Shown here in pieces: positions 1-64,000 of a DNA stretch of 64,000 bases. A program made the position numbers and the translations under genes. This DNA is from Oscillospiraceae bacterium (lineage in GTDB: Bacteria > Bacillota > Clostridia > Oscillospirales > QAMX01), in contig SVLQ01000008.1 in NCBI GenBank assembly GCA_015067825.1, forward strand, positions 777 to 64,776, written 5' to 3'. Below the pieces are notes generated by a model, which saw only the letters and a list, made by a program, of their open reading frames with translations, had not been told where the DNA came from and did no database searches. How positions within the stretch are numbered: position 1 is the first letter of the stretch; each line of letters opens with the position of its first letter.

Positions 1-17
1 TGTACGGAGGAACGAGT

Positions 18-506
18 ATGGATTACAAGATCATCGGAAAAGATGCGTTTTTCGTACTGGAAAAGGCGGAAACACATTCGACCGAAAATGACACCAACAA
101 AACGAGTATCCCGGACTTCTGGACGCGTTCGCACCGCAACGGCACGGTAAAGATGCTCTCTTGCCTGTCTGCCGATCCCGGCCGCATCTTCGGGATTTGC
201 TATGCCGGGGAGGCCGGCGGCGAAGCGTTCGAGTATGCGATCGCGGCCCCTTGCGGGGAAGATGCGCCGACACCGACGGGCTTCCGCAAACGCCGTATCC
301 CCGCGCGCACGTGGGCGGTGTTTGCCTGCAAAGGGGCGATGCCGGCGGCGATCCAGACGCTGTGGCAGCGGATTGTGACCGAGTTTTTTGACACTTCGGG
401 GTACGAGCCGACCTGTGAGATGGATATTGAGGTCTACACCGACGGCGATATGAGCAGCCCGACGTACGAGAGCGAGATCTGGGTACCGGTGAGGCAAAAA
501 AACTGA
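18..506 (+). CDS. GyrI-like / AraC-type effector-binding domain protein
   Basis: 162-aa ORF with GGAGG about 7 nt upstream of the ATG. This small single-domain protein resembles GyrI-like small-molecule-binding proteins. A hairpin terminator follows. Confidence 0.55.
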   Translation: MDYKIIGKDAFFVLEKAETHSTENDTNKTSIPDFWTRSHRNGTVKMLSCLSADPGRIFGICYAGEAGGEAFEYAIAAPCGEDAPTPTGFRKRRIPARTWAVFACKGAMPAAIQTLWQRIVTEFFDTSGYEPTCEMDIEVYTDGDMSSPTYESEIWVPVRQKN

Positions 507-536
507 ACGACCGCAGAGAAAACAAATTGTTCTCGG

Positions 537-566
537 GAGCCGCATCCAAACGGATGCGGCTCTTTT
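537..566 (+). terminator. Intrinsic terminator
   Basis: gagccgcatcc-aaac-ggatgcggctc hairpin followed by TTTT. Confidence 0.6.
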
Positions 567-687
567 GGCGTTTTGTTGCGCGGCGAGAATATCGGGCGGG
601 AACCCCGTCGCCTACTTGTATCCGAAACGCTGCTGTGCTATAATAGACGCAGCCACCGCGATCATTTGATAAGGATAGGTGACCGCT

Positions 688-2223
688 ATGTATTCTGTTC
701 TGAAAACACCCGATGCGATCCGCGTGATCTGCCAAGATCCCACGCAAAACGACGTTTCAGTCGATTTCACACCCGCACCCGGCGCGCTGAAGGTCTCGGT
801 CACGGCGAAATCCGCCGAGCCGCGCTTTGTTTTGTTGCGCTGGAATTACCGCGTCGACGGCCCGGTGCGCATTCTGGGCGATGCGTGGGAGCGCTCGTAC
901 GGCACGCTTGCATGGCGCGGGATCGAACCCGAACGTATCCTGCCGTGGTATTTCCTGATGGACAGCCCCGACGGCGTGTTCGCCTTCGGTGTGGCCGTGC
1001 GTCCGAGCGCGATGTGCCATTGGCTCTGTGACCGCGAGGGCGTCACGCTCGTGCTCGATGTCCGCTGTGGCAACGTCGGCGTCGTGCTCGACGGCCGGAC
1101 GCTGGAGGCCGCGACGATTTTGTACCGCGCGTACGGCGATCGCGAAGCCTTCGACGCCGCCGACAATTTCTGCGCGGCGATGTCGCCCAGCCCGCTGGCG
1201 ATCCCTGCCCCTGTCTACGGCGCGAATAACTGGTACTACGCCTACGGCAAGAGCTCGCACGCCGAGATCCTCTCCGACTCCGCCTATATTTCCCGCCTCG
1301 CCGGCGGTCTTTCCAACCGCCCGTACATGGTTGCCGACGACGGCTGGCAGCCCAATGGCTGCTGCGGCCCGTGGGATCGCGGCAACGAACGTTTCCCGGA
1401 TATGCCGCGCCTGATCCGCGAAATGAAGGAGACCGGCGTCAAGCCCGGCCTCTGGATCCGCCCGCTGCACGATGCAAGCGAAAAGTTTACCGCCGAACAC
1501 AAGGTGCGCGGCGAAGCGCGCACGCTCGACCCGACCCACCCCGACGTGCTCGCCGACGTGGAAGCCACGCTCCGTCGCCTAGCCGATTGGGGCTGCGAGA
1601 TCGTCAAGCACGATTTCTCGTCGTTCGATACCACCGGTCTGTGGGGCAAAGACGCATTCCGCCGCTTCGCCCCCGAACGCACGCCGTGGCATTTCTACGA
1701 CCGCACGGTGACGACCGCCGAGGCGCTCGTCACGCTCTATTCGCGCATCCTCGCCGCCGCCGGCGATATGGTCATCATCGGCTGCAACTGCGTCAACCAC
1801 CTCACCGCCGGACTGGCGCACTTAAACCGCACCGGCGACGACACCAGCGGCCGCGATTGGGAGCGCACGCGCTTCATGGGCGTCAACACGCTCGCCTTCC
1901 GCCTGCCGCAGCACCGCCACTTCTTCGAGATCGACGCCGACTGTGTGGGCATCACCGCTTCGGTCCCGTGGGAGAAAAACCGTCTGTGGCTCGACCTGCT
2001 GGCCAAGAGCAGCACGCCGCTGTTCCTCTCGTGCAAGCAGAGCGATATCACGCCGGCGATGGAGGCCGATATTGCCACCGCACTTGCCCTCGCCGCCGAG
2101 CAGAAGGATTCGCTCCGTCCGCTCGACTGGATGGAGACGTCGACGCCGGCAAAGTGGTCGTATAACGGCGAGACGATCGAGTACGCCTGGTCGGACGACT
2201 TCGGTGCGTTTGAACTGGTGTGA
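688..2223 (+). CDS. alpha-galactosidase-like glycoside hydrolase (GH27/GH36 clan)
   Basis: ORF 679-2223. ATG 688 is preferred over GTG 679. MVADDGWQ and KPGLWIRP motifs are typical of melibiase-type TIM barrels. Confidence 0.6.
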   Translation: MYSVLKTPDAIRVICQDPTQNDVSVDFTPAPGALKVSVTAKSAEPRFVLLRWNYRVDGPVRILGDAWERSYGTLAWRGIEPERILPWYFLMDSPDGVFAFGVAVRPSAMCHWLCDREGVTLVLDVRCGNVGVVLDGRTLEAATILYRAYGDREAFDAADNFCAAMSPSPLAIPAPVYGANNWYYAYGKSSHAEILSDSAYISRLAGGLSNRPYMVADDGWQPNGCCGPWDRGNERFPDMPRLIREMKETGVKPGLWIRPLHDASEKFTAEHKVRGEARTLDPTHPDVLADVEATLRRLADWGCEIVKHDFSSFDTTGLWGKDAFRRFAPERTPWHFYDRTVTTAEALVTLYSRILAAAGDMVIIGCNCVNHLTAGLAHLNRTGDDTSGRDWERTRFMGVNTLAFRLPQHRHFFEIDADCVGITASVPWEKNRLWLDLLAKSSTPLFLSCKQSDITPAMEADIATALALAAEQKDSLRPLDWMETSTPAKWSYNGETIEYAWSDDFGAFELV

Positions 2224-2250
2224 TTTATCGTATTCCGCATATATATGGGA

Positions 2251-2287
2251 AACATCGGCAGAATTTACAATTCTGCCGATGTTTTTG
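2251..2287 (+). terminator. Intrinsic terminator
   Basis: aacatcggcagaatt-tac-aattctgccgatgtt hairpin followed by a T-run. Confidence 0.75.
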
Positions 2288-2379
2288 CTTGTATTTTAGC
2301 GAATTCTGTGGTAAGATATAAGTGGTAAAACAGAAGGATTGCCGCATTTTGTGTGCGACTGAGATACAAGGTGATTTTG

Positions 2380-3495
2380 ATGAAACGATTGTCGGCAGTA
2401 ATGCTTGTCATAGCGCTACTCGCTTCTCTCGTGGCGGGCTGCGGAGCCGAAGAACCCGCCGCAAGCACAGCGGCGACCCAGACGACAACTGCGACCGTCC
2501 CGCCGCAAACCTCGGCAACAACGGTTGCGACCTCGGCTGTGACCACTACCGCAACGACTGCGGCAACGGATGCAGCCTCGGATTCGTCGACGGCTCAAAC
2601 TACAACGACTGCGCAGACAACCTCGCCGGTTGCCCTCAATTCGGCGACGCTGTACATCCCGTTCGACCTCTCCGAGCCCGATGCCTTTGCGCTGCCCTAC
2701 ACCGGAACGCTCGATGTGCCGATTTTGTTGTCGGGGATCGCAAGCCTGACGGGCTGGAACTGCGATGTGACGAAGGTCGATATCTTCAGCGGCACGGCGC
2801 GCATCGATCTCGCACCCACCTCACTGCCCTTTGCCTACGACACGCATATGCCCAACGAAACGTTTTTCCTGCCGACCTATGCCGATACGGTGTTTCTTTT
2901 CCTCGACAGCATTGCCCAAACGCTGACGCAGAATCTCAACCTCAGCGGCGTGATCTTCACGCAGGACGGCGGCCAACCGCTGACGCTCGAACGGCTTTAT
3001 ACCTCCGTTGAGCTCTTCCCGGCGGACACGATCTACCGTGGCAGTGCCTATTACCGTGCGCTGCTCCTCGACGATCCGTACAGCAACACCAGCGGCTATC
3101 CGATGCTGCAGCTGGCCGGCGGCATGACCATCCTCTATCCCAACGGATTTTCGGTGGAAAACGAGACCGATACCGAGGTTTTGGTGTCGGCAGAGGATCG
3201 TGTGTTCATCACATACCGTGCGTATCCGCTTGCAGATGAGGCACTGGTTGCGTCCGAAAAGAAGATGTCCGAATGGGCAATGACGTTCAGCGCGGTGGAG
3301 GAGCAGTCTTTTGATGAAGTCGGCTACCTTGTCCGCGGCACGATCGGGCCCTACCGGGTGTGCGTTTGCGGCTATATGGCGCCGATCAAAGCGCAGTATT
3401 TTGAGGTCATGTTCATGTACGAGCCGGATGTGGATTTCGTCGACATGGAAAAGGTGATCGCGGATCTTTCCTACGCACTCACAAAGTATAACTAA
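2380..3495 (+). CDS. lipoprotein with Thr/Ala-rich linker, unknown function
   Basis: ORF 2353-3495 trimmed to MKRLSAVMLVIALLASLVAGC (signal peptide plus lipobox). About 55 aa of T/A-rich low-complexity linker. No recognisable catalytic motif. Confidence 0.7.
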   Translation: MKRLSAVMLVIALLASLVAGCGAEEPAASTAATQTTTATVPPQTSATTVATSAVTTTATTAATDAASDSSTAQTTTTAQTTSPVALNSATLYIPFDLSEPDAFALPYTGTLDVPILLSGIASLTGWNCDVTKVDIFSGTARIDLAPTSLPFAYDTHMPNETFFLPTYADTVFLFLDSIAQTLTQNLNLSGVIFTQDGGQPLTLERLYTSVELFPADTIYRGSAYYRALLLDDPYSNTSGYPMLQLAGGMTILYPNGFSVENETDTEVLVSAEDRVFITYRAYPLADEALVASEKKMSEWAMTFSAVEEQSFDEVGYLVRGTIGPYRVCVCGYMAPIKAQYFEVMFMYEPDVDFVDMEKVIADLSYALTKYN

Positions 3496-3540
3496 AGTCA
3501 AAAGGGTAGACAAAGCGCAGAGTCCTTAGGGACTCTGCGC

Positions 3541-3690
3541 AGCGAAATAAATCCCTTACGGGATTTGTGAAATGCACTTCGTGCGTGAAATTCGCTTACA
3601 GCGAGTGAAATGCCTGCGGGCGTGAGGGGATTTATTTCATTTCCCGTCGAGCAGGGGGAGATATTTCACATTTTGCCAAGCCGAGAAAGA
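3541..3690. repeat. GTGAAAT-plus-hairpin array, copy 1 (partly degenerate)
   Basis: GTGAAAT at 3567, 3585 and 3605, with variant GTGAGGG at 3622. Spacers gcac-ttc-gtgc, tcgct-tac-agcga and gcc-tgcg-ggc are flush hairpins. Inverse heptamers ATTTCAT at 3634 and ATTTCAC at 3663. Confidence 0.6.
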
Positions 3691-3725
3691 AGGACGAAGA
3701 ATCTTAACCATTCTTCGTCCTTTTC
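3691..3725 (+). terminator. Intrinsic terminator
   Basis: aggacgaagaat-cttaacc-attcttcgtcct hairpin followed by TTTT. Confidence 0.65.
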
Positions 3726-3871
3726 CTGTTGATAGGTGTTCTTCAATTGGAGCAGGGATCCGCAACGCTGCCTTTTTGATTTTGCCGGTGGTGCGGCTCG
3801 GTTCCAAAGGGCGGATCCGCGTGTTTTCCCTCTTGCATTTCCCGCCGATCTGTGCTATCATATACGCAAGT

Positions 3872-4048
3872 CAACAATGTCTTCGGGGCAGGGTGAAACT
3901 CCCGACCGGCGGTATAGTCCGCGAGCGCTTTTGGCGCAGGATTTGGTGCGATTCCAAAACCGACAGTATAGTCTGGATGAAAGAAGACAAAACAGGCGTT
4001 TTCGTCGGTTTTTGCACCCGGAGCATCGTTGTTCCGGGTGTTTTTTGC
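3872..4048 (+). promoter_or_regulatory. FMN riboswitch (RFN element) with terminator expression platform
   Basis: Near-consensus RFN core: cttcggggcagggtgaaactcccgaccggcggtatagtccgcgagc ... ggatttggtgcgattccaaaaccgacagtatagtctggatgaaagaag. It is followed by the hairpin cacccggagcatcgttgttccgggtg plus TTTTTT (about 4012-4047), directly upstream of ribU. Confidence 0.9.
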
Positions 4049-4069
4049 GCCATCGAAAGGAGAACCGCT

Positions 4070-4729
4070 ATGCAAACCCAAAACCGAACCAAACAACTCG
4101 CCGTGCTCGCCATGCTTTCGGCGCTTGCCTATGTGGCCGTCGTCGTCTGCCGCATCCCCGTGGTGCTGTTTTTGAAATACGAACCCAAAGACGTCATCAT
4201 TACCCTCGGCGGCTTCCTCTACGGCCCGCTGGCGGCGGTCGCCGTCTCGGTCGTGACCGCCTTCGTCGAAATGTTCACGATCAGCGATACCGGCATCTGG
4301 GGGCTGCTGATGAATATTCTTTCCAGCTGTGCCTTCGCCGGAACGGCGTCGCTGATCTACCATCGCCGCCGCACGCTCTTAGGCGCGGCGATCGCGCTGA
4401 TCGCGGGAATTGCTGCCACTACGGCAATCATGCTCCTCTGGAACTACCTCGTCACACCGCTTTATATGAAGGTCCCGCGCGAAACGGTCGTCCAGCTGCT
4501 GATCCCGGCATTCCTGCCCTTTAACCTCCTCAAGGGAACGCTGAACGCCGCGCTTTTGATGCTTCTTTACCAGCCGGTCGTCACGGCGCTGCGCCGTGCC
4601 CGTCTGGTTCCGCCGTCGTCGGCGAAAAAAGCCGGCGTTGTCCGCACCTACGTTTCGGTCGCGGTCATCGCGCTGGTCGTGGTCGGCGGATGCGTGCTGG
4701 CCGTGCTTGCGATGCGCGGCGTGATCTGA
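4070..4729 (+). CDS. ribU: riboflavin transporter, ECF-type S component
   Basis: ORF 3776-4729 trimmed to ATG 4070, because the upstream part is the riboswitch. Multi-TM protein typical of RibU-family S components. FMN riboswitch lies immediately upstream. Confidence 0.8.
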   Translation: MQTQNRTKQLAVLAMLSALAYVAVVVCRIPVVLFLKYEPKDVIITLGGFLYGPLAAVAVSVVTAFVEMFTISDTGIWGLLMNILSSCAFAGTASLIYHRRRTLLGAAIALIAGIAATTAIMLLWNYLVTPLYMKVPRETVVQLLIPAFLPFNLLKGTLNAALLMLLYQPVVTALRRARLVPPSSAKKAGVVRTYVSVAVIALVVVGGCVLAVLAMRGVI

Positions 4730-4788
4730 GGATCCGCTGTTTGCGGGAGATCCTTGCGAAATAAAGCGCCGGACGCGGCGCTTTGTTC

Positions 4789-4817
4789 TTGCATAATTTC
4801 GAAAAGTATATTATAAT
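4789..4817 (+). promoter_or_regulatory. SigA-type promoter (TTGCAT-17-TATAAT)
   Basis: TTGCAT at 4789-4794, 17-nt spacer, TATAAT at 4812-4817, upstream of the GtrA-like gene. Confidence 0.55.
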
Positions 4818-4848
4818 GGAAGCAGAAACAGAAAAGAGGGGTGCTCCC

Positions 4849-5271
4849 ATGAAAAACAGCAAAGAACTGATCCGTTCGCTCAAGTTCGTCGCCTTTTCCG
4901 CCAGCGCCGGCGTGATCCAAGTCGCGTCGTTTACGCTGATGGAAGAACTGCTGCACTGGACGCACTGGGTCGCCTACCTGATTTCGCTGGTGCTGTCGGT
5001 TCTGTGGAACTTCACGCTCAACCGCAAATTCACCTTCTATTCCGCCGGCAACGTCCCGGTGGCGATGCTGAAGGTCGCCGTGTTCTATGCCGTGTTCACG
5101 CCGCTGTCGACGTGGTGGACGGCCGTTCTGACCGGCGAAAGTATCGGCTGGAACGAATATCTCGTGCTCGCCCTCACGATGGCGACCAATTTCGTCACGG
5201 AGTACCTCTACGACCGCTTTGTCGTCTTCGGCAAAACGCTCGATACCGCCAAAAAAGAATCTAAAAAGTAA
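4849..5271 (+). CDS. GtrA family membrane protein
   Basis: ORF 4783-5271 trimmed to ATG 4849 (AGAGGGG upstream). Four TM segments and the NRKFTF motif are typical of GtrA-like proteins. Confidence 0.75.
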   Translation: MKNSKELIRSLKFVAFSASAGVIQVASFTLMEELLHWTHWVAYLISLVLSVLWNFTLNRKFTFYSAGNVPVAMLKVAVFYAVFTPLSTWWTAVLTGESIGWNEYLVLALTMATNFVTEYLYDRFVVFGKTLDTAKKESKK

Positions 5272-5288
5272 GAAGGACTACTCAAACC

Positions 5289-6125
5289 ATGAAAAAACTG
5301 CTCTGCATGCTCCTGATCCTTGCCACCTTTGCCTCGCTTTTCGCCGGATGCGGCGTGTCGAAAACGCCGGAGAACGGCGAAAAAACGACCAAAGCGACCA
5401 CCAAAGCAACCTCCGACACCGACGAAGCCGATGTGAATCCCGGTGCGGTCACGACTGCCGCGACCACAGAATCGCTCCTTGGCAAAACGCTCGAAGCCCC
5501 CGAAGTGCTCGCGCATTACGCGGACTACAACGAGTTTACGATCACCGCCCGCATCACCGAAATTGTGCCCAACACCCCCGAGACCGCACATCTGATTGGC
5601 CATTTTGCCTACCGCAAAGCAGACGACGGCAGCGAATCGTATTACTATGCGCTGAAGTCCGACAGCGAGAACCTCGCGGAAGAGAATTTTGTCATTGAAC
5701 ATATCGCCTGCAAGGACGGCAACGGAGAGAGGATGTGGATCCGTCCGTCGGGTGATACGAATCTGTACCCGGTCGACAAGACCGATGACCCGCTGGCGTT
5801 TGACGGAATCGAAGATTTCCGCGGCATCATTGCGTATTATGGAATTGACTATGCGGAAGGCTTTGCCGGAGAGGCGTTTGTCAAGGGCGAGGACACCATG
5901 ATCGACGGCCGCCCGTGCTATACCTACGAGGCGAACCTGCGCCGCACCGTTGGCCAGCCGTGGAACTGCATGGTCGAAATTGCCGTCGACAAAGCGACGG
6001 GGCTTTGGCTGAAGATGGAAGGCAGCTATACGCTCGAGGGCTACGATGGCGAAGGCTATTTGCTCGAAGAGATCCTTACGTTTGAAGAAAACGCCGATAT
6101 CATCCCGGAGATCCCGGAATTTTAA
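5289..6125 (+). CDS. lipoprotein, unknown function
   Basis: MKKLLCMLLILATFASLFAGC signal peptide plus lipobox, with a Thr/Lys-rich linker. No recognised domain. Confidence 0.7.
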   Translation: MKKLLCMLLILATFASLFAGCGVSKTPENGEKTTKATTKATSDTDEADVNPGAVTTAATTESLLGKTLEAPEVLAHYADYNEFTITARITEIVPNTPETAHLIGHFAYRKADDGSESYYYALKSDSENLAEENFVIEHIACKDGNGERMWIRPSGDTNLYPVDKTDDPLAFDGIEDFRGIIAYYGIDYAEGFAGEAFVKGEDTMIDGRPCYTYEANLRRTVGQPWNCMVEIAVDKATGLWLKMEGSYTLEGYDGEGYLLEEILTFEENADIIPEIPEF

Positions 6126-6180
6126 GTGATGTTCCCGCTGCCGCCGCTGACGGCAGCGGGATTTTCCAAAGGAGCACGCT

Positions 6181-8100
6181 ATGAAACGTCTGATTTTTCT
6201 GCTCTTGACTGCGGTTTGCCTGTTTTCGGCCTGCGTCGACGAACAGCCACAGCAATCGTCCGCGTCTGCAACGACTGCGATAACGACAAAACCAAATAAG
6301 GAGACTGGGGAAGATATCATGCAGGTTTTGGTACTTTCTGTTACCGAGGGTGGACTTCCGACGGACCGCGACGCGGTTTTTACCCGCTTTGCGCATTACC
6401 GTGAGATCGGCGTGACCTGCGTGCGCATTGACACGGCGTGGGACAGCCCGCGCGAAGGCGTTTGGACGATGCGCGAACCTACGCAGACCTATCTGGCGGC
6501 AGCGCGCGAATACGGTCTGAAGCTCAAACTGATCCTGCCGACGGTTATGGCGCCGCCGGCGTGGCTTAGTGCGCAGGATGGCACGCGCCTCGAAGATCAA
6601 AACGGCCGCCTTTCGGTCAATACGGTCAGTTATTGGTATGACGGCATAACGGCGTATTCCGCCTCCGCGATCCGCACGCAGCTTGCGGCGATCGTTGACG
6701 GCGGCTGGAGCGACGTGGTTGGTGCGGTCGTCGTCGATATGGGTCCGGCGGGAGAGCCGCTCTATCCGCCGGCGTGGACACAAGTCGCCGACGGGCTTGA
6801 CAACGGCGGCGGTGAAGAGGTCATGTGGTGCTATGCCGCAAATGCACAGGCTGATTTCCGCGCAAAAATGGCGCAAAAATACGGCGATATCGCCGCCGCA
6901 AACGCCGCGTGGGGCACGAATTTTGCCGAGTTCTCCGCCGTGGCGGTTCCGCGCCCGGGCGAAGCCGCCGGCACGTTCTGGAGCGATACGCTTTCGTGGT
7001 ACTATGCGGCCAAGCGCGTGTTTATGGCCGCGCAGATCGATGTGTTTCAGGCCGCGCTGACGGAATTCGACCTCGCCGACCGTCCGCTGATTCTTTACCT
7101 GCCGGGGGCCGATTTCGCGGAGTCGCTATGGGAAACCAGCATTGCCAACGGAACGGCGCCCACGCAAATCAAGCTCGGCTGCGACAATCGTTTTGCCGCC
7201 GAGCTCGCCGCGCGCGAAGGATGCTTTTTGCAATACACGGGCATCAACGATGCCCATAGCTTGCGGCTGCTGCGCGAGTATATGTATGCATCCGGGCTGG
7301 GCGAGGTTCCCGTTCTCGGCGAAAACGCCGGCGACGCAAATTCTGCGTCCAGTCCGAAAGCATTGGCCGAAACGGTGATGGCGCAGAAACTCACCGGTAT
7401 TGACTATACGCACGCGCGCTGGCTCTACGAGGCCGACGGCGTGACGAAAAATGCGCGTTTTGCCGAATTTGCCGCTGTGATCCCCGTATTGCGGGCGTAT
7501 CTGGAAACGCTCGATCTCGCCGTCGCGCCGGATTTTGCCGGGGGAGCGGGTGTCGCCGCGCCGTCGGGCAATGTGCTGCGGTTGGATTTGCAGTTTGCGA
7601 AACCGGAAACCGAACCGGTTGCCTTCTGTTTTGTCCCGGTCAAAACGCTCCGCTTCACCATCGAAGCGGGGGATACGCTCGAATATGACGTGAAGCTCTC
7701 GGCCGATATGGCCGGGCTGGGAGCAATCGACGGAAGCTGCCGCAACGGCAAGACCCTGCGTGATAGCTTCCAAATGACAGATTCACTCGGTCAACGCGTC
7801 CACCCTAATGCCGACCTCAGCGACTATGCCTGGCCGGATTGGTCTCACCGCACGATCAACCTTGGCAATGCTCTTTCCGCAGGCGAAACGCTGACATCGC
7901 TGATGCTCGCGGCGCACCCCGAAGCCGCCGACGGCCCTTTCACGGAGATCGCCGTGACGGTTTGGTACGATAATATCGTGATCAAGCGCGGCGGCGAAGT
8001 CGTTTGCGAGATCTTCATCGACGGCGAAGGCTTTACCTGCCGTACCCCGTCGAATACGCAGTACGCTCAGGGCGAGCTGACGGTCGAACCGCTGTCGTAA
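6181..8100 (+). CDS. lipoprotein, putative TIM-barrel glycoside hydrolase with C-terminal beta-sandwich domain
   Basis: MKRLIFLLLTAVCLFSAC lipobox. The N-terminal part resembles GH42/GH5-like (beta/alpha)8 enzymes. Family not assignable by eye. Confidence 0.5.
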   Translation: MKRLIFLLLTAVCLFSACVDEQPQQSSASATTAITTKPNKETGEDIMQVLVLSVTEGGLPTDRDAVFTRFAHYREIGVTCVRIDTAWDSPREGVWTMREPTQTYLAAAREYGLKLKLILPTVMAPPAWLSAQDGTRLEDQNGRLSVNTVSYWYDGITAYSASAIRTQLAAIVDGGWSDVVGAVVVDMGPAGEPLYPPAWTQVADGLDNGGGEEVMWCYAANAQADFRAKMAQKYGDIAAANAAWGTNFAEFSAVAVPRPGEAAGTFWSDTLSWYYAAKRVFMAAQIDVFQAALTEFDLADRPLILYLPGADFAESLWETSIANGTAPTQIKLGCDNRFAAELAAREGCFLQYTGINDAHSLRLLREYMYASGLGEVPVLGENAGDANSASSPKALAETVMAQKLTGIDYTHARWLYEADGVTKNARFAEFAAVIPVLRAYLETLDLAVAPDFAGGAGVAAPSGNVLRLDLQFAKPETEPVAFCFVPVKTLRFTIEAGDTLEYDVKLSADMAGLGAIDGSCRNGKTLRDSFQMTDSLGQRVHPNADLSDYAWPDWSHRTINLGNALSAGETLTSLMLAAHPEAADGPFTEIAVTVWYDNIVIKRGGEVVCEIFIDGEGFTCRTPSNTQYAQGELTVEPLS

Positions 8101-8123
8101 GCGGCCTCCTTTTCATAAAAAAA

Positions 8124-8165
8124 TAACCCGGATACGGCGAGAAAACCGTATCCGGGTATTTTTTA
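8124..8165. terminator. Bidirectional intrinsic terminator
   Basis: taacccggatacgg-cgagaaaa-ccgtatccgggta hairpin flanked by an A-run and a T-run, between convergent genes. Confidence 0.75.
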
Positions 8166-8172
8166 TGCTTTT

Positions 8173-10254
8173 TTACAATTTCAGCGCGATGCACGCCTTT
8201 CCGCAGAGCTCCTCGCTGCGCGCGTCGGGCTGATGTCCGCCGACATAGAGCGTGATCGACGTGTCGGGTTCGACGCGTTCGCCCTCGTCGTTGACGGCCT
8301 TGAGCCAGTAGCCCGGCACGCAAATATCGACCGTTTTTTCCTCGCCGGCCTCCAGCTCGACCGAGGCGAACCCGCAGAGCTGGAAGATCGGCGTGGCGTA
8401 GCGGCTGTCCTTCATCGCCGCGTAGACCTGCGCGACCTCGCGCCCGGCCACGTCGCCGGTGTTCTTGATCGTCACGGTGACGACCGCGCCGTCGGCGCTG
8501 CGCGTTGCTGCGGCGTTTTCGTAGGCAAACGTCGTGTAGCTGAGGCCGTAGCCGAAGGGGTAGAGCGGCTTGGCGGTCATGTAGCGGTAGGTGCGGCCGG
8601 TCATCGAATAGTCGGTGATGTCCGGCAGCGTGTCGTCGGAGTGGTAGAACGTGACCGGCAGACGGCCCGAGGGGCTTACTCTGCCGAAGAGGATGTCGGC
8701 GACGGCCTCGCCGCCGCGGGCACCGGGGTACCACGCGTGCAGGATCGCGTCGGCACGCTCACCGGCCTCGCCGAGGTCAATCGCACTGCCGGCGGTGACG
8801 ACGAACACGAGCTTCTTGGCGACCTTGCTCACCGCCTCGATCATGCGCTGCTGGCACTTGGGCAGCGAAACGCCGGCCTTGTCGCCGATGTCGCCGGCGC
8901 CCTCTTCGCCTTCGATCGATGCGTCAAGCCCGACGCACAAAATCGTCACGTCGGCGAGCTTTGCGAGGTACACCGCCTCCGCCACGCGGTCGTCGACCTG
9001 GCGGTCGGGGCCGGCATCCTGGAAGAGCTGGCTGCCGTCGGCGACGTACAGGCGCGTATTTGCGCCGAGCGAACGGCGAATGCCGTCGGCGAAGGTGACG
9101 TATTCTCCGGCCGTACCGTTATAGTTTCCTTCGAGTGCGCGGTAGCTCTGCGCGCTGGGGCCGATCACGGCCACCGAGCCGAGCTCGTCGGCCGCGAGGG
9201 GCAGCGCGCGGTCTTTGTTTTTGAGCATGACGATGATCTCGCGCGCCATTTTTGCGTTCAGCGCTTGGTGCTCGGGGCAGTCGACGCGGTCGTAGGTGCA
9301 TTCGGCAAACGGCTGCTCTTCGGCAAATTCGCCGAGAAGGTAACGCGTGGTGAACAGGCGGATCGCCGCGCGGTCGAGGTCGGCCTCGTCGATCAGGCCG
9401 GCGCGCAGCGCCTGCAGCAGGTAACCGTAGGTCTCGCCGCAGTTGACGTCGCAGCCCTTTTTCAAGGCGAGCGCGGCCGATTCCGCACCCGTGGCGGTCA
9501 CGCCGTGGTGCAGGTGGAAGTCGGCGATCGCGCCGCAGTCGGAGACGAAATGGCCTTCAAAGCCCCATTTTTCGCGCAAAATCTGCTCGATCAGCAGCGT
9601 GCTGGCGCAGGCGGGCTCACCCAAAACGCGGTTGTAAGCGCCCATAACGGCTTCCACGCCGGCCTCTTTGACGAGGTGCTCAAACGCCGGCAGATAGGTC
9701 TCGAACAGATCGTGCATCGAAACCTGCGTGTCGAAGCTGTGGCGCAGGGCTTCCGGGCCGCTGTGGGCGGCGTAGTGCTTGGCGCAGGCGGCCGATTTCA
9801 GATATTCGCCGTCGCCCTGCAGCCCCTTGACGAACTGTACGCCCATCGTCGCCGTCAGGTACGGGTCTTCACCGTAGGTCTCCTGGCCTCTGCCCCAGCG
9901 CGGATCGCGGAAGATGTTGACGTTGGGCGACCAGAAGGTCAGCCCCTTATTTCTGCCGCGGTCACCCTCGGCCACAAATGCCGCGTGCTTGGCGCGGCCC
10001 TCCGTCGAGATCGCATCGGCGACCGCAAAGAGCAGGTCGGCGTCGAACGACGCCGCCATGCCGATCGACTGCGGGAACACCGTGGCCAAACCGGCGCGGG
10101 CAATGCCGTGCAGCGCTTCGTTCCACCAGTTGTAGTCGGCAACGCCCAAGCGCTCAACGCCCTGCGCCTCGAACAAAAGCTGTGCCGCTTTTTCCTCAAC
10201 GGTCATCTGCGCGACGAGCTCGGTGGCAAGTTTTCTCGCTTCTTCTCTGGTCAT
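8173..10254 (-). CDS. GH3 family beta-xylosidase/beta-glucosidase
   Basis: 693 aa. KHYAAHSGPE and FVSDCGA motifs, with GH3 N-terminal, C-terminal and Fn3-like domain order. Sits next to xylA. Confidence 0.9.
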   Translation of the reverse strand: MTREEARKLATELVAQMTVEEKAAQLLFEAQGVERLGVADYNWWNEALHGIARAGLATVFPQSIGMAASFDADLLFAVADAISTEGRAKHAAFVAEGDRGRNKGLTFWSPNVNIFRDPRWGRGQETYGEDPYLTATMGVQFVKGLQGDGEYLKSAACAKHYAAHSGPEALRHSFDTQVSMHDLFETYLPAFEHLVKEAGVEAVMGAYNRVLGEPACASTLLIEQILREKWGFEGHFVSDCGAIADFHLHHGVTATGAESAALALKKGCDVNCGETYGYLLQALRAGLIDEADLDRAAIRLFTTRYLLGEFAEEQPFAECTYDRVDCPEHQALNAKMAREIIVMLKNKDRALPLAADELGSVAVIGPSAQSYRALEGNYNGTAGEYVTFADGIRRSLGANTRLYVADGSQLFQDAGPDRQVDDRVAEAVYLAKLADVTILCVGLDASIEGEEGAGDIGDKAGVSLPKCQQRMIEAVSKVAKKLVFVVTAGSAIDLGEAGERADAILHAWYPGARGGEAVADILFGRVSPSGRLPVTFYHSDDTLPDITDYSMTGRTYRYMTAKPLYPFGYGLSYTTFAYENAAATRSADGAVVTVTIKNTGDVAGREVAQVYAAMKDSRYATPIFQLCGFASVELEAGEEKTVDICVPGYWLKAVNDEGERVEPDTSITLYVGGHQPDARSEELCGKACIALKL

Positions 10255-10264
10255 GGCCGGTTCC

Positions 10265-11587
10265 TCAGTTTTTCAGCATGAGCTGGTTGATGATCGAATG
10301 CAGGTATTCCTGCTTGCCCGAACCCGGCATCGCGGGCTTGCCCATTTCTTCGGCGCGGGCGGCGAGCTCGGTAAGGGTCGCCTTACCGGAGCGGATCTTA
10401 CGGCCAAGCTCGGTCTCGTAGCCGGCGTAGCGCTCGGCGACAAACCCGTCGATCCGGCCGTCCTCGATGATGCGCGCGGCGTTCAGAAGGCCCAGCGCGA
10501 ACGAATCCATGCCGAGAATGAAGGCGTAGAACATATCGTCGTAGGTGTAGCTGGGACGGCGGGTCTTGGCGTCAAAGTTGAAGCCGCCGTTTTTGAGGCC
10601 GCCGGCCTTGAGGATCTCGTACATACAAGCCGTCGTTTCGTAGACGTTGGAGGGGAATTCGTCGGTGTCCCAGCCGAGGAGCAGGTCGCCCTGGTTGGCG
10701 TCGATGCTGCCGAGCATGCCGTTGATCGCCGAAACGCGCAGTTCGTGCTGGAAGGTGTGGCCGGCGAGAGTGGCGTGGTTGGCTTCGACGTTGATCTTGA
10801 AATCCTTGTCGAGGCCGTACTGCTTCAAAAATCCGATCGCGGTGGCGGCGTCGAAGTCGTACTGGTGCTTCATCGGTTCCTTCGGTTTGGGCTCGATGTA
10901 GAAGTCGCCGTCAAAGCCGATCGAACGGCCGTAGTCGACCGCCATGTGCATCAGGGCGGCGATGTTTTCCTGCTCGAGCTTCATGTCGGTGTTCCAAAGC
11001 GTTTCGTAGCCTTCGCGGCCGCCCCAGAAAACGTAGCCCTTGCCGCCGAGCTTGACGGTCATGTCGAGCGCTTTTTTGACCTGCGCGGCCGCAAAGCAGA
11101 AGACGTCGACGGAGTTCGAGCTGCCCGCGCCGTTGGCAAAACGCGGATTGCCGAACATGTTGGCCGTGCCCCAAAGGCACTTTTTGCCGGTTTTCTGCAT
11201 TTTTTCGAGGATGTAGTCGGTGATCTCGTCGAGGCGGCGGTTGGTCTCGGCGATCGTTTCGGCTTCGGGGACGAGGTCGACGTCGTGGAAGCAGAAGTAG
11301 TCAACGCCCAGCTTTTCCATGAATTCAAAACCTGCGTCGACCTTGGCGTAGGCGTGCTCCATCGTTCCGGGGACTGCGCCGAAGCTCTTGTCGGCCGTGC
11401 CCACGCCGAACATATCCGTACCCGTGGCGCACATATTGTGCCACCAAGCCATCGCAAAGTGCAGGTGTTCCTTCATCGGCTTGCCGAGGACGATGCGGTC
11501 GGCGTCGTAGAATTTAAAGGCGAAGGGATTTTGGGATTCGGGACCTTCGTATTTGACGTAGGGCAGATTGGCAAAAATCTCGCTCAT
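10265..11587 (-). CDS. xylA: xylose isomerase
   Basis: 440 aa with FCFHDVD and WGGREGY motifs of class II xylose isomerase. Confidence 0.95.
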
Positions 11588-11684
11588 ATTCGTTTCGTCT
11601 CCTTTTTTGATTGAAATGTTATTTGGTGAAGTTGATCCGTTTTTTCCGGCGGTGATCAGCGCACGAAAAGCCCGCCGCAGCGGT

Positions 11685-11713
11685 TCGATTTGGAAACGCA
11701 GTTTCCAAATCGA
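11685..11713. repeat. Palindrome tcgaTTTGGAAAC-gca-GTTTCCAAAtcga (13-bp arms), member of a dispersed family
   Basis: Perfect inverted repeat in the xylA/AraC divergent intergenic region. It is preceded by the module gcacgaaaagcccgccgcagcggt, which is also found at 17275-17300 and 17371-17396. Confidence 0.7.
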
Positions 11714-11803
11714 TTATACTTCCATTATATCCCCCAAAGGCTTGACAACACAAGAAAAAACTTTTATAATTAAAGACAAAAGTTAAGGTCAGGAGCTTGG
11801 GCG

Positions 11804-12577
11804 ATGTTTTCCTACGAGCGCAACCGGTCGGAAGACACGGAATATCTCTATCACCAATTTGATACGAATCTGAACTTCCACCTGCATCTTCACCGCAGTT
11901 TTGAGTTTATTTACGTGGAAGAAGGTCTTTTGGAGCTGGAAGTCGGCGGCCGCACGTTTTCGCTGGGGGCAAACCGCGCCGCGCTGATCCTGCCGTGGCA
12001 GCTCCACGCCTACGCCACGCCGGAATTTTCCCGCAGCTATCTCTGTGTGTTTTCGTGCGATTTCGTCTACGATTTCTATACGCAGATCCGCGGAAAAGAG
12101 GCGGAAGATCCGATTTTTCTGCTCGAGGATGCGGCCGCGATCGCCATGCTCAATGCCCCGGGGCTCAACCGCTTCCGTGTCAAATCGGTGCTCTATTCGC
12201 TAGTTGGACAATTTTTAGCGCAATGCCCGCTTGTTGCGGCCTCGCACGAGGGTGCCGAGCTTTTGGAACGCACGATCGGCTACGTGCAGGAGCATTTTTG
12301 CGAGCCGCTGTCGCTCGGTGGGCTCGCCGCCGCGCTCGGTTACCACTATAACTACCTTTCAGCCTACTTAAACGAGCGGCTGGGAATGCATTTTTCCGCG
12401 CTCGTCAACCAGTACCGCGTCGACCACGCGTGCGAGCTTCTGGAGCAGAGCGAGCTCTCCATGACCGAGATCGCCGAACGCTGCGGCTTCGAGACGATCC
12501 GCAGCTTTAACCGCAATTTTGCGCGCTTCCGCGGCGTTTCCCCGATGACCTACCGCAAATCACGCAGCGAAAGCTGA
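11804..12577 (+). CDS. AraC family transcriptional regulator
   Basis: 257 aa with a cupin-like N-terminus and a C-terminal double-HTH region (…IRSFNRNFARFRGVSPMTYRK). Divergent from xylA. Confidence 0.85.
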   Translation: MFSYERNRSEDTEYLYHQFDTNLNFHLHLHRSFEFIYVEEGLLELEVGGRTFSLGANRAALILPWQLHAYATPEFSRSYLCVFSCDFVYDFYTQIRGKEAEDPIFLLEDAAAIAMLNAPGLNRFRVKSVLYSLVGQFLAQCPLVAASHEGAELLERTIGYVQEHFCEPLSLGGLAAALGYHYNYLSAYLNERLGMHFSALVNQYRVDHACELLEQSELSMTEIAERCGFETIRSFNRNFARFRGVSPMTYRKSRSES

Positions 12578-12589
12578 GAGCAAGTCTGA

Positions 12590-12905
12590 CGGGTCTCCCG
12601 TCGGCGTGAGGTGAGATTTTCTCCCCACATGTGGTTGTAGGGGAGGGCCTCTGTGCCCTCCCGCACGAGCCCATCGCCGCGAGGTAAGGCAATTCCACCC
12701 GCGACAAACGGCGGGAGCAAGCCCCCGCCCTACGCAATCCGGTTACCCCGGCACCGTGCGGCATGTGTTTCCCCGCACGAACGACCGGCACGCGGTTTGG
12801 GTTTTGGCGCACATATCAATCATCCGTCGTAGGGGCGATGCACGAATCGCCCGGACACAGCCCCAACCACGGCACCGTAGGGGATGGGCCTTCCGTCCTG
12901 CGTAT
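12590..12905. repeat. Mosaic GC-rich hairpin-module repeat (GTAGGGG-plus-hairpin family), copy A
   Basis: GTAGGGG at 12637, 12829 and 12877, each followed by a hairpin. 30-60-bp modules recur, reverse-complemented and reordered, at 19565-19800. Confidence 0.7.
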
Positions 12906-12959
12906 CCCGATCTCCAAACAACGATTTTTATATAAAACCGACAGAAAGGGAGCTAAATT

Positions 12960-13985
12960 ATGCAAGTCAAAACAAAAAAACGCCTCAAAATCGTCGCCAT
13001 CGTCCTCGCGGCGATCGCCCTCGTCTACGCCGTGATCGCGCTGTGGCCGCGCCCGCAGAACTTTGCCCTCGACGAAAACCCGATGATGAAGGACGGCGAC
13101 CTGCCGATCCTGATCGCTCACGGCGGCGGCAACCGCGAATTCCCCGACAATACGCTCGAGGCCTTCTACAACGCCTACAGCGTCGACCCGCGCGCGATGA
13201 TGGAGACCGACGTCAGCATCACCGCCGACGGCGTGGTCATCCTCTCCCACGACACCACCCTCGACCGCAAAACCAACGTCACCGGCGCGATCGCCGATTG
13301 GAACTACTCCGACCTGATCGCCCAAAAAGTCGATTTCGGCTACACGAACCCGACCGAAGACGGTGTTTTGAACGGTGAACGCAAGCATTTTGCCACCGAT
13401 GACGGCGTGGAGAAATACCCGACCGACGTCACCTATCCCGATGGAATTACCCCGCGCGATGAAACGGTATTTTTGGCGACGACGCTGGAAGAGCTGATCG
13501 TCGCGTTCCCGGAAAACCGCATCAACGTCGAGATCAAGCAGGAAGGCGAGCTCGGCAAGCGCGCTCTGACGGAAATACTGCGCCTGCTCACGGAGTACGA
13601 CGCCTTCGACCGCGTGGTACTTGCGAGCTTCCACGGCGAGATCTACGATGAGTTCCGCCGCCTGCAGGATGCCGGCGAAGTCCCCGAAGCGTTCATGTAC
13701 TCGCCCGGCACGGCCGGCGCGACGCGCTATTTCGTGCTGCAGCTTTTAAACCTCGACGTCTTCTTCGGCGACGGCATGTGCGTGTTCCAGCTGCCGATGG
13801 AGCAGATGGGCTTCAACCTTGCCACCAAGGGCCTCGTCAACAACGCCCACCGCCACAACCTCGCCGTCCACTACTGGACGATCAACGACGTCGAAGACAT
13901 GAAATATCTGATCGAGATCGGCGCCGACGGCATCATGACCGACTATCCGCACCGCCTGCAGGAAGTCTACGACGCGGAACAGTAG
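12960..13985 (+). CDS. glycerophosphodiester phosphodiesterase family protein, membrane-anchored
   Basis: 341 aa with an N-terminal TM helix. HGGGNREFPDNTLEAF matches the GDPD catalytic region. Confidence 0.8.
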   Translation: MQVKTKKRLKIVAIVLAAIALVYAVIALWPRPQNFALDENPMMKDGDLPILIAHGGGNREFPDNTLEAFYNAYSVDPRAMMETDVSITADGVVILSHDTTLDRKTNVTGAIADWNYSDLIAQKVDFGYTNPTEDGVLNGERKHFATDDGVEKYPTDVTYPDGITPRDETVFLATTLEELIVAFPENRINVEIKQEGELGKRALTEILRLLTEYDAFDRVVLASFHGEIYDEFRRLQDAGEVPEAFMYSPGTAGATRYFVLQLLNLDVFFGDGMCVFQLPMEQMGFNLATKGLVNNAHRHNLAVHYWTINDVEDMKYLIEIGADGIMTDYPHRLQEVYDAEQ

Positions 13986-14017
13986 AGCGGAAACATTCAA
14001 GAAAACAACATAAAAAT

Positions 14018-14056
14018 GCCGCAGATCCATTTTTTTGGATCTGCGGCTGTTTTTTG
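14018..14056. terminator. Bidirectional intrinsic terminator
   Basis: gccgcagatcc-ttttttt-ggatctgcggc hairpin with flanking A/T runs, between convergent genes. Confidence 0.75.
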
Positions 14057-14058
14057 AT

Positions 14059-14934
14059 TTATTCCACGCAGACGGTATAGGCGTGGGTCTGTTCTTCGCC
14101 GGGGGCGAGGGTAACGGTGTAGGGGCGGTCGTCGAAGCTGCAGGAGGCAAAGGTCTTCGACTGCATTCCGTGCCACGGCTCCAGGCAAACAAACGGAGCG
14201 GCCTTCTTCGGCGGCGTCCAGATCGCCATGACCGGGAATCCGGCGAAATCCATGCGCACGGCGCGGCCGTCGGGAGAGACGAGGCGCAGCGACTGCGAAT
14301 TCAGGTTGCCGCAGATCAGCGCGTCACCGTCGAAGAGCTCGTTGGTGAGGTCGACGCGGTTGGTGTGCTGCAGAATGTCGGTGCGCACGAAATCGTCGCG
14401 GATGAGGATGTGCTCGTCGCCGTACCAGACGGTTGCGGTCTCTTCTTTTTCAAATTCCAGACGGCAGCCCTCCACGCTCTGTGCGCCGATGGCCGGCAGG
14501 TGAATGCCGGTGTGGGCACCGACGTTGTAGGGCATCGGCTTGGTGTCGGTGTTTTTGACGGTAAAGCTCGTCGTGAATCCGCCGTCGAAGACGGTGTGCG
14601 CGATCGTGAGCGCAAAGGTGAAGGGATAGGAGGCGAGCGTCGTTTCGTTTTCGGTCAGACGCATCACGATGCGGTCGGCGCTGTGCTCCACGACGGTGTA
14701 GGGGTGGCGGCGGGCAAAGCCGTGGCTCTGCATCGGGTAGGCAACGCCGTCGAAGTCGATGTGGCCCATCTTGACGCGGCCGATGACGGGGAAGAGGTGG
14801 GGGTTCTGGCCGCCCCAGTAGGTTTCGTCGCCGATCCAAATGTATTCCGCGCTGCCGTCGGTCAGCGAGACGAGCTCGGCGCCCATGTCGTTGACGGTGG
14901 CGGAAAAGCGGCCGCTTGCGATCGTGTATTTCAT
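14059..14934 (-). CDS. aldose 1-epimerase family protein
   Basis: ORF 14059-15159 trimmed to MKYTIASGRF (ATG at 14934), 291 aa. Sequence pattern of the galactose-mutarotase-like family. Confidence 0.75.
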   Translation of the reverse strand: MKYTIASGRFSATVNDMGAELVSLTDGSAEYIWIGDETYWGGQNPHLFPVIGRVKMGHIDFDGVAYPMQSHGFARRHPYTVVEHSADRIVMRLTENETTLASYPFTFALTIAHTVFDGGFTTSFTVKNTDTKPMPYNVGAHTGIHLPAIGAQSVEGCRLEFEKEETATVWYGDEHILIRDDFVRTDILQHTNRVDLTNELFDGDALICGNLNSQSLRLVSPDGRAVRMDFAGFPVMAIWTPPKKAAPFVCLEPWHGMQSKTFASCSFDDRPYTVTLAPGEEQTHAYTVCVE

Positions 14935-15054
14935 AGAAAAACTCCTTAACTGATATATCGGTAAATATAGGCTCCGTCCAAACGCCTCCGAGGCGGGCGG
15001 AGATACACGCGAGAGATACCGATCGAAAACATTGCTTGCGATCGGTTCGTCCGG

Positions 15055-15076
15055 TTTGGAAAACGCAGTTTCCAAA
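15055..15076. repeat. Palindrome TTTGGAAAAC-gca-GTTTCCAAA (one-base bulge), family member
   Basis: Same palindrome family as 11685-11713. Lies in the epimerase/DHDPS-family divergent intergenic region and shares the 3' flank GTTTCCAAATCGA. Confidence 0.65.
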
Positions 15077-15205
15077 TCGATGATTAGTATAACAGAAAAC
15101 CGTCCATCCGTCAAGCAAATACTTGCGATTCGGCCCCAAATCGGGTATAATATAGCCAAACAGCCCGGTGCGCGGGCGATCTGACGAAAAAACGGAGGGC
15201 TCGTT

Positions 15206-16123
15206 ATGACAACACGTTACCCCGAATTCCGCGGCATGATGCCGATCATGCCCACCACAGTCACCCCGGACGGCGACGTCGATCTCGGTGCCCAGCAGCG
15301 CATCGTCGACTATCTGCTCGACTGCGGCGCGGTGGCCATCGGCCATATGGGCGGCGCTTCGGAATATTATAAGGTCGCCGAAGAAGACCGCGGCCCCATC
15401 ATCCAAACCGTCGTCGAGCGCGTTGGCAAGCGCGTTCCCGTGTTCGTGGGCGTAACGGCGATGTCGGTGAAGCAGACGCTCAAGAATGCGCGCGAGGCCT
15501 ACGAGCTCGGCGCCGATCTGCTGATGGTCTGTTCGCCGATCAACGGCACGATGAAAAAAACCGACCTGTTGAAATTCTACGAGGCGATCGCCGCCGAGAC
15601 GCCGCTGCCGATCATCGTGCAGGATACGGGCGCATCCTCGGGCGCGTACTCCGCCGAATTCATGGCCGAACTCGCCGAAAAGATCCCCACGGTCGGCTAC
15701 GCCAAGGCCGAAGGCGGCGGATTCCTGCGAAAAACGGTCGACCTGCAGCGCCTGACCGGCGGCGAGATCCAGATCATCGGCGGTGCGGGCGGCTCGCATA
15801 TGCTCGCGCTCCTGCGCCAAAACGTCAAGGCGTTCATGACCGGTACGGAAGCGCTCGACCTCCACGGCGCGGTCGTCAGCGCCTACCTCGCGGGCGACGT
15901 CGACAAAGCGACGGATCTCTACTACACCAAGGTTCTGCCGTACCTCGCGATCTACAACACCAACAGCCGCCATCTGCTCAAGTACATGCTCGTCAAGCGC
16001 GGCGTGCTCCAAAACGACGATACGCTCTTCCCCTACGATACGGCTCCGACCGATCCGCTGATGCTCGCCGAGCTCGACCTCGTGCTCGACCGCATTCAAA
16101 ACGACAAGATCGCTCTTCGATGA
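15206..16123 (+). CDS. dihydrodipicolinate synthase / N-acetylneuraminate lyase family aldolase
   Basis: 305 aa. The N-terminal GMMPIMPTTVTPDGDVD pattern and overall similarity fit the DHDPS/NAL class I aldolase family. The sugar-locus context argues against true dapA. Confidence 0.75.
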   Translation: MTTRYPEFRGMMPIMPTTVTPDGDVDLGAQQRIVDYLLDCGAVAIGHMGGASEYYKVAEEDRGPIIQTVVERVGKRVPVFVGVTAMSVKQTLKNAREAYELGADLLMVCSPINGTMKKTDLLKFYEAIAAETPLPIIVQDTGASSGAYSAEFMAELAEKIPTVGYAKAEGGGFLRKTVDLQRLTGGEIQIIGGAGGSHMLALLRQNVKAFMTGTEALDLHGAVVSAYLAGDVDKATDLYYTKVLPYLAIYNTNSRHLLKYMLVKRGVLQNDDTLFPYDTAPTDPLMLAELDLVLDRIQNDKIALR

Positions 16124-16255
16124 AAGAGCGCCACCGGCTCTGCCCGAAATTTCCACCGCGGAAAATGCAAAAACGCCTTGAAGCCAAGTGGCCGGATATG
16201 ATATAATATCATCAGCAAACAGCACATACCTACCGAACATTAGGAGGAATTTACG

Positions 16256-17077
16256 ATGATGAAAGTTGGCGTTTTGGTCGGACTGGATAACATCCGCGCC
16301 AATCTTGAAAAGTTAAAGGGTTACGGCATCGAATGCGCCCAGATCTGCTCGTGGGCGATCGATACCTTTACCGATGAACTGGCGGCCGAAGTCCGCTCGG
16401 CGATCGCCGATACCGGCATCGAGATCCGCACGTTCTGGTGCGGTTGGCCGGGCCCGGCTTCCTGGACCTTCTACGACGGTCCGCTGACGCTCGGCCTCGT
16501 GCCGGCGGCCTACCGCTTCGAGCGCACGAAGGCGCTTCTGAAGGGCATCGATTTTGCCGACAAGTGCGGCATCAAGCAGGTCGCTACCCACGCGGGCTTC
16601 ATCCCCGAAAACATGAACGACCCCGTCTACCGCGACACGCTGATCGCGCTGAAAACGCTCGTGCGCGAATGCCAGCGCCGCGATATGTACTTCCTCTTTG
16701 AAACCGGTCAGGAGACCCCGACCACGCTGCTCAGAACGATCGAAGATCTCGGCGGCGAAAACGTCGGCATCAACTTCGACACCGGCAATATCATCCTCTA
16801 CGGCAAGGGCAACCCGGCCGACGCGATCGACGTCTTCGGCAAGTACGTCCGCGATTTCCACTGCAAAGACGGCCTCTACCCGACCGACGGCCTGCATCTT
16901 GGCCGCGAAGTCGCGCTCGGCGAAGGCAAAGCCGACTGGAAACAGATCGTTTCCAAAATGAAGGCCCTCGGCTACGACGGCCCGCTGACGATCGAACGTG
17001 AGATCGGCGGCGAACAGCAGACGAAAGATATCCTCAAGGCCAAAGCGATCCTCGAACAGCTGATCGCCGAAGCGTAA
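16256..17077 (+). CDS. sugar phosphate isomerase/epimerase (xylose isomerase-like TIM barrel)
   Basis: 273 aa. FLFETGQE and INFDTGN motifs are typical of AP-endonuclease-2/xylose-isomerase-like TIM barrel proteins. Confidence 0.8.
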   Translation: MMKVGVLVGLDNIRANLEKLKGYGIECAQICSWAIDTFTDELAAEVRSAIADTGIEIRTFWCGWPGPASWTFYDGPLTLGLVPAAYRFERTKALLKGIDFADKCGIKQVATHAGFIPENMNDPVYRDTLIALKTLVRECQRRDMYFLFETGQETPTTLLRTIEDLGGENVGINFDTGNIILYGKGNPADAIDVFGKYVRDFHCKDGLYPTDGLHLGREVALGEGKADWKQIVSKMKALGYDGPLTIEREIGGEQQTKDILKAKAILEQLIAEA

Positions 17078-17097
17078 GTTTTTGCAAAACGACCGAG

Positions 17098-17133
17098 ATC
17101 CCCGCCGTTTTTCTGAGCGGCGGGGATTTCTTG
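17098..17133 (+). terminator. Intrinsic terminator (weak T-run)
   Basis: atccccgccg-tttttctgag-cggcggggat hairpin followed by tttcttg. Confidence 0.5.
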
Positions 17134-17217
17134 AAAACAGCGCAATTCTTCTATCTCAATTCAATCCGTTTTTTCGGCAGCTTTGCCGCCGAAAAAACAC
17201 CAACAAGACGAGCGCAA

Positions 17218-17432
17218 GCTCGTCCGCGCGCGGAGAGGAGCCGACGAAATCGCAGATTTTGTCGGCGGGGATAGGCGCGCGAAAACCCCGCCGCAGCGGT
17301 CCCAATTTGGAAACGCAGTTTCCAAATTGCCTAAACGCTCGTCCGCGCGCGGATGAGGACGCGGGGATAGGCGCGCGAAAACCCCGCCGCAGCGGTCCCA
17401 ATTTGGAAACGCAGTTTCCAAATTGCCTAAGC
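17218..17432. repeat. Tandem direct repeat (119-bp unit then 96-bp unit), each ending in the TTTGGAAAC-gca-GTTTCCAAA palindrome
   Basis: 68-bp cores at 17267-17334 and 17363-17430 look identical by eye. Unit starts gctcgtccgcgcgcgga at 17218 and 17337. The first unit carries an extra hairpin, gccgacgaaatc-gca-gattttgtcggc. Confidence 0.85.
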
Positions 17433-17485
17433 GCGCGAAAAAACCGATCGAAAACTATGTTTTCGATCGTTGTGGAGGTTCTGAC

Positions 17486-18586
17486 GTGAACAGCAATGAA
17501 AAACTGGGACGGATCTACGCCAAACGCACCGTGAAAATCACGGTCGCCGCCGGCGTTTTGCTCGCGCTGACCGCGCTGCTCTATGCGGCCGCAGCGATTT
17601 TTCCGCGCTTTGTCGACGAGGTCTACCGTCCGTTTTCGCGGATCGCCACCTACGGTCTGTCGTGGGTGACCGGCTGGATCCCCACTTCGGTCGCCGAGAT
17701 CCTTCTGTATCTCGTCGTCCTCGGCGGCCTCATCGCTTTGGTGCGGCTCGTCTGGGTTCTCGTCAGCGGCCCGCGTCGCATCTCCTTCCTGCTCCGCTTT
17801 CTCGCGTGGGTGCTGCTGATCGCGTCGTTTGCGCTCTGGATGTTCAGCACGTTCTGGGGGCTCAACTATCAATCGTCGTCGATCGCCGGTGAGCTCGGCC
17901 TCACCCTCACCAAGCATACGCCCGACCAGCTCGCCGAGCTGAACCGCTATCTCGTCGGCCGCGCCAACGCGCTCGCCGACCAGATCCCGCGCGATGCCGC
18001 CGGGCAGTCGGTCGCGACCGATTTCACCGAAACGGCCAAACGCGTTGCCGCTGAGCTCTCAAAATACTCCGGCCGCAAAGAGGTTCCCGCCAAGCCGATC
18101 ATCGCCTCTAAACCGATGTCCTATACGCAGATCACCGGCATTTTCGTGCCGTTTACGGCGGAATCGAACGTCAATACCAATAACGTCGCCTACGATCTGC
18201 CGTTTGTCATGGCGCACGAAAACGCCCACCGCTACGGCGTTGCGCCCGAAAACGAGGCCAACTTCTTCGCCTTCTATATTCTCGAAGGCTCCGACGATCC
18301 GCAGCTCTCCTACAGCGTGCTGATGGCTGCGCTCCGCTATTGCCAAAACGCGCTCTACTCTGCCGACTACGATATGTTTGCCGAGATCTACGGCACCTAC
18401 CACCCGCTCGTCGCCGCCGATATGGCCGCGTATTCCGAGCATTGGCGGCAGTACGAGGGCAAGGTCGCTGAGGTGTCCGAATCGGTCAACAACACCTACC
18501 TCGTGATTCAAGGCGCACCCGACGGTGTGCGCAGCTACGGCCGCGTGGTCGACCTGATGCTCGCGTGGTACGACGCGCAAAAATAG
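17486..18586 (+). CDS. DUF3810-like membrane protein with HExxH-type motif
   Basis: ORF 17423-18586. GTG 17486 is preferred (GGAGG 7 nt upstream). N-terminal TM helices. MAHENAHRYGVAPENEANFFAF is typical of the DUF3810 family. Confidence 0.7.
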   Translation: MNSNEKLGRIYAKRTVKITVAAGVLLALTALLYAAAAIFPRFVDEVYRPFSRIATYGLSWVTGWIPTSVAEILLYLVVLGGLIALVRLVWVLVSGPRRISFLLRFLAWVLLIASFALWMFSTFWGLNYQSSSIAGELGLTLTKHTPDQLAELNRYLVGRANALADQIPRDAAGQSVATDFTETAKRVAAELSKYSGRKEVPAKPIIASKPMSYTQITGIFVPFTAESNVNTNNVAYDLPFVMAHENAHRYGVAPENEANFFAFYILEGSDDPQLSYSVLMAALRYCQNALYSADYDMFAEIYGTYHPLVAADMAAYSEHWRQYEGKVAEVSESVNNTYLVIQGAPDGVRSYGRVVDLMLAWYDAQK

Positions 18587-18722
18587 CGTGCGAAAAAATT
18601 TACATTTGACCGCATAATTTGTTCATAAGGATATGATACTATATAGGTGTAGAGGACATGGCGAAATTTGCTTGAACTCTTACCCCCTCCTTTCTATTTT
18701 TTCTCTTGTGCTTCGTGCACAC

Positions 18723-18757
18723 AGCTTGAGACCGCGTGTCTCAAGCTTCTTTTTTTT
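18723..18757 (+). terminator. Intrinsic terminator
   Basis: agcttgaga-ccgcgtg-tctcaagct hairpin followed by a tcttttttttt run. Overlaps the 3' end of the convergent ParB-like gene. Confidence 0.75.
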
Positions 18758-19316
18758 GCGCGTGTTTCGCCACGCGCACGGTCAGGCAGAGCTCGTCGGC
18801 GGTCTCCGTCTGCTCCATGGCTGCGTGGACACCGCTTGCGGAAAGCGTTTGGCAGGCGCGCTGCACGGTGTTGACGAGCAGGCGCACGTCGCGGATGAGC
18901 GGTTTGCAGCGAGGGGAAGCGAGCGGGTAGGGTGCGAGTTCGTCGTCTTTGCTTGCCGGTTCGGCGGAGTGGGCGGCAGTCACGGCGGCGAGCTGGGCAA
19001 AATACGCTCGCCGTCCCGCGCGCTCAAACGATTCGTTTGTCGCCGAAGGTGTGCTTGCGCGTTCGATCACGCACGGAACGTGTGTAAATCCGGCGAGCGC
19101 GGCGGCCTTGAGCGTTTGGTCGCCGGAGCGGAGCTGGTAGCATCCGCCAATCGCCCGCACGGTCAACGGCCGCTCGACCCCGCAGACGGCGATGCGCTCG
19201 GCGAGCCGCGCGATCTCTTCCAGCGGCCAGAGCCGATGCGCGCCGCATGGATCCGGCAGGATCTCCCGAATCGCCAGCTGCACGATGCGGCTGTTTTCAT
19301 ACGCTGCTGAACGCAT
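18741..19316 (-). CDS. ParB N-terminal domain protein (Noc/Spo0J-like, degenerate arginine box)
   Basis: 191 aa. The ParB/Srx-like N-terminal region reads …RPLTVRAIGGCYQLRSGDQTLKAAALAGFTHVPCVI. Position near rsmG/mnmG/mnmE matches the Noc/Spo0J locus of Bacillota. Confidence 0.6.
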   Translation of the reverse strand: MRSAAYENSRIVQLAIREILPDPCGAHRLWPLEEIARLAERIAVCGVERPLTVRAIGGCYQLRSGDQTLKAAALAGFTHVPCVIERASTPSATNESFERAGRRAYFAQLAAVTAAHSAEPASKDDELAPYPLASPRCKPLIRDVRLLVNTVQRACQTLSASGVHAAMEQTETADELCLTVRVAKHAQKKEA

Positions 19317-19564
19317 AGAACTCGCTCCCTTTTCTTTGGTTTTGTGCCGGGCTTTCCGAACCCGACGTCTTCATTATAAGAAAAACGGCAAACAAAGTAA
19401 AGAAAAAGCATTCGACAGCAATCAACGTAAAATCGCAGCATTTGCGCCGATTGCCGGTCGAAAAATCAGAAAAAGCAGAAACCTCATCGAGGTTTCTGCT
19501 TTTTTGTCGAACGGTTTTGGGTGGGGAAGTGATGGGGGCGTGCGGGAGATTGATAGCCATCTCT

Positions 19565-19800
19565 GTGGCCATGCGGTTACGGGTACGTCCGGGCGATTCG
19601 TGAATCGCCCCTACGGAGAAAGCTTAATGCGTGCGCCGCATTCAAACCGCGCGCCGGTCGTTTGCGCGGGAGGGCGCAGAGGCCCTCCCCTACAACCGCA
19701 TGGGCGTAGGGCGTGGGCTTCGACCGCCGTTTGTCGCGGGTGGGATCACCTCACCTCGCGGCGTTGTGGCTGCCGAACCTATCATCCGCCCGCCGGCACG
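19565..19800. repeat. Mosaic GC-rich hairpin-module repeat, copy B (inverted relative to copy A)
   Basis: CCCCTAC at 19608 and 19687, and GTAGGGC at 19706. The modules gtccgggcgattcgtgaatcgcccctacg, gcgggagggcgcagaggccctcccctac and ccgccgtttgtcgcgggtg are reverse complements of modules in 12590-12905. Confidence 0.7.
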
Positions 19801-19804
19801 CCTT

Positions 19805-20542
19805 TCAGGAGAGCGGGCGCGCTTTGATGCGGGCGTAGGCGCGCGGGAATTCTTTGGGCGTGGCGGCGTGCTTGGCGATCGTCAGCACGCGGCTGGAGGG
19901 CGCGTCGGGCGCGATCGTATAGACGTACTGGTCAACGAGGCGGCCGCCCAGCTTGGCGATCCCGCCGCGGGCAGCGTCGATCTCTTCGTCGCTGCGGTCG
20001 GATTTGTGCGGCACGAACTGCCCGCCCACGCGCACAAACGGCAGGCTGATCTCGGCGAGCACCCGGAGGTCGGCCACGGCGCGGCTGACCGCCCAGTCAT
20101 AGCGTTCGCGGTGTGCGGGAAGTGCGGCGAGGTCCTCGGCACGGCCGGCGATCGGCGTGACGTTTTTGAGCGAGAGCGCCTTGGAAACGCCGGCGAGAAA
20201 ATCGATTTTTTTGCGCGTCGCGTCTAAGAGCGTGAGCTTGGTTTCGCCGTCGCCGCGCAGATCGTCGAAGAGGATCTTCAGCGGCAGTCCCGGAAATCCC
20301 GCGCCGCAGCCGACGTCGATCAGGCGGCCGGGGATCTCTTTGCGCGCGGCGTAGACGGCAAGGCTGTCGGCGAAATGCCGCACGAAAACCTCATCCTCGT
20401 CGCGGATGGCGGTCAGGTTCATCACCTTGTTTTTCTCGCAGAGCATCTGCGCGTAAACGGTGAAACGCTCGAACGCGGCCGGCGAGATCGTCGGCAGGCC
20501 GAGCGGGTGGATGATCTGTAAAAATGTCTGGTAATCGACCAT
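19805..20542 (-). CDS. rsmG: 16S rRNA (guanine527-N7)-methyltransferase
   Basis: 245 aa. GidB-family SAM-binding motif LIDVGCGAGFPGLPLKI. Located next to mnmG. Confidence 0.9.
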   Translation of the reverse strand: MVDYQTFLQIIHPLGLPTISPAAFERFTVYAQMLCEKNKVMNLTAIRDEDEVFVRHFADSLAVYAARKEIPGRLIDVGCGAGFPGLPLKILFDDLRGDGETKLTLLDATRKKIDFLAGVSKALSLKNVTPIAGRAEDLAALPAHRERYDWAVSRAVADLRVLAEISLPFVRVGGQFVPHKSDRSDEEIDAARGGIAKLGGRLVDQYVYTIAPDAPSSRVLTIAKHAATPKEFPRAYARIKARPLS

Positions 20543-20627
20543 AGCGATCCGCTCCGTTTCTTTTGGAAAAAATGGTTGTAATTTTGCGGGAAATATCGTA
20601 TAATATACAGAATGCTATGAGAAAGAG

Positions 20628-21800
20628 GTGGCCGATGTGATCGGGCTGCTCCAAAAAATATTCGTAAAAAACCGCGGCGAGGCCGAAACCCGTACGGCGA
20701 TGGGCATGCTCTGCGGCATTGTCGGCATCGTGCTGAACGTGCTGCTGTTTGCCGGCAAGCTGATCGCCGGTGCGCTGTCGGGATCGATCGCGATCGTTTC
20801 CGACGCCTTCAACAACCTTTCCGATGCCGGCTCGTCGGTCATCACGCTGCTCGGTTTCCGGCTTGCGAGCCAGAAACCCGACGAGGCCCATCCCTTCGGC
20901 CACGGCAGAGTCGAGTATCTCTCCGGGCTGATGGTCTCGGTGATGATTTTGCTGATGGGCTTTGAGCTCTTAAAAAGCGCGGTCGGCAAGATCATCGATC
21001 CGCAGCCGACCAAATTCGGCGTCCTCACGTTTGCGATCCTACTTGCGTCGGTGGCGGTCAAGCTCTACATGGCGCTCTATAACCGCAGCTACGGCAAGCG
21101 CCTGGGGTCGGAAGCGATGCGCGCCACGGCCATCGACAGCTTAAGCGACTGCGTTGCCACCGCCGTCGTCATCGTTTCGATGCTTGTTTCGCACCTGACG
21201 AGTCTGCAGATCGACGGTTGGTGCGGCCTTTTGGTGGCCGTCATGATTTTGTGGTCGGGCTTTTCGTCGGCGAAAGCGACGGTCGCGCCGCTCTTGGGTC
21301 AGCCCGCCTCGCGGGAGCTGGTCGAATCGATCTCCGCGCTCGTCTGCGCCCACGAGGAGGTCATCGGCGTCCACGACCTGATCGTCCACGACTACGGCCC
21401 GGGGCGGATGATGGTCAGCCTGCACGCCGAGGTCGCCGCCGAAGCCGATTTAGAGGTGATGCACGACGCGATCGACAATATCGAACAGGAGCTCGCGCAT
21501 CGGCTTTCGTGCCGCGCGGTCATCCATATGGATCCGATCCGTCTGGGCGATGCCGAAAACGAGGCGCTCAAGGCGGCGATCTGCGCCAAGCTGCCGCAGA
21601 TCGGCGAAAACGTCACGCTCCACGATTTCCGCCGGGTCGTCGGCCCGACGCACACGAATCTGATCTTCGACGTGGTCGTGCCGTTTGAGAACAAACAGAG
21701 CGACGCCGAAGTCCGCGCAACGATCGAGCGGATCGTCGCGGAGCTGGACGGCAATTACCGCGCCGTGGTCGAGATCGACCGCCCGTTCGTGGGAAAATAG
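20628..21800 (+). CDS. cation diffusion facilitator family transporter
   Basis: 390 aa with GTG start. Six TM helices with AFNNLSDAGSS and IDSLSDC motifs, plus the C-terminal cytoplasmic domain typical of CDF proteins. Start codon uncertain. Confidence 0.85.
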   Translation: MADVIGLLQKIFVKNRGEAETRTAMGMLCGIVGIVLNVLLFAGKLIAGALSGSIAIVSDAFNNLSDAGSSVITLLGFRLASQKPDEAHPFGHGRVEYLSGLMVSVMILLMGFELLKSAVGKIIDPQPTKFGVLTFAILLASVAVKLYMALYNRSYGKRLGSEAMRATAIDSLSDCVATAVVIVSMLVSHLTSLQIDGWCGLLVAVMILWSGFSSAKATVAPLLGQPASRELVESISALVCAHEEVIGVHDLIVHDYGPGRMMVSLHAEVAAEADLEVMHDAIDNIEQELAHRLSCRAVIHMDPIRLGDAENEALKAAICAKLPQIGENVTLHDFRRVVGPTHTNLIFDVVVPFENKQSDAEVRATIERIVAELDGNYRAVVEIDRPFVGK

Positions 21801-21856
21801 AAAACCGTATCGGAAAGCACCCGTCTTTACGGGTGCTTTTTTGCGTGGGAAGGAGT

Positions 21857-23746
<1,890 letters not shown>

Positions 23747-23769
23747 TCATCCGTTTCTATATAGCCGCG

Positions 23770-25140
23770 CTATTTACCAACGCAAAAGCGCTCAAATACG
23801 CGGTCTAAAATTTCTTCGTTCACGGTCTGCCCGGTGACTTCGCCGATCGCCGAAAGCGCGGCTTCGGCGTCGACCCAGGCGATATCGGGCGTAAATCCCG
23901 CTGCCAGCGCGTCGGCGGCGTTTTGAGCGGCCTCTGCCGCGCGGGAAAGGGCTTCGGCTTGGCGGCGGTTGGTGATCACGCTGCCGTCGTGGCGCACGCG
24001 CTCTGCCGAAAGTGTTTGGGCGATGCGCGCCTTCAGATCCTCCAGCCCCTCACCGGTTGCGGCCGACAAAATAACGGCGTCGGCAAACAGAGGCGAGGCG
24101 GTTCTGTCGAGGCGCCACTCCAAGTCGTTTTTGTTGCAGACGGCAATCACGGGCGCTTCGCACGCTTCCAAAAGCGCCAAAACCTCGCGGTCGGCGTCGG
24201 AAAGCGCCGCACTCGCGTCAAAAACGGCGATCACGAGCCCGGCGTGCTTCGTCGCTTCACGCGTGCGCTCGATGCCAAGGCGCTCCACCGTTTCGGCGTC
24301 CTCGCGGATGCCGGCGGTGTCGATCAGCCGCAGGATCACCGAGCCAACCCGCACCGATTCCTCTACGGTATCGCGCGTCGTGCCGGCCAGATCGGTGACG
24401 ATCGAACGCTCGAAGCCGACAAGCGCATTTAATAAGGAAGATTTTCCGGCGTTGGGCTTGCCCACGATCGCCGTGCGCACGCCCTCGGTGAAGAGCCGGC
24501 CGTCGGCAAACGACGAAGCCAGCCGTGTGAGCCGTGCGGCGGCGTCGCGGCAGTCGGCCTCCGCGCCCGAAAGATCCGGCGGCTCCACGCCCTCGTCGGT
24601 GTAGTCGATGTAGGCGGTAAAATGCGAGGTGAGGTCGAGCAATATATTATATATGGAAGATAACTCGTCGGACAGCCGTCCCGAGAGCTGCGCGGCGGCG
24701 TTCTCAACGCCCTCGGCGGTCTCGGCGTGGATCAGATCCGCCACGGCCTCGGCTGCCGAAAGATCGAGCCTGCCGTTTAAAAACGCGCGTCTGGTGAATT
24801 CACCGGGCAGCGCCTGCCGCGCACCGGCGGCAAAGCAGAGCGCGAGCACGCGGTCGAGCAGGCGGAGACCGCCGTGGCATTGCAGCTCCACGCTGTCCTC
24901 GCCCGTGTAGCTTTTCGGCGCGGCAAACGTGAGTGCGAGGGCCTGGTCGAGGATCACGCCGTTAAAATCGACGATCGTCCCGAATTGCGCAGAGCGCGGC
25001 GGACATTCCGAAAGCAGCTTGCCGCAGAGCGGGAAAAAGATCCGGTCGGCAACCTCTCTGGCGCGGCTGCCGGAGAGACGGATGATGCCGATGGCGCCCG
25101 TGGCGGGCGGTGTGGCGATGGCGGCAATGGTGTCGGTCAT
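23770..25140 (-). CDS. mnmE: tRNA modification GTPase
   Basis: ORF 23770-25437 trimmed to MTDTIAAIATPP (ATG at 25140), 456 aa. G1 motif GKPNAGKSSLLN and the C-terminal CVGK tail are typical of TrmE. Confidence 0.9.
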   Translation of the reverse strand: MTDTIAAIATPPATGAIGIIRLSGSRAREVADRIFFPLCGKLLSECPPRSAQFGTIVDFNGVILDQALALTFAAPKSYTGEDSVELQCHGGLRLLDRVLALCFAAGARQALPGEFTRRAFLNGRLDLSAAEAVADLIHAETAEGVENAAAQLSGRLSDELSSIYNILLDLTSHFTAYIDYTDEGVEPPDLSGAEADCRDAAARLTRLASSFADGRLFTEGVRTAIVGKPNAGKSSLLNALVGFERSIVTDLAGTTRDTVEESVRVGSVILRLIDTAGIREDAETVERLGIERTREATKHAGLVIAVFDASAALSDADREVLALLEACEAPVIAVCNKNDLEWRLDRTASPLFADAVILSAATGEGLEDLKARIAQTLSAERVRHDGSVITNRRQAEALSRAAEAAQNAADALAAGFTPDIAWVDAEAALSAIGEVTGQTVNEEILDRVFERFCVGK

Positions 25141-25284
25141 GGCGATCCTGCTTTCTCTGACGGTTTCTGGGGGCATCTCTCCCCAATTTACAATTATACC
25201 AGTATTTCTCCGCCTTGTCAAACCGTGCGGCTGCGGGCGGTGCAAAAAAAACGAAAAATTTTTGAGAAAAAAGCAAAAAAACAC

Positions 25285-25313
25285 TTGACAAATACCCTTG
25301 TATCTAGTATAAT
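25285..25313 (+). promoter_or_regulatory. Consensus SigA promoter (TTGACA-17-TATAAT)
   Basis: TTGACA at 25285-25290, 17-nt spacer, TATAAT at 25308-25313, about 510 nt upstream of rpsJ. Confidence 0.7.
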
Positions 25314-25319
25314 AATTGA

Positions 25320-25822
25320 GCGCCATCATGGAGCAGCGATGATGCGGGAGGTTGCCACTCATCGAGTGGGTTTTTCCGCGGAGTATGTCCGAAAGAGCAT
25401 GGCCGATCCAAATAGGATCTGCGATGTTTCTTTGCAATCGGGCGGTTGAGAATTCTTCTCTTTAGGATCCAGTGTGCGCAGAGAGCGTCTGAAAAGACTT
25501 CCGTCAAGCGGGGAAGTGTGCCGGTTTGCGGTATAACCCCTGTGGAAGTGTGCTTGGGAGCTGTCTGTGCAGTCTGACCAGCCGGTTTGCAAGACGTAGA
25601 TCGCTCAGGCGATCTGCATCGTTGAAACCGGTTATTCTTATGTCAGGGCGTGAAACGCTCGGATGGGTAGTTAAGAATCGAGCAGGGTTTTCTCCGTACG
25701 CAGCCTGAGACATTGGCCTCAGACAGATCACCGGGCGGGGGCCGCGAACGCGGTCATCTGGATGGCGACAAAAAATAAGGTAGTCCGCCCGGACGTACGA
25801 CAAACTAGGAGGAAGTACAAAC
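25320..25822 (+). other. Long structured 5' leader or unassigned ncRNA upstream of the S10 operon
   Basis: About 500 nt without a credible ORF between a consensus promoter and rpsJ. Many local hairpins, including an early terminator-like hairpin ccactc-atc-gagtgg plus G TTTTT at 25355-25375. Confidence 0.4.
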
Positions 25823-26134
25823 ATGGCAAAAGCAGAAAGAATCCGGATCAGATTAAAGGCGTTTGATCACCAGCTGATCGACCAGACGGCAGAACGCATC
25901 GTCGAGACCGCGACCCGCACCGGCGCGAAGGTCTCCGGCCCCATCCCGCTGCCGACCCAGAAAGAGATCGTCACGATCCTGCGTTCCCCGCACGTCAATA
26001 AGGACAGCCGCGAACAGTTCGAACGCAGAACCCACAAGCGCCTGATCGACATCCTGAACCCCACTCCGAAGACGATCGAAGCGATCAAATCCTTCGAACT
26101 TCCGTCCGGCGTGGAAATCGAAACCAAGCTGTAA
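25823..26134 (+). CDS. rpsJ: 30S ribosomal protein S10
   Basis: 103 aa, conserved S10 sequence ([10 protein letters not shown]…), first gene of the S10 operon. Confidence 0.97.
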
Positions 26135-26249
26135 GCCCCGCACTTAAAAATTGCTTGTTTCCGGTCTTGTGCGAAAGTACAGGGCGGGTCAAGTTGGCAC
26201 CGAACGGTGTCAACCAATAACCTATCATATGAAAGAAGGAAAACCAAAC

Positions 26250-26885
26250 ATGAAGAAAGCGATCATCGGCAAAAAAGTCGGCATGGCGCAGATCTTCGAT
26301 GAAAACGGCAAGGTTATTCCGGTGACTGTTATCGAAGCCGGTCCCTGCGTCGTGACTCAGAAGAAGACCGCGGACAAAGAGGGTTATGACTCTGTCCAGC
26401 TCGCGTTTGACGACACTCTGGAAAGAAAGCTCTCCAAGGGCGAACTCGGCCACCTCAAGAAGGCCGGCGTTGCTCCGAAGAAAGTTCTCAAAGAATTCTG
26501 CCTCGAAGACTGCAGCGCGTTCAACGTTGGCGATGTCCTGAAGGCCGACGTCTTCGCCGAAGGCGACCGCGTCGACGTGACCGGCATCACCAAAGGTAAA
26601 GGCTACGCCGGCGTCGTTAAGCGCTGGGGCCAGAGAATGCAGCAGCACACGCACGGCGTTGGCCCTGTCCACCGCTCGCCGGGTTCCATGGGTGCTAACA
26701 CCGACCCGTCGCGCGTTATGCCGGGCAAGAAGCTCGCCGGTCACCTGGGTGTGGCTCAGCGCACGATCCTGAATCTTGACGTTGTCAAGGTCGATACCGA
26801 GCTGAACCTCATCGCCGTTCGCGGCGCGATCCCGGGTCCCAAGGGCGGCATCGTGTTCCTCAAGAACACGTCGAAGACGCGCTAA
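26250..26885 (+). CDS. rplC: 50S ribosomal protein L3
   Basis: ORF 26151-26885 trimmed to MKKAIIGKKVGMAQIF (ATG 26250). Conserved L3 sequence. Confidence 0.95.
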   Translation: MKKAIIGKKVGMAQIFDENGKVIPVTVIEAGPCVVTQKKTADKEGYDSVQLAFDDTLERKLSKGELGHLKKAGVAPKKVLKEFCLEDCSAFNVGDVLKADVFAEGDRVDVTGITKGKGYAGVVKRWGQRMQQHTHGVGPVHRSPGSMGANTDPSRVMPGKKLAGHLGVAQRTILNLDVVKVDTELNLIAVRGAIPGPKGGIVFLKNTSKTR

Positions 26886-26905
26886 GCTGGGAGGAGGACA
26901 AACAC

Positions 26906-27526
26906 ATGAAAACAACTGTTTTGGATATGACCGGTAAAGCGGTCGGCGAAATCGAACTGAACGACGCGATCTTCGCGGTCGAACCGAACGTTTCCGTCAT
27001 GCACACGGTGGTCAAGAACTACCTCGCCAATCAGCGCCAGGGCACGCAGTCGGCGCTGACCCGCGCCGAAGTCAGCGGCGGCGGCAAAAAGCCGTATCGC
27101 CAGAAGGGCACGGGCCGTGCTCGCCAGGGCTCGACCAGAGCTCCGCAGTGGACCCACGGCGGTATCGCCTTCGCTCCGAAGCCGCGTTCCTACCGCTACA
27201 CGGTCAACAAGAAGGTCAGAAAGCTCGCCATCAAGAGCGCTCTCTCGACCAAGACCGCTGCCCAGAAGCTGATCGTCATCGATTCGATCACCTTCGAAGA
27301 ACCCAAGACCAAGGCCTTCACCGCCTTCCTGAGCGCTGTCAACGCCAACGCCAAGTCGCTGGTCGTGACTGCCGCCGCCGACAGAAACGTCGCCCTCAGC
27401 GGCCGCAACCTGCCGGGTGTCAAGACCACGATGGCCAACATGATCAACACCTACGACATCCTGAAGTACGACACGCTCGTCGTCGACAAGGCGTCGCTCA
27501 CAGTCATTGAGGAGGTCTTTGCATAA
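26906..27526 (+). CDS. rplD: 50S ribosomal protein L4
   Basis: 206 aa, conserved L4 sequence and operon position. Confidence 0.97.
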   Translation: MKTTVLDMTGKAVGEIELNDAIFAVEPNVSVMHTVVKNYLANQRQGTQSALTRAEVSGGGKKPYRQKGTGRARQGSTRAPQWTHGGIAFAPKPRSYRYTVNKKVRKLAIKSALSTKTAAQKLIVIDSITFEEPKTKAFTAFLSAVNANAKSLVVTAAADRNVALSGRNLPGVKTTMANMINTYDILKYDTLVVDKASLTVIEEVFA

Positions 27527-27825
27527 TGAAGACTGCACACGACATCATTATCAGACCGATCGTTTCCGAACGCACCATGGGTGCCATCGCCGAACGCAAG
27601 TACACGTTCGAAGTCGCCCGCTCCGCCACCAAGATCGACATCCGCAACGCGGTTGAAGAAGTCTTCGGTGTCAAGGTTGCAAGCGTCAACACGATCAGCG
27701 TCCACGCCAAGAAAAAGAGACTCTCTATGGGCCGTCCGGAAGGCACGCTGCCTGCCTGGAAAAAAGCCATCGTCACCGTTACCGAAGATTCCAAGACCAT
27801 TGAGTTCTTCGACAGCCTGATGTAA
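27526..27825 (+). CDS. rplW: 50S ribosomal protein L23
   Basis: 99 aa. Its ATG overlaps the rplD stop (TAATG). Conserved L23 sequence. Confidence 0.97.
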   Translation: MKTAHDIIIRPIVSERTMGAIAERKYTFEVARSATKIDIRNAVEEVFGVKVASVNTISVHAKKKRLSMGRPEGTLPAWKKAIVTVTEDSKTIEFFDSLM

Positions 27826-27858
27826 GAAGAGCCGCGATTATAAAGGAGTGAAATTGAA

Positions 27859-28689
27859 GTGGCAATCAAAACGTTCAACCCCACGTCGCCGGCGATTCGT
27901 CATATGACGGTTGCGAAAACGGAACTCTCGAAGGTCAAGCCCGAAAAGTCGCTTCTCGCCAAAGGTAAGAAGTTCGCGGGCCGCAACAATACCGGCAGAA
28001 TCACCGTTCGTCACCATGGCGGCGGCAACAAACAGAAGTACCGCATCATCGACTTCAAGCGCAACCGTCTCGAAGACGTCGCGACCGTCCTGACGCTTGA
28101 ATACGACCCGAACCGCACCGCGAACATCGCGCTGGTTCAGTACGAAGACGGCAAGAAAGCCTACATCATCGCGCCGGAAGGCCTGAAGGTCGGCGACACC
28201 GTCGTGTCCAGCGAAACCGCGGACATCAAGCCGGGCAACACCCTGCCGATCTCGGCGATCCCGGTCGGTACCTTTATCCACAACATCGAGCTGTACCCGG
28301 GCCGCGGCGGCCAGCTGGTTCGTTCCGCCGGTACCATGGCTCAGCTGATGGCCAAAGAGGGCGACATGGCTCAGGTCAGACTCCCCTCGGGCGAAACCCG
28401 TATGATCCGCATGAACTGCAAGGCGACGATCGGCCAGGTCGGCAACCTTGATCATTCCAACGCGCAGATCGGTAAAGCCGGCCGCACGCGCCACATGGGC
28501 ATCCGCCCGACGGTCCGCGGCTCTGTTATGAACCCGGTCGACCACCCGCACGGCGGCGGTGAAGGCAAGAGCCCGATCGGTCGTCCCGGCCCGGTCACTC
28601 CGTGGGGCAAGCCGACGCTCGGTTACAAGACGAGAAAGCCGAAGAACCGTACGAATAAGTTCATCGTCAAGCGTCGCAATGCCAAGTAG
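27859..28689 (+). CDS. rplB: 50S ribosomal protein L2
   Basis: 276 aa with GTG start. Conserved L2 sequence (…HPHGGGEGK…). Confidence 0.97.
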
Positions 28690-28713
28690 TTTGAAGGAGG
28701 CTTTTAAGAACTT

Positions 28714-28995
28714 ATGGGTAGAAGCGTAAAGAAGGGGCCGTTCGTTGCTCCTGAACTGTTGAAAAGAATCGTCGCCATGAACGAAACCGGCGACAAAAAA
28801 GTCCTGAAAACCTGGTCGAGAGCCTCGACGATCTTCCCGGATTTCGTTGGCCACACGATCGCTGTCCACGACGGCAGAAAACACGTCCCGGTGTACGTCA
28901 CCGAAGATATGGTCGGCCACAAGCTCGGCGAGTTCGCCCCCACCCGCACGTTCCGCGGCCACGCCGGCTCGAAGACCTCGAACAACGGCAAGTAA
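28714..28995 (+). CDS. rpsS: 30S ribosomal protein S19
   Basis: 93 aa, [10 protein letters not shown]… conserved S19 sequence. Confidence 0.97.
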
Positions 28996-29018
28996 TGCGG
29001 AGAAGGAGAAGATAAATC

Positions 29019-29354
29019 ATGGAAGTGAAAGCATATATCAAAGATCTTCGCATGTCCCCGCGTAAGGTCAAGATCGTCTGCGATCAGCTCCGCGGCAAAG
29101 ACGTCGGTGACGCCGTCGCGATCCTGATGACGACCCCGAAGATCGCTGCCGAGCCGCTGCTCAAGCTGGTCAAGAGCGTTGTCGCCAATGCGGAAAACAA
29201 TGCGGAAATGGATGTCGAAAAGCTGTATATCACCCAGTGCTTCGTGACCCCGGGCCCCACGCTGAAACGCGTTCGTCCGATGTCCAAAGGCCGGGCTTAC
29301 CGCATCCTGAAGAGAACTTCTCACGTGACCATCGCGGTCGCCGAAAGAGAATAA
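29019..29354 (+). CDS. rplV: 50S ribosomal protein L22
   Basis: 111 aa, conserved L22 sequence. Confidence 0.97.
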   Translation: MEVKAYIKDLRMSPRKVKIVCDQLRGKDVGDAVAILMTTPKIAAEPLLKLVKSVVANAENNAEMDVEKLYITQCFVTPGPTLKRVRPMSKGRAYRILKRTSHVTIAVAERE

Positions 29355-29375
29355 CGAGGAGGCCAATCAGAGTAT

Positions 29376-30158
29376 ATGGGACAGAAAGTTAATCCGCATG
29401 GTCTGCGTGTCGGCGTTATCAACGACTGGGATTCGCGCTGGTATGCGAAGAACAATGTTTTCGGCGATCTGCTCGTTGAAGACTACAATATCCGTAAATT
29501 CCTCAAAGACGCTCTGTACGATGCAGGCGTTTCGAAGATCGAAATCGAACGTGACCCCGCTAAGGTCCGCGTGACGATCCACTGTGCCCGCCCCGGCTTT
29601 GTCATCGGCAAAGGCGGCGCTGACATCGAAAAATACCGTCTGGCCGTTGAGCAGATGATCGGCAAGTCCGTCGCTCCGCTGAACGTCATCCAGATCAATG
29701 TTCCGGACACCAACGCTCAGCTGGTCGCCGAGAACATCGCCCTCCAGCTCGAAAAGCGCACCTCGTTCCGCCGCGCGATGAAGCAGGCGATGATGCGTGC
29801 GACGAAGAACGGCGCGAAGGGCATCAAGACTGCCGTTTCCGGCCGTCTGGGCGGCGCTGAAATCGCCCGCACCGAGCACTACCACGAAGGCACCATCCCG
29901 CTGCAGACCCTGCGCGCCGACATCGACTACGGCTTCGCCGAAGCGAAGACGACCTACGGCCGCATCGGCGTCAAGGTGTGGATCTACAAGGGCGAAGTCC
30001 TGACGGGCAGCCCGCGTGAACACAGACTCAACGAAGAAAAGAAGGCTGCTGCCGAACGTCAGCGTCCGCAGCGCCGCGACAGAAGAGATCGCCGCGACGG
30101 TGATCGCCGTTCCTTTGGCGACAAGCGTCCGCCGAGAAGAGAAGGAGGCAACCGATAA
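29376..30158 (+). CDS. rpsC: 30S ribosomal protein S3 (with Arg/Asp-rich C-terminal extension)
   Basis: 260 aa. [13 protein letters not shown]… conserved S3 sequence. The last roughly 45 aa are an [13 protein letters not shown]-type tail. Confidence 0.97.
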
Positions 30159-30580
30159 TGCTTCTGCCCAAACGTGTGAAATACAGAAGAGTGCACAGAG
30201 GCCGTCTGAAGGGCCGCGCTCTTCGTGGTAACAAAGTGACCTACGGTGATTACGGTCTGGTGGCTCTTGAACCGGCCTGGATCACCAGCAACCAGATCGA
30301 AGCTGCCCGTATCGCCATGACGCGTTACATCAAGCGTGGCGGCCAGGTTTGGATCAAAATTTTCCCGGATAAGCCGATCACCGAGAAGCCGGCAGAAACC
30401 CGAATGGGTTCCGGTAAAGGTTCGCCTGAATACTGGGTGGCAGTCGTGAAACCCGGCCGCGTGATGTTCGAAATCGGCGGCATCGAAGAAAGTGTTGCCA
30501 AAGAAGCGATGCGTCTTGCGGGTCACAAACTGCCGATCAAAACGAAGTTTGTTAAGAAGTGCGAAGGCGGTGAAGCGTAA
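30158..30580 (+). CDS. rplP: 50S ribosomal protein L16
   Basis: 140 aa, TAATG overlap with rpsC, conserved L16 sequence. Confidence 0.97.
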
Positions 30581-30786
30581 TGAAGGCGAAAGACTTTAAG
30601 GGAATGACGGCGAACGAGCTCACGACGAAGATCGCTGAACTCAAAGCAGAACTTTTCAATCTGCGTTTTCAGAACGCGACGAACCAGCTGGGCAATCCGA
30701 TGCGAATCGTTGAAGTGAAAAAAGATATCGCGCGTGCCTCTACCGTGCTCCGCCAAGTGGAACTCAGCGCGCAGTCGCAGCGGTAG
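30580..30786 (+). CDS. rpmC: 50S ribosomal protein L29
   Basis: 68 aa, TAATG overlap with rplP, conserved L29 sequence. Confidence 0.95.
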
Positions 30787-30801
30787 TTTAGGAGGATAAG
30801 A

Positions 30802-31065
30802 ATGGCTGAAGAAAAAAGAGCATTCCGTAAAACCAGAGTCGGTAAAGTTATTTCCGACAAAATGGATAAGACCATCGTTGTGGCGGTTCTGGAAACAGTT
30901 GCTCACCCGCTGTACAAGAAGACGGTCAGACGTACCTACAAGCTGAAGGCGCATGACGAAAACAACGAATGCGGCATCGGCGACCGCGTCAAGGTGATGG
31001 AGACCCGCCCGCTGTCGAAAGACAAGAGATGGCGCTTGGTCGAAATCATCGAGAAGGCGAAGTAA
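30802..31065 (+). CDS. rpsQ: 30S ribosomal protein S17
   Basis: 87 aa, conserved S17 sequence. Confidence 0.96.
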
Positions 31066-31080
31066 AGGAGGCAAATCACC

Positions 31081-31449
31081 GTGATTCAGCACGAGACTAT
31101 GCTCAAAGTCGCCGATAACAGCGGCGCCAAAGAGCTGAAGTGTATCCAGGTCCTCGGCGGTTCCGTCAGAAGATACGGCAACATCGGCGACGTCATCGTC
31201 GCTTCTGTCCGCAAGGCTCAGCCGGGCGGCGCCGTTAAGAAGGGTGACGTCGTTCGCGCCGTCATCGTCCGCTCTGCCCGCGGTGTCCGCCGCGCAGACG
31301 GTACCCATATCCGTTTCGACGAAAACGCTGCGGTTATCATCAGAGAAGACAAAAACCCGCGCGGAACCCGTATTTTCGGGCCTGTCGCCAGAGAGCTTCG
31401 CGAAAAAGAATACATGAAGATTCTTTCGCTTGCTCCTGAGGTTCTGTAA
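31081..31449 (+). CDS. rplN: 50S ribosomal protein L14
   Basis: 122 aa with GTG start, [17 protein letters not shown]… conserved L14 sequence. Confidence 0.97.
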
Positions 31450-31464
31450 GGGGGAGAAGCGATA

Positions 31465-31782
31465 ATGAATACGTTGCATGTGAAAACCGGCGATACCGTT
31501 GAGGTTCTGTCCGGCAAAGAAAAAGGCAAGAGAGGCAAGATCCTCAAGGCCGACCCGCAGAAGGGCCTCGTCATCATCGAAGGCCTGCACATCATGACCA
31601 AGCACCAGAAGGCGCGCAAGCAGGGCGAAGAAAGCAAGATCGTTAAGGTCGAAGGCGCTGTCAAAGCCTGCAAAGTTATCCGCGTTTGCCCCAAGTGCGA
31701 CAAAACCACTCGCCCCGCCCACAAATTTGGCGCAGACGGCAAAAAGCTGACTGTGTGCAAAAAGTGCGGCGCGGAGATATAA
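31465..31782 (+). CDS. rplX: 50S ribosomal protein L24 (with CxxC…CxxC C-terminal segment)
   Basis: 105 aa. KOW-domain N-terminus is conserved. The C-terminus contains CPKC (75-78) and CKKC (98-101). Confidence 0.95.
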
Positions 31783-31806
31783 GGGCAAGGAGGCAAATGA
31801 AAGCAT

Positions 31807-32349
31807 ATGCCGAGACTGAAAGATAAGTATTTGAATGAAGTTGCCCCCGCTCTGATGAAGAAATTCGAGTACAAGAGCCCGATGCAGATTCCGAAGATCG
31901 ACAAGATCATCGTGAACATCGGCTGCGGCGAAGCTCGTGAAAACTCCAAGGTCCTGGATTTCGTCTGCTCCGATCTGGCGCAGATCACCGGTCAGAAACC
32001 GGTCATCACCACGGCCAAGAAGTCCGTCGCGAACTTCAAGCTCAGAGAAGGTATGCCGATCGGTGCGAAAGTCACCCTCCGCGCTGCCCGTATGTACGAA
32101 TTTATGGACAGACTGTTCAACGTCGCTCTGCCGAGAGTCCGCGACTTCCGCGGCATCAACGCCAACGCCTTCGACGGCCGCGGCAACTACTCGCTGGGCC
32201 TCAAGGAACAGCTGATCTTCCCCGAGATCAACTTCGACAAGATCGATAAGATCCGCGGTATGAACGTTGTCATCTGCACGACGGCCAATACGGACGAAGA
32301 AGCGAAAGCGCTTCTCGAACTGATGGGCGCTCCGTTCGCGCGCGACTAA
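31807..32349 (+). CDS. rplE: 50S ribosomal protein L5
   Basis: 180 aa, conserved L5 sequence. Confidence 0.97.
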
Positions 32350-32367
32350 AGAGGGGAGACAATAGCT

Positions 32368-32553
32368 ATGGCTAAGAAATCTATGATTCTCAAACAGCAG
32401 AGAGAGCCGAAATTCTCGACTCGTGCTATGAACAGATGCAAGATCTGCGGCAGACCGCACGCTTATCTCCGTGACTACGGCATCTGTCGTATCTGCTTCC
32501 GCGAGCTTGCGTACAAGGGCCAGATCCCCGGTGTCCGCAAGGCGAGCTGGTAA
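32368..32553 (+). CDS. rpsN: 30S ribosomal protein S14 type Z (zinc-binding form)
   Basis: 61 aa with CKICGRPH…CRIC, a Cys4 short-form S14. Confidence 0.96.
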
Positions 32554-32573
32554 ATTGTAAGGAGGTAGCGACA

Positions 32574-32972
32574 ATGCATATTACAGATCCTATCGCCGAT
32601 ATGCTGACGAGAATTCGCAACGCGAGCTCTTATCACCACGAATCGGTCGATATTCCGGCTTCCAATGCCAAAAAGACCATTGCTGAGATCCTGCTCAGCG
32701 AAGGATATATCAAAAACCTCCAGTTCATCGACGACGGCTCGCAGGGCATCATCCGCGTTACGCTGAAATACGGTCAGAACAAGGAATCGGCCATCACCGG
32801 TCTCCGCCGTGTTTCCAAACCGGGTCTGCGCGTTTACGCCGGCGTTGAAGATATGCCGAAGGTTCTGAAGGGTCTTGGCATCGCCATCGTTTCCACTTCC
32901 AAGGGCATCATGACCGACAAGAAGGCTCGCAGCCTGCACGTCGGCGGCGAAGTCCTCGCGTTTGTCTGGTAA
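32574..32972 (+). CDS. rpsH: 30S ribosomal protein S8
   Basis: 132 aa, conserved S8 sequence. Confidence 0.97.
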
Positions 32973-32987
32973 GGGAGGATACAGGAA

Positions 32988-33536
32988 ATGTCAAGAATTG
33001 GTAAGCAGCCCATTGCTCTGCCCGCCGGTGTTACCGTCACCGTCGGCGCGGACAACCTCGTCACCGTTAAAGGTGCGAAGTTCACGCTTTCGCGCAAGAT
33101 CGCCTCTTGCATCGAAGTCGAAGTGAACGAAAACGTTATCAACGTCAAAGCCAAGGACGACACCAAAGAAACCAACGCGATGCACGGCCTTTCGCGCACG
33201 CTGGTTGCCAACATGATCACTGGTGTTACCACCGGCTACAAGAAAGAACTGGAAATCAACGGTGTCGGTTACCGTGCCGCTAAGCAGGGCAATCAGCTCG
33301 TGCTGAACGTCGGTTTCTCGCACCAGGTTTGCATCGACGAACACGATGAACTCACCATCGAAGTTCCGGCTCCCAACAAGATTGTTGTCTCCGGTCCGGA
33401 TAAGCAGGCTGTCGGTCAGCTGGCCTCTGAGATCCGCGAAGTTCGTCCGCCCGAACCGTATCTGGGCAAGGGCATCAAATATGTTGACGAGGTCATTCGC
33501 CGTAAAGAGGGCAAGACCGCGGCTAAGAAGAAGTAA
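32988..33536 (+). CDS. rplF: 50S ribosomal protein L6
   Basis: 182 aa, MSRIGKQPI… conserved L6 sequence. Confidence 0.97.
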
Positions 33537-33553
33537 TCGGGGGGTTCATCAGA

Positions 33554-33913
33554 ATGGTTTCCAAGATGGATAAAAATATCCAGCGTCTGAAAAGACACCG
33601 CAGAGTCCGCGGAAAGATCTCCGGGACGGCTGAACGCCCGCGCCTGAACGTGTACAGAAGCACGAACCACATCTATGCTCAGATTATCGACGATACGACG
33701 GGCAAGACGCTTGTTTCCGCTTCGTCCACCGAAAAAGATTTCGGTATGACCGGCGGCAATAAAGAAGCTGCCCGCAAGGTCGGCAAGCTGGTCGGTGAGC
33801 GCGCGAAGGCCGCCGGTATCGACGCGATCGTTTTCGACCGCGGCGGTTACCTGTATCACGGCCGTGTGCAGGAGCTTGCTGAAGGTGCTCGCGAGAGCGG
33901 CCTTGAGTTTTAA
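33554..33913 (+). CDS. rplR: 50S ribosomal protein L18
   Basis: 119 aa, conserved L18 sequence. The start could alternatively be the internal Met at 33566. Confidence 0.93.
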
Positions 33914-33928
33914 CGGGAGGATAATCAA

Positions 33929-34432
33929 ATGCCTTTGAAAATTGACACCTCTAATCTGGAGCTTCAAGAACGCTTGGTTGGCATGCGCCGCGTTTCCAAA
34001 ACGGTCAAGGGCGGCCGTGTTATGAAGTGGAGCGCGCTGGTCGTCGTCGGCGACGGCAACGGCATGGTCGGCTACGGCATCGGCAAAGCGAGTGAAACTC
34101 CGGACGCGATCCGCAAAGCGATCGCTGACGCGAAGAAAAATCTCTTCAAAGTTTCGACCCTCGGCACCACGATCCCGCACGAAATCATCGGTAAATACGG
34201 CGCGGCCACGGTTCTTCTGAAACCGGCCCCCGAAGGTACCGGTGTTATCGCCGGCGGTCCGGTCCGTCAGGTCATGGAAGCGGCGGGCATCCGCGACATC
34301 CGTACGAAGTCGCTCCGCTCGAACAATCCGCAGAACGTGGTCACCGCTACGATCGAAGGTCTGAAAGCGCTCCGCTGCGCCGAAGACGTCGCCCGTACCC
34401 GCGGCAAGACCGTTGACGAAATTCAGGGTTAA
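33929..34432 (+). CDS. rpsE: 30S ribosomal protein S5
   Basis: 167 aa, conserved S5 sequence. Confidence 0.97.
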
Positions 34433-34444
34433 GGAGGCGAGCAC

Positions 34445-34621
34445 ATGTCTATCAAGGTTACGCTGGTCAAGAGCCTGAACGGCAGAAATGACAAGCACAT
34501 TGCTACCGCACATTCGCTCGGTCTCCGCAAGATCGACGATTCCACCATTCAGCCTGACAACGCAGCGACTCAGGGCAAGGTTGCCCAGATCAGCTACCTC
34601 GTCAAGGTTGAAAATGTCTAA
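34445..34621 (+). CDS. rpmD: 50S ribosomal protein L30
   Basis: Not in the ORF track (58 aa). Hand translation gives [63 protein letters not shown] lies upstream, and the position between rpsE and rplO is canonical. Confidence 0.9.
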
Positions 34622-34638
34622 GCAGGAGGTACAGGAGA

Positions 34639-35079
34639 ATGAAATTGCATGATTTGTCTCCGGCCGCCGGTTCCGTCAAGGAAGCGAACAGAAAAGGCCG
34701 CGGCATCGGTTCCGGCAACGGTAAGACCGCCGGCAGAGGCCATAAGGGCCAGTGGGCTCGCTCCGGTGGCGGCGTCCGTCCCGGTTTTGAAGGCGGCCAG
34801 ATGCCGCTGCACCTCCGTCTGCCCAAGCGCGGCTTCACCAACATTTTCGCGACTCGCTATGCGATCGTCAATGTTGCCGATCTGAACCGCTTTGAAGACG
34901 ACGCAGTCGTCGGCATCGAAGAACTCTGCGCCTCCGGTCTCGTCAAAAAGACCTTCGACGGCATCAAAGTTCTCGGCAACGGCGAACTGACGAAGAAGCT
35001 CACGGTCAAGGCCAACGCCTTCTCCGAAGCTGCCAAAGAAAAGATCCTCGCCAAAGGCGGAAACGTCGAGGTGATTTAA
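34639..35079 (+). CDS. rplO: 50S ribosomal protein L15
   Basis: 146 aa, conserved L15 sequence. Confidence 0.97.
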
Positions 35080-35080
35080 G

Positions 35081-36412
35081 ATGCTCAAGACGATCATCAA
35101 CGCGTGGAAAATCGCTGATCTCCGCAAGAAGATCCTGTTTACCGTGATGATTCTGGTTATCTACCGTCTGGGCAACGCGATCCCGATCCCGTTCATCAAC
35201 TCGGATGCGCTGGCTGCCATGTTCTCCGCGCAGGGCGAAAACGCCTTCTACGGTTACCTGAACATGCTGACCGGTGGTTCGTTTACGATGGCGACCATCT
35301 TTGCTCTTTCCATTTCCCCGTACATCACCGCGTCGATCATCGTCCAGCTCTTGACGATGGCGATCCCGGCGCTGGAACGCATGGTGAAGGAAGGCGGCGA
35401 AGAAGGCCGTAAGAAGCAGGCCATGATCACCCGTTATTCTACGGTCGGTCTCGGTCTCCTCGAAGGCTTTGTCTACTACATCACCCTTCTCAGAAATACG
35501 ATGTCGGATGGCACTTCGATTCTGAAAACGGGCGTGTTCACGTCGAACGCCTCGGTTGATAAGGTGCTCGTCGCAATCGTCATCATCCTGACCTTTACCG
35601 CCGGTACGGCGCTGGTCATGTGGCTTGGCGAGCAGATCACCAACAAGGGCATCGGCAACGGCATCTCCATGATCCTCTTTGCCGGTATCCTTTCCCGCCT
35701 TCCGGTCTTTGCGGCGTCGATCATCGACATGATCCGCAACAACTGGAAATCGCTGTTCGTGCTGATCCCGCTGGCCGTCGTCGCTCTCGCGATCGTCGGT
35801 GTCGTCGTGTGGGTCACCAACGCCGAACGCAGACTCCAGGTCCAGTACGCCAAGCGCGTCATCGGCAAAAAGGTCTACGGCGGCCAGTCGAGCTACATTC
35901 CGCTGAAGGTCAACATGACCGGCGTTATGCCGATCATCTTCGCCTCGAGCATTGTCAGCCTCCCGGCCATGATCGCCTCCTTCTTCCCGGCCCCGACGAG
36001 CGGCTTCTGGTACTACTTCCTCAAATTCACGCAGGCACCGAGCCCTGTGTATATCATCCTCTATTTCCTGCTCATCATCGCGTTCAGCTTCTTCTATGCC
36101 TACGCCTCCTTCAATCCGATTGAAATGGCGAACAACATGAAGAACAACGGCGGCTTCATTCCGGGCCTTCGTCCGGGCCGTCCGACGGCCGATTACATCA
36201 GCCGCGTGATGAAGAACGTCACCGTTATCGGTGCTCTGTTCCTGGCGTTCATCGCCATCCTGCCGATCATCGTCAGCGCCTTCAGCGACAGTCTGGGCAG
36301 CCTGACCCTCGGCGGTACGACGATCCTGATCGTCGTCGGCGTCGCGCTGGAAACCGTGCAGCAGATGGAAGCTCAGATGGTCATGCGCCACTACAAGGGC
36401 TTCCTCGAATAA
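35081..36412 (+). CDS. secY: preprotein translocase subunit SecY
   Basis: 443 aa with 10 TM helices, conserved SecY sequence and operon position. Confidence 0.97.
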   Translation: MLKTIINAWKIADLRKKILFTVMILVIYRLGNAIPIPFINSDALAAMFSAQGENAFYGYLNMLTGGSFTMATIFALSISPYITASIIVQLLTMAIPALERMVKEGGEEGRKKQAMITRYSTVGLGLLEGFVYYITLLRNTMSDGTSILKTGVFTSNASVDKVLVAIVIILTFTAGTALVMWLGEQITNKGIGNGISMILFAGILSRLPVFAASIIDMIRNNWKSLFVLIPLAVVALAIVGVVVWVTNAERRLQVQYAKRVIGKKVYGGQSSYIPLKVNMTGVMPIIFASSIVSLPAMIASFFPAPTSGFWYYFLKFTQAPSPVYIILYFLLIIAFSFFYAYASFNPIEMANNMKNNGGFIPGLRPGRPTADYISRVMKNVTVIGALFLAFIAILPIIVSAFSDSLGSLTLGGTTILIVVGVALETVQQMEAQMVMRHYKGFLE

Positions 36413-36430
36413 GCTGCGGAGGATACGAGC

Positions 36431-37060
36431 ATGAAACTGATTTTATTTGGAGCCCCGGGTGCGGGTAAGGGAACACAGGCTTCCGCTATTAACGAAGCTC
36501 TGAAGATCCCGACGATCTCCACCGGCAACATCATCCGTGAGGCCATCTCGAAGGGAACCGAAGCGGGTCTGCAGGCCAAACAGTACACCGAAAAGGGCGC
36601 TTTGGTGCCCGATGAAGTGGTTGTGAAAATGCTTTCGGACCGCATTTCCCGCGATGACTGCGCCAACGGTTACGTTTTGGATGGTTTCCCGCGTACGATC
36701 CCCCAGGCCGAGGCACTCGACGCCATGGGCATTACGATCGACACGGTGCTTTCGCTGGAAGTCGATGACTCCGCGATCGAGGAACGCATGTCCGGCAGAC
36801 GCGTCTGCCCGTGCGGTGAATCCTACCACCTGAAATTCAACCCTCCCGCCAAAGAGGGTGTTTGCGACAAATGCGGCGCGGCGCTGGTGCAGCGCGTGGA
36901 CGACAAGGCGGAAACGGTTCGTGAACGCCTGCGCGTCTACCACGAACTGACCGAGCCCGTCAAGGCGTTCTATGAAAAACGCGGCAAACTCGTTTGCGTC
37001 GACGGCAATCAGTCGGTCGAAGCGACGACGCAGCTGATCTTCAAGGCGCTTGGGTTGTAA
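36431..37060 (+). CDS. adk: adenylate kinase
   Basis: 209 aa. P-loop GAPGAGKGTQ, and a Cys-containing zinc lid (CPCG…CDKCG). Confidence 0.97.
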   Translation: MKLILFGAPGAGKGTQASAINEALKIPTISTGNIIREAISKGTEAGLQAKQYTEKGALVPDEVVVKMLSDRISRDDCANGYVLDGFPRTIPQAEALDAMGITIDTVLSLEVDDSAIEERMSGRRVCPCGESYHLKFNPPAKEGVCDKCGAALVQRVDDKAETVRERLRVYHELTEPVKAFYEKRGKLVCVDGNQSVEATTQLIFKALGL

Positions 37061-37063
37061 GAT

Positions 37064-37828
37064 ATGGCAATCAGCATTAAGTCCAAAGAAGCTATCGAAT
37101 TAATGCGTCAGGCTGGCCGCGCGGCCTCCGCAGCCCGAGAGGCTGCGGGTGCCGCCGTGGCGGTCGGCGTAACGACCGCAGAGATCGACGCGGTCGTCCG
37201 CGACACACTGAAACAATATGATGCAGAGCCGAGCTTCCTGAATCACCATGGCTATCCGGCTGCGGTGTGTGTATCGATCAATGAAGAAGTGATACACGGC
37301 ATTCCCAGTAAAAAACGCGTGATCCGTGCAGGCGATCTGGTCAAGATCGACGTCGGTGCCAGAATTCATGGCTACAACGGCGACACGGCAATGACGGTTT
37401 TTGCAGGGGAGATCCCGGAATCCGTGCAGAAGCTGGTGGACGTTACGCGGCAGAGCTTTTTCGAAGGCCTGCAGTGCTGTGTTCCCGGCAAGCGGATCTC
37501 CGATATCTCGCGCGCAGTGCAGACGTATGCGGAGGCAAATGGCTTTTCCGTCGTCAGAGCGTTTACGGGACATGGTATCGGCACGGGACTCTGGGAAGAC
37601 CCGAGCGTTCCGAACTATGTTGAGAAACGCGGCGGAAGCGATTATTCCAATCCGCGGCTCGTGTCTGGCATGACCATTTGCATCGAACCCATGCTTAACA
37701 TGGGCACGCACTCGGTCAAGACGCTGGGAGACAAATGGACCGTTGTGACGATCGATAAGAAACTGAGCGCTCATTACGAGCATACGGTGCTGATCACAAA
37801 CGGTGAACCGGAATTACTCACGAAGTAA
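37064..37828 (+). CDS. map: type I methionine aminopeptidase
   Basis: 254 aa, conserved MetAP-I metal-ligand regions, position after adk. Confidence 0.95.
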   Translation: MAISIKSKEAIELMRQAGRAASAAREAAGAAVAVGVTTAEIDAVVRDTLKQYDAEPSFLNHHGYPAAVCVSINEEVIHGIPSKKRVIRAGDLVKIDVGARIHGYNGDTAMTVFAGEIPESVQKLVDVTRQSFFEGLQCCVPGKRISDISRAVQTYAEANGFSVVRAFTGHGIGTGLWEDPSVPNYVEKRGGSDYSNPRLVSGMTICIEPMLNMGTHSVKTLGDKWTVVTIDKKLSAHYEHTVLITNGEPELLTK

Positions 37829-37881
37829 CCGGTCGGAAGATCAACAACTACGGATAGATTGAACGGAGGCTGAGACAGCTT

Positions 37882-38100
37882 ATGGCGAAAGATGACGTTA
37901 TTGAGCTTGAAGGCGTTGTTTCAGAGGCTTTGCCGAACGCGATGTTCCAGGTTGAGCTGCAGAACGGCCACAAGATACTCGCTCATATTTCCGGCAAGCT
38001 GCGCATGAACTACATCAAGATCCTTCCCGGTGATAAGGTCACGGTTGAGATGTCGCCGTACGACCTGACGAAGGGCCGGATCACGTGGCGTACGAAATAA
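37882..38100 (+). CDS. infA: translation initiation factor IF-1
   Basis: 72 aa, [11 protein letters not shown]… conserved IF-1 S1-fold sequence. Confidence 0.97.
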
Positions 38101-38181
38101 GAGCGCTGCAAAAATGAGCACGCAGTTAGGCGCGCTCGAAGTTGAGTATGGCCGGGCATACCGGCAAAAGGAGCAAAGAAT

Positions 38182-38298
38182 ATGAAAGTTAGACCTTCGG
38201 TCAGACCCATGTGTGACAAGTGTAAAGTTATCAAACGCAAGGGCAAAGTCATGGTGATTTGCCCCAATGACCCGAAACATAAACAAAAACAGGGCTAA
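38182..38298 (+). CDS. rpmJ: 50S ribosomal protein L36
   Basis: Not in the ORF track (38 aa). Hand translation gives [45 protein letters not shown] lies upstream. Confidence 0.92.
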
Positions 38299-38319
38299 TA
38301 ATAGGAGGTGCGTTTTTAA

Positions 38320-38688
38320 ATGGCACGTATAGCCGGCGTTGACCTGCCGAGAGAAAAACGAGTCGAGATCGGTCTTACCTACATCTACGGCATCGGCAGA
38401 AAACTGTCCAATGACATTCTGAAAGCCACCGGTATCAATCCTGACACCCGCGTCAAGGATCTGACCGATGATGAAATTTCCAAACTTCGTGAAGAGATCG
38501 ACAGAGACTACCGCGTTGAAGGTGACCTCCGTCGTGACGTCGCGCTTGATATCAAACGCCTGATCGAAATCGGCAGCTACCGTGGCCAGCGCCACAGAAG
38601 AGGCCTTCCGGTTCGCGGTCAGCGTTCGAAGACCAATGCCCGTACGCGCAAGGGTCCGAGAAAGACCATTGCTAACAAGAAGCAGTAA
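38320..38688 (+). CDS. rpsM: 30S ribosomal protein S13
   Basis: 122 aa, [10 protein letters not shown]… conserved S13 sequence. Confidence 0.97.
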
Positions 38689-38706
38689 TAGGAGGTAATC
38701 CCCAAA

Positions 38707-39111
38707 ATGGCGAAAGTACAGGCTAAGAAGGGTGCAACTGTCCGCAGACGCCGCGAGAGAAAGAATATCGAAAAAGGCTCCGCGCACATCCGCTCCTCCT
38801 TTAACAACACGATTGTTACCATCACCGATCTGAACGGCAACGCAGTCGCGTGGGCCTCGGCGGGCGGTCTCGGCTTCAAGGGTTCGAGAAAGAGCACGCC
38901 GTTTGCCGCGCAGTCTGCCGCGGAAACCGCAGCCAAAGCCGCCATGGAACATGGCATGAAGACGATCGAAGTGTACGTCAAGGGCCCGGGCCCCGGCCGT
39001 GAAGCCGCGATCCGCTCCCTGCAGGCCGCCGGCCTCGAGATCTGCATGATCAAAGACGTCACCCCGATCCCGCACAACGGCTGCCGTCCGCCGAAGAGAC
39101 GTCGCGTTTAA
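38707..39111 (+). CDS. rpsK: 30S ribosomal protein S11
   Basis: 134 aa, conserved S11 sequence. Confidence 0.97.
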
Positions 39112-39135
39112 GGCAGAGAAGGAGGAACAACTACC

Positions 39136-39744
39136 ATGGCAAAGAATACACAGCCCATTGTCAAACGCTGCAAAGCGCTGGACATTTCTCCTGCATTCAT
39201 GGGTTACTCGGGCAAGACCAAGATGGATACCATCCGTAACCCCAAGGGTCAGATGCGCCGCAAGCAGAGCGAGTACGCCCTGCAGCTGAAAGAAAAGCAG
39301 AAGGTTAAGTTTGTCTACGGCGTGCTGGAAAAGCAGTTCCGTATGTACTACGAAAAGGCCGTTAAGGCGCCTGGCATCACCGGTGAAAACCTGCTCTCCA
39401 TCCTCGAAACGAGACTCGACAACGTCGTGTATCGTATGGGTTGGGCGAAAACCAGAAAAGAAGCTCGTCAGCTTGTTAACCACGCGCACTTCACCGTCAA
39501 CGGCAAGAAGGTCAACATTCCTTCCTACCGCGTGAAGGTCGGCGACGTTGTCGCCCTGCGTGAAAAGAGCAGAGGCTATGAAAAGTTCAAGGATATGGTC
39601 GAGGTCGTCACCGGCGCTACCTATCCGAAGTGGCTTGAAAAAGACGTGGCAAACTTCGCGGCAAAGGTCATCGCCATGCCGGACCGCGCAGACATCGATC
39701 TGCCGGTTGAAGAACACCTGATCGTCGAGTTGTATTCGAAGTAA
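39136..39744 (+). CDS. rpsD: 30S ribosomal protein S4
   Basis: 202 aa, conserved S4 sequence. Confidence 0.97.
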
Positions 39745-39899
39745 GCTGAGTATGGCGGCAGCTGCGAATGCAGCTGCCCGCCAACTCCGGAAATTTTTCT
39801 GGAGGACAAAGCGGATTTGGATACGGCGTTCAAACCGGCCCTCAAAGTTGGCACACACATCATTCGCCGGGGTTTCCCGGCAGTAAGTGGAGGGTAACT

Positions 39900-40850
39900 A
39901 TGATTGAATTTGTTAAACCGACGATAGAAACCATCGACATGTCCGCCGACGGTTCGTACGGCAAGTTTGTCGTTGAACCGCTTCAGCGCGGCTACGGCAT
40001 GACGCTTGGTAACTCTATGCGCCGTGTTTTGCTCTCGTCTCTGGAAGGTTCGGCGATCACCGCGGTGAAAATTGCGGGCGTTCAGCACGAGTTTTCCACC
40101 ATCCCCGGCGTGAAAGAGGATGTTACGCAGATCGTTCTCAACCTGAAATCGGTCATCGCGAAGCTCCACGCACCCGGTCCGAAGGTCATGTACATCGAAG
40201 CCTCCGGTAAAACGGAGATCGTTGCCGGCGACATCATCGGCGATAGCGACGTCGAGATCTTAAATCCCGACCACCACATCGCTTCGCTCGCGGAAGATGC
40301 CCGTCTCTCGATGGAACTGACGTTCAACAGCGGCAGAGGTTATGTTTCGGCGGAAAAGAACAAGCCGGCGCAGATGGTCATCGGTCTGATCCCGATCGAC
40401 TCGATCTACACCCCGGTCATCAAAGTCAACTACACCGTCGAAGACACGCGCGTCGGTGACGCCGTGGACCATGACAAGCTGACGCTGGAAGTCTGGACGA
40501 ATAAGACCCTGACCGCGGCGGATGCCGTTTCGTGGTCGGCGAAGATTCTCACAGACCATCTGGCTCTCTTTATCGGGCTGTCCAAGGATCTTGCCAACTC
40601 GGCCACTGTCGTCGACAAGCCGAACGAAAGCAAGAGCGCCCAGCTCGACATGACGATTGAAGAACTCGACTTCTCGGTCCGTTCGTTCAACTGTCTGAAG
40701 CGCGCCGGAATTAACACGGTTGAAGATCTTGTCAACCGTTCTGAAGAAGATATGATGAAGGTTCGAAATCTCGGTAAGAAATCGCTGGAAGAAGTCATCA
40801 ATAAGCTCCATGCCATGGGCTTCTCCTTGAAGAGCGACGACGAGAACTGA
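39900..40850 (+). CDS. rpoA: DNA-directed RNA polymerase subunit alpha
   Basis: ORF 39768-40850 trimmed to [10 protein letters not shown] (ATG 39900, GGAGGG upstream), 316 aa. Conserved NTD and CTD. Confidence 0.96.
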
Positions 40851-40866
40851 TTAAGGAGGATACAAT

Positions 40867-41208
40867 ATGCCCGGGACCCGTAAGCTCGGCAGACCGACCG
40901 ATCACCGCAAAGCGATGCTTCGCGCCATGGTGACCTATCTGTTTGAGAGCGGAAAAATCGAGACCACCGTTACGCGTGCGAAGGAAGTTCGCCCGATCGC
41001 GGAAAAAATGATTACGCTCGCCAAGAATCCGACTCTGGCTAACAAGCGTCAGCTGCTCTCCTTCATTACCAAGGAAGCTGTTGTTTATAAGCTGATCAAC
41101 GAAATTACGCCGAAGTATATGGAACGCAACGGCGGTTACACGCGCATCATCCGTACCGGTATGCGCCGCGGTGACGCTGCCGAAATGGCGATCATCGAGC
41201 TCATCTGA
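40867..41208 (+). CDS. rplQ: 50S ribosomal protein L17
   Basis: 113 aa, conserved L17 sequence, last gene of the alpha operon. Confidence 0.97.
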
Positions 41209-41255
41209 GCGCCGAAGAACCGTTTCAAAGGCGAATAGCGTTTACGCAACCAAAG

Positions 41256-41300
41256 GGTATTGTCCCAAGTACCGGCATTGGGACAATACCTTTTTCTTTT
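41256..41300 (+). terminator. Intrinsic terminator of the ribosomal superoperon
   Basis: 13-bp stem ggtattgtcccaa / ttgggacaatacc followed by TTTTT. Confidence 0.8.
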
Positions 41301-41327
41301 TGCCGGAAAGAAAGCGAGGTCAGAAGT

Positions 41328-42554
41328 ATGCTGCAGGATTCGTTTACTCCGGTCGTCCGCTTTGCTGTTATGAGCGACGTCCATATCGAAGACAACTACA
41401 ACCCCGAGCGCGAACGCTTTGCGACCGCGTGGAAGGTTGCCAACAACTTTGCCGCCGAAAGCCAAACCTACAACAAACTCGACGCGGTCTTCCTCGTCGG
41501 CGATATCGCCACCAGCGGTACGCTGCCGCAGTATTATGCGATCCGCGATATCATCGCAGCCAATAAGCTGCCTGAAACGCGCCTTGTCTATTCGCTCGCC
41601 GGCCACGAACACCGCGAGCAGATCGACGTCGCCGAAGCCCGCCTGCGCGAGATCTTCGGTATGGAACCGGATCAGCACCTCGTGATCAACGGCTTCCACT
41701 TTATCGCGATGTCCACGACCAAAAGCGCGACCTCCAAAAACACGGGCTACGACGAAGCCAAGCGCATCTGGTACGAAGAAAAGATCCGCGAAGCCATCGC
41801 CGACGACCCCGAGTGCCCGATCTTTGCCTTCCAGCACCCGCACCCCGAAAACACCTGCTACGGCGCGATCGAATGGGGTACGCCCGACCTGCTCGATATC
41901 CAGCGCAAATACCCGCAGCTGATCACCTTCTCCGGCCACTCGCACGCGCCGATCAACGATCCGCGCTCGATCTGGCAGGGCGACTTCACCTCGCTCGGCA
42001 CGGGTTCGCTTGCGTACTTCGAGCTTGATGAGTTCGATAAGGTCTACGGCACCGTCCCGCCCGATAGCCAGATCTGCGCGCAGTTCTATATCGTCGAAGC
42101 CGACGCCCAAAAACGCGTGCGCGTCCTCGCCTACGATATCATCACCGGCCGCTTCTTCGACCAGTGCTGGATGATCGAAAAAGCGTGGGACAAATCGACG
42201 TTTACCTACACCGACGACCGCCCCGGCAGCGAATGCGAACCGTATTTTGCCGAGACGGATGTGATCTCACTCGACGCCGTCGGCGAAACCGAGGTCATGC
42301 TGTCGTTCCCGCAGGCCGAGATCGACGCTTTCCGCGTCAACGCCTACTACCTCACGCTGACGGATGCAAGCGGTGCGGAGGTACGTACGGAGAGCGTTTG
42401 GAGCCACTACTATCTGAACGATATGCCCGCGCGCATGAGCTGGACGTTGAAGGATCTGCAGCCCGGTACGACCTATACCGCCACGGTCACGGCGACGAAC
42501 TTCTGGGCGAAGCGCTCGACGAATGCGCTCACCTGCACGTTTACCACGAAATAA
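41328..42554 (+). CDS. metallophosphoesterase with C-terminal Fn3-like domain
   Basis: 408 aa. Calcineurin-like motifs are present: SDVH, GDIATSG, GHEH and GHSHAP. The C-terminal roughly 110 aa form a beta-rich domain. Confidence 0.75.
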   Translation: MLQDSFTPVVRFAVMSDVHIEDNYNPERERFATAWKVANNFAAESQTYNKLDAVFLVGDIATSGTLPQYYAIRDIIAANKLPETRLVYSLAGHEHREQIDVAEARLREIFGMEPDQHLVINGFHFIAMSTTKSATSKNTGYDEAKRIWYEEKIREAIADDPECPIFAFQHPHPENTCYGAIEWGTPDLLDIQRKYPQLITFSGHSHAPINDPRSIWQGDFTSLGTGSLAYFELDEFDKVYGTVPPDSQICAQFYIVEADAQKRVRVLAYDIITGRFFDQCWMIEKAWDKSTFTYTDDRPGSECEPYFAETDVISLDAVGETEVMLSFPQAEIDAFRVNAYYLTLTDASGAEVRTESVWSHYYLNDMPARMSWTLKDLQPGTTYTATVTATNFWAKRSTNALTCTFTTK

Positions 42555-42559
42555 CACCT

Positions 42560-42598
42560 TGCCGCACGGGTCTCCCGAAAACCCGTGCGGCATTTTTC
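42560..42598 (+). terminator. Intrinsic terminator
   Basis: tgccgcacgggt / acccgtgcggca hairpin followed by TTTTT. Confidence 0.8.
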
Positions 42599-42640
42599 TC
42601 GGCCCAATATTACAGTTGCGTTACACCTTTGCGCGAAATC

Positions 42641-42669
42641 TTGACATTTTCCGGTGGTTCGGGTATACT
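42641..42669 (+). promoter_or_regulatory. SigA-type promoter (TTGACA-17-TATACT)
   Basis: TTGACA at 42641-42646, 17-nt spacer, TATACT at 42664-42669. Confidence 0.6.
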
Positions 42670-42704
42670 TTGAGGAGAAACTGAGAAAAGGAGCGTGAAC
42701 GAAG

Positions 42705-43913
42705 ATGACAAAAACGACGCGAACTCGTCGTGCGCTTTGCCTGCTGCTGGCGCTTTGTGCGTTGTTTGCCGTGTTGCCGCAGCCGGTTATGGCTGCCGAC
42801 AAAGCGGTGCGGTATGCCGATGGCGAATTCATCTCCGCCTACGCTACCGAATCGGTTGCCAAAGCCCACACCTATAACGTGATGCACGGTTCAGTTATCG
42901 ACGGCCGCTATGTATTCCGTCCGCTCGATTACGTGACGCGTCAGGAAATGTTCCGCGTAGTCTATTCACTCGGAAACGCTGGCAAGACCGATCGCAACGA
43001 GATGTTTGAATGGCTGACGGAGATGTCTGCCTTTGTCGATAAGAATGAGATCGCTGCGTGGGCCAAGAGCTACGCCGGGTACTGCATTAGCATGGGGTTA
43101 TTTGTCGGCGACGGCAGTAACCGCTTGAAACCGCGCGATCATATCACCTATTTCGAATGTGCGATCGTTTTTCTGCGCGTGCTCGGCTATACACAGAACA
43201 CGCTTGCGATCCGTTCCGACGAAACGCAGGAGCAGTGGCGCAGCCGCGTGATTGCCGAAGCCGATCGGCTGGGGCTGTTTGCGAATGTGTTGTACTACGA
43301 AAATGGCCGCTACGACCAGGCGATTTTCCGTCAGGATGTGGCGGTGATGGTCGCCAATGCCCTAAAGTGCAAAGTTGTCACGCATTTTCTGGTGCTTGAC
43401 GAAGTGGTCTATGTCGAACGCGACGAAACGCTCGCGGAGTACGTGTTTGGCAAGGTGGAGGAGACACGTTCGACGGTTGTCGGCATTTCCGATGGGAAGT
43501 ACCTGCTCGATAACGGTCTGACAATTGCGACATACGATTTCAAAGAGCCGGTCGAAGCTCTGCTCGGGCGGCAGATTGTGTATAACGCTGCACCGGCCAA
43601 CCTGGCGCTCTCGTGGACAGGCTCACTTGCGGCCGAGACCGTAACGGTGGTCACTGCGAACAAATTGCAGTGCACACTGAAAAACCGTCGGATCGAGCTG
43701 CAAATTGGCAACGCGAAATACGCCTATACTGTGAGCCCCGATGACAGCATCTTTCTCTTTGATGGCGGAAAAGCAGGCACAGCAGTGCCTGTTTCCCAGT
43801 TGCCGGCGTTGGTTGCCACGTGGCAGAGTATGCAGTCGCAGATCATGCTTCGCATGATTGTTGGCGAAGACGAAACGCTGCGGAGTGTGCGCGTGATCTA
43901 CCTCGCGCAGTAA
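42705..43913 (+). CDS. secreted S-layer homology (SLH) domain protein
   Basis: 402 aa. Signal peptide ending VMAADK. Three SLH-like segments, for example DYVTRQEMFRVVYSL and HITYFECAIVFLRVLG. Confidence 0.7.
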   Translation: MTKTTRTRRALCLLLALCALFAVLPQPVMAADKAVRYADGEFISAYATESVAKAHTYNVMHGSVIDGRYVFRPLDYVTRQEMFRVVYSLGNAGKTDRNEMFEWLTEMSAFVDKNEIAAWAKSYAGYCISMGLFVGDGSNRLKPRDHITYFECAIVFLRVLGYTQNTLAIRSDETQEQWRSRVIAEADRLGLFANVLYYENGRYDQAIFRQDVAVMVANALKCKVVTHFLVLDEVVYVERDETLAEYVFGKVEETRSTVVGISDGKYLLDNGLTIATYDFKEPVEALLGRQIVYNAAPANLALSWTGSLAAETVTVVTANKLQCTLKNRRIELQIGNAKYAYTVSPDDSIFLFDGGKAGTAVPVSQLPALVATWQSMQSQIMLRMIVGEDETLRSVRVIYLAQ

Positions 43914-43939
43914 ATTTGGACCGGAAAGGACGCTGACCG

Positions 43940-44929
43940 ATGACAACCGAACACCCCTTTTCCATCGGCGGTGTCTCCATCCCCGGATCGTTCGGCCTTG
44001 CGCCGATGGCCGGTGTGGGTGACTATGCGTTCCGCGCGATCTGCCGTGAGCACGGTGCGGCCTACACGGTTTCGGAAATGGTGAGCGCGAAGGCGCTCTG
44101 CTACGGCGATAAAAAAACGGCGCAGCTTCTCTACCTCGGCGATTCCGAGTGCCCTGCCGCCGTGCAGATCTTCGGCAGCGAGCCGGAGTTCATGGCCGAG
44201 GGCGGCAAGCTCGCCTTGGCGATGTCGGGTGCGCAGATTTTGGATATCAACATGGGCTGTCCGGCGGGCAAGATCGTGCGCTCGGGCGAAGGCTCGGCGC
44301 TGATGAAAGATCCGCAGCTCGCCTCGCGCTGCATCGAAGCGGTCGCGGCGGCTGTCAACGTGCCGGTGACGGTCAAATTCCGCGCCGGATGGGACGAAAC
44401 GCAGCGGAATGCTGTGGAATTCGCCAAAATGGCGGCTGCTTCCGGCGCATCCGCCCTCTGTATCCACGGCCGCACGCGTGCGCAGATGTACGCGGGCACG
44501 GCCGACCGCGCGCTGATGCGGGCGGTGGTCGAAGCGGTGGAGATCCCGGTGATGGTCAACGGCGACGTCACCGACGGCGCGAGCGGCGCGGCGATCTTAC
44601 GCGAGACCGGCGCGCAATTTGCCATGATCGGCCGCGGCGCACTCGGCAATCCGTGGGTATTTGCCGCGTGCGAGGCCGCAGTTTCCGGTTCCGAATTTGC
44701 CCAGCCCGATCTGAAAACGCGGCTGGAAACGGCCAAACGCCAGGCCCAACTCGCCGCAAACCAAAAGGGCGAGGGTGTCGCCTGCCGCGAGCTGCGCGCA
44801 CATATGATGTATTATCTGCGGGGGATCCGCTCGGCGGCGAAATACCGCGTGCGCGCCACCCAAGTGCGCACACTTGACGAGCTGGCCGAACTGGTTGCCG
44901 AGGTTTTGGCGGCGGCCGAAGCGGAATAG
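43940..44929 (+). CDS. dusB: tRNA-dihydrouridine synthase
   Basis: 329 aa. The Dus family pattern includes LAPMAGVGD, DINMGCP and HGRT. Confidence 0.88.
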   Translation: MTTEHPFSIGGVSIPGSFGLAPMAGVGDYAFRAICREHGAAYTVSEMVSAKALCYGDKKTAQLLYLGDSECPAAVQIFGSEPEFMAEGGKLALAMSGAQILDINMGCPAGKIVRSGEGSALMKDPQLASRCIEAVAAAVNVPVTVKFRAGWDETQRNAVEFAKMAAASGASALCIHGRTRAQMYAGTADRALMRAVVEAVEIPVMVNGDVTDGASGAAILRETGAQFAMIGRGALGNPWVFAACEAAVSGSEFAQPDLKTRLETAKRQAQLAANQKGEGVACRELRAHMMYYLRGIRSAAKYRVRATQVRTLDELAELVAEVLAAAEAE

Positions 44930-44950
44930 GCAGATTTTTCTGCCGGGGAC

Positions 44951-44979
44951 TTGCATTTTTTTCGCCTTCGCGGTATAAT
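44951..44979 (+). promoter_or_regulatory. SigA-type promoter (TTGCAT-17-TATAAT) for tRNA-Gly
   Basis: TTGCAT at 44951-44956, 17-nt spacer, TATAAT at 44974-44979, about 22 nt upstream of the tRNA 5' end. Confidence 0.65.
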
Positions 44980-45001
44980 ATAGAAGTGGTTTTTCCACTA
45001 T

Positions 45002-45076
<75 letters not shown>

Positions 45077-45077
45077 G

Positions 45078-45109
45078 AAAAAAGCACTTGCTCACGCAAG
45101 TGCTTTTTT
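45078..45109 (+). terminator. Intrinsic terminator after tRNA-Gly
   Basis: gcacttgc-tcac-gcaagtgc hairpin flanked by an A-run and TTTTTT. Confidence 0.8.
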
Positions 45110-45292
45110 CAGTGAAATTCGCCTTCGGCGAGTGAAATATGGCTTCGCCATGTGAAATAGCGACGCTGTGAAATATTTGCTGCGCAAATGTGAAGAGGCG
45201 AATTTCATTTCACATTGCGACCAAAGGGAGCAATATTTCACAATTCACGAAGTGAATGATTTCACATTCGGCAACACCGAATATTTCACTAA
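45109..45292. repeat. GTGAAAT/ATTTCAC heptamer-plus-hairpin array, copy 2 (complete)
   Basis: GTGAAAT at 45112, 45132, 45152 and 45168 (GTGAAG at 45190). ATTTCAC at 45207, 45235, 45259 and 45283. Every inter-heptamer spacer is a flush self-complementary hairpin. Confidence 0.8.
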
Positions 45293-45322
45293 AATATGAA
45301 GTTGCAATTTTATCCTATGAGC

Positions 45323-45374
45323 ACAAAAAGAAAGTCGTACACCAAAGGCTTCGGGTTCTTAAGGACAGTTTTTA
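45323..45374. repeat. Left inverted repeat bracketing the XRE-TPR cassette
   Basis: ACAAAAAGAAAGTCGTACACC…GTTCTTAAGGACAGTTTTTA. The reverse complement recurs at 47055-47105, with identical 15-bp and 19-bp arms and a divergent roughly 12-bp centre. Confidence 0.75.
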
Positions 45375-45412
45375 CAATAAAACAACAGACCGGCGAACGA
45401 TTACAGCCAAAG

Positions 45413-45545
45413 GCTCCCTTGTGTAAAGGGAGCTGTCAGCGAAGCTGACTGAGGGATTGTTTTTATGAGAAATTTAGTTCTTACAATCCCTTCGTCACGG
45501 CTACGCCGCGCCACCTCCCTTTACACAAGGGAGGCTTTTTCTTTG
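45413..45545. repeat. Nested hairpin/inverted-repeat module ending in a terminator-like hairpin
   Basis: gctccctt-gtgta-aagggagc (45413-45433) and its inverse cctccctt-tacac-aagggagg (45514-45534, followed by cttttt). These enclose the hairpins gtcagc-gaa-gctgac and agggattgt…acaatccct. Confidence 0.6.
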
Positions 45546-45601
45546 CCTGCAAGTGCGCACTTCCTCACCACCGAACATGGCGGGGAAATTTCATAAAGTA
45601 T

Positions 45602-45645
45602 AAGCCTCCGATAAAAAATTCTTTCTCATCGGAGGCTTGTTTTGT
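45602..45645. terminator. Hairpin terminator downstream of the XRE-TPR gene
   Basis: aagcctccgat / atcggaggctt stem with a 15-nt loop and T-rich flanks. Confidence 0.5.
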
Positions 45646-45707
45646 TTACATATTTATTTTTTATTTGATAATTTTTGTTTTCAATTTATCCAATTGTTAA
45701 GTTTTAC

Positions 45708-46832
45708 CTATTGAATAGTTAGAGATTCCGCTTCAGATAAAATAGCAGACCAACGTTCTTCATTTCTGACGCTATTAAACCATTCCCAACCCTTTTCTGC
45801 TTCCATAATACTTGCAAGGCTTGCTATTTCGCTCTTAAATCCTTGAAGAATAGGTAGCTTCTCTCCGTTCGGCAATTGAATATGCCAATCGTTTCTTATA
45901 AGCTTGGTTTCGCCAAAGAATAGCGGATTTCCTAAATCAAGCAATGCGTTCTCGGGGAATTCATGCCATCGTTTGCTTAATTCAAGAGCTTTTTCCAAAT
46001 ACGAATATCCGTTTTCATTATCTCCCAATCCAAAATACGCGGCAGACAATCTAATGTACTGCATAGTATACTCAGGGATCCAAGCATCAGGAATCGTATT
46101 TTGCGTGATTCCGATTAGAATGTTGAGATACATCGTATTCCACGCCACCGAATCTTCCGGCTTGCCAATATAACTTTTATGCTCGCGCATTCTCGCAATC
46201 ATCGCAGAGGTCCGCAGAAAGTTCCCGGCATTTCTTATTATCCAATATTTTTCTTCCTGACCAGATAGCTTATAGCGTTTTTCATAAATTTCATGTCTGC
46301 CTTCATACCAAAAGGTTGAGTCTCTATTCAATAACGCTCCAATCTCTTCCTCATCACATACCATACACATTGCAGTAACCGCACTTCTGCGCATAGTGCT
46401 ATCGGTACAGTCTTTTAAAATTCTCTCGCCAATGTCCACAAGTCGTTTTCTATATTCGTCCTCCATGTTTCCGTGATAGCGAGTGATTCTGTGCATAAGC
46501 GATGTTGCAATATGCCAATTTCGAGGATATTTTTTATGATATTTAAGTGCTAAATCCAGTTGTTCATCGAGTGAAAGAGAATTTATAACATTAAAAAAGT
46601 TTTTTTGTACATCTTCTTTGGCATTTATTTCATCATTGCCTATTAGTTCATCAACAGTTACCTCAAAAAAATTGGCAATGGCCGGAAGAAGCGTAATATC
46701 GGGATATCCGTCTCCGCATTCCCACTTGGAAATCGATTGAGGCGATACCATCAATGCTTGAGCTAAGGCATCTTGAGTCATTTCTTTGTTTTTACGATAT
46801 TTTTTTATTCTTTCGCCAATCAACAAATCCAT
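45708..46832 (-). CDS. XRE-family HTH transcriptional regulator with TPR-like C-terminal domain
   Basis: 374 aa. The N-terminal HTH_3 region reads IGERIKKYRKNKEMTQDALAQALMVSPQSISKWECG. The helical repeat C-terminus is reminiscent of the RNPP architecture. The gene is markedly AT-rich compared with its neighbours. Confidence 0.8.
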   Translation of the reverse strand: MDLLIGERIKKYRKNKEMTQDALAQALMVSPQSISKWECGDGYPDITLLPAIANFFEVTVDELIGNDEINAKEDVQKNFFNVINSLSLDEQLDLALKYHKKYPRNWHIATSLMHRITRYHGNMEDEYRKRLVDIGERILKDCTDSTMRRSAVTAMCMVCDEEEIGALLNRDSTFWYEGRHEIYEKRYKLSGQEEKYWIIRNAGNFLRTSAMIARMREHKSYIGKPEDSVAWNTMYLNILIGITQNTIPDAWIPEYTMQYIRLSAAYFGLGDNENGYSYLEKALELSKRWHEFPENALLDLGNPLFFGETKLIRNDWHIQLPNGEKLPILQGFKSEIASLASIMEAEKGWEWFNSVRNEERWSAILSEAESLTIQ

Positions 46833-47004
46833 AATTTACTCCTTTCTATAAATGATTGTGATTTATCTTATACGACGGGCCCTGTCGTTGTAATTATTTT
46901 ATCACAACGATAAATGTCAGTCAATAACCGCGTTTTTGCGTAATTTACCACTATCGGTTGTTTTTTACTCGTTTGAGTTGATATGTATGCAACAATCAAC
47001 AATA

Positions 47005-47035
47005 AAAACGAGCCAATTTTTAGTTGGCTCGTTTT
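47005..47035. terminator. Bidirectional hairpin terminator/insulator
   Basis: aaaacgagccaa-tttttag-ttggctcgtttt. Confidence 0.6.
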
Positions 47036-47054
47036 CGATAATTTATGGGGTATT

Positions 47055-47105
47055 TAAAAACTGTCCTTAAGAACACGTTCCAAAGGTGTGCGACTTTCTT
47101 TTTGT
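47055..47105. repeat. Right inverted repeat bracketing the XRE-TPR cassette
   Basis: TAAAAACTGTCCTTAAGAAC…GGTGTGCGACTTTCTTTTTGT, the reverse complement of 45323-45374. Confidence 0.75.
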
Positions 47106-47244
47106 ATGCTTCACGCTTCATCCAAACTCGCGGAAGGAGAAGGAAGCCTTCCGGCAAGCGGTTATTCTTGACCCTTTACGGAGCGTGTGATATAATAAGC
47201 ACAAAGCGATGGTGCGATGAAAAACAAGGCGTGGTGAAGACTAC

Positions 47245-48354
47245 ATGGAAAAATGCATTCAAAAATACCGTGATTTCTATGCATTGAAGCCGAATTCTCC
47301 GCTGATCATGCGCGAATTTGGTTGGTACTGCCGGGAACGGTGGGAACGGGAAGGCTATATCAAACCCGGCGAAGATTTGGATAAGCTCTTTGGCTTTGAC
47401 GAATCGGGCGTTTGCCTTCTGGTTTTTCTGAATGGCTGTGAGGCGGCGCTGGAGCCGCCGTTTGAAGAAACGGTGCTGGAAGACCTGGGAAAATATGAGA
47501 TCGTCCAGGATATTGTCGGCCGCCACGTTAAGTGTTTCAAAGGCCGCCGCAACGGCTTTATGCCCGAATACGTGGATCACCCGGTCAAGGATCAAAAAAG
47601 CTGGGAAGAAAAGATCAAGTGGCGCCTGAACCCGGCCAGCGAGGTCCGTTACCGTCGGTTTGACGAGCGAAAAGCGCAGATTCAAAGCGAAGTTGACCGC
47701 GGAAAGCTTTTGAGCGAACTGATGCCCGGCGGCTATATGTATTTGCGCTCTCTGTTCGGGCCGACCGAGCTGTTGTATGCGTTTTACGATATGCCCGAAT
47801 TGGTGCATGAGTGTATGCAGGCATGGTTTGCGCTGAACGACGCGGTCGTTTCGTACCATCAGCAGAGCTTTGATTTGGATGAGGTATTTTTTGACGAAGA
47901 TATCTGCTATAACCACGGCAGCCTGATCTCGCCCGATATGATCCGCGAATTTCTCTTGCCCTATTACCAGCAGATCGTCACTAACGTCAAGCGCCGCAAC
48001 CGGGATAAAACCCGCAAGGTGCATCTGCAGGTTGCGACAGACGGCGCAGTCCACTCGGTCATCGACCTGTATAAAGAAGTCGGCCTCACCTATATGTCGC
48101 CCTTTGAGGTCGCTGCAGGTTGCGACGTGGTGGAAATTGGCAAGCAGCACCCCGATCTTTTGCTGTCGGGCGGTATCGATAAACGCATTCTTGCCGCCGG
48201 AAAAGACGCGATCGACCGTGAACTGGAGCGCATTCTACCGGTGATGTATCGCCGCGGCGGCTATATCCCGACCTGCGACCACGGCGTTCCCGAAGAGGTT
48301 TCCTTTGAAAATTACCTGCATTACCGCAAACGCCTGCGAGAATACGCGGAGTAA
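47245..48354 (+). CDS. uroporphyrinogen decarboxylase (URO-D)-like family protein
   Basis: 369 aa. URO-D/MtaA-like TIM-barrel pattern, including the C-terminal GGYIPTCDHGVPEEVSFENY. No other heme genes are nearby, so this is probably not hemE. Confidence 0.65.
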   Translation: MEKCIQKYRDFYALKPNSPLIMREFGWYCRERWEREGYIKPGEDLDKLFGFDESGVCLLVFLNGCEAALEPPFEETVLEDLGKYEIVQDIVGRHVKCFKGRRNGFMPEYVDHPVKDQKSWEEKIKWRLNPASEVRYRRFDERKAQIQSEVDRGKLLSELMPGGYMYLRSLFGPTELLYAFYDMPELVHECMQAWFALNDAVVSYHQQSFDLDEVFFDEDICYNHGSLISPDMIREFLLPYYQQIVTNVKRRNRDKTRKVHLQVATDGAVHSVIDLYKEVGLTYMSPFEVAAGCDVVEIGKQHPDLLLSGGIDKRILAAGKDAIDRELERILPVMYRRGGYIPTCDHGVPEEVSFENYLHYRKRLREYAE

Positions 48355-48444
48355 GATGATAGCTTTTGCCCGAAGATCGAAATGTTATTTGATTAGGTCT
48401 GTTCCGCTTGGTGCCCCAAAAAGAATCGTCATCCCGCTCAATGT

Positions 48445-48474
48445 TTGACAGCTCCTTTGGGCCTATGGTATAAT
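48445..48474 (+). promoter_or_regulatory. SigA-type promoter with extended -10 (TTGACA-18-TGgTATAAT)
   Basis: TTGACA at 48445-48450 and TGGTATAAT at 48466-48474, about 150 nt upstream of the next ORF. Confidence 0.65.
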
Positions 48475-48628
48475 ACTGACAGATGCAGAGCTGACGGCCG
48501 GTGTGCTCCCTCCCAACGATTGGCGACCGTTGGTGACAGCCCCGACGGTATTCACCTCTGCATTCGCCATTTTTGATGGATCAATCGGCGTTATCCACGC
48601 TGAAAACGAAGCAAAGGAGCGCTTGTAA

Positions 48629-49441
48629 ATGTTGCTAAGAGATCGTTGTTGGCTCTGGGGACATCCGGAGGGGTGTTTTAACGGGAAATGCGGCCTGAAA
48701 GACGACTCCAGAATGACGCCGATGGAGTGCTGTGATTATCTTGACATCGGCAATACCTTTATGGTGCCGATGGGCTTCAAAGTGGACCGGCGCAAATATA
48801 ACAAATCCTTCAAACGCTTACGCGGCGTTGGCTGGGATTGCTTCAATGCCGCGATAGAACCCGAAAAGATTGAACTGCTGATTGCGGACGCACGGGATTT
48901 CAATAATGTCAAGGTCGGTGTGTTTGACGATTTCAAAAACTGGGACGATAAGGATGAGCCTCCGCGCTACAAGCAGTTTCCCATCCAAAATCTGTACGAC
49001 GTGATCGGACGGATGCATGATAACGAAGTCAGACGCCTGGAATCGTGGATGGTGCTGTATACGCGCCTGTTTGGCGTCGATGAGCAGGACGACCGCGATT
49101 TCCAGCCCTACATGGATGCATTCGATGGCATCATTATGTGGACGTGGGAGGAACGCAACATTCCGCTGATCCCTGAAAAATTTGAGATCTTCAAAAAACT
49201 GACACCCAAGAACCGCCGTATGTTTGGATGCTATCTCTATGATTTCGATCAGTCCAAGCCGTCAACCCCCGAACTGGTCAAGTGGCAGCTGGATTTCTAC
49301 TACGAGCAGATGAAAAAAGGAGATGCCGAAGGCATCGTGTTCCACACGAACACGATGGCCGACCTCGATTTGGCGGCGTACGATGTGGCTTGTGCGTGGC
49401 TTGACGCCCACGGCGACGAAGAAGTTCCCGATCGAAACTGA
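48629..49441 (+). CDS. hypothetical protein
   Basis: 270-aa ORF with AAAGGAG upstream and coding-like composition. No domain recognised by eye. Confidence 0.6.
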   Translation: MLLRDRCWLWGHPEGCFNGKCGLKDDSRMTPMECCDYLDIGNTFMVPMGFKVDRRKYNKSFKRLRGVGWDCFNAAIEPEKIELLIADARDFNNVKVGVFDDFKNWDDKDEPPRYKQFPIQNLYDVIGRMHDNEVRRLESWMVLYTRLFGVDEQDDRDFQPYMDAFDGIIMWTWEERNIPLIPEKFEIFKKLTPKNRRMFGCYLYDFDQSKPSTPELVKWQLDFYYEQMKKGDAEGIVFHTNTMADLDLAAYDVACAWLDAHGDEEVPDRN

Positions 49442-49463
49442 AAAACGCAAAGGAGTCCAACCG

Positions 49464-50597
49464 ATGAATTTTCCCTCCACCAAAATCCAAACCGTTGCAA
49501 TTGAACCGGGACGGCGGATTCTTGCCACAAGCGATATCCACGGTTATTATTCTTACTTTGAAAAGATCCTAGCCAAGGCCGGTTTTGGCAGCAACGATAT
49601 TCTGCTGATCGTCGGCGATATGATCGAAAAAGGCCCCAACAGCTTGGCCACGCTGCGCCGTGTGATGGAGCTCTGCAAACAGGAAAACGTGATCGCGCTG
49701 ATCGGCAACGTCGATGCTACGCGCATGAAAATCATCAACGAGCTCTGCGAAGAGAACGTCGATGGTTTCTACCGCTATTGCCTGAGCCTGCGGGCGTGGA
49801 ACGGCTCGAGCTTTTTCGATGAACTCGCCGAAGAGTGCGGCTATAAAATCGAATCCGCGGCCGATATCCTGCGGGCAAAGCAGGATGTGATCGCCCATTT
49901 TGAGCCGGAATTCAACTTCCTTGCGGGCCTGCCGACGGTGGTGGAAACACAGAACTACGTGTTCGTCCACGGCGGCCTGCGCGAGCGGGCGGTGGCGGAC
50001 AATCGGGATAAAGGCCTCTTCGAGCTCACCAAATACGACGATTTCATGACCCAAACACCCCACGTTTTCGACAAATACGTCGTCGTCGGCCATTGGCCGG
50101 TCGCGCTCTATAATGGGGAGATCCAGCAGCAGAACCCGATTGTTAACCGCGAAAAGAAAATCATTTCCCTCGACGGCGGCTGTGGGGTCGAGAAAGTGTG
50201 CCAGCTCAATCTCCTCGTCATTCCCGATATCAACGCGCCGATCGACGCGGTCAGCTTTCTGAGCTACGACGATATCCCAACGGTGCGCGCGCTGGATGCG
50301 CAGGAGGCGAGCGCCGAATCCGTGCATATCTACTGGACAAATCGGGCGATCACGCTGCTCGAACGCGGCGACGAACGCTCCTATATCGAGCACGTTTCCA
50401 GTGGACGCAGGCTGTACGTGCCGAATTCGTATCTGAAAAGCGATACCGAGTGCTATCCCTATACGAGCTACGAGCTGCCAGTGCAGCCGGGCGACCGCCT
50501 GTCGCTGATCTCGGAATCGCCGCACGGCTGTGTTGTCAAGAAAGACGGCGTGATCGGCTGGTACCGCGGCGCGTATGAGCCGGACGATTCGCTGTAA
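49464..50597 (+). CDS. metallophosphoesterase (PPP/ApaH-like phosphatase family)
   Basis: ORF 49323-50597 trimmed to MNFPSTKIQ (ATG 49464, AAAGGAG upstream). Motifs SDIHGYY, GDMIEKG, GNVD, VHGG and GHWP are present. Confidence 0.75.
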   Translation: MNFPSTKIQTVAIEPGRRILATSDIHGYYSYFEKILAKAGFGSNDILLIVGDMIEKGPNSLATLRRVMELCKQENVIALIGNVDATRMKIINELCEENVDGFYRYCLSLRAWNGSSFFDELAEECGYKIESAADILRAKQDVIAHFEPEFNFLAGLPTVVETQNYVFVHGGLRERAVADNRDKGLFELTKYDDFMTQTPHVFDKYVVVGHWPVALYNGEIQQQNPIVNREKKIISLDGGCGVEKVCQLNLLVIPDINAPIDAVSFLSYDDIPTVRALDAQEASAESVHIYWTNRAITLLERGDERSYIEHVSSGRRLYVPNSYLKSDTECYPYTSYELPVQPGDRLSLISESPHGCVVKKDGVIGWYRGAYEPDDSL

Positions 50598-50663
50598 GAA
50601 AGGGCGAATGCTCTCTGCAGAGATCGTTTCCGCGTAAAAGAGATGAGAAAAGGAGCATACATC

Positions 50664-51515
50664 ATGAAAATTCCCCATATTGTCGGCGATTGGCAAGTCC
50701 TTTTCCGTCCCGAAGACCACGGCAACTATGTCAACGACCACACGATTGTCAAAGGCTCCGACGGCGCCTGGCATCTCTACGGGATTGCAAGCTTTGGCAG
50801 GCGCGCATATGACGAGCGTTGGTTTGTCCACGGCAGAGGCGAGCGTTTGGATGCGCCGATGGAAGAGGTCGGCCGTTCGATTGATCGCGGCACGTTGGCG
50901 TGGGCACCGTGTGTGATCGAGCGGGATGGCATCTATTATATGTTTTACGGACCTTCGCCGACCTCGCTGGCCGTGTCGTTTGATATGCGCGAGTGGTACG
51001 GCCATACGGTCACTCTGCGAAACGAACCGCTGATGGCCGCACATCGCGATCATTTTGTGTTGAAGCTCTCTGAAAACGAATATCTGATGTATGTGGTCGG
51101 TGTGCATGAGAGGAAAGGCGCAGTCTCGTGTTTTCGTTCAGGCGATTTGCTCACGTGGGATTTTGTCGGCTTTGCCCTGACCTCCGGCGACGATGCACCG
51201 CTCAAGCCCGGTTGGGGTGCGATGGAGTCGCCGTTTGTGCTCAAAAAAGACGGCCTCTACTACCTTTTCATCACCTACACCGACAGCTCTGCCGAAACCT
51301 ATCAGGATACGCTCGTGTTCTGCTCGGCCGATCCGCTGCAGTTTGGGCAGTATAACGGTGGAAATGGCGGGGCAATTCCGATCACCAAGCTGCAGGCCCA
51401 TGCGCCGGAAATCCTGGAGGAAAACGGCGAGACCTATATCACAACCTGCGGTTGGTTGCACCGTCCCAACCCGAACCCGGGCACGGTGTCGATCGCGCGT
51501 TTGCTGTGGAAATAA
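50664..51515 (+). CDS. five-bladed beta-propeller glycoside hydrolase-like protein (GH43-like)
   Basis: ORF 50643-51515 trimmed to MKIPHIV (ATG 50664, AAAGGAG upstream). WAPCVIERDGIYYMFYG and MESPFVLKKDGLYYLF resemble GH43-clan blades. Confidence 0.6.
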   Translation: MKIPHIVGDWQVLFRPEDHGNYVNDHTIVKGSDGAWHLYGIASFGRRAYDERWFVHGRGERLDAPMEEVGRSIDRGTLAWAPCVIERDGIYYMFYGPSPTSLAVSFDMREWYGHTVTLRNEPLMAAHRDHFVLKLSENEYLMYVVGVHERKGAVSCFRSGDLLTWDFVGFALTSGDDAPLKPGWGAMESPFVLKKDGLYYLFITYTDSSAETYQDTLVFCSADPLQFGQYNGGNGGAIPITKLQAHAPEILEENGETYITTCGWLHRPNPNPGTVSIARLLWK

Positions 51516-51620
51516 ACGCGGAAAATACCGGACTGACAGCGTTTGGGTATAGCCTGCGGGCCTTTCTTTCTGCGGTGTAAGATAAAATGCATCGATCCGA
51601 ACCGACGGACATAACCAAAA

Positions 51621-51667
51621 AAACTCCGACCTGTGAGCGTAATCATAGGTCGGAGTTTGATTTTTTT
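51621..51667. terminator. Bidirectional intrinsic terminator
   Basis: aaactccgacct / aggtcggagttt stem flanked by AAAAAAA and TTTTTTT, between convergent genes. Confidence 0.75.
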
Positions 51668-51679
51668 GCCCATTTCGCG

Positions 51680-52141
51680 TTAGCCATGGCATCGTTGCGC
51701 CAAATATTTGCGCAAAACACCGGCGATCGGCGGTGAGAGGTTTTCCGGGATTTCGTCGGGGGCAAACCAACGCAAGGCTTCAACCTCGTCTGGCTGGGCA
51801 CGCAGAGAACCGTGCCAGCGCCGACAGATATAGACGATATCCACGTTGGAAACCTCGTCGCCGTTGGGATAGACATAGTGCGTTTCCTTGCCCGAAAACA
51901 CGCCGAACAGCGTCAGCTCATCGGCGATCAGCCCGGTCTCCTCCCAAAGCTCGCGCCGTGCGGCGGTCTCAACCTCTTCGTCGAGCTCGACCGCACCGCC
52001 GGCGTAACCCCAGCAGTGGTTGTCGCTCCGCTGCTGCAGCAGAATGCGCCCGGCCGCATCCTCCACGATCACACCGCCGCCAACCTGTAAAAGCGGGCGG
52101 TGGCCGACAAGCTTGCGCAGATCCATGATGTAGTTGGACAT
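51680..52141 (-). CDS. NUDIX hydrolase
   Basis: ORF 51680-52177 trimmed to MSNYIMDL (ATG at 52141, GGAGG upstream), 153 aa. Nudix box GGAVELDEEVETAARRELWEETG. Confidence 0.85.
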   Translation of the reverse strand: MSNYIMDLRKLVGHRPLLQVGGGVIVEDAAGRILLQQRSDNHCWGYAGGAVELDEEVETAARRELWEETGLIADELTLFGVFSGKETHYVYPNGDEVSNVDIVYICRRWHGSLRAQPDEVEALRWFAPDEIPENLSPPIAGVLRKYLAQRCHG

Positions 52142-52142
52142 G

Positions 52143-52793
52143 TTATTCCTCCGTCGGCAAAGCAACCAATTCGTCAAAAATGCGCGTCAGCTTTTCGCTG
52201 ACTCGCTCTTTTTTGTGGTGATGCCCCTCAAACCAGTGCGTGTAGGCGACATTCGCCTCGATCCACGCGCACAACCCGGCGAGTGTGGGCGCTTGGGGAT
52301 CGTCGCCGCGCTCAAATTTGTGCGTGAGCACGTAATCAATGCGGTTGCCGTGGCGTGCGAGATTTGCGCGGGCGTGGGCGATCTCGGCAGCACTGGGCTC
52401 TTCTTCGGGGTACCAAAGCCCCATTTCCTTCCATTTGGCACTGCTTTTGCACCCGCCTATCACGAAGAACCGCTTGTTTGCGATCTCGTAAATCTCGCCG
52501 CGCTGCAAGTAAACGATCTGCTCCGTCAGCCGGTGCACCGTTCCGCCGCACCATTGCTCGGTCGGAAAGCTGCGCAGCCACGGGTAGTTTTCGTGGTTGC
52601 CGTCGATGATCGCGATCGGAAAGGGTAACGCGAGAAATTCTTTGGTAAAGCGGCGGTTTTCCTCGGTGGGGCGGAAGGCGAGCTCGGTATCGCCAAGGAG
52701 GATTAGCAGATCACCCGGACGATATGTCCGGCGGTATGCCGTGAGCCCGGATGCATATTCGCCGCCGTGCGGATCGCTCAAGAGGTAAATCAT
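52143..52793 (-). CDS. metallophosphoesterase (small Ser/Thr-phosphatase-like)
   Basis: 216 aa with motifs LSDPHG, LGD and DGNHEN. Its stop codon lies 1 nt from the NUDIX start codon. Confidence 0.75.
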   Translation of the reverse strand: MIYLLSDPHGGEYASGLTAYRRTYRPGDLLILLGDTELAFRPTEENRRFTKEFLALPFPIAIIDGNHENYPWLRSFPTEQWCGGTVHRLTEQIVYLQRGEIYEIANKRFFVIGGCKSSAKWKEMGLWYPEEEPSAAEIAHARANLARHGNRIDYVLTHKFERGDDPQAPTLAGLCAWIEANVAYTHWFEGHHHKKERVSEKLTRIFDELVALPTEE

Positions 52794-52950
52794 GCGTCTC
52801 GCCTCCCCGAAATGGTGATACCAAAATTATAACACGCGGCCGCATCTTTTGCAAGCTGCACAAAAATCGTGCAAGATTCTGCGCTGCTTGATTACAGAGG
52901 TGATTTGTGCTATACTTTAGATAACGCACAACAAATAAGGAGGTTTCTCT

Positions 52951-53778
52951 ATGCTCCCTACCATTCAAATCGGCAATCTCGCGGTCTCGCGCCTGATCGT
53001 AGGCGGGAACCCCTTTAGTGGCAACAGCCACGTCAACGGCGACCTGAATGACCAGATGATCGACTATTTTACCACCGCCAAGCTCAAGGAAACGCTCTTT
53101 CACTGCGAAGAATGCGGCATCAACACAATGCAGCTCCGCGGCGACGCCTATATGTGGCGCATCGTCAGAGAATACCGCAACGAGGGTGGCAAAATGCTCT
53201 GGATCGCCCAGACCGCATCCGAATACGGCTCCTTCGAAGGCAACGTGAACACGCTGGCCAACAACGGCGCCGATGCGATCTACCACCACGGCACCAAAAC
53301 CGACTCGATGTTCAAAGACGGCGAAATCGACATCCTTCTCGACCGCCTGAAGATCATCCGCGCAACCGGTCTGCCGGTCGGCCTTGCCACCCATATGCCC
53401 GAGGTCATCTACTATGCCGAGGAGCACAACTGGGACGTCGACTTCTACATGGGCTGTGTCTATAACCTGAGCCGCGAAAACCGTGTCAGCAGCGCGATCA
53501 CCGGCATCGCCAACTCTGGCGAGGCGTTTTATGAAGAGGATATCCCGCTGATGTACGAGGCGATCCGCGCGGCCAAAAAACCGTGCCTCGCCTTCAAAAT
53601 CCTCGGTGCGACTCGCCGCTGCCAATCGCAGGAAACGGTGCAGGCGGCGTTCGACGAGGCCTTCCGCGAGATCAAGCCGACCGACGGCGTGATCGTCGGC
53701 GTTTACCCCAACGGCCGCGATGAGGTCGCCCTCGACGCGCGCTATACTCGCGAGGCAATCGAAAAGCTCCGGGCGTAA
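52951..53778 (+). CDS. hypothetical protein
   Basis: 275-aa ORF with AAGGAGG upstream and coding-like composition. No domain recognised by eye. Confidence 0.6.
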   Translation: MLPTIQIGNLAVSRLIVGGNPFSGNSHVNGDLNDQMIDYFTTAKLKETLFHCEECGINTMQLRGDAYMWRIVREYRNEGGKMLWIAQTASEYGSFEGNVNTLANNGADAIYHHGTKTDSMFKDGEIDILLDRLKIIRATGLPVGLATHMPEVIYYAEEHNWDVDFYMGCVYNLSRENRVSSAITGIANSGEAFYEEDIPLMYEAIRAAKKPCLAFKILGATRRCQSQETVQAAFDEAFREIKPTDGVIVGVYPNGRDEVALDARYTREAIEKLRA

Positions 53779-53993
53779 TATCTGTGCAAAGCCTCTGCTG
53801 CCGAACAACTTTGTTCGGCAACATGCAATTTGTCGGCCCGCTCAAAAAGGTTCTGCCCAAAACGGCATTTGAGGGGGCGATGGTTTTTGCTTGGTACCGC
53901 CAAAGAATGAAACTTTTTCTGCTGTTTCGGAGAATGTGTTCCACTTGCGCGCTGCTAACCAGCTAAGTTAAAAGGGATTCCCTTGCCGCCCAC

Positions 53994-54022
53994 TTGACGG
54001 AATCGGTGCGGTGTGGTATAAT
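53994..54022 (+). promoter_or_regulatory. SigA-type promoter (TTGACG-17-TATAAT)
   Basis: TTGACG at 53994-53999, 17-nt spacer, TATAAT at 54017-54022. Confidence 0.65.
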
Positions 54023-54066
54023 CAACCGTGTATCTGTTTGCCCTCGCTCAGCGATCTGAAATGTTC

Positions 54067-54099
54067 AGCCGCGGCAAAATTTGCTGCGGCTTTTTCTTT
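54067..54099 (+). terminator. Terminator-like hairpin inside the 5' leader of the Sel1-repeat gene
   Basis: agccgcggc-aaaattt-gctgcggct (9-bp stem with one G-U pair) followed by TTTTTCTTT. Located between the promoter and the start codon. Confidence 0.6.
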
Positions 54100-54136
54100 G
54101 AAAAATACCGAAAATCCCCAAAGGAGGTGAGTCTCG

Positions 54137-57100
54137 GTGAACGAAGAATGGACGATCCCGGAAGAATGGCAGGAGCCGGAACGCGGCGGAACAGCCTCGG
54201 AAGCGGCGAATAGCGATGCTGCGCCGAGCCTCGCCGCCGGAGAAGTGATTTTCCTCGACCCCGAACCGTTTTTGAAGATCTCGGAGTCGATTGCCAAGGA
54301 GCGCGAAGATCTCGCGCAGCTCGCCGAAGCCGCCGAAGGCGGTGATGTCAACGCGCAGTACGAAATGGCCGTGCGCTTCACAGAAGGCCGCGGTGCTAAG
54401 CGCGACATGGCCGAAGCCGCCCGTTGGCTCGAAATGGCCGCCGACAACGGCGATGCCCGCGCTGCCGAAGCGCTGGGGCGCTGCTACCAGTTTGGCGTCG
54501 GCGTTGAGGTTGATTTTGCCAAAGCCGCAGCGCTTTACCGCAAAGCCGCCGACGAAGCCTATCCGCCGGCGCAGTGCTGCCTTGCCCTTTGCCTGATGGG
54601 CGGCATTGGCGTCGAGAAGAATGAAGATGAGGCGCGCCGCCTGATGGAAGAAGCGGCCGCGCAGAACTTTCCGCAAGCGCAGTACCACCTTGCAATGTGG
54701 GCGATCTACGGCGTGGGCGAGGAAAAGAACGAAGAAAAAGGCCTCCGACTGCTCACGCTCGCAGCTGAAGCCGGCTATGCGCCCGCGCTGAGCGGGCTGG
54801 GGCTCTGCTACGAACACGGCACGGGCGTTCCGCTCGATTTCGACCGCGCCGTCAAGCTCTACAACGCTGCTGCCGAGCAGGATTATGCCCCGGCGAAGAC
54901 GAATTTTGCCGCCTGCCAGCTCCACGGCATCGGTGTGGCCAAAGATCCGGCCGCCGCCGTCGAATGGCTCCGCGAAGCCGCCGAACAAGGCGAAATGCGC
55001 GCGCAGCACATGCTCGGCGAATGCTGTGAGAACGGTGTGGGTACCGAGAAGGATCCGGCGCATGCGGCCGAGCTCTACCGTATTGCCGCCGAACGTGGCT
55101 ACCCGCCTGCGCAGTGCAGTCTGGCGGTCTGCTACTTGAACGGCAACGGCGTCGATCGAAGTGCCACCGAAGCGATTGAATGGCTCAACCGCGCGGTCGA
55201 AAGCGGCTTTCCGCGCGCCAAGAGCATTCTGGGACTTTGCTACGAAAACGGCACGGGCGTCGAGGAAGACGAGGCCCGCGCGTTTGATCTCTACCGCGAG
55301 GCGGCCGAGGCCGGCGACCCCGACGGACAGTGCTGTTTCGGCCTCGCGCATCTGAACGCCATCGGCGTCGAGGAAAACGCCGAAGAGGCTGTGCGTTGGC
55401 TCAAGCGCGCCGCCGTGGTCGGTTTGCCGCGCGCACAGGATGCGCTCGGTGTCTGCTACCGCCGCGGTTATGGTGTTGAACAGGATGAACAGCGCGCTGT
55501 GCGGCTGTTTATGGCCGCGGGCGAGCAAAACTATGCGCCTGCACTCTATAATCTTGCCCTCTGCAAGCTCAGTGGTCGCGGAACTGACCGCGACGATCAC
55601 GAAGCCGTTGCGCTCTTGGAACGCGCCATCGAAGAACAGCAGCTCCCGCAGGCCAAGGTCATGCTCGGCAAATGCCTCGAGCGCGGGCTGGGCTGCGCCA
55701 AAGATGCCGTGCGCGCGTTTGCGCTCTACCGGGCGGCCGCCGAAGATGACGACCGCGACGGTCAGTGCTGCTGCGGCCGCTGCCTGATCGACGGTGTTGG
55801 AACCGACGAAGACTATGAAACCGGAATTGCCTGGCTGGAAAAATCGGTCGAGCAGGAGAGCTTTGAAGCGATGACGCTCCTCGGCCGTTGTCTGGAAGAG
55901 GGCTTTGTCGTTGACCGCGACCGTGAGCGGGCCGAGCTCCTCTATTTGCAGGCCGCGGGTGCCGATTTTGCGCCCGCGCAGTACCGCCTCGCGCGGTTTC
56001 TGCTCGCCACGGGCAAAACTGAGGACAACCGCCGCGAAGCGCTGATCTGGATGCGCGCTGCGGCCGACCTCGGCTATGCCGAAGCCGAATTCCGGCTCGG
56101 CGAGTTTTATCTCAAGTGCCCGCCCTCCGATGCGGATGCGCCGACTGCCGCCGCATTGTTCCGGCGAGCGGCCGAAAGCGGCAGTGCCGAAGCGCAGGCT
56201 TCGCTCGGGTTCTGCCTGCTCTATGGCAAGGGCGGTGCGGAAACAAATGAAAAAGAAGCGGTTGCGTGGCTCAAACGCGCGGCCGAACAGCAAAACAGCC
56301 GCGGCAAGCGTATGCTTGCGCGCTGCTACCACCGCGGAATTGGTGTGCCGCTCAACCGCGGCAAGGCCTACCGGCTGTACCGCGATGCCGCGCAGGCGGG
56401 CGATGCCGAAGCGCAGCTGGCGCTGGCCGTGATCCAACTGGCCGAACCCGGTCCGCTGTTTGCCGAGGGGCTTTCGTGGCTCCGGCTGGCCGCCGAACGC
56501 AACCATCCGCCGGCACAAGCGATGCTCGGCGACTGCTACGCGTATGGCGTGGGCGGTGCGGTCGATTTTTCGAAAGCGCGCGTGTGGTATACGCGTGCCG
56601 CCACCTCCGGCGGTGCCGACGAAAAATACAAATTCGGCTGCTTCCTGCTCCGCGATCCTGAAAAAACGGCCAAGCAGAACGCGATCGAGTGGCTCCGCCG
56701 CGCCGAAAAGGCCGGCAGTAAGCTGGCGACCGTGCAGCTCGGCCTGTGCTACGAATCCGGGATTGGGCTTGAGCGCAGCGAGGCCGAGGCAGTGCGCTGC
56801 TATTTGCGCGCGGCCGAAGGCTGCCTGTTTGCAAAGTACCATCTGGGTCGCTGCTACCTGAGCGGGATCGGCGTGCGCAAGGATCTCACCAAAGCGATTG
56901 CGATCCTGCAATCCGCTGCCGACGCCGGTGAACCGATGGCGAGCCTGCTGCTCGCGCAGTGCATGCAGGTCGGCTGCGGCATCTCGCACGATCCCGAACG
57001 CGCCAAAAAGTTGGCGGAAATGGCGATGCGTGTGATGATGCGACAGTATCTCGGCCTGCGCCCCGAGCACCTGCTCGCGCGGGCGCACTGCTTCCGCGAG

Positions 57101-57280
57101 GGCTTGGGCGTCGAGATCGACCCTGCGCGGGAAAAACAGCTCGTCAAACGCGCCAAAGAGCGCGGACTGGACAAATCGATGGTCCCGACGGTGCGCGTTT
57201 CGCGCCGCGGCGAAGTAACCGCGCGCTTTACCGTTCGCAAAAAGCGCACACCTACAGAAAAAACCGAACCGAACACATAA
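54137..57280 (+). CDS. giant Sel1-like repeat (SLR/TPR-clan) protein
   Basis: 1047 aa with GTG start (AAAGGAGG upstream). I count about 26 consecutive 36-aa repeats of the form AQxxLGxCYxxGxGVxxDxxxAxxW/LYxxAAxxGxxx. No signal peptide, and a basic C-terminal tail. Confidence 0.85.
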   Translation: MNEEWTIPEEWQEPERGGTASEAANSDAAPSLAAGEVIFLDPEPFLKISESIAKEREDLAQLAEAAEGGDVNAQYEMAVRFTEGRGAKRDMAEAARWLEMAADNGDARAAEALGRCYQFGVGVEVDFAKAAALYRKAADEAYPPAQCCLALCLMGGIGVEKNEDEARRLMEEAAAQNFPQAQYHLAMWAIYGVGEEKNEEKGLRLLTLAAEAGYAPALSGLGLCYEHGTGVPLDFDRAVKLYNAAAEQDYAPAKTNFAACQLHGIGVAKDPAAAVEWLREAAEQGEMRAQHMLGECCENGVGTEKDPAHAAELYRIAAERGYPPAQCSLAVCYLNGNGVDRSATEAIEWLNRAVESGFPRAKSILGLCYENGTGVEEDEARAFDLYREAAEAGDPDGQCCFGLAHLNAIGVEENAEEAVRWLKRAAVVGLPRAQDALGVCYRRGYGVEQDEQRAVRLFMAAGEQNYAPALYNLALCKLSGRGTDRDDHEAVALLERAIEEQQLPQAKVMLGKCLERGLGCAKDAVRAFALYRAAAEDDDRDGQCCCGRCLIDGVGTDEDYETGIAWLEKSVEQESFEAMTLLGRCLEEGFVVDRDRERAELLYLQAAGADFAPAQYRLARFLLATGKTEDNRREALIWMRAAADLGYAEAEFRLGEFYLKCPPSDADAPTAAALFRRAAESGSAEAQASLGFCLLYGKGGAETNEKEAVAWLKRAAEQQNSRGKRMLARCYHRGIGVPLNRGKAYRLYRDAAQAGDAEAQLALAVIQLAEPGPLFAEGLSWLRLAAERNHPPAQAMLGDCYAYGVGGAVDFSKARVWYTRAATSGGADEKYKFGCFLLRDPEKTAKQNAIEWLRRAEKAGSKLATVQLGLCYESGIGLERSEAEAVRCYLRAAEGCLFAKYHLGRCYLSGIGVRKDLTKAIAILQSAADAGEPMASLLLAQCMQVGCGISHDPERAKKLAEMAMRVMMRQYLGLRPEHLLARAHCFREGLGVEIDPAREKQLVKRAKERGLDKSMVPTVRVSRRGEVTARFTVRKKRTPTEKTEPNT

Positions 57281-57282
57281 AA

Positions 57283-57319
57283 AACCTCTGCGATACAGAA
57301 CGTATCGCAGAGGTTTTTG
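57283..57319. terminator. Bidirectional intrinsic terminator
   Basis: aacctctgcgatac-agaac-gtatcgcagaggtt flanked by A and T runs, between convergent genes. Confidence 0.8.
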
Positions 57320-57328
57320 TCGTATGGA

Positions 57329-58792
57329 TTATTTTTTGGGCGGCAGCGCATTCTTGTGCTCGGCGTAGATGCGGTCGGTCTCGGCGAGCAGCCGCAGGAG
57401 CGAACAGATTGCGTAGATGCTGACGGCTGGTGCGACAAAGGTGTGGCCGATCAGGAATCCGACAGCAAAGGCGATCATCGTTTGGTAGAGACTTGTGCAC
57501 CAAAGGAGCGATGCGAGGCACCCCTTTAGTGCCTTCAGAGCGCGCCGCAGCGCACAAGCGAGGAGTGAGAAAAAAGGTGCAGAAAAGAGCAGCAAACCGA
57601 TAATGCCATGGCGGTAAAGTACGGAAATAAAGTCCATTTCCACCGCAATTGCCACATTATAGCGGTAGCTCGGCTGCATTGTGTAGCCGAGGCCGGTGAG
57701 CTTTTGCACCATACCGCTTTCGGCATACTGGAAAAGCACGGAACGGCTGTTGCTCAATCGACTGCTCAAAAGCCAGTTGGCAATGCGGTAAATCTTGGCA
57801 TTGGTGGTCGGTCGGGCGGCGATGGTTGTCTGCGGCGTGGTTGTGGGTTTGGTCGTGGCCGGAGCAGTGGTGGTTGCCGGCGGCGCGGTCGCGCCGGTCT
57901 GTACCTGTACGTAGTGGAACCAAGGCAGACGCTCGGTCAGGTGCTGGCGCACCGGCGAGGTGAGGTAGAGTACAACGAGAGCGGCGATCATCAAAATTGC
58001 GGCACTCATGCGGAAGAGATGCAGCTTGTCGCGCGTGATTTCCAACCGGAAAACGCTCCAAAGCAGGAAGCAGATCAAATAGACCGCGATCCCCAGCAGC
58101 GCAGCTTTTGTTGCCAGATACGTGCCGGCAAATAGCATCAGTATAACCGAAATTGCACCGAGTGCGATGCGCGAAACGCGCTTGGCCCACGGCGATTCCA
58201 AAAGGCCGGTGTAAGCTGTTTTGTTCGTGAAATAGTAGCACACAAGCGGCGAGAGAATGAGCGTGATCGAAGAGATCTCATTGGCGGCGTAGAACCAACC
58301 GCAGTAACCGTTGCCGTTGTAGGACTGGAACGAGGTATCGGTAACGAAAGAGATGAAGATTGTCAGCGTGTAGAAAACGCCAATGGCCACGAGCGAACGG
58401 TTGGAAACGAGATAGCCAAATTCACGGTAGAGTGCCCAAAACGCCACCAAAACGCAGGGAAAATAGAAAACCTTGATCGTTTCCTTGAGGTTTGTGAACA
58501 AAACACCCATGCCACCCTGAGCAAATAACTGTACGAGCTGCACGGCAACAAACGCGATTACCGCCACGAGATATGCAATCACCAGCTTGCGCTTGGGTCC
58601 GCGGTAGAAAAAGAACGCGTAACAGCCCATAAACGCCAAAAAGAGCGCGCGTAGAATTACGCCGAATGTCACATCCATGCCGGCGCGCACCAAAAAGGAA
58701 GTGGTGATGTCGACGATTGGCTGCACAAGCATATAAATAAGGACGATCTTTCGGATCACATCGATCGAAAAGAGCTGTTTTAATTTTGCCAT
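57329..58792 (-). CDS. O-antigen ligase/polymerase (Wzy_C)-like membrane protein
   Basis: 487 aa with at least 10 predicted TM helices. An internal Thr/Pro-rich segment reads TGATAPPATTTAPATTKPTTTPQTT. The topology resembles the O-antigen ligase family. Confidence 0.6.
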   Translation of the reverse strand: MAKLKQLFSIDVIRKIVLIYMLVQPIVDITTSFLVRAGMDVTFGVILRALFLAFMGCYAFFFYRGPKRKLVIAYLVAVIAFVAVQLVQLFAQGGMGVLFTNLKETIKVFYFPCVLVAFWALYREFGYLVSNRSLVAIGVFYTLTIFISFVTDTSFQSYNGNGYCGWFYAANEISSITLILSPLVCYYFTNKTAYTGLLESPWAKRVSRIALGAISVILMLFAGTYLATKAALLGIAVYLICFLLWSVFRLEITRDKLHLFRMSAAILMIAALVVLYLTSPVRQHLTERLPWFHYVQVQTGATAPPATTTAPATTKPTTTPQTTIAARPTTNAKIYRIANWLLSSRLSNSRSVLFQYAESGMVQKLTGLGYTMQPSYRYNVAIAVEMDFISVLYRHGIIGLLLFSAPFFSLLACALRRALKALKGCLASLLWCTSLYQTMIAFAVGFLIGHTFVAPAVSIYAICSLLRLLAETDRIYAEHKNALPPKK

Positions 58793-58895
58793 ATCGAAAC
58801 CCCTTTACGAGTCGATTTGGAAACTCAGATTCCAAACCGAGATTCCACGCGCTCTTGGCGTGTGGGTGAACGTTGTTTTTGATGGTTCGCGTGGA

Positions 58896-59957
58896 TCAAA
58901 GCAGCGCTTCCAAGCGCTCGGTGATCATCTTGTTGTACCAGTCGAGCGGGTCGGGCGTTTTTTCGGTTTTTTCAAACCGCACCATCGCTTCAGTCATGTC
59001 GTCGTGGCCGCAGATGCCGTCGTTGTAGGCTTCCAGATGCTTCGGGATGAGCACGGGCAGCCCCAGTGCCTTCGCCTCCCACAAAACCATGCCCTGTCCC
59101 TCGTAGCGCGAGGTCAGAACGAAGCCGTCCATCTTCGCCATGTACGGGAACGGGTTGGACTGGTAGCCGAGCATCGTTACGGCATCCTCGAGCCCGAGGG
59201 TCGTAATCTGACGCGTGAGCGACTGACGCAGTTCTCCGTCGCCGATGAAATAGAGGTGCAGCTCGGGTCGGCGCGCGTACGCCTTGGCAAAATCGTCGAG
59301 CAGCAGGTCGTAGCCCTTGGCGTAGCACATGCGCCCAACCGTGCAGAGATTTATCTTTGTCGGGTCGGGCACGAAATCGACTTCGGCGGCGGCTTTGGCG
59401 TAGATCTCGGAAGTGTCGATGTAGTTGGGCACCACCGTGATCGGCTTGTCTTTGAGCTTGGCCTCTTCGGGGAAAACCGCGGCGCATCCGCCGGAAACTG
59501 CGGCAAACTCGTCAAAACGGTGGAACTTATCCTTGAAAAAGTGCCAGAGCAGGCGGAATTTCTTTTCGTAGCCCTTGCTCTTGCGCACGTCGGTGTGTAC
59601 CCAGCAAATGCGCTTGTCAGCCGGAACCGACAACGCATCGACGGCGCATTCGTTTTGATAGCTGTTGAAGTCGATGGCCGTGTCATAACGGAAGCCGGGC
59701 GCGGGCGCGGAACCGCGCTTTAAGCGGAAAACGAGCGGGAAGTAGAGGAACCGGAACCAGTAGGGGTAGGGCTTGCGGAAGTGGACGGTGACATTTTCGG
59801 GGAAATCCACGTCGTAGAAGATGTTTTTATCGTACAAATAGAGGTCAATCTCGTATTTTTCGCGGTCGAGGTTTGCGATCAGGTTCAAAAGCGATTTCTG
59901 AATCCCGCCGACCCAAAGCTCTTTTTGAAAGATCGCCAGTTTTTTTCGCTGTGCCAT
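58896..59957 (-). CDS. glycosyltransferase family 4 (GT-B, group 1)
   Basis: 353 aa. The C-terminal region, with DGFVLTSRYEGQGMVLWEAKALGLP (EX7E-type motif), is typical of GT4. Confidence 0.8.
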   Translation of the reverse strand: MAQRKKLAIFQKELWVGGIQKSLLNLIANLDREKYEIDLYLYDKNIFYDVDFPENVTVHFRKPYPYWFRFLYFPLVFRLKRGSAPAPGFRYDTAIDFNSYQNECAVDALSVPADKRICWVHTDVRKSKGYEKKFRLLWHFFKDKFHRFDEFAAVSGGCAAVFPEEAKLKDKPITVVPNYIDTSEIYAKAAAEVDFVPDPTKINLCTVGRMCYAKGYDLLLDDFAKAYARRPELHLYFIGDGELRQSLTRQITTLGLEDAVTMLGYQSNPFPYMAKMDGFVLTSRYEGQGMVLWEAKALGLPVLIPKHLEAYNDGICGHDDMTEAMVRFEKTEKTPDPLDWYNKMITERLEALL

Positions 59958-60175
59958 ACCGTCCCTCCTGTCTCACTGCGTGTGCATACTGCATTTATTA
60001 TAGCACAGATGCGCCCGTTGTGTCAATTCTGCGAAAAAAGCCGCAAAAAAAGTCGTTGCGGGGAAAAACAATATCGCGTTTTTGAAAAAAGTGTGCTATA
60101 ATATAAAATAAGATTTTCTGCGGCCGTTTTCGCCCGGAAAATGGGAGTTTACCCGCACGATAAGGGAGATCATCC

Positions 60176-61759
60176 ATGACCGACCGAACCATTGAGATTC
60201 TCGATACCACCCTCCGCGACGGAGCGCAAAGCGAGCAGCTTTCGTTTTCCGTCAAGGATAAGATCAATATCATCCACGCGCTCGACCGCGCCGGCATTGC
60301 CGTGATCGAAGCCGGCAACCCCGGAGCCTCGCCCAAGGATATGGAGCTTTTTGCGGCGATGCGCGACGAAACGCTCAAACATGCACAGCTTGCGGCCTTT
60401 ACGCCGACGCGCCGCAAAACAAACGACGCCGAAGAAGATCCGATGCTTGCCGCCGTCGTCGCGTGCGGCGCGCCGATTGCCTGCGTCTTCGGCAAGTCCT
60501 CGCGCGACCATACCGAAAAGGTGCTCGCCGTTTCCGAATCGGAAAACCTCGCCATGATCGACGATTCGATCCGCTATCTCCGCGCCAAGGGACTGCGCGT
60601 CTACTTCGACGCCGAGCACTATTTCGACGGCTACCGCGCCGATCCCGCCTTCGCGCTGACCACCGTCCGCACGGCGTTTGCCGCGGGCGCGGAGCAGATC
60701 GTGCTCTGCGACACCAACGGCGGCACGCTGCCGGCCGAGGTCGCCCGTATTGTCGGCGAAACGATTGCGGCCACCGGTGCGCCGATCGGCATCCATTGCC
60801 ACAACGACGCCGGGCTTGCCGTCGCGTGCAGCATGAGCGCGGTCGAAGCCGGTGCCAATCACGTCCAGGGGACGTTCCTCGGCTTCGGCGAACGCTGCGG
60901 CAATACCTGCCTGAGCACGCTGATCCCGAATTTGCAGCTCAAGATGGGCTGCCGCGTCGTCTCCGACGAAGCGTTGCGGCGATTTGCGCGTGAGGCCAAT
61001 CTCATTGCCGACGCCGCCGACCGCCGCCTCGACCGCGAGCTGCCCTACGTCGGGCGCAGCGCGTTCGCCCACAAAGCCGGTATGCACGTCGACGCCCATC
61101 TGAAGTTCCGCGGCGCCTACGAACACGTCGACCCCGCTGCCGTCGGCAATACCCGCCGTCTGCCGGTCAGCGAATTCTCCGGCCACCAGACGCTGGTGGC
61201 AAAGTACGCGCATCTGTTCCCTGAGGTCAGCCGCAACGCGCCGATCCTCGCGCGCGTCCGCGAAACGCTGAAGCAAAAGGAAGCCGAAGGCTATCAGTAC
61301 GAATCTGCCGAGGGGAGCTTGGAGCTGCTGATCCGCCGCGAGGTCGGATCCACGCGCGATTTCTTCGAGCTGATCGACTGCAAACTGATCGACCAGCTGC
61401 CTGTCCGCATCGGTGCGAGTGCTTCGGCCGTGGTCAAGATCCGCGTCGGCGATGCGGTCGAGCTGGCCGTCGCCGAAGGCGAAGGCCCCGTCCACGCGAT
61501 CGATACCGCCCTGCGCACCGCGCTCGGCCGCGTCTATCCCACCCTCGCCAACGTCCACCTCACAGCCTACAAGGTGCGCGTCCTCACCCCGCGCAACGCC
61601 ACCGCCGCCAAGGTGCTCGTCCTGATCCACTCGACCGACGGCGACCGCGAATGGTCGACGGTCGGTGTCTCTGCCGATATCATCAAGGCGAGCTACTATG
61701 CCCTCCGCGATTCCATCGAGCTCAAGCTCATCAACGACTGCGAACGCGGCGCACTTTGA
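60176..61759 (+). CDS. cimA: citramalate synthase (2-isopropylmalate synthase family)
   Basis: 527 aa. Contains the ILDTTLRDGAQS and HCHND motifs, and a C-terminal LeuA-type regulatory domain. Size and N-terminus are typical of CimA rather than LeuA. Confidence 0.7.
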   Translation: MTDRTIEILDTTLRDGAQSEQLSFSVKDKINIIHALDRAGIAVIEAGNPGASPKDMELFAAMRDETLKHAQLAAFTPTRRKTNDAEEDPMLAAVVACGAPIACVFGKSSRDHTEKVLAVSESENLAMIDDSIRYLRAKGLRVYFDAEHYFDGYRADPAFALTTVRTAFAAGAEQIVLCDTNGGTLPAEVARIVGETIAATGAPIGIHCHNDAGLAVACSMSAVEAGANHVQGTFLGFGERCGNTCLSTLIPNLQLKMGCRVVSDEALRRFAREANLIADAADRRLDRELPYVGRSAFAHKAGMHVDAHLKFRGAYEHVDPAAVGNTRRLPVSEFSGHQTLVAKYAHLFPEVSRNAPILARVRETLKQKEAEGYQYESAEGSLELLIRREVGSTRDFFELIDCKLIDQLPVRIGASASAVVKIRVGDAVELAVAEGEGPVHAIDTALRTALGRVYPTLANVHLTAYKVRVLTPRNATAAKVLVLIHSTDGDREWSTVGVSADIIKASYYALRDSIELKLINDCERGAL

Positions 61760-61782
61760 CGCCGCAGAAAGGGAGGAATACC

Positions 61783-62892
61783 ATGCAATACCGCGACTTC
61801 GGAAAAATCGGCAAGGTCTCTGCTTTGGGCTTTGGCTGTATGCGCCTGCCCACCCAGCCGGACGGCCATCTCGACGAGGAAAAGTCGATCGCACTTTTGC
61901 GCCGCGGCGCCGAGCTCGGTATCAACTACTTCGACACCGCCTATTACTACTGCCAGGAAGAATCGCAGTACGTCGTCGGCAAAGCGCTCAAGCCCATCCG
62001 CAACGACGTTTTGCTCTCGACCAAGCTCCCGCTGGGCGACACCGCCGACAAAAGTTTCTTCCGCACCACGCTGGAAGAGCAGCTTCGCCGCCTCGACACC
62101 GATTATATCGACGTCTACCATTTCCACGCGCTCAACAAAAAGAAATTCGACGAGGTCGTCCTCGCTAATGACATGATGAAAGATGCGCAAAAGGCGATCG
62201 ACGAAGGCCTCATCCGCCACATTTCCTTCTCTTTCCACGATAAACCTGAATATATCTCCGAAATTGTCGAGCGCGGCGAGATCTTCTCGTCGGTTTTGTG
62301 CCAGTATAACCTCCTCGACCGCGCCAACGAAGAGCAGATCGCCAAGGTCCACGAAAAGGGTCTGGGCGTGGTGATCATGGGTCCGGTCGGCGGCGGCAGA
62401 CTGGGTGGCTCGTCGATCTTCCCGGAAAAGGTCGACGCCGAATTTGCCGCCACGCCCGAACTGGCGCTGCGCTTTGTGCTCGGCAACCCCGGCGTTTCCT
62501 GCGCGCTGTCGGGCATGGAAAACCTCGACCAGCTCGAACAAAACGTCAAGGTCGCCTCCGATCCCGTGCCGATGACGGCGGAAACGATGGCCAAGGTGCA
62601 GGAGGCGCTCAAGGACCTCGAGCGCTTCAACGAGCTCTACTGCACGGGCTGCGGCTACTGCCTGCCGTGCCCCAAGGGCGTCGAGATCCCGCGCATTTTC
62701 CGCGCGTATAATATGGAAAACGTCTACGGCCTCACCGAGTACGCGAAGAAAACCTACGCCCGTCTCTCGGAAAAATCGGAAGCCGAGACCGCCGCTGCGG
62801 CGTGCGTTTCCTGCCGCGCATGCGTGAAAAAATGCCCGCAGAACCTCGATATCCCCGCGCTTTTGAAAAAAGCCGACGAAACGCTGAAGTAA
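61783..62892 (+). CDS. aldo/keto reductase with C-terminal 4Fe-4S-type cysteine clusters
   Basis: ORF 61651-62892 trimmed to MQYRDFGKIG (ATG 61783, GGGAGG upstream). AKR N-terminus, plus CTGCGYCLPCP and CVSCRACVKKCP motifs. Confidence 0.8.
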   Translation: MQYRDFGKIGKVSALGFGCMRLPTQPDGHLDEEKSIALLRRGAELGINYFDTAYYYCQEESQYVVGKALKPIRNDVLLSTKLPLGDTADKSFFRTTLEEQLRRLDTDYIDVYHFHALNKKKFDEVVLANDMMKDAQKAIDEGLIRHISFSFHDKPEYISEIVERGEIFSSVLCQYNLLDRANEEQIAKVHEKGLGVVIMGPVGGGRLGGSSIFPEKVDAEFAATPELALRFVLGNPGVSCALSGMENLDQLEQNVKVASDPVPMTAETMAKVQEALKDLERFNELYCTGCGYCLPCPKGVEIPRIFRAYNMENVYGLTEYAKKTYARLSEKSEAETAAAACVSCRACVKKCPQNLDIPALLKKADETLK

Positions 62893-62902
62893 AGAAAGTA
62901 AA

Positions 62903-62937
62903 AAGGCTGCCGCCGGTTTTCCGGTGGCAGCCTTTTG
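62903..62937. terminator. Bidirectional intrinsic terminator
   Basis: aaggctgccgccgg-tttt-ccggtggcagcctt, between convergent genes. Confidence 0.75.
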
Positions 62938-62950
62938 ATACGGTGATATT

Positions 62951-63508
62951 CTACTGCGCGAGTTCTTCCAGCGCGATTTCGATCTTGCGCAAATCCTCAA
63001 AGGTTTCGGGCAGTTTGCGCGGGTCGCGGAGGAGTGCGGCGGGGTGGTAGAGGGCGATCGTGCGGATGCCGTTGCGCTCAAACCACGTTCCGTGCTCGCG
63101 GCTGATCTTAAAATCCTCACGGATCATCTTCATGGCGGCGATGCGCCCGAGGCAGACGATGATATCGGGCGAAACCAGACGGATCTGGTTTTCGAGGTAT
63201 CCGATGCAGGCGTTCTGCTCCTCGGCAAGCGGATCGCGGTTCTGCGGCGGGCGGCATTTGACGATGTTGGCGATGTAAACCTCCGCGCGCTCCAGCCCGA
63301 TCGACGCGAGCATCGAATCGAGTAGCTGTCCGGCCCTGCCGACAAATGGCTCACCCAGCGCGTCTTCGCGTTCGCCCGGCCCCTCGCCGACAAACATCAC
63401 CCGCGCATTCTTGTCGCCGACCCCGAAAACCGGGTTGGTGCGTCCGGCATAGAGCGGGCAGTTTTTGCATTCGGCACAGGTTTTTTCCAGATCGTTCCAG
63501 TTGAGCAC
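62951..63508 (-). CDS. uracil-DNA glycosylase, family 4
   Basis: 185 aa with an N-terminal CxxCxxC region (CAECKNCPLY) and the GEGPG motif. Confidence 0.85.
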   Translation of the reverse strand: MLNWNDLEKTCAECKNCPLYAGRTNPVFGVGDKNARVMFVGEGPGEREDALGEPFVGRAGQLLDSMLASIGLERAEVYIANIVKCRPPQNRDPLAEEQNACIGYLENQIRLVSPDIIVCLGRIAAMKMIREDFKISREHGTWFERNGIRTIALYHPAALLRDPRKLPETFEDLRKIEIALEELAQ

Positions 63509-63581
63509 GGCGGATCCCTCTTTCCGACAGACTTTTTGTTATTATAGCAGACCGCCGGGCGCTTTGCAAGCGATCACGCGC

Positions 63582-64000
63582 TCAGTCGGCAAAAAAAGTC
63601 TCCTCCGTGCAAAAAAACTGCTGCGGCGCGTGGAAAGACCAGTGTTTTATTCGCCCGTTTGTGATATAATATGTAAAAGGTGCTGCCTCTGCGGGTGTGG
63701 TACGTGCGGTGATCTGGCCGGAAATTTCTCCGCGCAGGCGGTCGATTTCGTCCACGCGGAAAATAACCGCCTCACCGGTCCCGGCCCCAACGGCATCTGT
63801 GGCAGCGCGCGCGACGAGGTTGGGCGCAAGTTCCACGCGCCCGGGTGTTGCAGCCGTTCCGATGTAGCTGTGCCCCGGCAAAAATTCGCACACGAGCTCG
63901 TCAAAGGTGCCGAGCAGCTCCCGGTGCGTCAGCGTGATTTTGTGTACCTCGCGCTCGATACGCCAAACCGCACAGGGGATTTTCTGCCCGAGCCGAAACC
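63582..64000 (-). CDS. hypothetical protein, 5' end outside the window
   Basis: The reading frame of ORF 63582-63893 stays open upstream to the window edge (hand translation …FRLGQKIPCAVWRIEREVHKITLTHRELLGTFDELVCEF…). Function not recognised. Confidence 0.45.
   Translation of the reverse strand, partial: FRLGQKIPCAVWRIEREVHKITLTHRELLGTFDELVCEFLPGHSYIGTAATPGRVELAPNLVARAATDAVGAGTGEAVIFRVDEIDRLRGEISGQITARTTPAEAAPFTYYITNGRIKHWSFHAPQQFFCTEETFFAD

Follow-up and report, generated by a model that had tools for sequence, protein, structure and literature searches.

Results

The window, which is the whole 64,000-nt stretch of DNA analysed here, contains a 681-bp spacer (680 bp in the initial annotation) between mnmE, which starts at about position 25140 on the minus strand, and rpsJ, whose ATG lies at 25823 on the plus strand. 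Within the spacer lies a plus-strand SigA/sigma-70-type promoter (TTGACA-17-TATAAT; 25285–25313) that agrees with the consensus at 12 of 12 positions, as the initial annotation had claimed, and that is kept in relatives, with an invariant -35 box and a conserved -10 box and spacing. A second perfect site, on the minus strand (25221–25193), is oriented toward mnmE. These two promoter-like sites compare with 0.5 ± 0.6 expected. Judging from the promoter position, transcription would start at about 25318–25320 and produce ~503 nt of untranslated RNA ahead of the rpsJ ATG, in line with the ~500 nt originally estimated for this RNA. The Shine-Dalgarno sequence AGGAGG (25807–25812) and the start codon of rpsJ (25823–25825), both on the plus strand, are conserved in the alignment of leaders. 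Between promoter and rpsJ, no terminator was found other than the hairpin of helix P1 described below. The sense strand of the leader is G-rich and C-poor (31.8% G versus 22.5% C). The region is single-copy within the window, and a reading as a repeat or mobile element was dropped for this reason.

Scanning against Rfam revealed that the 5' end of the leader (25331–25406, plus strand) matches RF03136, the S10-Clostridia ribosomal-protein leader, with a score of 45.1 bits (E = 1e-7 for the region) that exceeds the gathering score of 35.1 bits. The match lies on the same strand as rpsJ and within its 5' UTR, and it accounts for 76 of the ~500 nt of the leader, not for the region as a whole. Scans of the whole window at the gathering score and of positions 25100–26300 at E ≤ 10 returned nothing credible beyond RF03136; caiA and IRES_Bip, which appeared in the latter scan, scored far below their own thresholds and were set aside as noise. 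No covariance model for riboswitches, T-box, OLE, GOLLD, HEARO, ROOL, raiA, RNase P, tmRNA, SRP, or 6S matched positions 25100–26300 at E ≤ 10. The initial annotation was thus correct in finding no RNase P, tmRNA, SRP, or T-box signatures, and it overlooked the S10-Clostridia match. RF03136, first reported as the Firmicutes S10 motif (Yao et al. 2007, PMC1913097) and later as the S10-Clostridia leader (Eckert and Weinberg 2020, PMC7247131), is a computational candidate for which these studies report no ligand in any member.

By its sequence, the first ~115 nt of the leader (25331–25445) is this known ribosomal-protein leader. It shares with RF03136 the strings GCGAUGA, GGAGUAUGUCCG, and AAUCGGGCG, the two hairpins P1 and P2, and the place upstream of rpsJ; the linker GGAG-AUGUCCG and the 3' strand AAUCGGGCG of the family are both present. 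P1 (GCG-GGAGG...UUUUCCGC; 25344–25379, plus strand) aligns to RF03136 with high posterior probability and contains covariation helices 2–4; at its base, a G-C pair is swapped for U-A in five sequences. P2 (25387–25443, plus strand), which is poorly aligned by the model, holds an inserted arm here, and the helix was defined by comparison with basal forms. It (covariation helices 5–6, together with P2a) pairs GUCCG (25387–25391) with CGGGC (25439–25443) and continues into P2a, in which AAAGA (25392–25396) pairs with UCUUU (25429–25433) beneath a variable apical hairpin. Three of the five P2a pairs change on both sides, and cognate strands pair better than swapped ones (p = 0.0005). The 81-nt RF03136 model stops at P2, whereas the leader described here has an extended P2 followed by 378 nt of additional conserved structure before the ATG.

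Comparison with relatives shows that, in the window's lineage, an insertion of ~380 structured nucleotides lies precisely between P2 and the Shine-Dalgarno sequence. No Rfam family matches this insertion at the gathering score or at E ≤ 10. It consists of two closed domains, a multi-arm central domain of ~220 nt that is closed by helix P3 and a 3' domain of ~90 nt that is closed by P4. The 5' strand of P3 (25444–25459) follows P2 immediately and forms a duplex with the 3' strand at 25680–25696, both on the plus strand. This duplex, which comprises covariation helices 7 and 8, measures 12–16 bp in every lineage, and exchanging its strands between lineages weakens pairing (p < 5e-5 in the swap test; p = 2e-5 across 37 lineages). 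A competing local hairpin, GAGAA-UUC-UUCUC (25448–25460), was dropped in favor of P3, which covaries.

The central domain comprises two arms and a conserved segment designated module C, all on the plus strand. Arm A (25460–25577; covariation helices 9–10) is long and variable, with invariant positions numbering 2 of 64 and 0 of 36 in its strands, and is capped by the conserved hairpin P5 (GGGG-AAG-UGUGCCG...CGGUAUA-A-CCCC; 25510–25540). Arm Hx (25581–25632; covariation helices 11–12, p < 5e-5) has a base helix that pairs GCCGGUUU (25581–25588) with AAACCGGU (25625–25632) and an inner hairpin at 25597–25616; the stem agatcgc-tcag-gcgatct (25598–25615) of the initial annotation is real, since relatives show changes to both partners at five of its six pairs. 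No other part of the insertion is conserved as widely as module C (25633–25679), which consists of a U-rich strand, an invariant GAAAC (25652–25656), and YGG. Sixteen of the 47 positions of module C are invariant, and nhmmer searches recovered it in L199 (E = 2e-10) and L026 (E = 2e-6), showing homology across spacing classes. Pairing within module C could follow either of two registers, each of which fits only part of the lineages, and no single hairpin for the GAAAC region fits all of them. This conserved junction probably serves a separate function, for instance in binding a further partner or in making a tertiary contact. Another stem of the initial annotation, ttcttat...taagaa, may form in some lineages.

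The 3' domain is shut by P4, in which CGUACG at 25695–25700 (plus strand; 99% paired) pairs with 25794–25799, a strand that ends 7 nt upstream of the Shine-Dalgarno sequence. P4 corresponds to covariation helix 14, with a C-G pair changed to G-U in five sequences, and the homologous CCGUACNCAG...GAGUACG hairpin is also found in shorter forms of the leader. The interior of the domain (25704–25793, plus strand; covariation helices 15–19) contains P4a (25705–25709 with 25718–25722), P4b (25731–25738 with 25785–25792), and P4c (25740–25745 with 25750–25755). P4b is the stem ccgggcgg/ccgcccgg seen at the outset, and it is real; the strands are compensated as CCGGACGG/CCGTCCGG, ATAGGCG/CGCCTAT, and GGGGCG/CGCCCC in other lineages, with p < 5e-5 in the swap test. 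GGGCGG at 25440–25445 is also compatible with CCGCCC at 25785–25790, but true compensation is found only for the local partner at 25731–25738.

GAUGGCG (25761–25767), located in an internal loop of this domain, pairs with CGCCAUC (25321–25327, plus strand) at the 5' terminus of the transcript. This long-range pairing, which the initial annotation had listed as possible, is borne out by two compensatory changes and by the swap test (p = 0.0004). The covarying pairs of this helix (covariation helix 1) occur as CG:15/UA:3/UG:2 and CG:13/UA:2, and one of the C-G to U-A changes is found in the window and another in L111–L114. Because it crosses P4 and P4b, the pairing either forms a pseudoknot with them or belongs to an alternative fold that excludes them.

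Statistics for the leader as a whole agree with this architecture. Relative to shuffled sequence, folding of the plus strand gave z = -4.98 as compared with z = -3.33 for the minus strand, and separate minimum-free-energy folds for each lineage converged on the same architecture. Across the alignment, 28 pairs change on both sides and the covariation score is 0.180 versus 0.116 in shuffles; none of 500 shuffles reached 0.180. Cognate strands pair better than strands exchanged between lineages for the pseudoknot, P2a, P3, Hx, and P4b, whereas P2, most of P4, and P4c are invariant and hence uninformative on covariation in either direction. The fraction of paired cells is 88.9% under the proposed structure, compared with 40–48% when partners are slid; the former value is inflated because one set of sequences served both to derive the structure and to count covariation.

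Comparison of related rpsJ upstream regions showed that the leader is conserved in length, in blocks, and in covarying helices in at least 10 MAG lineages, in which 431–526 nt separate the inferred start from the ATG. The S10 proteins of these lineages are 81–99% identical to that of the window; S10 relatives among the genome-collection matches listed reach at most 80% identity, and the closer ones were obtained through exact-protein look-ups. Genes upstream of the element differ among lineages (mnmE, MGS, TP_methylase, cupin, and parB), and whichever of them is the neighbor, the element occurs nowhere but upstream of rpsJ. Thirteen relatives carry an RF03136 match at the 5' end of the leader and no other Rfam match, and the long-form relatives, all of which are uncultured MAGs, score 39.9–47.5 bits. 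Leader identity to relatives (0.52–0.69) barely exceeds that of four-fold sites in rpsJ, rplC, and rplD (0.46–0.65), which indicates that constraint resides in blocks and helices rather than being uniform.

Motif-bearing leaders fall into classes by the distance from P2 to the ATG. Twenty-four species have at most 25 nt (about 16–22 nt in basal Firmicutes forms), another 24 have 142–200 nt, and three have 254–274 nt. The adjacency of motif and Shine-Dalgarno sequence that marks the basal forms is not found in the window, where the distance is 378 nt. About half of the motif-bearing Clostridia species sampled contain an insertion of 140–270 nt at the same point, and the largest, at 378 nt, belongs to the window's clade of uncultured gut Oscillospiraceae. 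In all forms, the final helix ends between a few and ~35 nt ahead of the Shine-Dalgarno sequence. A metagenome-wide pattern scan with module C gave 99 matches, five of which were real and located in rpsJ leaders (four had S10-leader features in the first screen and the fifth, L199, was recovered by nhmmer); the remaining pattern matches show no similarity past the pattern.

Discussion

Our analysis identified a known leader motif that is separated from the ribosome-binding site by inserted, conserved structure. We favor the interpretation that the region is probably a single cis-acting autoregulatory 5' leader of the S10 (rpsJ) operon, with inserted domains that are closed off by helices. By analogy with other ribosomal-protein leaders, the S10 motif formed by P1 and P2 would presumably recognize an operon-encoded ribosomal protein, which would feed back on expression. 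P3 begins directly behind P2, P4 ends 7 nt before the Shine-Dalgarno sequence, and the extreme 5' end of the transcript pairs with the internal loop of the 3' domain. Because P2, P3, and P4 are arranged head to tail, the fold should return the Shine-Dalgarno sequence to the side of the protein-binding motif; coaxial stacking and proximity of the three helices are deduced from this structural model. By analogy with the short forms, bound protein could then repress translation of rpsJ.

The hypothesis of autogenous control is borrowed from the S10 operon leader of Escherichia coli, which mediates L4-dependent attenuation and translational repression and resembles the present element in operon position and in being a long, structured 5' UTR. 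The E. coli leader is 172 nt in length, is restricted to gamma-proteobacteria, and contains a NusA-dependent attenuator hairpin. No relation in sequence or structure was found between the two leaders. The proposal of an L4-type autoregulatory leader of unusual size holds insofar as a large ribosomal-protein leader lies behind a consensus promoter; the L4-type designation is not supported, since the recognizable part is RF03136, with no detected relation to the L4-controlled leader of E. coli. A possible precedent for the architecture is the L20 (infC-rpmI-rplT) operator of E. coli, in which distant segments pair as a pseudoknot to build the regulatory site near the ribosome-binding site. That operator differs in operon, protein, and sequence, and the RNA intervening between the paired segments here is itself a conserved multi-domain fold.

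A possible, though less probable, interpretation is that a distinct sensor or effector domain has been grafted onto the S10 leader; the insertion would then contribute its own regulatory input instead of serving as a closed-off spacer. It could contain a small-molecule aptamer, a binding site for another ribosomal protein, or a BoxA-like site for NusB-S10, or it could be an RNA that modifies RNA polymerase for processive antitermination along the long S10-spc-alpha cluster. Sequence conservation of module C over Oscillospiraceae, Acetivibrionales, Clostridiaceae MAGs, and Acetobacterium, together with its many invariant positions in long forms, exceeds what a spacer needs. BoxA/Nus-factor autoregulation operates at suhB in E. 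coli, and for some gamma-proteobacteria a BoxA has been postulated ahead of rpsJ (PMC5725501). The present leader resembles these systems in that S10 is NusE, in its place upstream of rpsJ, and in its BoxA-like U-rich stretches (GUUCUUUGCAAUC in some lineages and GGGCUUUAAUAU in Acetivibrio). However, the BoxA-like UCUUU at 25429–25433 is base-paired with covariation, and the other U-rich stretch, that of module C, varies and lacks a BoxA core conserved across classes; a single-stranded BoxA (core GYUCUUUNANNA) is therefore a weak candidate. The absence of riboswitch or other Rfam families, even at E ≤ 10, and of any sign of a ligand also weighs against a separate domain. Mimicry of rRNA receives no support from comparison with E. 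coli 16S, 23S, and 5S rRNA, the only rRNAs compared, which yielded scattered matches of 9–11 nt (best E = 0.24), with no similarity to 16S or 23S above chance.

It is tempting to speculate that the 140–400-nt structure represents an undescribed, widespread RNA domain of Clostridia with its own ligand or effector function, such as a second ribosomal protein, Nus factors, or processive antitermination, an idea that is possible but less probable. The domain would comprise the conserved module C junction with GAAAC and the closing helix P3, with extra arms and the 5'-end pseudoknot in the window's clade. If so, the rpsJ leader would be a multi-input regulatory RNA of ~500 nt, and few known bacterial cis-regulatory RNAs would match it in size.

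An unlikely explanation is that the insertion is evolutionary baggage, for example old insertions or hairpin expansions, that lacks any independent function, and that selection merely keeps P3 and P4 folded shut so that the S10 motif and the ribosome-binding site are spared. The near absence of invariant positions in arm A, the free variation of arms A and Hx and of apical parts in sequence and length while closing helices covary, and the discrete steps in insert size between lineages are all consistent with this explanation. Conservation of module C, the P5 hairpin, and the pseudoknot strands across genera argues against it, as does retention of the insertion in about half of the Clostridia species sampled.

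We consider it still less likely that control occurs mainly by transcription attenuation, with the long RNA being secondary. The initial annotation described ccactc-atc-gagtgg followed by GTTTTT (25355–25375) as an early terminator, and such a site does exist at these coordinates. A factor-stimulated terminator formed by 25355–25369 and GUUUUU would have a precedent in the E. coli S10 operon, which is controlled partly in this manner (PMC10931766), and the run of five U residues is invariant across all long-form lineages. However, the hairpin at 25355–25369, whose stem has just six pairs, is the apical part of helix P1 of RF03136. Conservation of the U-run is explained by its pairing with GGGAGG, since it forms the 3' side of the lower part of P1, and in other RF03136 members AACUUCC or AAUUUCC takes its place. 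A terminator was therefore rejected as a feature of the RF03136 family. Moreover, one terminator-like site was found when 1.7 ± 1.5 are expected, a number at chance level, and attenuation leaves unexplained 380 nt of conserved structure downstream.

The initial annotation had offered an independent large ncRNA as its alternative. A trans-acting ncRNA gene in the spacer, either independent or processed, would fit the size, strong promoter, and folding z-score of the region, as well as the behavior of gene callers, which leave it empty or call unconserved ORFs. This is improbable given that no terminator precedes rpsJ and that P3, P4, and the pseudoknot join the 5' end, the S10 motif, and a segment within 7 nt of the Shine-Dalgarno sequence through covarying helices. 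The element is single-copy in the window, its insertion point is the same in all classes, and every real module C match lies in an rpsJ leader. Coding potential was ruled out on both strands, and a protein-coding function is hardly conceivable: ORFs of 60–106 aa (small plus-strand ORFs and a 106-aa minus-strand ORF at 25504–25824) are present and minus-strand ORFs of 160–221 aa are called in some relatives, but they change from each lineage to the next in position, frame, and length, their similarities mirror conserved nucleotide blocks, indels are not multiples of three, no Pfam family matches at E ≤ 1, and substitutions follow helix covariation.

Ribosomal-protein leaders are usually regarded as small operators of 50–170 nt. 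The leader characterized here is three to five times larger, and it joins a known motif to covariation-supported inserted domains in a manner reminiscent of the expansion segments of rRNA. What is new is the structured insertion of ~380 nt, which is absent from RNA databases; the RF03136 motif was already known. Since about half of the sampled Clostridia carry an insertion at the same point, the 81-nt model seems to cover only the 5' part of the element, and as far as our scans show, the 140–270-nt extension appears to lie outside the Rfam model. Short, medium, and long forms constitute a natural series that could serve to investigate how cis-regulatory RNAs accommodate extra structure or put it to use, and the same series could be useful in the search for the ligand or ligands of the S10 leader. 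We also observed a second unannotated, conserved hairpin in front of rplC, which suggests multiple points of control within the clostridial S10 cluster.

The rpsJ leader begins with the RF03136 motif

The start of mnmE lies on the minus strand at ~25140 and rpsJ begins at 25823, leaving a 681-bp spacer that contains two perfect, divergent promoters where 0.5 ± 0.6 would be expected by chance. The consensus promoter proposed ahead of rpsJ in the initial annotation is indeed a perfect TTGACA-17-TATAAT (25285–25313, plus strand). Relatives with a long-form leader, in which a large insertion follows helix P2 as in the window, keep both boxes and the spacing from them to GCGYCAYC, where conservation begins. 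Back to back with it, 64 bp away, a second perfect TTGACA-17-TATAAT with a TG extension faces mnmE (25221–25193, minus strand); its −10 and −35 regions are also conserved in relatives (TTGTCAA/ATTATACCAG block). In a sister species (L091–L095; S10 99% identical), the mnmE-rpsJ spacer measures ~885 bp owing to ~200 bp of additional G+C-rich sequence between mnmE and its promoter; across this spacer, gene callers place unconserved ORFs of 160–221 amino acids without Pfam hits.

The leader sequence is G-rich and C-poor on the sense strand (31.8% G, 22.5% C). Folding of the plus strand of 25320–25830 is much more stable than that of shuffled sequences (z = −4.98) and also exceeds that of the complementary strand (z = −3.33). 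Among conspecific strains, only 2 leader positions vary, compared with up to 9 positions in a short segment preceding the promoter.

Positions 25331–25406 match RF03136, the S10-Clostridia ribosomal-protein leader of Rfam, with 45.1 bits (gathering score 35.1), and no other match occurred in 25100–26300 among 4227 Rfam families, even at E ≤ 10. The 5′ part of the leader belongs to this family. RF03136 is a purely computational candidate family for which no ligand has been reported (PMC1913097, PMC7247131); it builds on the “S10” motif described for Firmicutes by Yao et al. 2007 (PMC1913097), as noted by Eckert and Weinberg 2020 (PMC7247131). Every long-form relative has an RF03136 match at the leader 5′ end, and no other Rfam match was found in these leaders. 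The hairpin and U-run at 25355–25375, initially described as terminator-like, turned out to be the tip of helix P1 of RF03136: the U-run forms the 3′ strand of lower P1, pairs with GGGAGG, and is replaced by AACUUCC or AAUUUCC in other family members. Such terminator-like sites are no more frequent than chance, since 1 was found and 1.7 ± 1.5 are expected.

Architecture of the leader

Alignment revealed invariant blocks separated by variable arms, and separate minimum-free-energy folds of each lineage gave the same architecture (all helices on the plus strand). P1 (25344–79) is followed by P2 (25387–91 with 25439–43), which is extended by P2a (25392–96 with 25429–33) and its variable tip. P3, a helix of 12–16 bp (25444–59 with 25680–96), begins directly after P2 and closes a central domain of 220 nt. 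This domain comprises arm A, which ends in the conserved hairpin P5 (25510–40); arm Hx (25581–632); and a conserved junction designated module C (25633–79; invariant GAAAC at 25652–56), for whose internal pairing there are two candidate registers, each fitting only part of the lineages. At the end of P3 begins P4 (CGUACG with CGUACG; 25695–700 with 25794–99), which closes a 90-nt 3′ domain containing P4a (25705–09 with 25718–22), P4b (25731–38 with 25785–92), and P4c (25740–45 with 25750–55). The Shine-Dalgarno sequence (25807–12) lies 7 nt after P4. A ttcttat/taagaa stem noted at the outset is possible in some lineages and restricted to those. In the 3′ domain of one long-form relative (L133:1080–1110), GUGAGGAGGACAAAUCAUAUG combines a Shine-Dalgarno-like string with an ATG that opens only a 5-codon ORF, which is probably due to chance.

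To evaluate this architecture, we scored 91 proposed pairs on a MAFFT alignment of 20 sequences. Standard pairs occupied 88.9% of cells, as opposed to 40–48% when the 3′ partners were slid by 1–3 columns. Both sides changed in 28 pairs, compared with 12–21 after sliding and 19.6 in shuffles (1/500 shuffles reached 28), while the covariation score was 0.180 against 0.116 in shuffles (0/500 reached 0.180). Because the structure was derived from the same sequences that were scored, we added an alignment-independent test that compares the duplex energy of a 5′ strand with its own and with other lineages’ 3′ strands. Cognate strands paired better in P2a (p = 0.0005) and in P3, Hx, and P4b (each p < 5e-5); for P3, the advantage persisted when 37 lineages spanning every size class were compared (p = 2e-5). 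Changes seen in the alignment include G-C to U-A at the base of P1 in five sequences; AAAGA/UCUUU, GAAGAAC/GUUCUUC, or GAGGAGC/GCUUCUU in P2a; GAGAGU/GCUCUC, GGGAUU/AAUUCU, or GGAUG/UGCCAG in P3; C-G to G-U in P4; and CCGGGCGG/CCGCCCGG, CCGGACGG/CCGUCCGG, or AUAGGCG/CGCCUAU in P4b. P2, most of P4, and P4c never vary and thus speak neither for nor against the model.

The duplex-energy test also favored a long-range pairing that had been raised as a possibility, CGCCAUC (25321–27) with GAUGGCG (25761–67) (p = 0.0004). Two of its positions show C-G replaced by U-A, each in a different lineage. This pairing connects the extreme 5′ end of the transcript with an internal loop of the 3′ domain. Because P4 and P4b are crossed by it, the pairing represents a pseudoknot or else an alternative state of the RNA.

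Expansion between P2 and the Shine-Dalgarno sequence

Relatives were reached by exact-protein look-ups (S10 proteins 81–99% identical to that of the window). The long form was found in at least 10 further lineages, all of them uncultured Oscillospiraceae or Clostridiales MAGs, with leaders of 431–526 nt from the inferred start to the ATG. The upstream gene varies (mnmE, an MGS-domain gene, TP_methylase, a cupin gene, or parB), and the leader adjoins rpsJ in every case.

Comparison of 80 species-level loci defined a basal motif in the order GCGAUGA, P1, GGAGnAUGUCCG, short loop, AAUCGGGCG, two to four bases, Shine-Dalgarno, and ATG. Among 52 loci with a recognizable motif, the distance from the P2 3′ strand to the ATG was 16–22 nt in 24 (Negativicutes, Peptococcia, and others), 142–200 nt in 24 (Oscillospiraceae, Acetivibrionales, Clostridiaceae MAGs, and Acetobacterium), 254–274 nt in 3, and 378 nt in the window. 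The insertion thus has one constant position, between P2 and the Shine-Dalgarno sequence, and its largest known version is the one in the window.

Medium forms follow the same plan, with a closing helix that begins at once after P2 and whose 3′ strand ends 28–53 nt before the ATG. In Acetivibrio-type leaders, this helix is formed by CGACAAG-UCA-CUGUACA and UGUACAG...CUUGUUG, and in Oscillospiraceae by CUGAACUG and CAGUUCGA; the enclosed domain contains a hairpin, a U-rich strand, and the string GAWACRCNCGG. A small CCGUACCCAG...CUGAGUACG hairpin takes the place of the long-form P4 and 3′ domain in the Oscillospiraceae medium forms. Searching with a profile of the window-clade insertion showed that other classes, too, have module C ahead of rpsJ (L199, E = 2e-10; L026, E = 2e-6), with weaker matches in L022, L131, L128, and L007. 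When a metagenome collection was scanned with a module-C pattern, 5 of the 99 matches were real homologues (four identified by S10-leader features in a first screen, plus L199 by nhmmer), and all five sit in rpsJ leaders; the other 94 showed no likeness past the pattern itself.

The ~380 nt after the motif belong to no Rfam family and are absent from both papers describing the motif (PMC1913097, PMC7247131). In related loci, the 81-nt Rfam model also ends 170–270 nt before rpsJ, and for roughly half of the sampled species that have the motif, the curated model represents no more than the 5′ third of what is conserved.

Possible function of the leader

In basal leaders, the presumed protein-binding motif adjoins the Shine-Dalgarno sequence, and a bound protein could impede 30S access, a mode of action shared by many ribosomal-protein operators. 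The window's P2, P3, and P4 are predicted to follow one another without gaps, with P4 ending 7 nt before the Shine-Dalgarno sequence. The inserted domains would thus form closed side-branches, and the Shine-Dalgarno sequence could stay spatially near the motif. From this arrangement, we infer that the region is most likely an autoregulatory leader with inserted structured domains. The pseudoknot would fasten the 5′ end onto the 3′ domain, which could shield that end and stabilize the fold as a whole. Module C is conserved in sequence, which suggests a role beyond folding, perhaps as a second binding site, in a tertiary contact, or as some other input.

Alternatively, the ribosome-binding site might become sequestered when P1 changes: the P1 5′ strand GGGAGG resembles a Shine-Dalgarno sequence, and UUUUUCC on the 3′ side of P1 is complementary to GGAGGAA of the actual ribosome-binding site. 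The region does not appear to be an independent noncoding RNA; it has no terminator before rpsJ, no copy was found away from rpsJ, and covarying helices tie its ends to the S10 motif and the region near the Shine-Dalgarno sequence. S10 is identical to NusE, and the leader has BoxA-like U-rich strings. For gamma-proteobacteria, a BoxA element ahead of rpsJ has been proposed (PMC5725501). In the window, though, one of these strings lies in a covarying helix, and the other lacks conservation between classes. Resemblance of the leader to E. coli rRNA was not above chance. A protein-coding function is contradicted by ORFs whose frame, position, and length change from each lineage to the next, by indels that are not multiples of three, and by the lack of Pfam hits, and a repeat by the single copy within the window.

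The S10 leader of E. coli is 172 nt long. It is subject to attenuation involving L4 and NusA (PMC10931766) and is analogous in position and presumed logic, but no relation in sequence or structure to the leader in the window was found. The present results would call for an extension of the family model, and a 500-nt ribosomal-protein leader with a pseudoknot is unusual, although a new mechanism is not demonstrated.

A second conserved element and other RNAs

The 116-nt spacer between rpsJ and rplC (26135–26249) contains a conserved, covarying element (26153–26222) directly upstream of the rplC Shine-Dalgarno sequence. It consists of GCUUGUUUCCGG, a variable hairpin, CGGGUCAAGUUGGC, a variable hairpin, GUCAACCAAUAACC, and the Shine-Dalgarno sequence. 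GUUGGC..GUCAAC is compensated by GUCGGCGG..CCGCCGAC in L131, a relative with a medium-form leader, and by GUUCAC..GUGAAC in Clostridium/Acetivibrio. A simple pattern recognized the element in 73 of the 136 fetched rpsJ loci, including Acetivibrio and Clostridium MAGs, and it had no Rfam match at gathering score or E ≤ 10. It may be an undescribed leader of the rplC/L4 cluster; should it serve as an operator of L3 or L4 together with the downstream genes, the rpsJ leader may control mainly S10. The putative rplC leader also expands by lineage: in Oscillospiraceae with medium-form rpsJ leaders (L128–L132), the spacer is enlarged to 117–321 nt, and long hairpins rich in G+C precede the conserved GGGUCAAGU...CCAAUAACC element.

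The window further contains two copies of Gut-1 RNA (RF01706). One (3540–3616; 74.9 bits) is just upstream of an FMN riboswitch (3875–3992; 116.4 bits), and the other (45110–45179; 67.1 bits) is just downstream of a tRNA (45002–45073).

Follow-up and report, generated by a model that had tools for sequence, protein, structure and literature searches.

The window, that is, the whole 64,000-nucleotide stretch of DNA that was analysed, contains a tRNA-Gly gene, and 3' of its CCA end lie a palindrome and then an element composed of two heptamer arrays in opposite orientations (Table 1). The palindrome is perfect, with a 15-bp stem that includes both the A-run and the T-run; it was not called by the terminator scan, and its assignment as a probable bidirectional intrinsic terminator comes from its sequence. 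Downstream, GTGAAAT occurs at positions 45112, 45132, 45152, and 45168, and the inverse heptamer ATTTCAC at positions 45207, 45235, 45259, and 45283. An earlier sequence-only reading had described these repeats as a heptamer ladder, and all eight positions proved to be exact, with small hairpins as spacers. Its description of every spacer as a perfect flush hairpin holds for most of them, but in the H6 spacer the terminal bases, a and g, are unpaired, so it is not flush, and H5, which had also been called a small perfect hairpin, has a 5-bp stem and an 11-nt loop. In other copies, the H6 spacer reads aat...att, and the H5 position carries conserved tandem G.A/A.G mismatches in the wider family. 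The 5' arm of H1 doubles as one strand of the long-range helix P1, and the layout of the centre is common to all parsed composites. The window contains 17 GTGAAAT/ATTTCAC sites, where 8.35 were expected, and its two elements account for 12 of them.

The second copy, which had been claimed near positions 3541–3690, is real, and its left half scored 74.9 bits against the Rfam family Gut-1. Its heptamers are GCGAAAT at 3542 and GTGAAAT at 3567, 3585, and 3605, and its P1 helix is intact, with positions 3627–3638 pairing with 3544–3555 (0 of 12 mismatches). The right half is decayed: one ATTTCAC is left, at 3663, along with ATTTCCC at 3639. Flanking hairpins resembling the one beside this copy were also found at loci L011, L030, L039, and L113. 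The copy lies upstream of an FMN riboswitch region, as do syntenic-looking copies at L112 and L113.

Table 1. Positions of the tRNA gene, terminators, arrays, hairpins, and P1 strands in the window.
Feature	Position	Strand	Evidence or remark
Flanking hairpin of the second copy, gcgcagagtcc-ttag-ggactctgcgc	3515–3540	.	Terminator-like on the − strand in the scan
Second copy, left half, Gut-1 match	3540–3616	+	74.9 bits, model positions 1–77
Second copy, P1 3' strand GGGATTTATTTC, then decayed right half	3627–3669	+	Sequence
tRNA-Gly (anticodon CCC)	45002–45076	+	ARAGORN; Rfam tRNA, 66.4 bits
Bidirectional intrinsic terminator (putative), GAAAAAAGCACTTGC-tcac-GCAAGTGCTTTTTTC	45077–45110	.	Inverted repeat I2
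Left half, full-length Gut-1 (RF01706) match, GTGAAAT ×4	45110–45179	+	67.1 bits, model positions 1–77
P1 5' strand TGAAATTCGCCT, partner 45196–45207	45113–45124	+	Inverted repeat I6, 12/12 complementary
H1 hairpin, tcgcc-ttc-ggcga	45119–45131	+	Sequence; covariation
H2 hairpin, atggc-ttc-gccat	45139–45151	+	Sequence; within Gut-1 alignment
H3 hairpin, agc-gac-gct	45159–45167	+	Sequence; within Gut-1 alignment
H4 hairpin, atttgc-tgc-gcaaat	45175–45189	+	Sequence
Centre: degenerate fifth heptamer GTGAAG, copy of the H1 3' arm, ATTTC (aggcgaatttc)	45190–45206	+	Sequence
P1 3' strand AGGCGAATTTCA	45196–45207	+	Pairs with 45113–45124
Right half, Gut-1-like array on the opposite strand, ATTTCAC ×4 as read on the + strand	45202–45291	−	47.7 bits
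H5, attgc-(gaccaaaggga)-gcaat	45214–45234	+	Sequence; 5-bp stem, 11-nt loop
H6, attcac-gaa-gtgaat	45242–45258	+	Sequence; covariation
H7, attcgg-caaca-ccgaat	45266–45282	+	Sequence; covariation

Gut-1 arrays and their composite layout

Although the sequence-only reading had matched the element to no RNA family, the left half (45110–45179, + strand; 67.1 bits) and the second copy (3540–3616) are both full-length matches to Gut-1 (RF01706) above its gathering score of 50 bits, with coverage of the full model as a criterion. The right half scored slightly below the gathering score, and the right halves of six other composites scored 50.1–53.4 bits. Gut-1 matches were obtained at all 20 of the 20 composite loci tested. 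The arrays contain three consecutive covarying hairpins with GUGAAAU between them, and their stems vary yet remain paired. The window element consists of two back-to-back (inverted) Gut-1 copies, together approximately 180 bases long.

Gut-1 was published as a stand-alone small RNA found only in the human gut, with three hairpins separated by GUGAAAU and preceded by a T-run and CA; the model ends at the fourth heptamer, and the alignment includes four tandem copies (Weinberg et al. 2010, PMC2864571). In contrast, the array is usually one half of a composite of approximately 180 bp that also contains an inverse array, and we additionally observed a covarying closing helix (P1), adjacency to tRNA terminators, and linkage to a gene encoding a four-helix-bundle protein. 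Unlike the published distribution, Gut-1 was also present in metagenome-assembled genomes (MAGs) from the guts of ruminants, horses, and chickens. The composite is described in neither the source paper nor the Rfam model, and we suggest that the Rfam family should be re-examined with respect to its annotated strand and its extent. Gut-1 has been listed in Rfam since 2010 without an organism, context, or function. The loci collected here identify its hosts as uncultured Clostridia from human and herbivore guts, extend its anatomy by an inverse partner array and a closing helix, and give it a fixed genomic address straight after tRNA-operon terminators. They also link it to a protein family, PF05635, itself without an assigned function. 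Taken together, these findings allow an orphan motif to be tested as a nucleic-acid element with a hypothesized protein partner.

In the related loci, the recurrent order is a CCA-ending tRNA gene, a bidirectional terminator, four heptamers with short hairpins, the centre, and an inverse array of four heptamers whose hairpins are longer; a promoter and a four-helix-bundle gene of the PF05635 family often come next. Four plus four heptamers were present in 46 of the 85 parsed composites. When whole composites were aligned with MAFFT, H2/H3 and the third heptamer were misaligned, so an anchor-based Python parse was used there. Altogether, 63 arrays were located no more than 75 nt from a tRNA 3' end, representing 22 anticodons, and one element type could be found after different tRNAs in different genomes. 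The same terminator directly abuts the CCA at other composites and is also present at terminal tRNAs that lack arrays, indicating that it is native to the tRNA genes. The host MAGs bore the labels Oscillospiraceae, Acutalibacteraceae, Christensenellaceae, and Akkermansia. At several loci, the last ATTTCAC is directly adjoined by a sigma-70-like promoter. No promoter for a stand-alone small RNA was found at a consistent position on either strand, and the gap between the upstream terminator and the array leaves no room for one. A generic scan of the collected loci for a heptamer plus flush hairpin, repeated three times, detected no other heptamer families. CRISPR arrays combine direct repeats of roughly 23–50 bp and unique spacers that are not palindromic with cas genes or a leader, whereas the repeat here is 7 nt, the spacers are palindromes of 9–21 nt, and the arrays occur in both orientations; the sequence-only reading was therefore right to set a CRISPR array aside.

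Hairpins, helix P1, and the predicted heptamer ladder

Of the 185 distinct spacers across the related loci, 145 were perfect flush hairpins and 28 contained one non-Watson–Crick pair, compared with 1.3% perfect flush hairpins among shuffled spacers. All seven pairs covaried in H6 and likewise in H7 (7/7 each), and the observed score was reached in 0 of 500 shuffles; in H1, five pairs had changed on both sides. Selection on structure, which had been proposed from the constant heptamer and the self-complementary spacers, was supported by spacers that covary freely, and it is the hairpins rather than their sequence that are selected. Across MAGs of all four labels, the stems drift beside an invariant heptamer, and this points to recognition of the heptamer by a putative factor in trans. 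Where the heptamer does change, the two halves are matched, with GTGATAT and ATATCAC at L133 and ATGAAAT and ATTTCAT at L138/L171. Solo arrays, which have no inverse partner, retain the same flush hairpins.

The loops and mismatches are asymmetric between the strands. On the strand reading ATTTCAC, 120 of the 176 triloops are GNA, against 4 on the other strand, and 73 of the 114 tetraloops are GNNA, against 0 on the other. Right halves read on the + strand contain 13 G.T pairs versus 3 A.C pairs, and tandem G.A pairs are conserved, which argues for an array that probably functions in single-stranded form. The loop and wobble statistics call the annotated Gut-1 strand into question, and the strand signals conflict: the Rfam annotation and the terminal G.U pair of P1 (10 of 32 copies) favour the GTGAAAT strand for the left half, whereas the loop statistics favour the ATTTCAC strand. 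UUCG tetraloops were discarded as a sign of a GUGAAAU-strand RNA, with UNCG accounting for only 1 of the 114 tetraloops. Model DNA mini-hairpins of the forms d(GCGNAGC) and d(GCGNNAGC) are very stable (PMC13037366, PMC3201870), and the C-G-closed GNA triloops and GNNA tetraloops that dominate the ATTTCAC-reading strand resemble them. However, those are isolated model hairpins, and the likeness bears on the better-folding strand rather than on the function of the element.

P1 is a 12-bp long-range helix in which GAAAT together with the 5' arm of H1 pairs with the centre. Across 32 composites, 96.6% of its cells were paired, and 7 of its 12 pairs had changed on both sides. For the arm part, 294 cells were Watson–Crick and 9 were mismatched, whereas arms of other types gave 165 and 107, respectively.

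A different fold had been predicted from the sequence alone, in which the four GTGAAAT heptamers pair in nested fashion with the four ATTTCAC heptamers on one transcript or extruded strand, forming four 7-bp helices with perfect four-way junctions between them. The computed energy of this ladder was lower than those of the local-hairpin and P1 models in 45 of 46 composites (mean for the + strand RNA, −47.2 kcal/mol versus −32.1 and −38.1 kcal/mol, respectively), and when the window element was folded to minimum free energy, heptamer rungs were present (z-scores, −5.5 and −6.7). The frequent four-plus-four arrangement and the joint change of heptamer type in the two halves are also consistent with it, as are two isolated cognate compensations, L4 GTGAAGT with R1 ACTTCAC at locus L068 and L1 ACGAAAT with R4 ATTTCGC at locus L206. 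Nevertheless, the rungs show no positional covariation: 4 or 5 of the 7 pairs never vary in any rung, so almost no covariation could be counted. In 18 of 32 copies, mismatches at two positions (ACGAAAT versus ATTTCAC) break the outer rung, and complementarity is no higher in cognate than in non-cognate rungs, with L4–R1 mismatched in 6 of 10 informative cells. Uncompensated ATATCAC occurs at R1 or R2 at loci L080, L160, and L206–L210, and at L207 the GTGATAT variant lies at L2, whereas ATATCAC lies at R1. Furthermore, P1 competes for the first heptamer and covaries strongly, and the solo arrays keep their flush hairpins with no partner array to pair with. Selection for pairing only would predict that the heptamer drifts as the stems do, and it does not. 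The ladder folds well on paper, yet it is not what evolution conserves, and we regard it as a rather improbable functional fold.

A proposed hairpin scaffold at tRNA-operon ends and its alternatives

The explanation that we tentatively favour, with somewhat less than even confidence, is a single-stranded scaffold of hairpins at the boundaries of transcription units, on which repeated heptamers would be presented to a conserved trans factor. The element would act as a single-stranded nucleic acid, most likely RNA, arising from terminator read-through or antisense transcription at the ends of tRNA operons. The flush hairpins would fold locally and place the invariant heptamers next to one another, as a series of sites that a putative sequence-specific factor would recognize, while the 12-bp P1 helix would close the left array into a compact domain. 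Such a scaffold may be a boundary element that separates the tRNA unit, which is transcribed very strongly, from the promoter that follows, through insulation, backup termination, or RNA-end protection, by analogy with the REP/BIME elements of enterobacteria. A comparable display is known from the CsrB/RsmZ sponge RNAs, in which a short single-stranded motif is repeated among hairpins and binds several copies of a protein; the motif of the Gut-1 arrays is not GGA, however, and neither a promoter nor a link to CsrA was seen.

The only genomically linked candidate for the trans factor is the PF05635 four-helix-bundle protein, whose gene is the sole recurrent neighbour. An array occurs no more than 450 nt upstream in 43 of 60 close homologues of the gene, and the last ATTTCAC abuts the −35 element of its promoter. 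In the opposite direction, the gene is adjacent at only approximately 16% of pattern-selected loci, and neither the gene nor a remnant of it was found near the two copies in the window. The only solved relative of the protein is 2RLD, with five chains in the entry. It is conceivable, although we consider it unlikely, that the Gut-1 arrays are the cis nucleic-acid partner of the widespread PF05635 proteins (Avd-like, "23S rRNA intervening sequence"). In that case, four or five invariant heptads would be juxtaposed by the flush hairpins as a platform for the protein, in a so far unrecognized RNA– or single-stranded DNA–protein module at the 3' ends of tRNA operons, and the inverse array could mask or unmask this platform through the alternative of ladder and P1.

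The position of the last ATTTCAC beside a promoter would also suit a double-stranded DNA operator or insulator, in which iteron-like heptamers bind a DNA-binding protein that regulates the adjacent promoter, such as that of the four-helix-bundle gene, or blocks read-through, like the heptads of the omega repressor. The operators of this repressor in inc18 plasmids are 7-bp WATCACW heptads, in direct and inverted orientations, upstream of promoters. The Gut-1 units resemble them in being 7 bp long and present in both orientations, and the variant ATATCAC fits WATCACW. Contiguous heptads without hairpins and with a GTGAA/TTCAC core lie beside a four-helix-bundle gene at L095, L023, and L031, and at L133 they take the place of the Gut-1 arrays between a tRNA terminator and a four-helix-bundle gene; at L042, contiguous heptads lie approximately 60 nt from a Gut-1 array, and the gene was not found there. 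However, the omega heptads are contiguous in duplex DNA, whereas the Gut-1 heptamers are separated by hairpins and the evidence is strand specific. Successive Gut-1 heptamers start at irregular distances of 16–28 bp, which does not preserve helical phasing. An operator also leaves unexplained the palindromic flush spacers, the loop asymmetry of approximately 120 to 4, the excess of G.T over A.C pairs, and the tandem G.A pairs, and we judge it very unlikely.

Lying between a terminator and the next promoter, the element could also back up termination independently of any factor or protect RNA ends. Every GC hairpin, together with its AUUUCAC, would then be a weak terminator or exonuclease block, and the two halves would serve the two directions against RNA polymerase that escapes the tRNA terminator or arrives antisense. 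On the ATTTCAC strand, A-UUU follows immediately 3' of every hairpin, the GNA/GNRA loops with C-G closing pairs fold fast, and the layout implies that the last-transcribed half would be in the ATTTCAC orientation in either direction. With U-tracts of only 3 nt, the internal hairpins nevertheless escaped the terminator scan, and the invariant CAC/GTG and P1 are unnecessary for a terminator; we consider this function improbable. As a class, the internal hairpins were rejected as intrinsic terminators in that scan, for which a GC-rich hairpin directly before a U-run of at least 5 was taken as the criterion.

Finally, the element may be a selfish dispersed DNA repeat of the MITE, REPIN, or attC kind, inserted just past terminator hairpins, with heptamer arrays that serve as transposase or recombinase sites on folded single-stranded DNA. 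Such a repeat would account for the high copy number per genome, with copies also at contig ends of a single MAG (L084, L087, L088, and L105), the near-identical pairs 0.7–2.7 kb apart around small genes (L037, L073, and L161), the four tandem composites at L153 alongside the four tandem copies in the published alignment, and the presence of one element type behind different tRNAs. A tyrosine recombinase gene adjoins the arrays at L081 and L010, and the C-GNA-G and C-GNNA-G loops match the rule for stable DNA mini-hairpins (PMC13037366, PMC3201870). On the other hand, no transposase or integrase is among the recurrent neighbours, and neither a tRNA 3'-end duplication downstream nor a clear target-site duplication was found. 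Copies within a genome differ greatly in their hairpins, and types persist across species with compensatory changes, which looks like purifying selection rather than recent spread; the syntenic-looking copies by the FMN riboswitch region also speak against mobility. True arrays made up 4 of 120 pattern hits in viral contigs and were absent from plasmid and phage collections. In tRNA-adjacent solo arrays and left halves, moreover, the GNA-loop strand is antisense to the tRNA; if tRNA genes run with replication, this would be the leading-strand template, ill-suited to a mechanism that needs a single-stranded lagging-strand template. We consider a selfish repeat unlikely.

Several specific mobile origins were rejected. 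The 2.3-kb interior between arrays at L087 contains thiamine genes and no transposase, unlike a cargo transposon. A phage or plasmid origin was discarded on the scarcity of true arrays among the viral hits and the lack of any BLAST match in the plasmid or phage collections. For a tRNA-targeting integrative island or integrase att site, the best 18-nt repeat of the tRNA tail within approximately 2 kb had 4–9 mismatches at 41 loci, and an integrase adjoins only 2 loci.

Integron attC sites have a conserved 7-bp core and its inverse flanking a structure-conserved, sequence-variable region, are used strand-specifically on folded single-stranded DNA, and bound small gene cassettes. The arrangements at L037, L073, and L161 are cassette-like in this sense. 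However, the core of the attC boxes (R''-L''...L'-R') is GTTRRRY/RYYYAAC rather than GTGAAAT/ATTTCAC, with two repeats per arm instead of four, and the Gut-1 composites follow tRNA terminators, with no IntI-like recurrent neighbour and no IntI gene or cassette array seen; an integron attC site was therefore ruled out. REP, BIME, and REPIN elements are extragenic palindromes that are conserved in structure and have a short, invariant motif next to the stem. They often form inverted pairs, lie 3' of transcription units, and are present many times in a genome, and the Gut-1 composite appears to share these traits. It differs from REP in being a multi-hairpin array rather than one palindrome and in conserving only the heptamer, whereas REP hairpin sequences are conserved within a genome; it also lacks the GTAG motif, and no RAYT/Y1-transposase-like gene is among its recurrent neighbours. 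In terms of MITE features, inverse heptamer arrays are present, a clear target-site duplication was not seen, and more distant orthologous contigs break at the element: those with 68% Dus identity all break directly past the tRNA terminator. In the comparison for presence/absence polymorphism, same-species contigs are identical, and the divergence at L127 is an Illumina adapter at the contig end.

Family identity and occurrence of the array

In terms of position, the eight heptamers of the array behind tRNA-Gly lie exactly where the sequence-only reading had placed them. GTGAAAT/ATTTCAC sites numbered 17 in the window (8.35 expected), 12 of which fell within this element or its second copy at 3540–3669. 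The spacers, described as flush throughout, are all small hairpins, but that at 45242–45258 has unpaired end bases and is not flush, and at 45214–45234 an 11-nt loop caps a 5-bp stem. Contrary to the claim that the element matches no RNA family, an Rfam scan of the window matched its left half and the second copy, which is thereby real, to the Gut-1 RNA motif (RF01706) above the gathering score of 50 bits. Because the left half matched on the plus strand and the right half on the minus strand, the proposed "ladder", in which GTGAAAT and ATTTCAC pair as nested 7-bp rungs separated by four-way junctions, is two convergent Gut-1 units, and the element belongs to this family. Gut-1 was described from 43 human-gut metagenome sequences as three hairpins with GUGAAAU between them (Weinberg et al. 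2010, PMC2864571), with the sole remark that it occurs in no sequenced organism; in the alignment of that paper the consensus upstream reads YYYYY-CA-RYnAAAU, and one contig carries four copies in tandem. Our literature search found no further mention of the family.

Features of the window, with positions and strands
Feature	Position	Strand	Remark
Gut-1 match, left half	45110–45179	+	67.1 bits, whole model covered
Gut-1 match, right half	45202–45291	−	47.7 bits
Gut-1 match, second copy	3540–3616	+	74.9 bits
GTGAAAT	45112, 45132, 45152, 45168	+	
ATTTCAC	45207, 45235, 45259, 45283		reverse complement of GTGAAAT
P1, element	45113–45124 with 45196–45207		12/12 bases complementary
P1, second copy	3544–3555 with 3627–3638		
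tRNA-Gly (CCC) gene	3' end at 45076		
A-run/stem/T-run palindrome	45077–45110		perfect; directly follows tRNA-Gly (CCC)
Dus gene	43940–44929		tRNA-dihydrouridine synthase; immediately upstream of tRNA-Gly and element
Inverted repeat	45410–45540		~125 nt, imperfect, T-run at end; 120 nt right of element
FMN riboswitch	3875–3992		116.4 bits; 200 nt downstream of second copy
S10-Clostridia ribosomal-protein leader	25331–25406		45.1 bits

Scanning one genome per species for the pattern gave at least 120 loci; among the matches listed, 63 of 120 were true hairpin-spaced arrays and the remainder were unrelated simple tandem repeats. The array loci among these matches were nearly all in gut MAGs of human, ruminant, horse or chicken origin, which carried the labels Clostridia, Eubacteriales, Oscillospiraceae, Acutalibacteraceae, Ruminococcaceae or Christensenellaceae, with a few Akkermansia. 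The window organism is an uncultured Clostridia lineage, and the closest named matches to its Dus protein came from 'Clostridia bacterium' (81% identity) and Oscillospiraceae (57%). Perfect flush hairpins made up 145 of 185 distinct spacers at related loci (28 more had one non-Watson–Crick pair) versus only 1.3% of shuffled spacers, which agrees with the suggestion of a constant heptamer with freely varying, self-complementary spacers.

Among the related loci from other genomes and metagenomes (L-numbers), contigs binned as Akkermansia/Akkermansiaceae carried GTGAAAT arrays with flush hairpins of a different style (L004 2314–3301, with three arrays in 1 kb; L010 6985–7082, where a XerC/D-like recombinase gene ends 7 nt before the array; L072 3842–3894). 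The public contig L127 departs inside the element past the second ATTTCAC and ends in Illumina adapter sequence (4350–4373; agatcggaagagcacacgtctgaactc); a chimeric assembly at the repeat is the probable cause.

Composite anatomy, helix P1 and the proposed ladder

The inverse-heptamer composite, for which a genome search had been suggested, recurs: the polar architecture was found in 85 non-identical copies, with 4+4 heptamers in 46. Its parts, in order, are a hairpin or terminator at the upstream end, CA, the left array (A/G)YGAAAT-H1-GTGAAAT-H2-GTGAAAT-H3-GTGAAAT-H4, a centre (GTGrG, the H1 3' arm repeated, and ATTTC) and the right array ATTTCAC-H5-ATTTCAC-H6-ATTTCAC-H7-ATTTCAC, where hairpins H1–H4 measure 9–15 nt and H5–H7 17–21 nt. 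In 20 composite loci scanned with Rfam, the left half was called Gut-1 in all (54–80 bits), and in six the right half was called as well, on the other strand (50.1–53.4 bits).

The long-range helix P1 pairs GAAAT plus the H1 5' arm with the centre. The arm takes six forms (AAATCC, AAATCCC, AAATCCAC, TCGCC, TTGCCC and TCGTTCC), and the centre changes in step. In the arm part of P1, 294 cells were Watson–Crick and 9 mismatched, against 165 and 107 when arms were paired with other arm types. On a 32-sequence alignment, two-sided changes affected 7 of 12 P1 pairs, and 96.6% of cells were paired; for the structure P1+H5+H6+H7, none of 500 shuffles and no slid register approached the observed values. 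The hairpins and P1 covary, though not all of them can form at once: P1 and H1 use one common strand and are therefore mutually alternative.

As a rival fold, the cis ladder explains part of the data. Computed for plus-strand RNA, its mean energy was −47.2 kcal/mol, compared with −38.1 for the P1 model, −32.1 for local hairpins and −63.7 for the minimum free energy; it lay below local hairpins alone and the P1 model in 45 of 46 composites, rungs were present in minimum-free-energy folds of the window element, and isolated rung compensations occurred in L068 and L206. However, covariation across copies did not support the rungs favoured by energy. In each rung, 4–5 of the 7 pairs never vary, and because the first heptamer is mostly ACGAAAT, ATGAAAT or GCGAAAT whereas the last remains ATTTCAC, the outer rung has two mismatched positions in 18 of 32 copies. 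Where heptamers vary, cognate pairing was not better than non-cognate (the fourth left and first right heptamers were mismatched in 6 of 10 informative cells), and uncompensated variants (ATATCAC at the first or second right heptamer; L207) outnumbered the two compensations. Furthermore, hairpins are equally flush in solo arrays, which lack an inverse partner, and pairing as the only constraint predicts that heptamers drift like stems, whereas the heptamer is invariant across the sampled MAG lineages.

Unlike composites, solo arrays have a terminal module of GTTRAGGARG plus a hairpin (L006, L008, L017, L042, L091, L098 and L103). The motif is conserved, purine-rich and Shine–Dalgarno-like, with one more hairpin after it; the matching position in composites holds GTGrGG and a P1 strand. 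A variant composite with flush-hairpin spacers follows a Dus gene, with no tRNA, in L133 (~3560–3700), its heptamer altered jointly in both halves (GTGATAT left, ATATCAC right). Tandem or direct-repeat composites were observed in L153 (2937–3855, four in tandem), L161 (~1770–2600), L073 (4297–5183) and L037 (207–3124); the direct repeats bracket one or a few small genes, such as a four-helix-bundle gene (L161) or an LRR-domain ORF (L073), a composite–gene–composite layout that resembles a cassette.

Strandedness

The loops are asymmetric between strands. On the ATTTCAC strand, GNA accounted for 120 of 176 triloops and GNNA for 73 of 114 tetraloops (of which 40 were GNRA), with C-G as the closing pair, whereas the GTGAAAT strand had four GNA triloops, no GNNA and a single UNCG tetraloop. 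The ATTTCAC-strand loops fit the C-GNA-G and C-GNNA-G rule of very stable DNA mini-hairpins (PMC13037366, PMC3201870). In the right halves, the plus strand had 13 G.T against 3 A.C pairs, and H5 conserves tandem G.A/A.G pairs, where the opposite strand would have pyrimidine mismatches. Left-half stems are essentially perfect and hence uninformative on strand; other left-half signals conflict, with the Rfam orientation and a terminal G.U of P1 (10 of 32 copies) set against the loop rule. A duplex cruciform would not set loop orientation relative to the heptamer, which argues that the functional form is single-stranded. A duplex operator is a rival reading that explains part of the data.

Genomic surroundings and the linked PF05635 gene

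For 63 arrays, a co-oriented tRNA gene ends no more than 75 nt before the array start; these genes represent 22 anticodons, and the order is always tRNA-CCA, bidirectional terminator, CA and first heptamer. Terminal tRNAs without arrays have the same kind of CCA-abutting terminator, indicating a native terminator behind which the array was added; a search downstream of the arrays found no tRNA tail repeat. Action as a factor-independent backup terminator is a rival reading that accounts for part of the data. Other copies, forming a second class, lie behind a non-tRNA hairpin: the second copy in the window, L112 and L113 are alike in left-flank hairpins and downstream flanks, with different arm types, and look syntenic; in the window this position precedes the FMN riboswitch region.

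The order Dus–tRNA-Gly(CCC) is kept in L129, a relative with 68% identity, of which 21 contigs all break off just past the tRNA terminator. The inverted repeat to the right of the element (folding energy −74.5 kcal/mol, z = −8.1) contains ctcccttgtgtaaagggag ... ctccctttacacaagggag as well as a hairpin, gtcagc-gaa-gctgac, in its interior; it is present once in the window and matched no Rfam family.

The sole recurrent neighbour among the matches listed was a gene for a ~115-aa PF05635 protein (23S_rRNA_IVP, 'four helix bundle protein'; E = 1e-24), which adjoined arrays in 10 of 120 loci. Reciprocally, among 60 metagenomic loci with close homologues (74–92% identity) and sufficient upstream sequence, 43 had at least three exact heptamers inside 450 nt upstream, establishing the linkage. 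The array was usually a full composite ending 50–54 nt before the ATG, with a tRNA gene upstream and often a sigma-70-like promoter whose −35 directly adjoins the final ATTTCAC. Among relatives of the protein, only 2RLD has a solved structure; it is uncharacterised, and its entry contains five chains. No PF05635 gene or remnant was found in the window. Linked loci had the order tRNA, terminator, composite, promoter and PF05635 (Avd-like) gene (for example, L148 1772–2345), and the gene lay 15–120 nt downstream of many composites (L009, L045, L067, L080, L064, L029, L095, L058 and L134–L213).

From these sequence features, we infer that the element may be a single-stranded hairpin scaffold on which a conserved trans factor would meet the repeated heptamers, placed where a tRNA unit adjoins the next promoter; in function it would resemble REP/BIME elements. 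A selfish repeat mobilised as ssDNA is a rival reading that explains part of the data as well.

Contiguous heptad tandem repeats with a GTGAA/TTCAC core and no hairpins (e.g., CTTCACT x4 facing AGTGAAN x4), which may be relatives of the element, were seen in L042, ~60 nt from a Gut-1 array and where no four-helix-bundle gene was found, and adjoining such a gene in L133 (~760–870), L095 (downstream of tRNA-Gly), L023 (972–1093) and L031 (686–734); in L133 and L095 they lie just past the tRNA terminator.

Follow-up and report, generated by a model that had tools for sequence, protein, structure and literature searches.

A gene-carrying element without a transposase, probably inserted in the loop of a host terminator hairpin, and its relatives in gut Clostridia

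Within a 64,000-nucleotide stretch of an Oscillospiraceae contig (the window), positions 45347-47082 very probably constitute a transposable element of 1736 bp, non-autonomous and with cargo, that is of the mobile insertion cassette (MIC) kind and lies inside the loop of a host terminator hairpin. Its terminal inverted repeats are imperfect, 28 bp long and built on the conserved core TTAAGGACAGTTTT. The insertion point would be the centre of the loop of an intrinsic-terminator hairpin, located between a tRNA-Gly/Gut-1 region and the promoter of a URO-D-family gene; insertion would have duplicated 2 bp (AA/TT) and moved the two halves of the stem 1.7 kb apart. The element's own inward-facing terminators would substitute for the terminator destroyed by the insertion, and the element would also bring an XRE-TPR regulator under its own promoter. 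Sequence comparison places it in a large family of modular build that is found in gut Clostridia. The features of the element and its target are as follows.

45323-45343 (+) and 47085-47105 (-): outer repeat arm, ACAAAAAGAAAGTCG(T/C)ACACC; repeat search, 21 nt, 95%
45355-45374 (+) and 47055-47074 (-): inner repeat arm, GTTCTTAAGGACAGTTTTTA; repeat search, 23 nt, 96%
45323-45344 (no strand): left half of the host target hairpin (A-run, stem GAAAGTCGTACACC, A), complementary to 47085-47105 and outside the element
45345-45346 (no strand): left 2-bp target-site duplication, AA, from the offset scan and matching flanks
45347-45374 (+): left terminal inverted repeat, GGCTTCGGGTTCTTAAGGACAGTTTTTA; 23 of 28 positions equal the reverse complement of the right end
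45409-45538 (no strand): palindromic backbone module of about 130 nt, CTCCCTTGTGTAAAGGGAG ... reverse complement, with 27-nt arms (93%)
45602-45638 (no strand): internal terminator hairpin just past the 3' end of the cargo gene, with a 17-pair stem; conserved in L001, L002, L013 and L016
45708-46832 (-): cargo gene, 374 aa, XRE-type HTH plus all-helical TPR-like domain (Pfam HTH_3 and AlphaFold model)
46872-46888 (-): palindrome ACGACGGGCCCTGTCGT after the promoter-like site, conserved upstream of the homologues in L001 and L013
46896-46924 (-): promoter-like site of the cargo gene, TTGACT-17-TAAAAT, from a promoter/terminator scan
47004-47036 (-): inward-facing terminator at the right end, a 13-pair stem followed by a T-run; conserved in homologous cassettes
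47055-47082 (-): right terminal inverted repeat (reverse complement TGGAACGTGTTCTTAAGGACAGTTTTTA); cross-copy homology ends at 47077-47078
47083-47084 (no strand): right 2-bp duplication, AA, from the offset scan and matching flanks
47085-47105 (no strand): right half of the host target hairpin, stem GGTGTGCGACTTTC then T-run, locus-specific; complementary to 45323-45343 with one mismatch

The first-pass annotation of this locus described inverted repeats of about 52 bp at 45323-45374 and 47055-47105, and re-reading of the sequence confirmed them. Each arm occurs exactly twice in the 64 kb at up to three mismatches, against shuffle expectations of 0.00 and 0.01. The enclosed segment indeed holds a single real gene and two terminator-like hairpins (45602-45638 and 47004-47036), and CCAAAGG does lie on the plus strand in both copies (45342-45348 and 47080-47086). 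The 52-bp repeat is, however, composite: the element accounts for its inner 28 nt alone, and the outer arm is a split, site-specific host hairpin. Because the insertion split this hairpin and separated its stem halves, each repeat is composed of a stem half, the duplication and an element end. The supposed crossover core in direct orientation accordingly dissolves into a 2-bp AA target duplication between the closing C/G pairs of the hairpin, CCAAAGG being made up of the stem-closing CC, an A plus the duplicated AA, and GG. A duplication of all 7 bp was rejected, as the offset scan (lengths of 2, 3, 4, 5 and 7) gave at most one match at 7 bp versus 32 at 2 bp. The reading of the repeats as a common dispersed repeat, which the annotation had named as a refutation, held for the inner arm, which is a dispersed element end, and failed for the outer arm, which is specific to the locus.

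The boundaries are supported by comparison with loci carrying 94-97% identical copies, in which blastn homology is lost at about 45345-45370 and at 47077-47078 and the outer arms are excluded. The GC content of the cassette is low (0.31-0.42), with flanking maxima of 0.55-0.69 on the left, beyond the tRNA/Gut-1 stretch, and 0.50-0.60 on the right. When the empty site at the locus was reconstructed, it folded at -31.5 kcal/mol (z -10.5), and the six sites reconstructed in this way ranged from -16 to -31.5 kcal/mol, with z-scores between -4.9 and -10.5. The hairpin begins directly after a stop codon in L001 and L002. The inward-facing terminator at 47004-47036 would, by its sequence and position, shield the cargo promoter against read-through from outside. 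A scan of metagenome contigs for the intact hairpin (AAAGTCGYACACC-N1-10-GGTGTRCGACTTT) gave no match, and metagenomic relatives of the URO-D gene all came from loci of at most 65% identity. A 79%-identical URO-D orthologue is not syntenic, and contigs with Dus orthologues stop before the site; the empty site at this locus was not recovered.

The suggestion that the repeats are the ends of a non-autonomous mobile cassette gained support from near-identical cassettes elsewhere and from the occurrence of the end motif with varied cargo. Cassettes of 94-97% identity stand in at least four other genomic contexts, each within a different hairpin. The surroundings are unrelated: an inverted flank of its own, differing from the others, accompanies the cassette next to a TrxB-like gene (L001), an ABC transporter/DUF3899 (L013) and DUF2178/PGA_cap (L016), as well as an 84%-identical copy beside a cytidylate-kinase-like/URO-D context (L002).

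These copies also bear on whether the locus is an invertible phase-variable switch, with the 52-bp repeats serving as recombination sites for an invertase whose gene lies elsewhere in the genome. Such a switch would show this arrangement, long inverted repeats around one regulator gene that has a promoter of its own, and repeats of this length could also allow rare RecA-dependent flipping. We built both hypothetical inverted junctions and searched for them in 12 related assembled contigs. Four left and 10 right native junctions were found and no inverted one; site-specific inversion, as the first-pass annotation had envisaged it, is unsupported because all 11 independent metagenome contigs show the native orientation. 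Moreover, the same cassette is found at other genomic sites, and the outer half of the repeat is a locus-specific terminator, while its inner half is a dispersed transposon end that also flanks unrelated cargo. No invertase was noticed nearby among the long open reading frames (ORFs) of the window, and the earlier remark that a recombinase is missing agrees with our inspection of all 59 by eye and by two simple motif searches, four of them also by Pfam search. We regard an invertible switch as highly unlikely.

How widely the ends are dispersed became apparent from the inner 18-mer TCTTAAGGACAGTTTTTA: 93 genome stretches contain it, and about 87 of these belong to Clostridia MAGs from the guts of ruminants, horses and other hosts; the outer arm, by contrast, is confined to its locus. 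Most of the 93 stretches have no homologue of the XRE-TPR gene, and the same ends are paired in more than 30 other loci. Cassettes with other cargo were indeed found, carrying for instance sigma factors, DUF559, NUDIX, MatE or XRE-methyltransferase regulators, as well as a Cys-rich protein, and some members are cargo-less. Two size classes can be told apart, cargo-less elements of 280-450 bp and cargo-bearing ones of 0.8-4 kb (regulators, sigma factors, small enzymes). The ends, too, are modular, and at least three types of them occur. The palindromic module of about 130 nt also occurs in at least three cargo-less members (L060, L038, L052) and, with a variant stem, in L099. An Rfam scan of the cassette in the window returned no match. 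Many metagenome contigs end inside the cassette, as expected for a multi-copy repeat.

The hairpin context extends to the family as a whole. Across 29 complete elements, the 10 nt bordering one end are the reverse complement, with at most one mismatch, of the 10 nt bordering the other; these flanks differ from locus to locus, and nearly all flanks have an A-run before and a T-run after the element. Exceptions to the hairpin rule are L040, L059 and a tandem pair in L106.

If the repeats were instead operators or insulators of the XRE gene, mobility would play no part, and binding of the regulator to both copies would draw its own locus into a loop. The motif does bracket homologous XRE genes in L001, L002, L013 and L016. 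The same TTAAGGACAG ends, however, surround elements devoid of any HTH gene (Cys-rich protein, DUF559, NUDIX, MatE, sigma factor or no cargo), and an 83%-identical homologue in L008-L011 lacks such ends, which makes this explanation scarcely credible.

The target duplication was delimited by the offset scan, in which a 2-bp repeat 14 nt outside the AAGGACAG anchor was seen in 32 of 59 candidate pairs, the next best offset reaching 15. At this position, the dinucleotide is the same on both sides in 28 of the 29 validated elements. It varies among elements (TT, TA, AT, AA) and matches from side to side, which fits a duplication derived from the target. Among the 19 asymmetric elements, the dinucleotide at the "B" end is TT in 16, AA in two and AT in one, and five of seven symmetric-ended elements have the palindromic TA. 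Within the XRE cassette lineage, TT flanks occur at four sites and TA on both sides in L001.

No transposase of any kind came to light. Pfam matches of the cargo proteins are to regulators and enzymes and include no transposase. Clustering of ORFs over the 93 stretches (up to 8 kb) revealed no recurrent transposase or recombinase family, and no IS30-type transposase was seen in them. Scans of viral contigs with both end types gave no match; BLAST against plasmids and phages returned the internal hairpin module only, a Vescimonas replicon and contigs from human faeces each having part of it, and no autonomous relative. None of the genome, viral, plasmid and phage collections yielded a parent element with these ends. 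In L119, a solo end lies next to TnpV and a small tyrosine recombinase, a constellation repeated in no other locus. Since the elements contain no transposase, they would have to be mobilised from elsewhere in the genome, by an enzyme that acts in trans and cuts terminator-like palindromes at their dyad centre with a stagger of 2 bp. Abutted, the two ends would form such a palindrome themselves (A-run, 22-bp stem, T-run), so that donor junction and target would be alike in shape; for the element in the window, a circle junction, if formed, would read ...AAGAACACGTTCCA-AA-GGCTTCGGGTTCTT....

The likeliest mobilising enzyme, tentatively and at somewhat less than an even chance, would be an IS30-type DDE transposase. 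IS30-type elements produce duplications of 2-3 bp, have inverted repeats of 20-30 bp, prefer palindromic targets and pass through an intermediate with the ends abutted 2 bp apart; the targets of IS1630 of Mycoplasma fermentans derive from rho-independent terminators. The element described here shares the 2-bp duplication and the palindromic target with this family. Unlike the IS30 family, it comes with no IS30-type transposase in any locus that we examined. IS1630, furthermore, duplicates the whole inverted repeat of 16-26 bp (PMC3317919), whereas here the hairpin is split and 2 bp alone are duplicated.

The dinucleotide pattern is where conservative site-specific recombination enters as a competing explanation, one that we consider improbable. 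In an excised circle, the two ends would meet at a 2-bp core (T-T or T-A). Strand exchange with the same dinucleotide in a terminator loop would be the work of a serine recombinase, either Tn4451 TnpX-like or IS607-like, or of a tyrosine recombinase that recognises hairpins, and the flanking "duplication" would be the shared core dinucleotide. A strongly element-oriented duplication is unusual for a DDE transposase, and in serine recombinases polarity is set by a non-palindromic 2-bp core. Site-specific recombination would thus suit both the fixed orientation of the dinucleotide relative to two unlike ends (TT 16, AA 2, AT 1) and the preference of symmetric-ended elements for palindromic TA (5/7). 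It would also suit the target-like shape of the abutted ends (A-run, 22-bp stem, T-run palindrome), a chromosomal hairpin in L105 that is built from the end motif, and the presence of TnpV, named after Tn4451, as cargo in five loci (L042, L064, L074, L112, L119). Against it, a serine recombinase was seen neither in nor near any element nor among recurrent neighbours, a single XRE lineage has both TT and TA flanks, which a fixed core should forbid, and the target stems have no common sequence, in which they depart from the attB sites known for serine integrases. We also rejected an integron cassette (attC) and a bridge-RNA (IS110-type) reading: there is no sequence common to the targets, no conserved G precedes the site, and one element uses different targets.

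A further, bolder proposal, which we hold to be possible but rather doubtful, is that the elements may represent an undescribed class of bacterial mobile element recombining hairpin with hairpin. Once joined, the ends would look like an intrinsic terminator (A-run, stem, T-rich loop, T-run), and an enzyme encoded elsewhere in the genome would read structure rather than sequence and place the element in the loop of practically any terminator. Gut-1, an orphan Rfam family, would then be an internal module of one element subtype and not a free-standing small RNA. Such elements would have thousands of harmless landing sites and would spread regulators through gut Clostridia.

Taken as a mobile insertion cassette, the element is best likened to other non-autonomous elements with terminal inverted repeats, for example MIC231 of Bacillus cereus, the qnrD/qnrS2 MICs and the Correia elements of Neisseria (for MICs, see PMC3913671, PMC5444012). 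With these MICs and MITEs, it has in common terminal inverted repeats, a short target duplication, the lack of a transposase, the presence of passenger genes in some members and their absence from others, dispersal in many copies, and promoters and terminators within the element. It differs in that our searches found no parent insertion sequence whose ends match, in the insertion almost always at the loop of an intrinsic-terminator hairpin, in a 2-bp duplication (T-T or T-A) oriented with the element, and in the modular ends.

Extragenic hairpin targeting is nearly harmless to the host and is known from several elements: IS1397 and ISKpn1 insert in REP sequences, and class C group II introns adjoin terminators. 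Members of the IS110 family likewise insert in REP sequences, among them ISPpu9 (PMC12288879). All of these direct insertion to extragenic hairpin-forming sequences, as does the present family, but they encode their own transposase or reverse transcriptase, which the present elements do not. In addition, REP targets are conserved in sequence whereas the target stems here are unrelated, and group II introns insert after the hairpin whereas the present element lies in the loop.

If the MIC reading is correct, gut and rumen Clostridia harbour an abundant family of small cassettes almost confined to terminator loops; our literature search found no description of a MITE or MIC in Clostridia that targets terminator loops. 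Landing there would be cheap for the host because each element carries its own terminators. The family would account for the copying and shuffling of XRE-type regulators, sigma factors and small enzymes in these genomes, would explain why such genes lie on short, broken metagenome contigs, and it would give the orphan Gut-1 RNA motif a context. Mechanistically, the question it raises is which enzyme would know a terminator from its shape and cleave the loop with a stagger of 2 bp; one that places kilobase cargo at terminators could serve as an integration tool. For annotation, the locus is a warning that long inverted repeats around a gene can be a transposon end plus a split hairpin and not an invertible switch.

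The cargo protein matches Pfam HTH_3 (E 2e-13), with TPR matches below the cut-off and no sequence-level match beyond the HTH. A role in defence or in phages was dismissed, as PADLOC, PHROGs and NCBIfam match the HTH alone. The RNPP-like architecture proposed in the first-pass annotation is weakly supported: the best Foldseek PDB matches are ComR, PlcR, Rgg2 and PrgX (E 1e-4 to 1e-2), at TM-scores of only about 0.2 and an rmsd of 17-19 Å. Like the RNPP regulators (ComR, PlcR, Rgg, PrgX), the protein has an XRE HTH at its N-terminus and, after it, a predicted helical TPR-like domain; unlike them, it shows in its AlphaFold model (pLDDT 88.5) an additional sub-domain at the C-terminus, with four short strands at residues 297-327, and its sequence resemblance ends with the HTH. 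The other ORFs of the cassette of at least 40 aa (40-89 aa) overlap the gene on the opposite strand or fall in the palindromic module, the promoter/5' region or an end repeat, and none of those listed was convincing by eye as a peptide gene. The palindrome at 46872-46888 recurs with one or two changes in L002, L008 and L016.

The first-pass annotation placed a regulator gene between inverted repeats of about 52 bp and read their inverted arms with a directly oriented CCAAAGG core as the geometry of a site-specific inversion or crossover site, or of the ends of a non-autonomous mobile cassette. The sequence is as described: the outer arm ACAAAAAGAAAGTCG(T/C)ACACC lies at 45323-45343 with its reverse complement at 47085-47105, a repeat search returned the inner arm GTTCTTAAGGACAGTTTTTA as an inverted pair at 45355-45374 and 47055-47074, and CCAAAGG reads on the plus strand in both repeat centres (45342-45348 and 47080-47086). 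Each arm has only two copies in the 64-kb window at up to three mismatches (0.00-0.01 expected from shuffles). The repeats do enclose a single credible gene (45708-46832, minus strand, 374 aa, XRE-type HTH with E 2e-13) and two terminator-like hairpins; the GC content between them is 31-42%, compared with up to 55-69% on the left (beyond the tRNA/Gut-1 stretch) and 50-60% on the right.

Features at the locus (window positions)
45002-45076: tRNA-Gly(CCC), left of the element
45110-45179 (+) and 45202-45291 (-): two Gut-1 RNA (RF01706) matches, left of the element
45345-45346 and 47083-47084: duplication, AA
45347-47082: element
right of the element: URO-D-family gene, with a strong promoter-like site at 47168-47196

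Homologues of the cargo protein number in the hundreds in a protein search, and contigs were fetched for several. Cassettes 94-97% identical in DNA to that of the window follow a TrxB-like gene (contig L001), follow an ABC transporter and DUF3899 (L013, L014) or lie between DUF2178 and PGA_cap genes (L016), and in L002-L007 a copy of 84% identity has a cytidylate-kinase-like gene on one side and a convergent URO-D-family gene on the other. The blastn homology to the window ends at ~45345-45370 on the left and at 47077-47078 on the right, so only the inner of the two arms moves with the cassette. Directly outside the conserved part, every compared copy is bracketed by an inverted repeat whose sequence differs from site to site.

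Flanking inverted repeats (left half/right half)
L001: AAACCGAAGG/CCTCGGTTT
L002: TCCCTCGGA/TCCGAGGGA
L013/L014: CACCCTTGA/TCAAGGGTG
L016: TCCTTGGA/TCCGAGGA

At all these sites an A-run stands 5' of the left half and a T-run 3' of the right half, and in L001 and L002 the upstream gene's stop codon is directly followed by the left half. These flanking repeats are intrinsic-terminator hairpins in two halves, split by the cassette. Six restored sites give strong predicted hairpins (-16 to -31.5 kcal/mol, z -4.9 to -10.5); that of the window would be ACAAAAAGAAAGTCGTACACC-AAA-GGTGTGCGACTTTCTTTTTGT. CCAAAGG is thus present but is no crossover core: it consists of the stem-closing CC, a loop A with the duplicated AA, and a GG with which the element begins in the left copy and which closes the stem in the right. 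No empty site was recovered from metagenome contigs scanned for the intact hairpin or from contigs with neighbour-gene orthologues. An exception to the split-hairpin rule is found in L106 (4430-6011), where an XRE-methyltransferase cassette and a 345-bp cargo-less member stand in tandem with one AA common to both; the outer flanks are non-complementary and the right flank is a complete hairpin.

Searching one genome per species for the exact 18-mer TCTTAAGGACAGTTTTTA yielded 93 stretches, a scan that under-samples the true family size and more distant members, including any autonomous one, because an exact match is required. MAGs of Clostridia, Eubacteriales or Oscillospiraceae account for about 87, and many source MAGs are from hindguts (sheep, goat, roe deer, water deer, buffalo, horse); the remaining six, which lie in unrelated phyla or lack the other features of the family, fit chance expectation for an 18-mer. 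Inverted end pairs are 0.3-4 kb apart, cargo-less forms measure 280-450 bp, and a homologue of the XRE-TPR gene is absent from most of the 93 stretches.

Cargo of the family
other XRE-TPR proteins
XRE-HTH fused to a TehB-like methyltransferase
ECF-type sigma factors with long C-terminal extensions
DUF559; NUDIX; ROK plus MatE; SHOCT/DUF4429; TnpV
a small Cys-rich protein; several proteins without a family

The ends are modular: at least three types occur, each type having a distinct sub-terminal module of 100-250 bp. Many MAG contigs end 100-460 bp (mostly 180-330 bp) inside an element end, as expected if the cargo varies beyond a shared module. Metagenome assemblies of the window's species (L012, L021-L026, L202, L203) often end within the promoter-side region of the cassette (~46825-46995), and another recurrent break falls close to the tRNA/Gut-1 repeats, directly past the Dus gene; in these samples, the two regions thus act like multi-copy repeats.

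Direct repeats were scanned from the anchor AAGGACAG at all offsets and lengths for each candidate pair of ends. By far the best solution, which fits 32 of 59 raw pairs (next best 15), was a 2-bp repeat 14 nt beyond the anchor at either end. A 7-bp duplication was rejected, with at most one match. In a stricter set of 29 elements, whose outer 10 nt are reverse-complementary with at most one mismatch, the dinucleotide is the same on both sides in 28. Oriented by end type, asymmetric elements carry TT (16), AA (2, one of them, L060, with a mis-called end type) or AT (1), and five of seven elements with two like ends carry TA. Because the matched flank varies (TT, TA, AT), even within one cassette lineage that has TT at four sites and TA in L001, it is best understood as target sequence duplicated through a staggered cut of 2 bp. 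The orientation of TT is nevertheless fixed relative to the two unlike ends, as a 2-bp recombination core would give, which keeps a serine-recombinase mechanism, with the flank as that core, a live rival.

IS30-type DDE transposases make duplications of 2-3 bp and prefer palindromic targets. Since the flank reads as a staggered-cut duplication, it would point, among known enzymes, to this type as the mover. The IS30-type member IS1630 reportedly targets inverted repeats, going by a title cited in PMC3317919; IS1630 duplicates the whole repeat, unlike the window element with its 2 bp. In L008 (2420-2441 and 3848-3869; also L009-L011), an 83%-identical XRE-TPR homologue without TTAAGGACAG ends has a complete hairpin, CACCGCCGAGAATTCTCGGCGG, on both sides in direct orientation, resembling the whole-repeat duplication reported for IS1630.

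The element ends lie 'inside out': brought together, they would form the series A-run, 22-bp stem, TT, stem and T-run, a target-like shape, and this likeness holds under a transposase or a serine-recombinase mechanism alike. A chromosomal hairpin made of the end motif, AAAAAACTGTCCTTAAGAG-TATAT-TTCTTAAGGACAGTTTTTA (L105, ~835-880), may represent a relic, a site of ancestral type or a favoured target mimicking joined ends.

Pfam profiling of cargo proteins found a transposase in no element, no recombinase family recurs across the 588 ORFs of the 93 stretches, and among the viral contigs, plasmids and phages scanned only the internal hairpin module matched. The window likewise agrees with the earlier reading, no recombinase being noticed among its long ORFs, four of which were run against Pfam. 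In L119 (3533-5596), a solo element end adjoins genes for TnpV (E 3e-40), for a tyrosine recombinase of 278 aa (Phage_integrase, E 3e-26) and for a small HTH protein. Ends in L042, L064, L074 and L112 have TnpV beside them too, and L096 has a TnpV-like ORF; no recombinase is within view near these five.

The junctions give no support to inversion of the 1.7-kb segment. Seventeen metagenome contigs encode the window's exact URO-D protein, and in these assembled contigs and L012 four left and ten right junctions are native, with neither inverted junction seen. The element is a mobile insertion cassette or MITE, unusual among these in its near-exclusive insertion into terminator loops whose stems have no common sequence, its oriented T-T or T-A 2-bp duplication, its modular ends and the lack of an identifiable parent element. 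No description of a family of this kind turned up in full-text literature searches, and the enzyme responsible has a real chance of being new.

For the cargo protein, a confident AlphaFold model from 36 homologues (pLDDT 88.5) predicts an HTH, about 13 helices and a small strand-containing C-terminal sub-domain. The best Foldseek matches in the PDB are ComR, PlcR, Rgg2 and PrgX (E 1e-4 to 1e-2, TM ~0.2); Pfam matches to TPR are sub-threshold only, and sequence profiles gave no match past the HTH. The modelled fold makes the proposed 'RNPP-like architecture' a fair description, whereas membership of the RNPP family is unproven at this TM and with profiles confined to the HTH. Among the short ORFs listed in the cassette, none is convincing as a partner-peptide gene. 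A palindrome between the cargo promoter and start codon (ACGACGGGCCCTGTCGT, 46872-46888), kept in L001 and L013 and differing by one or two changes in L002, L008 and L016, may be an auto-regulatory operator or a hairpin of the 5'-UTR.

A palindromic module of ~130 nt (45409-45538; CTCCCTTGTGTAAAGGGAG ... GTCAGCGAAGCTGAC ... reverse complement) belongs to the element backbone and recurs in cargo-less elements, a Vescimonas fastidiosa replicon and human faecal 'phage' contigs. Its six-frame translation gives recurring pseudo-peptides (e.g. PLCKGS or LPLHKG), which could get mis-annotated as small proteins.

The two Gut-1 matches of the window (67 and 47.7 bits) stand head-to-head and adjoin the target hairpin on its left side. 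A cargo-less family member (L034, 1879-2050) contains the same +/- pair (65 and 52 bits), and L072 has a weaker match (4073-4150). These elements may thus include Gut-1, an orphan candidate small RNA (PMC2864571), as one of their modules. Its 'motif' is an array of GTGAAAT heptamers with small variable hairpins in between, and the sister elements L090, L097 and L098 have the same array layout with TCGATAT in place of GTGAAAT.
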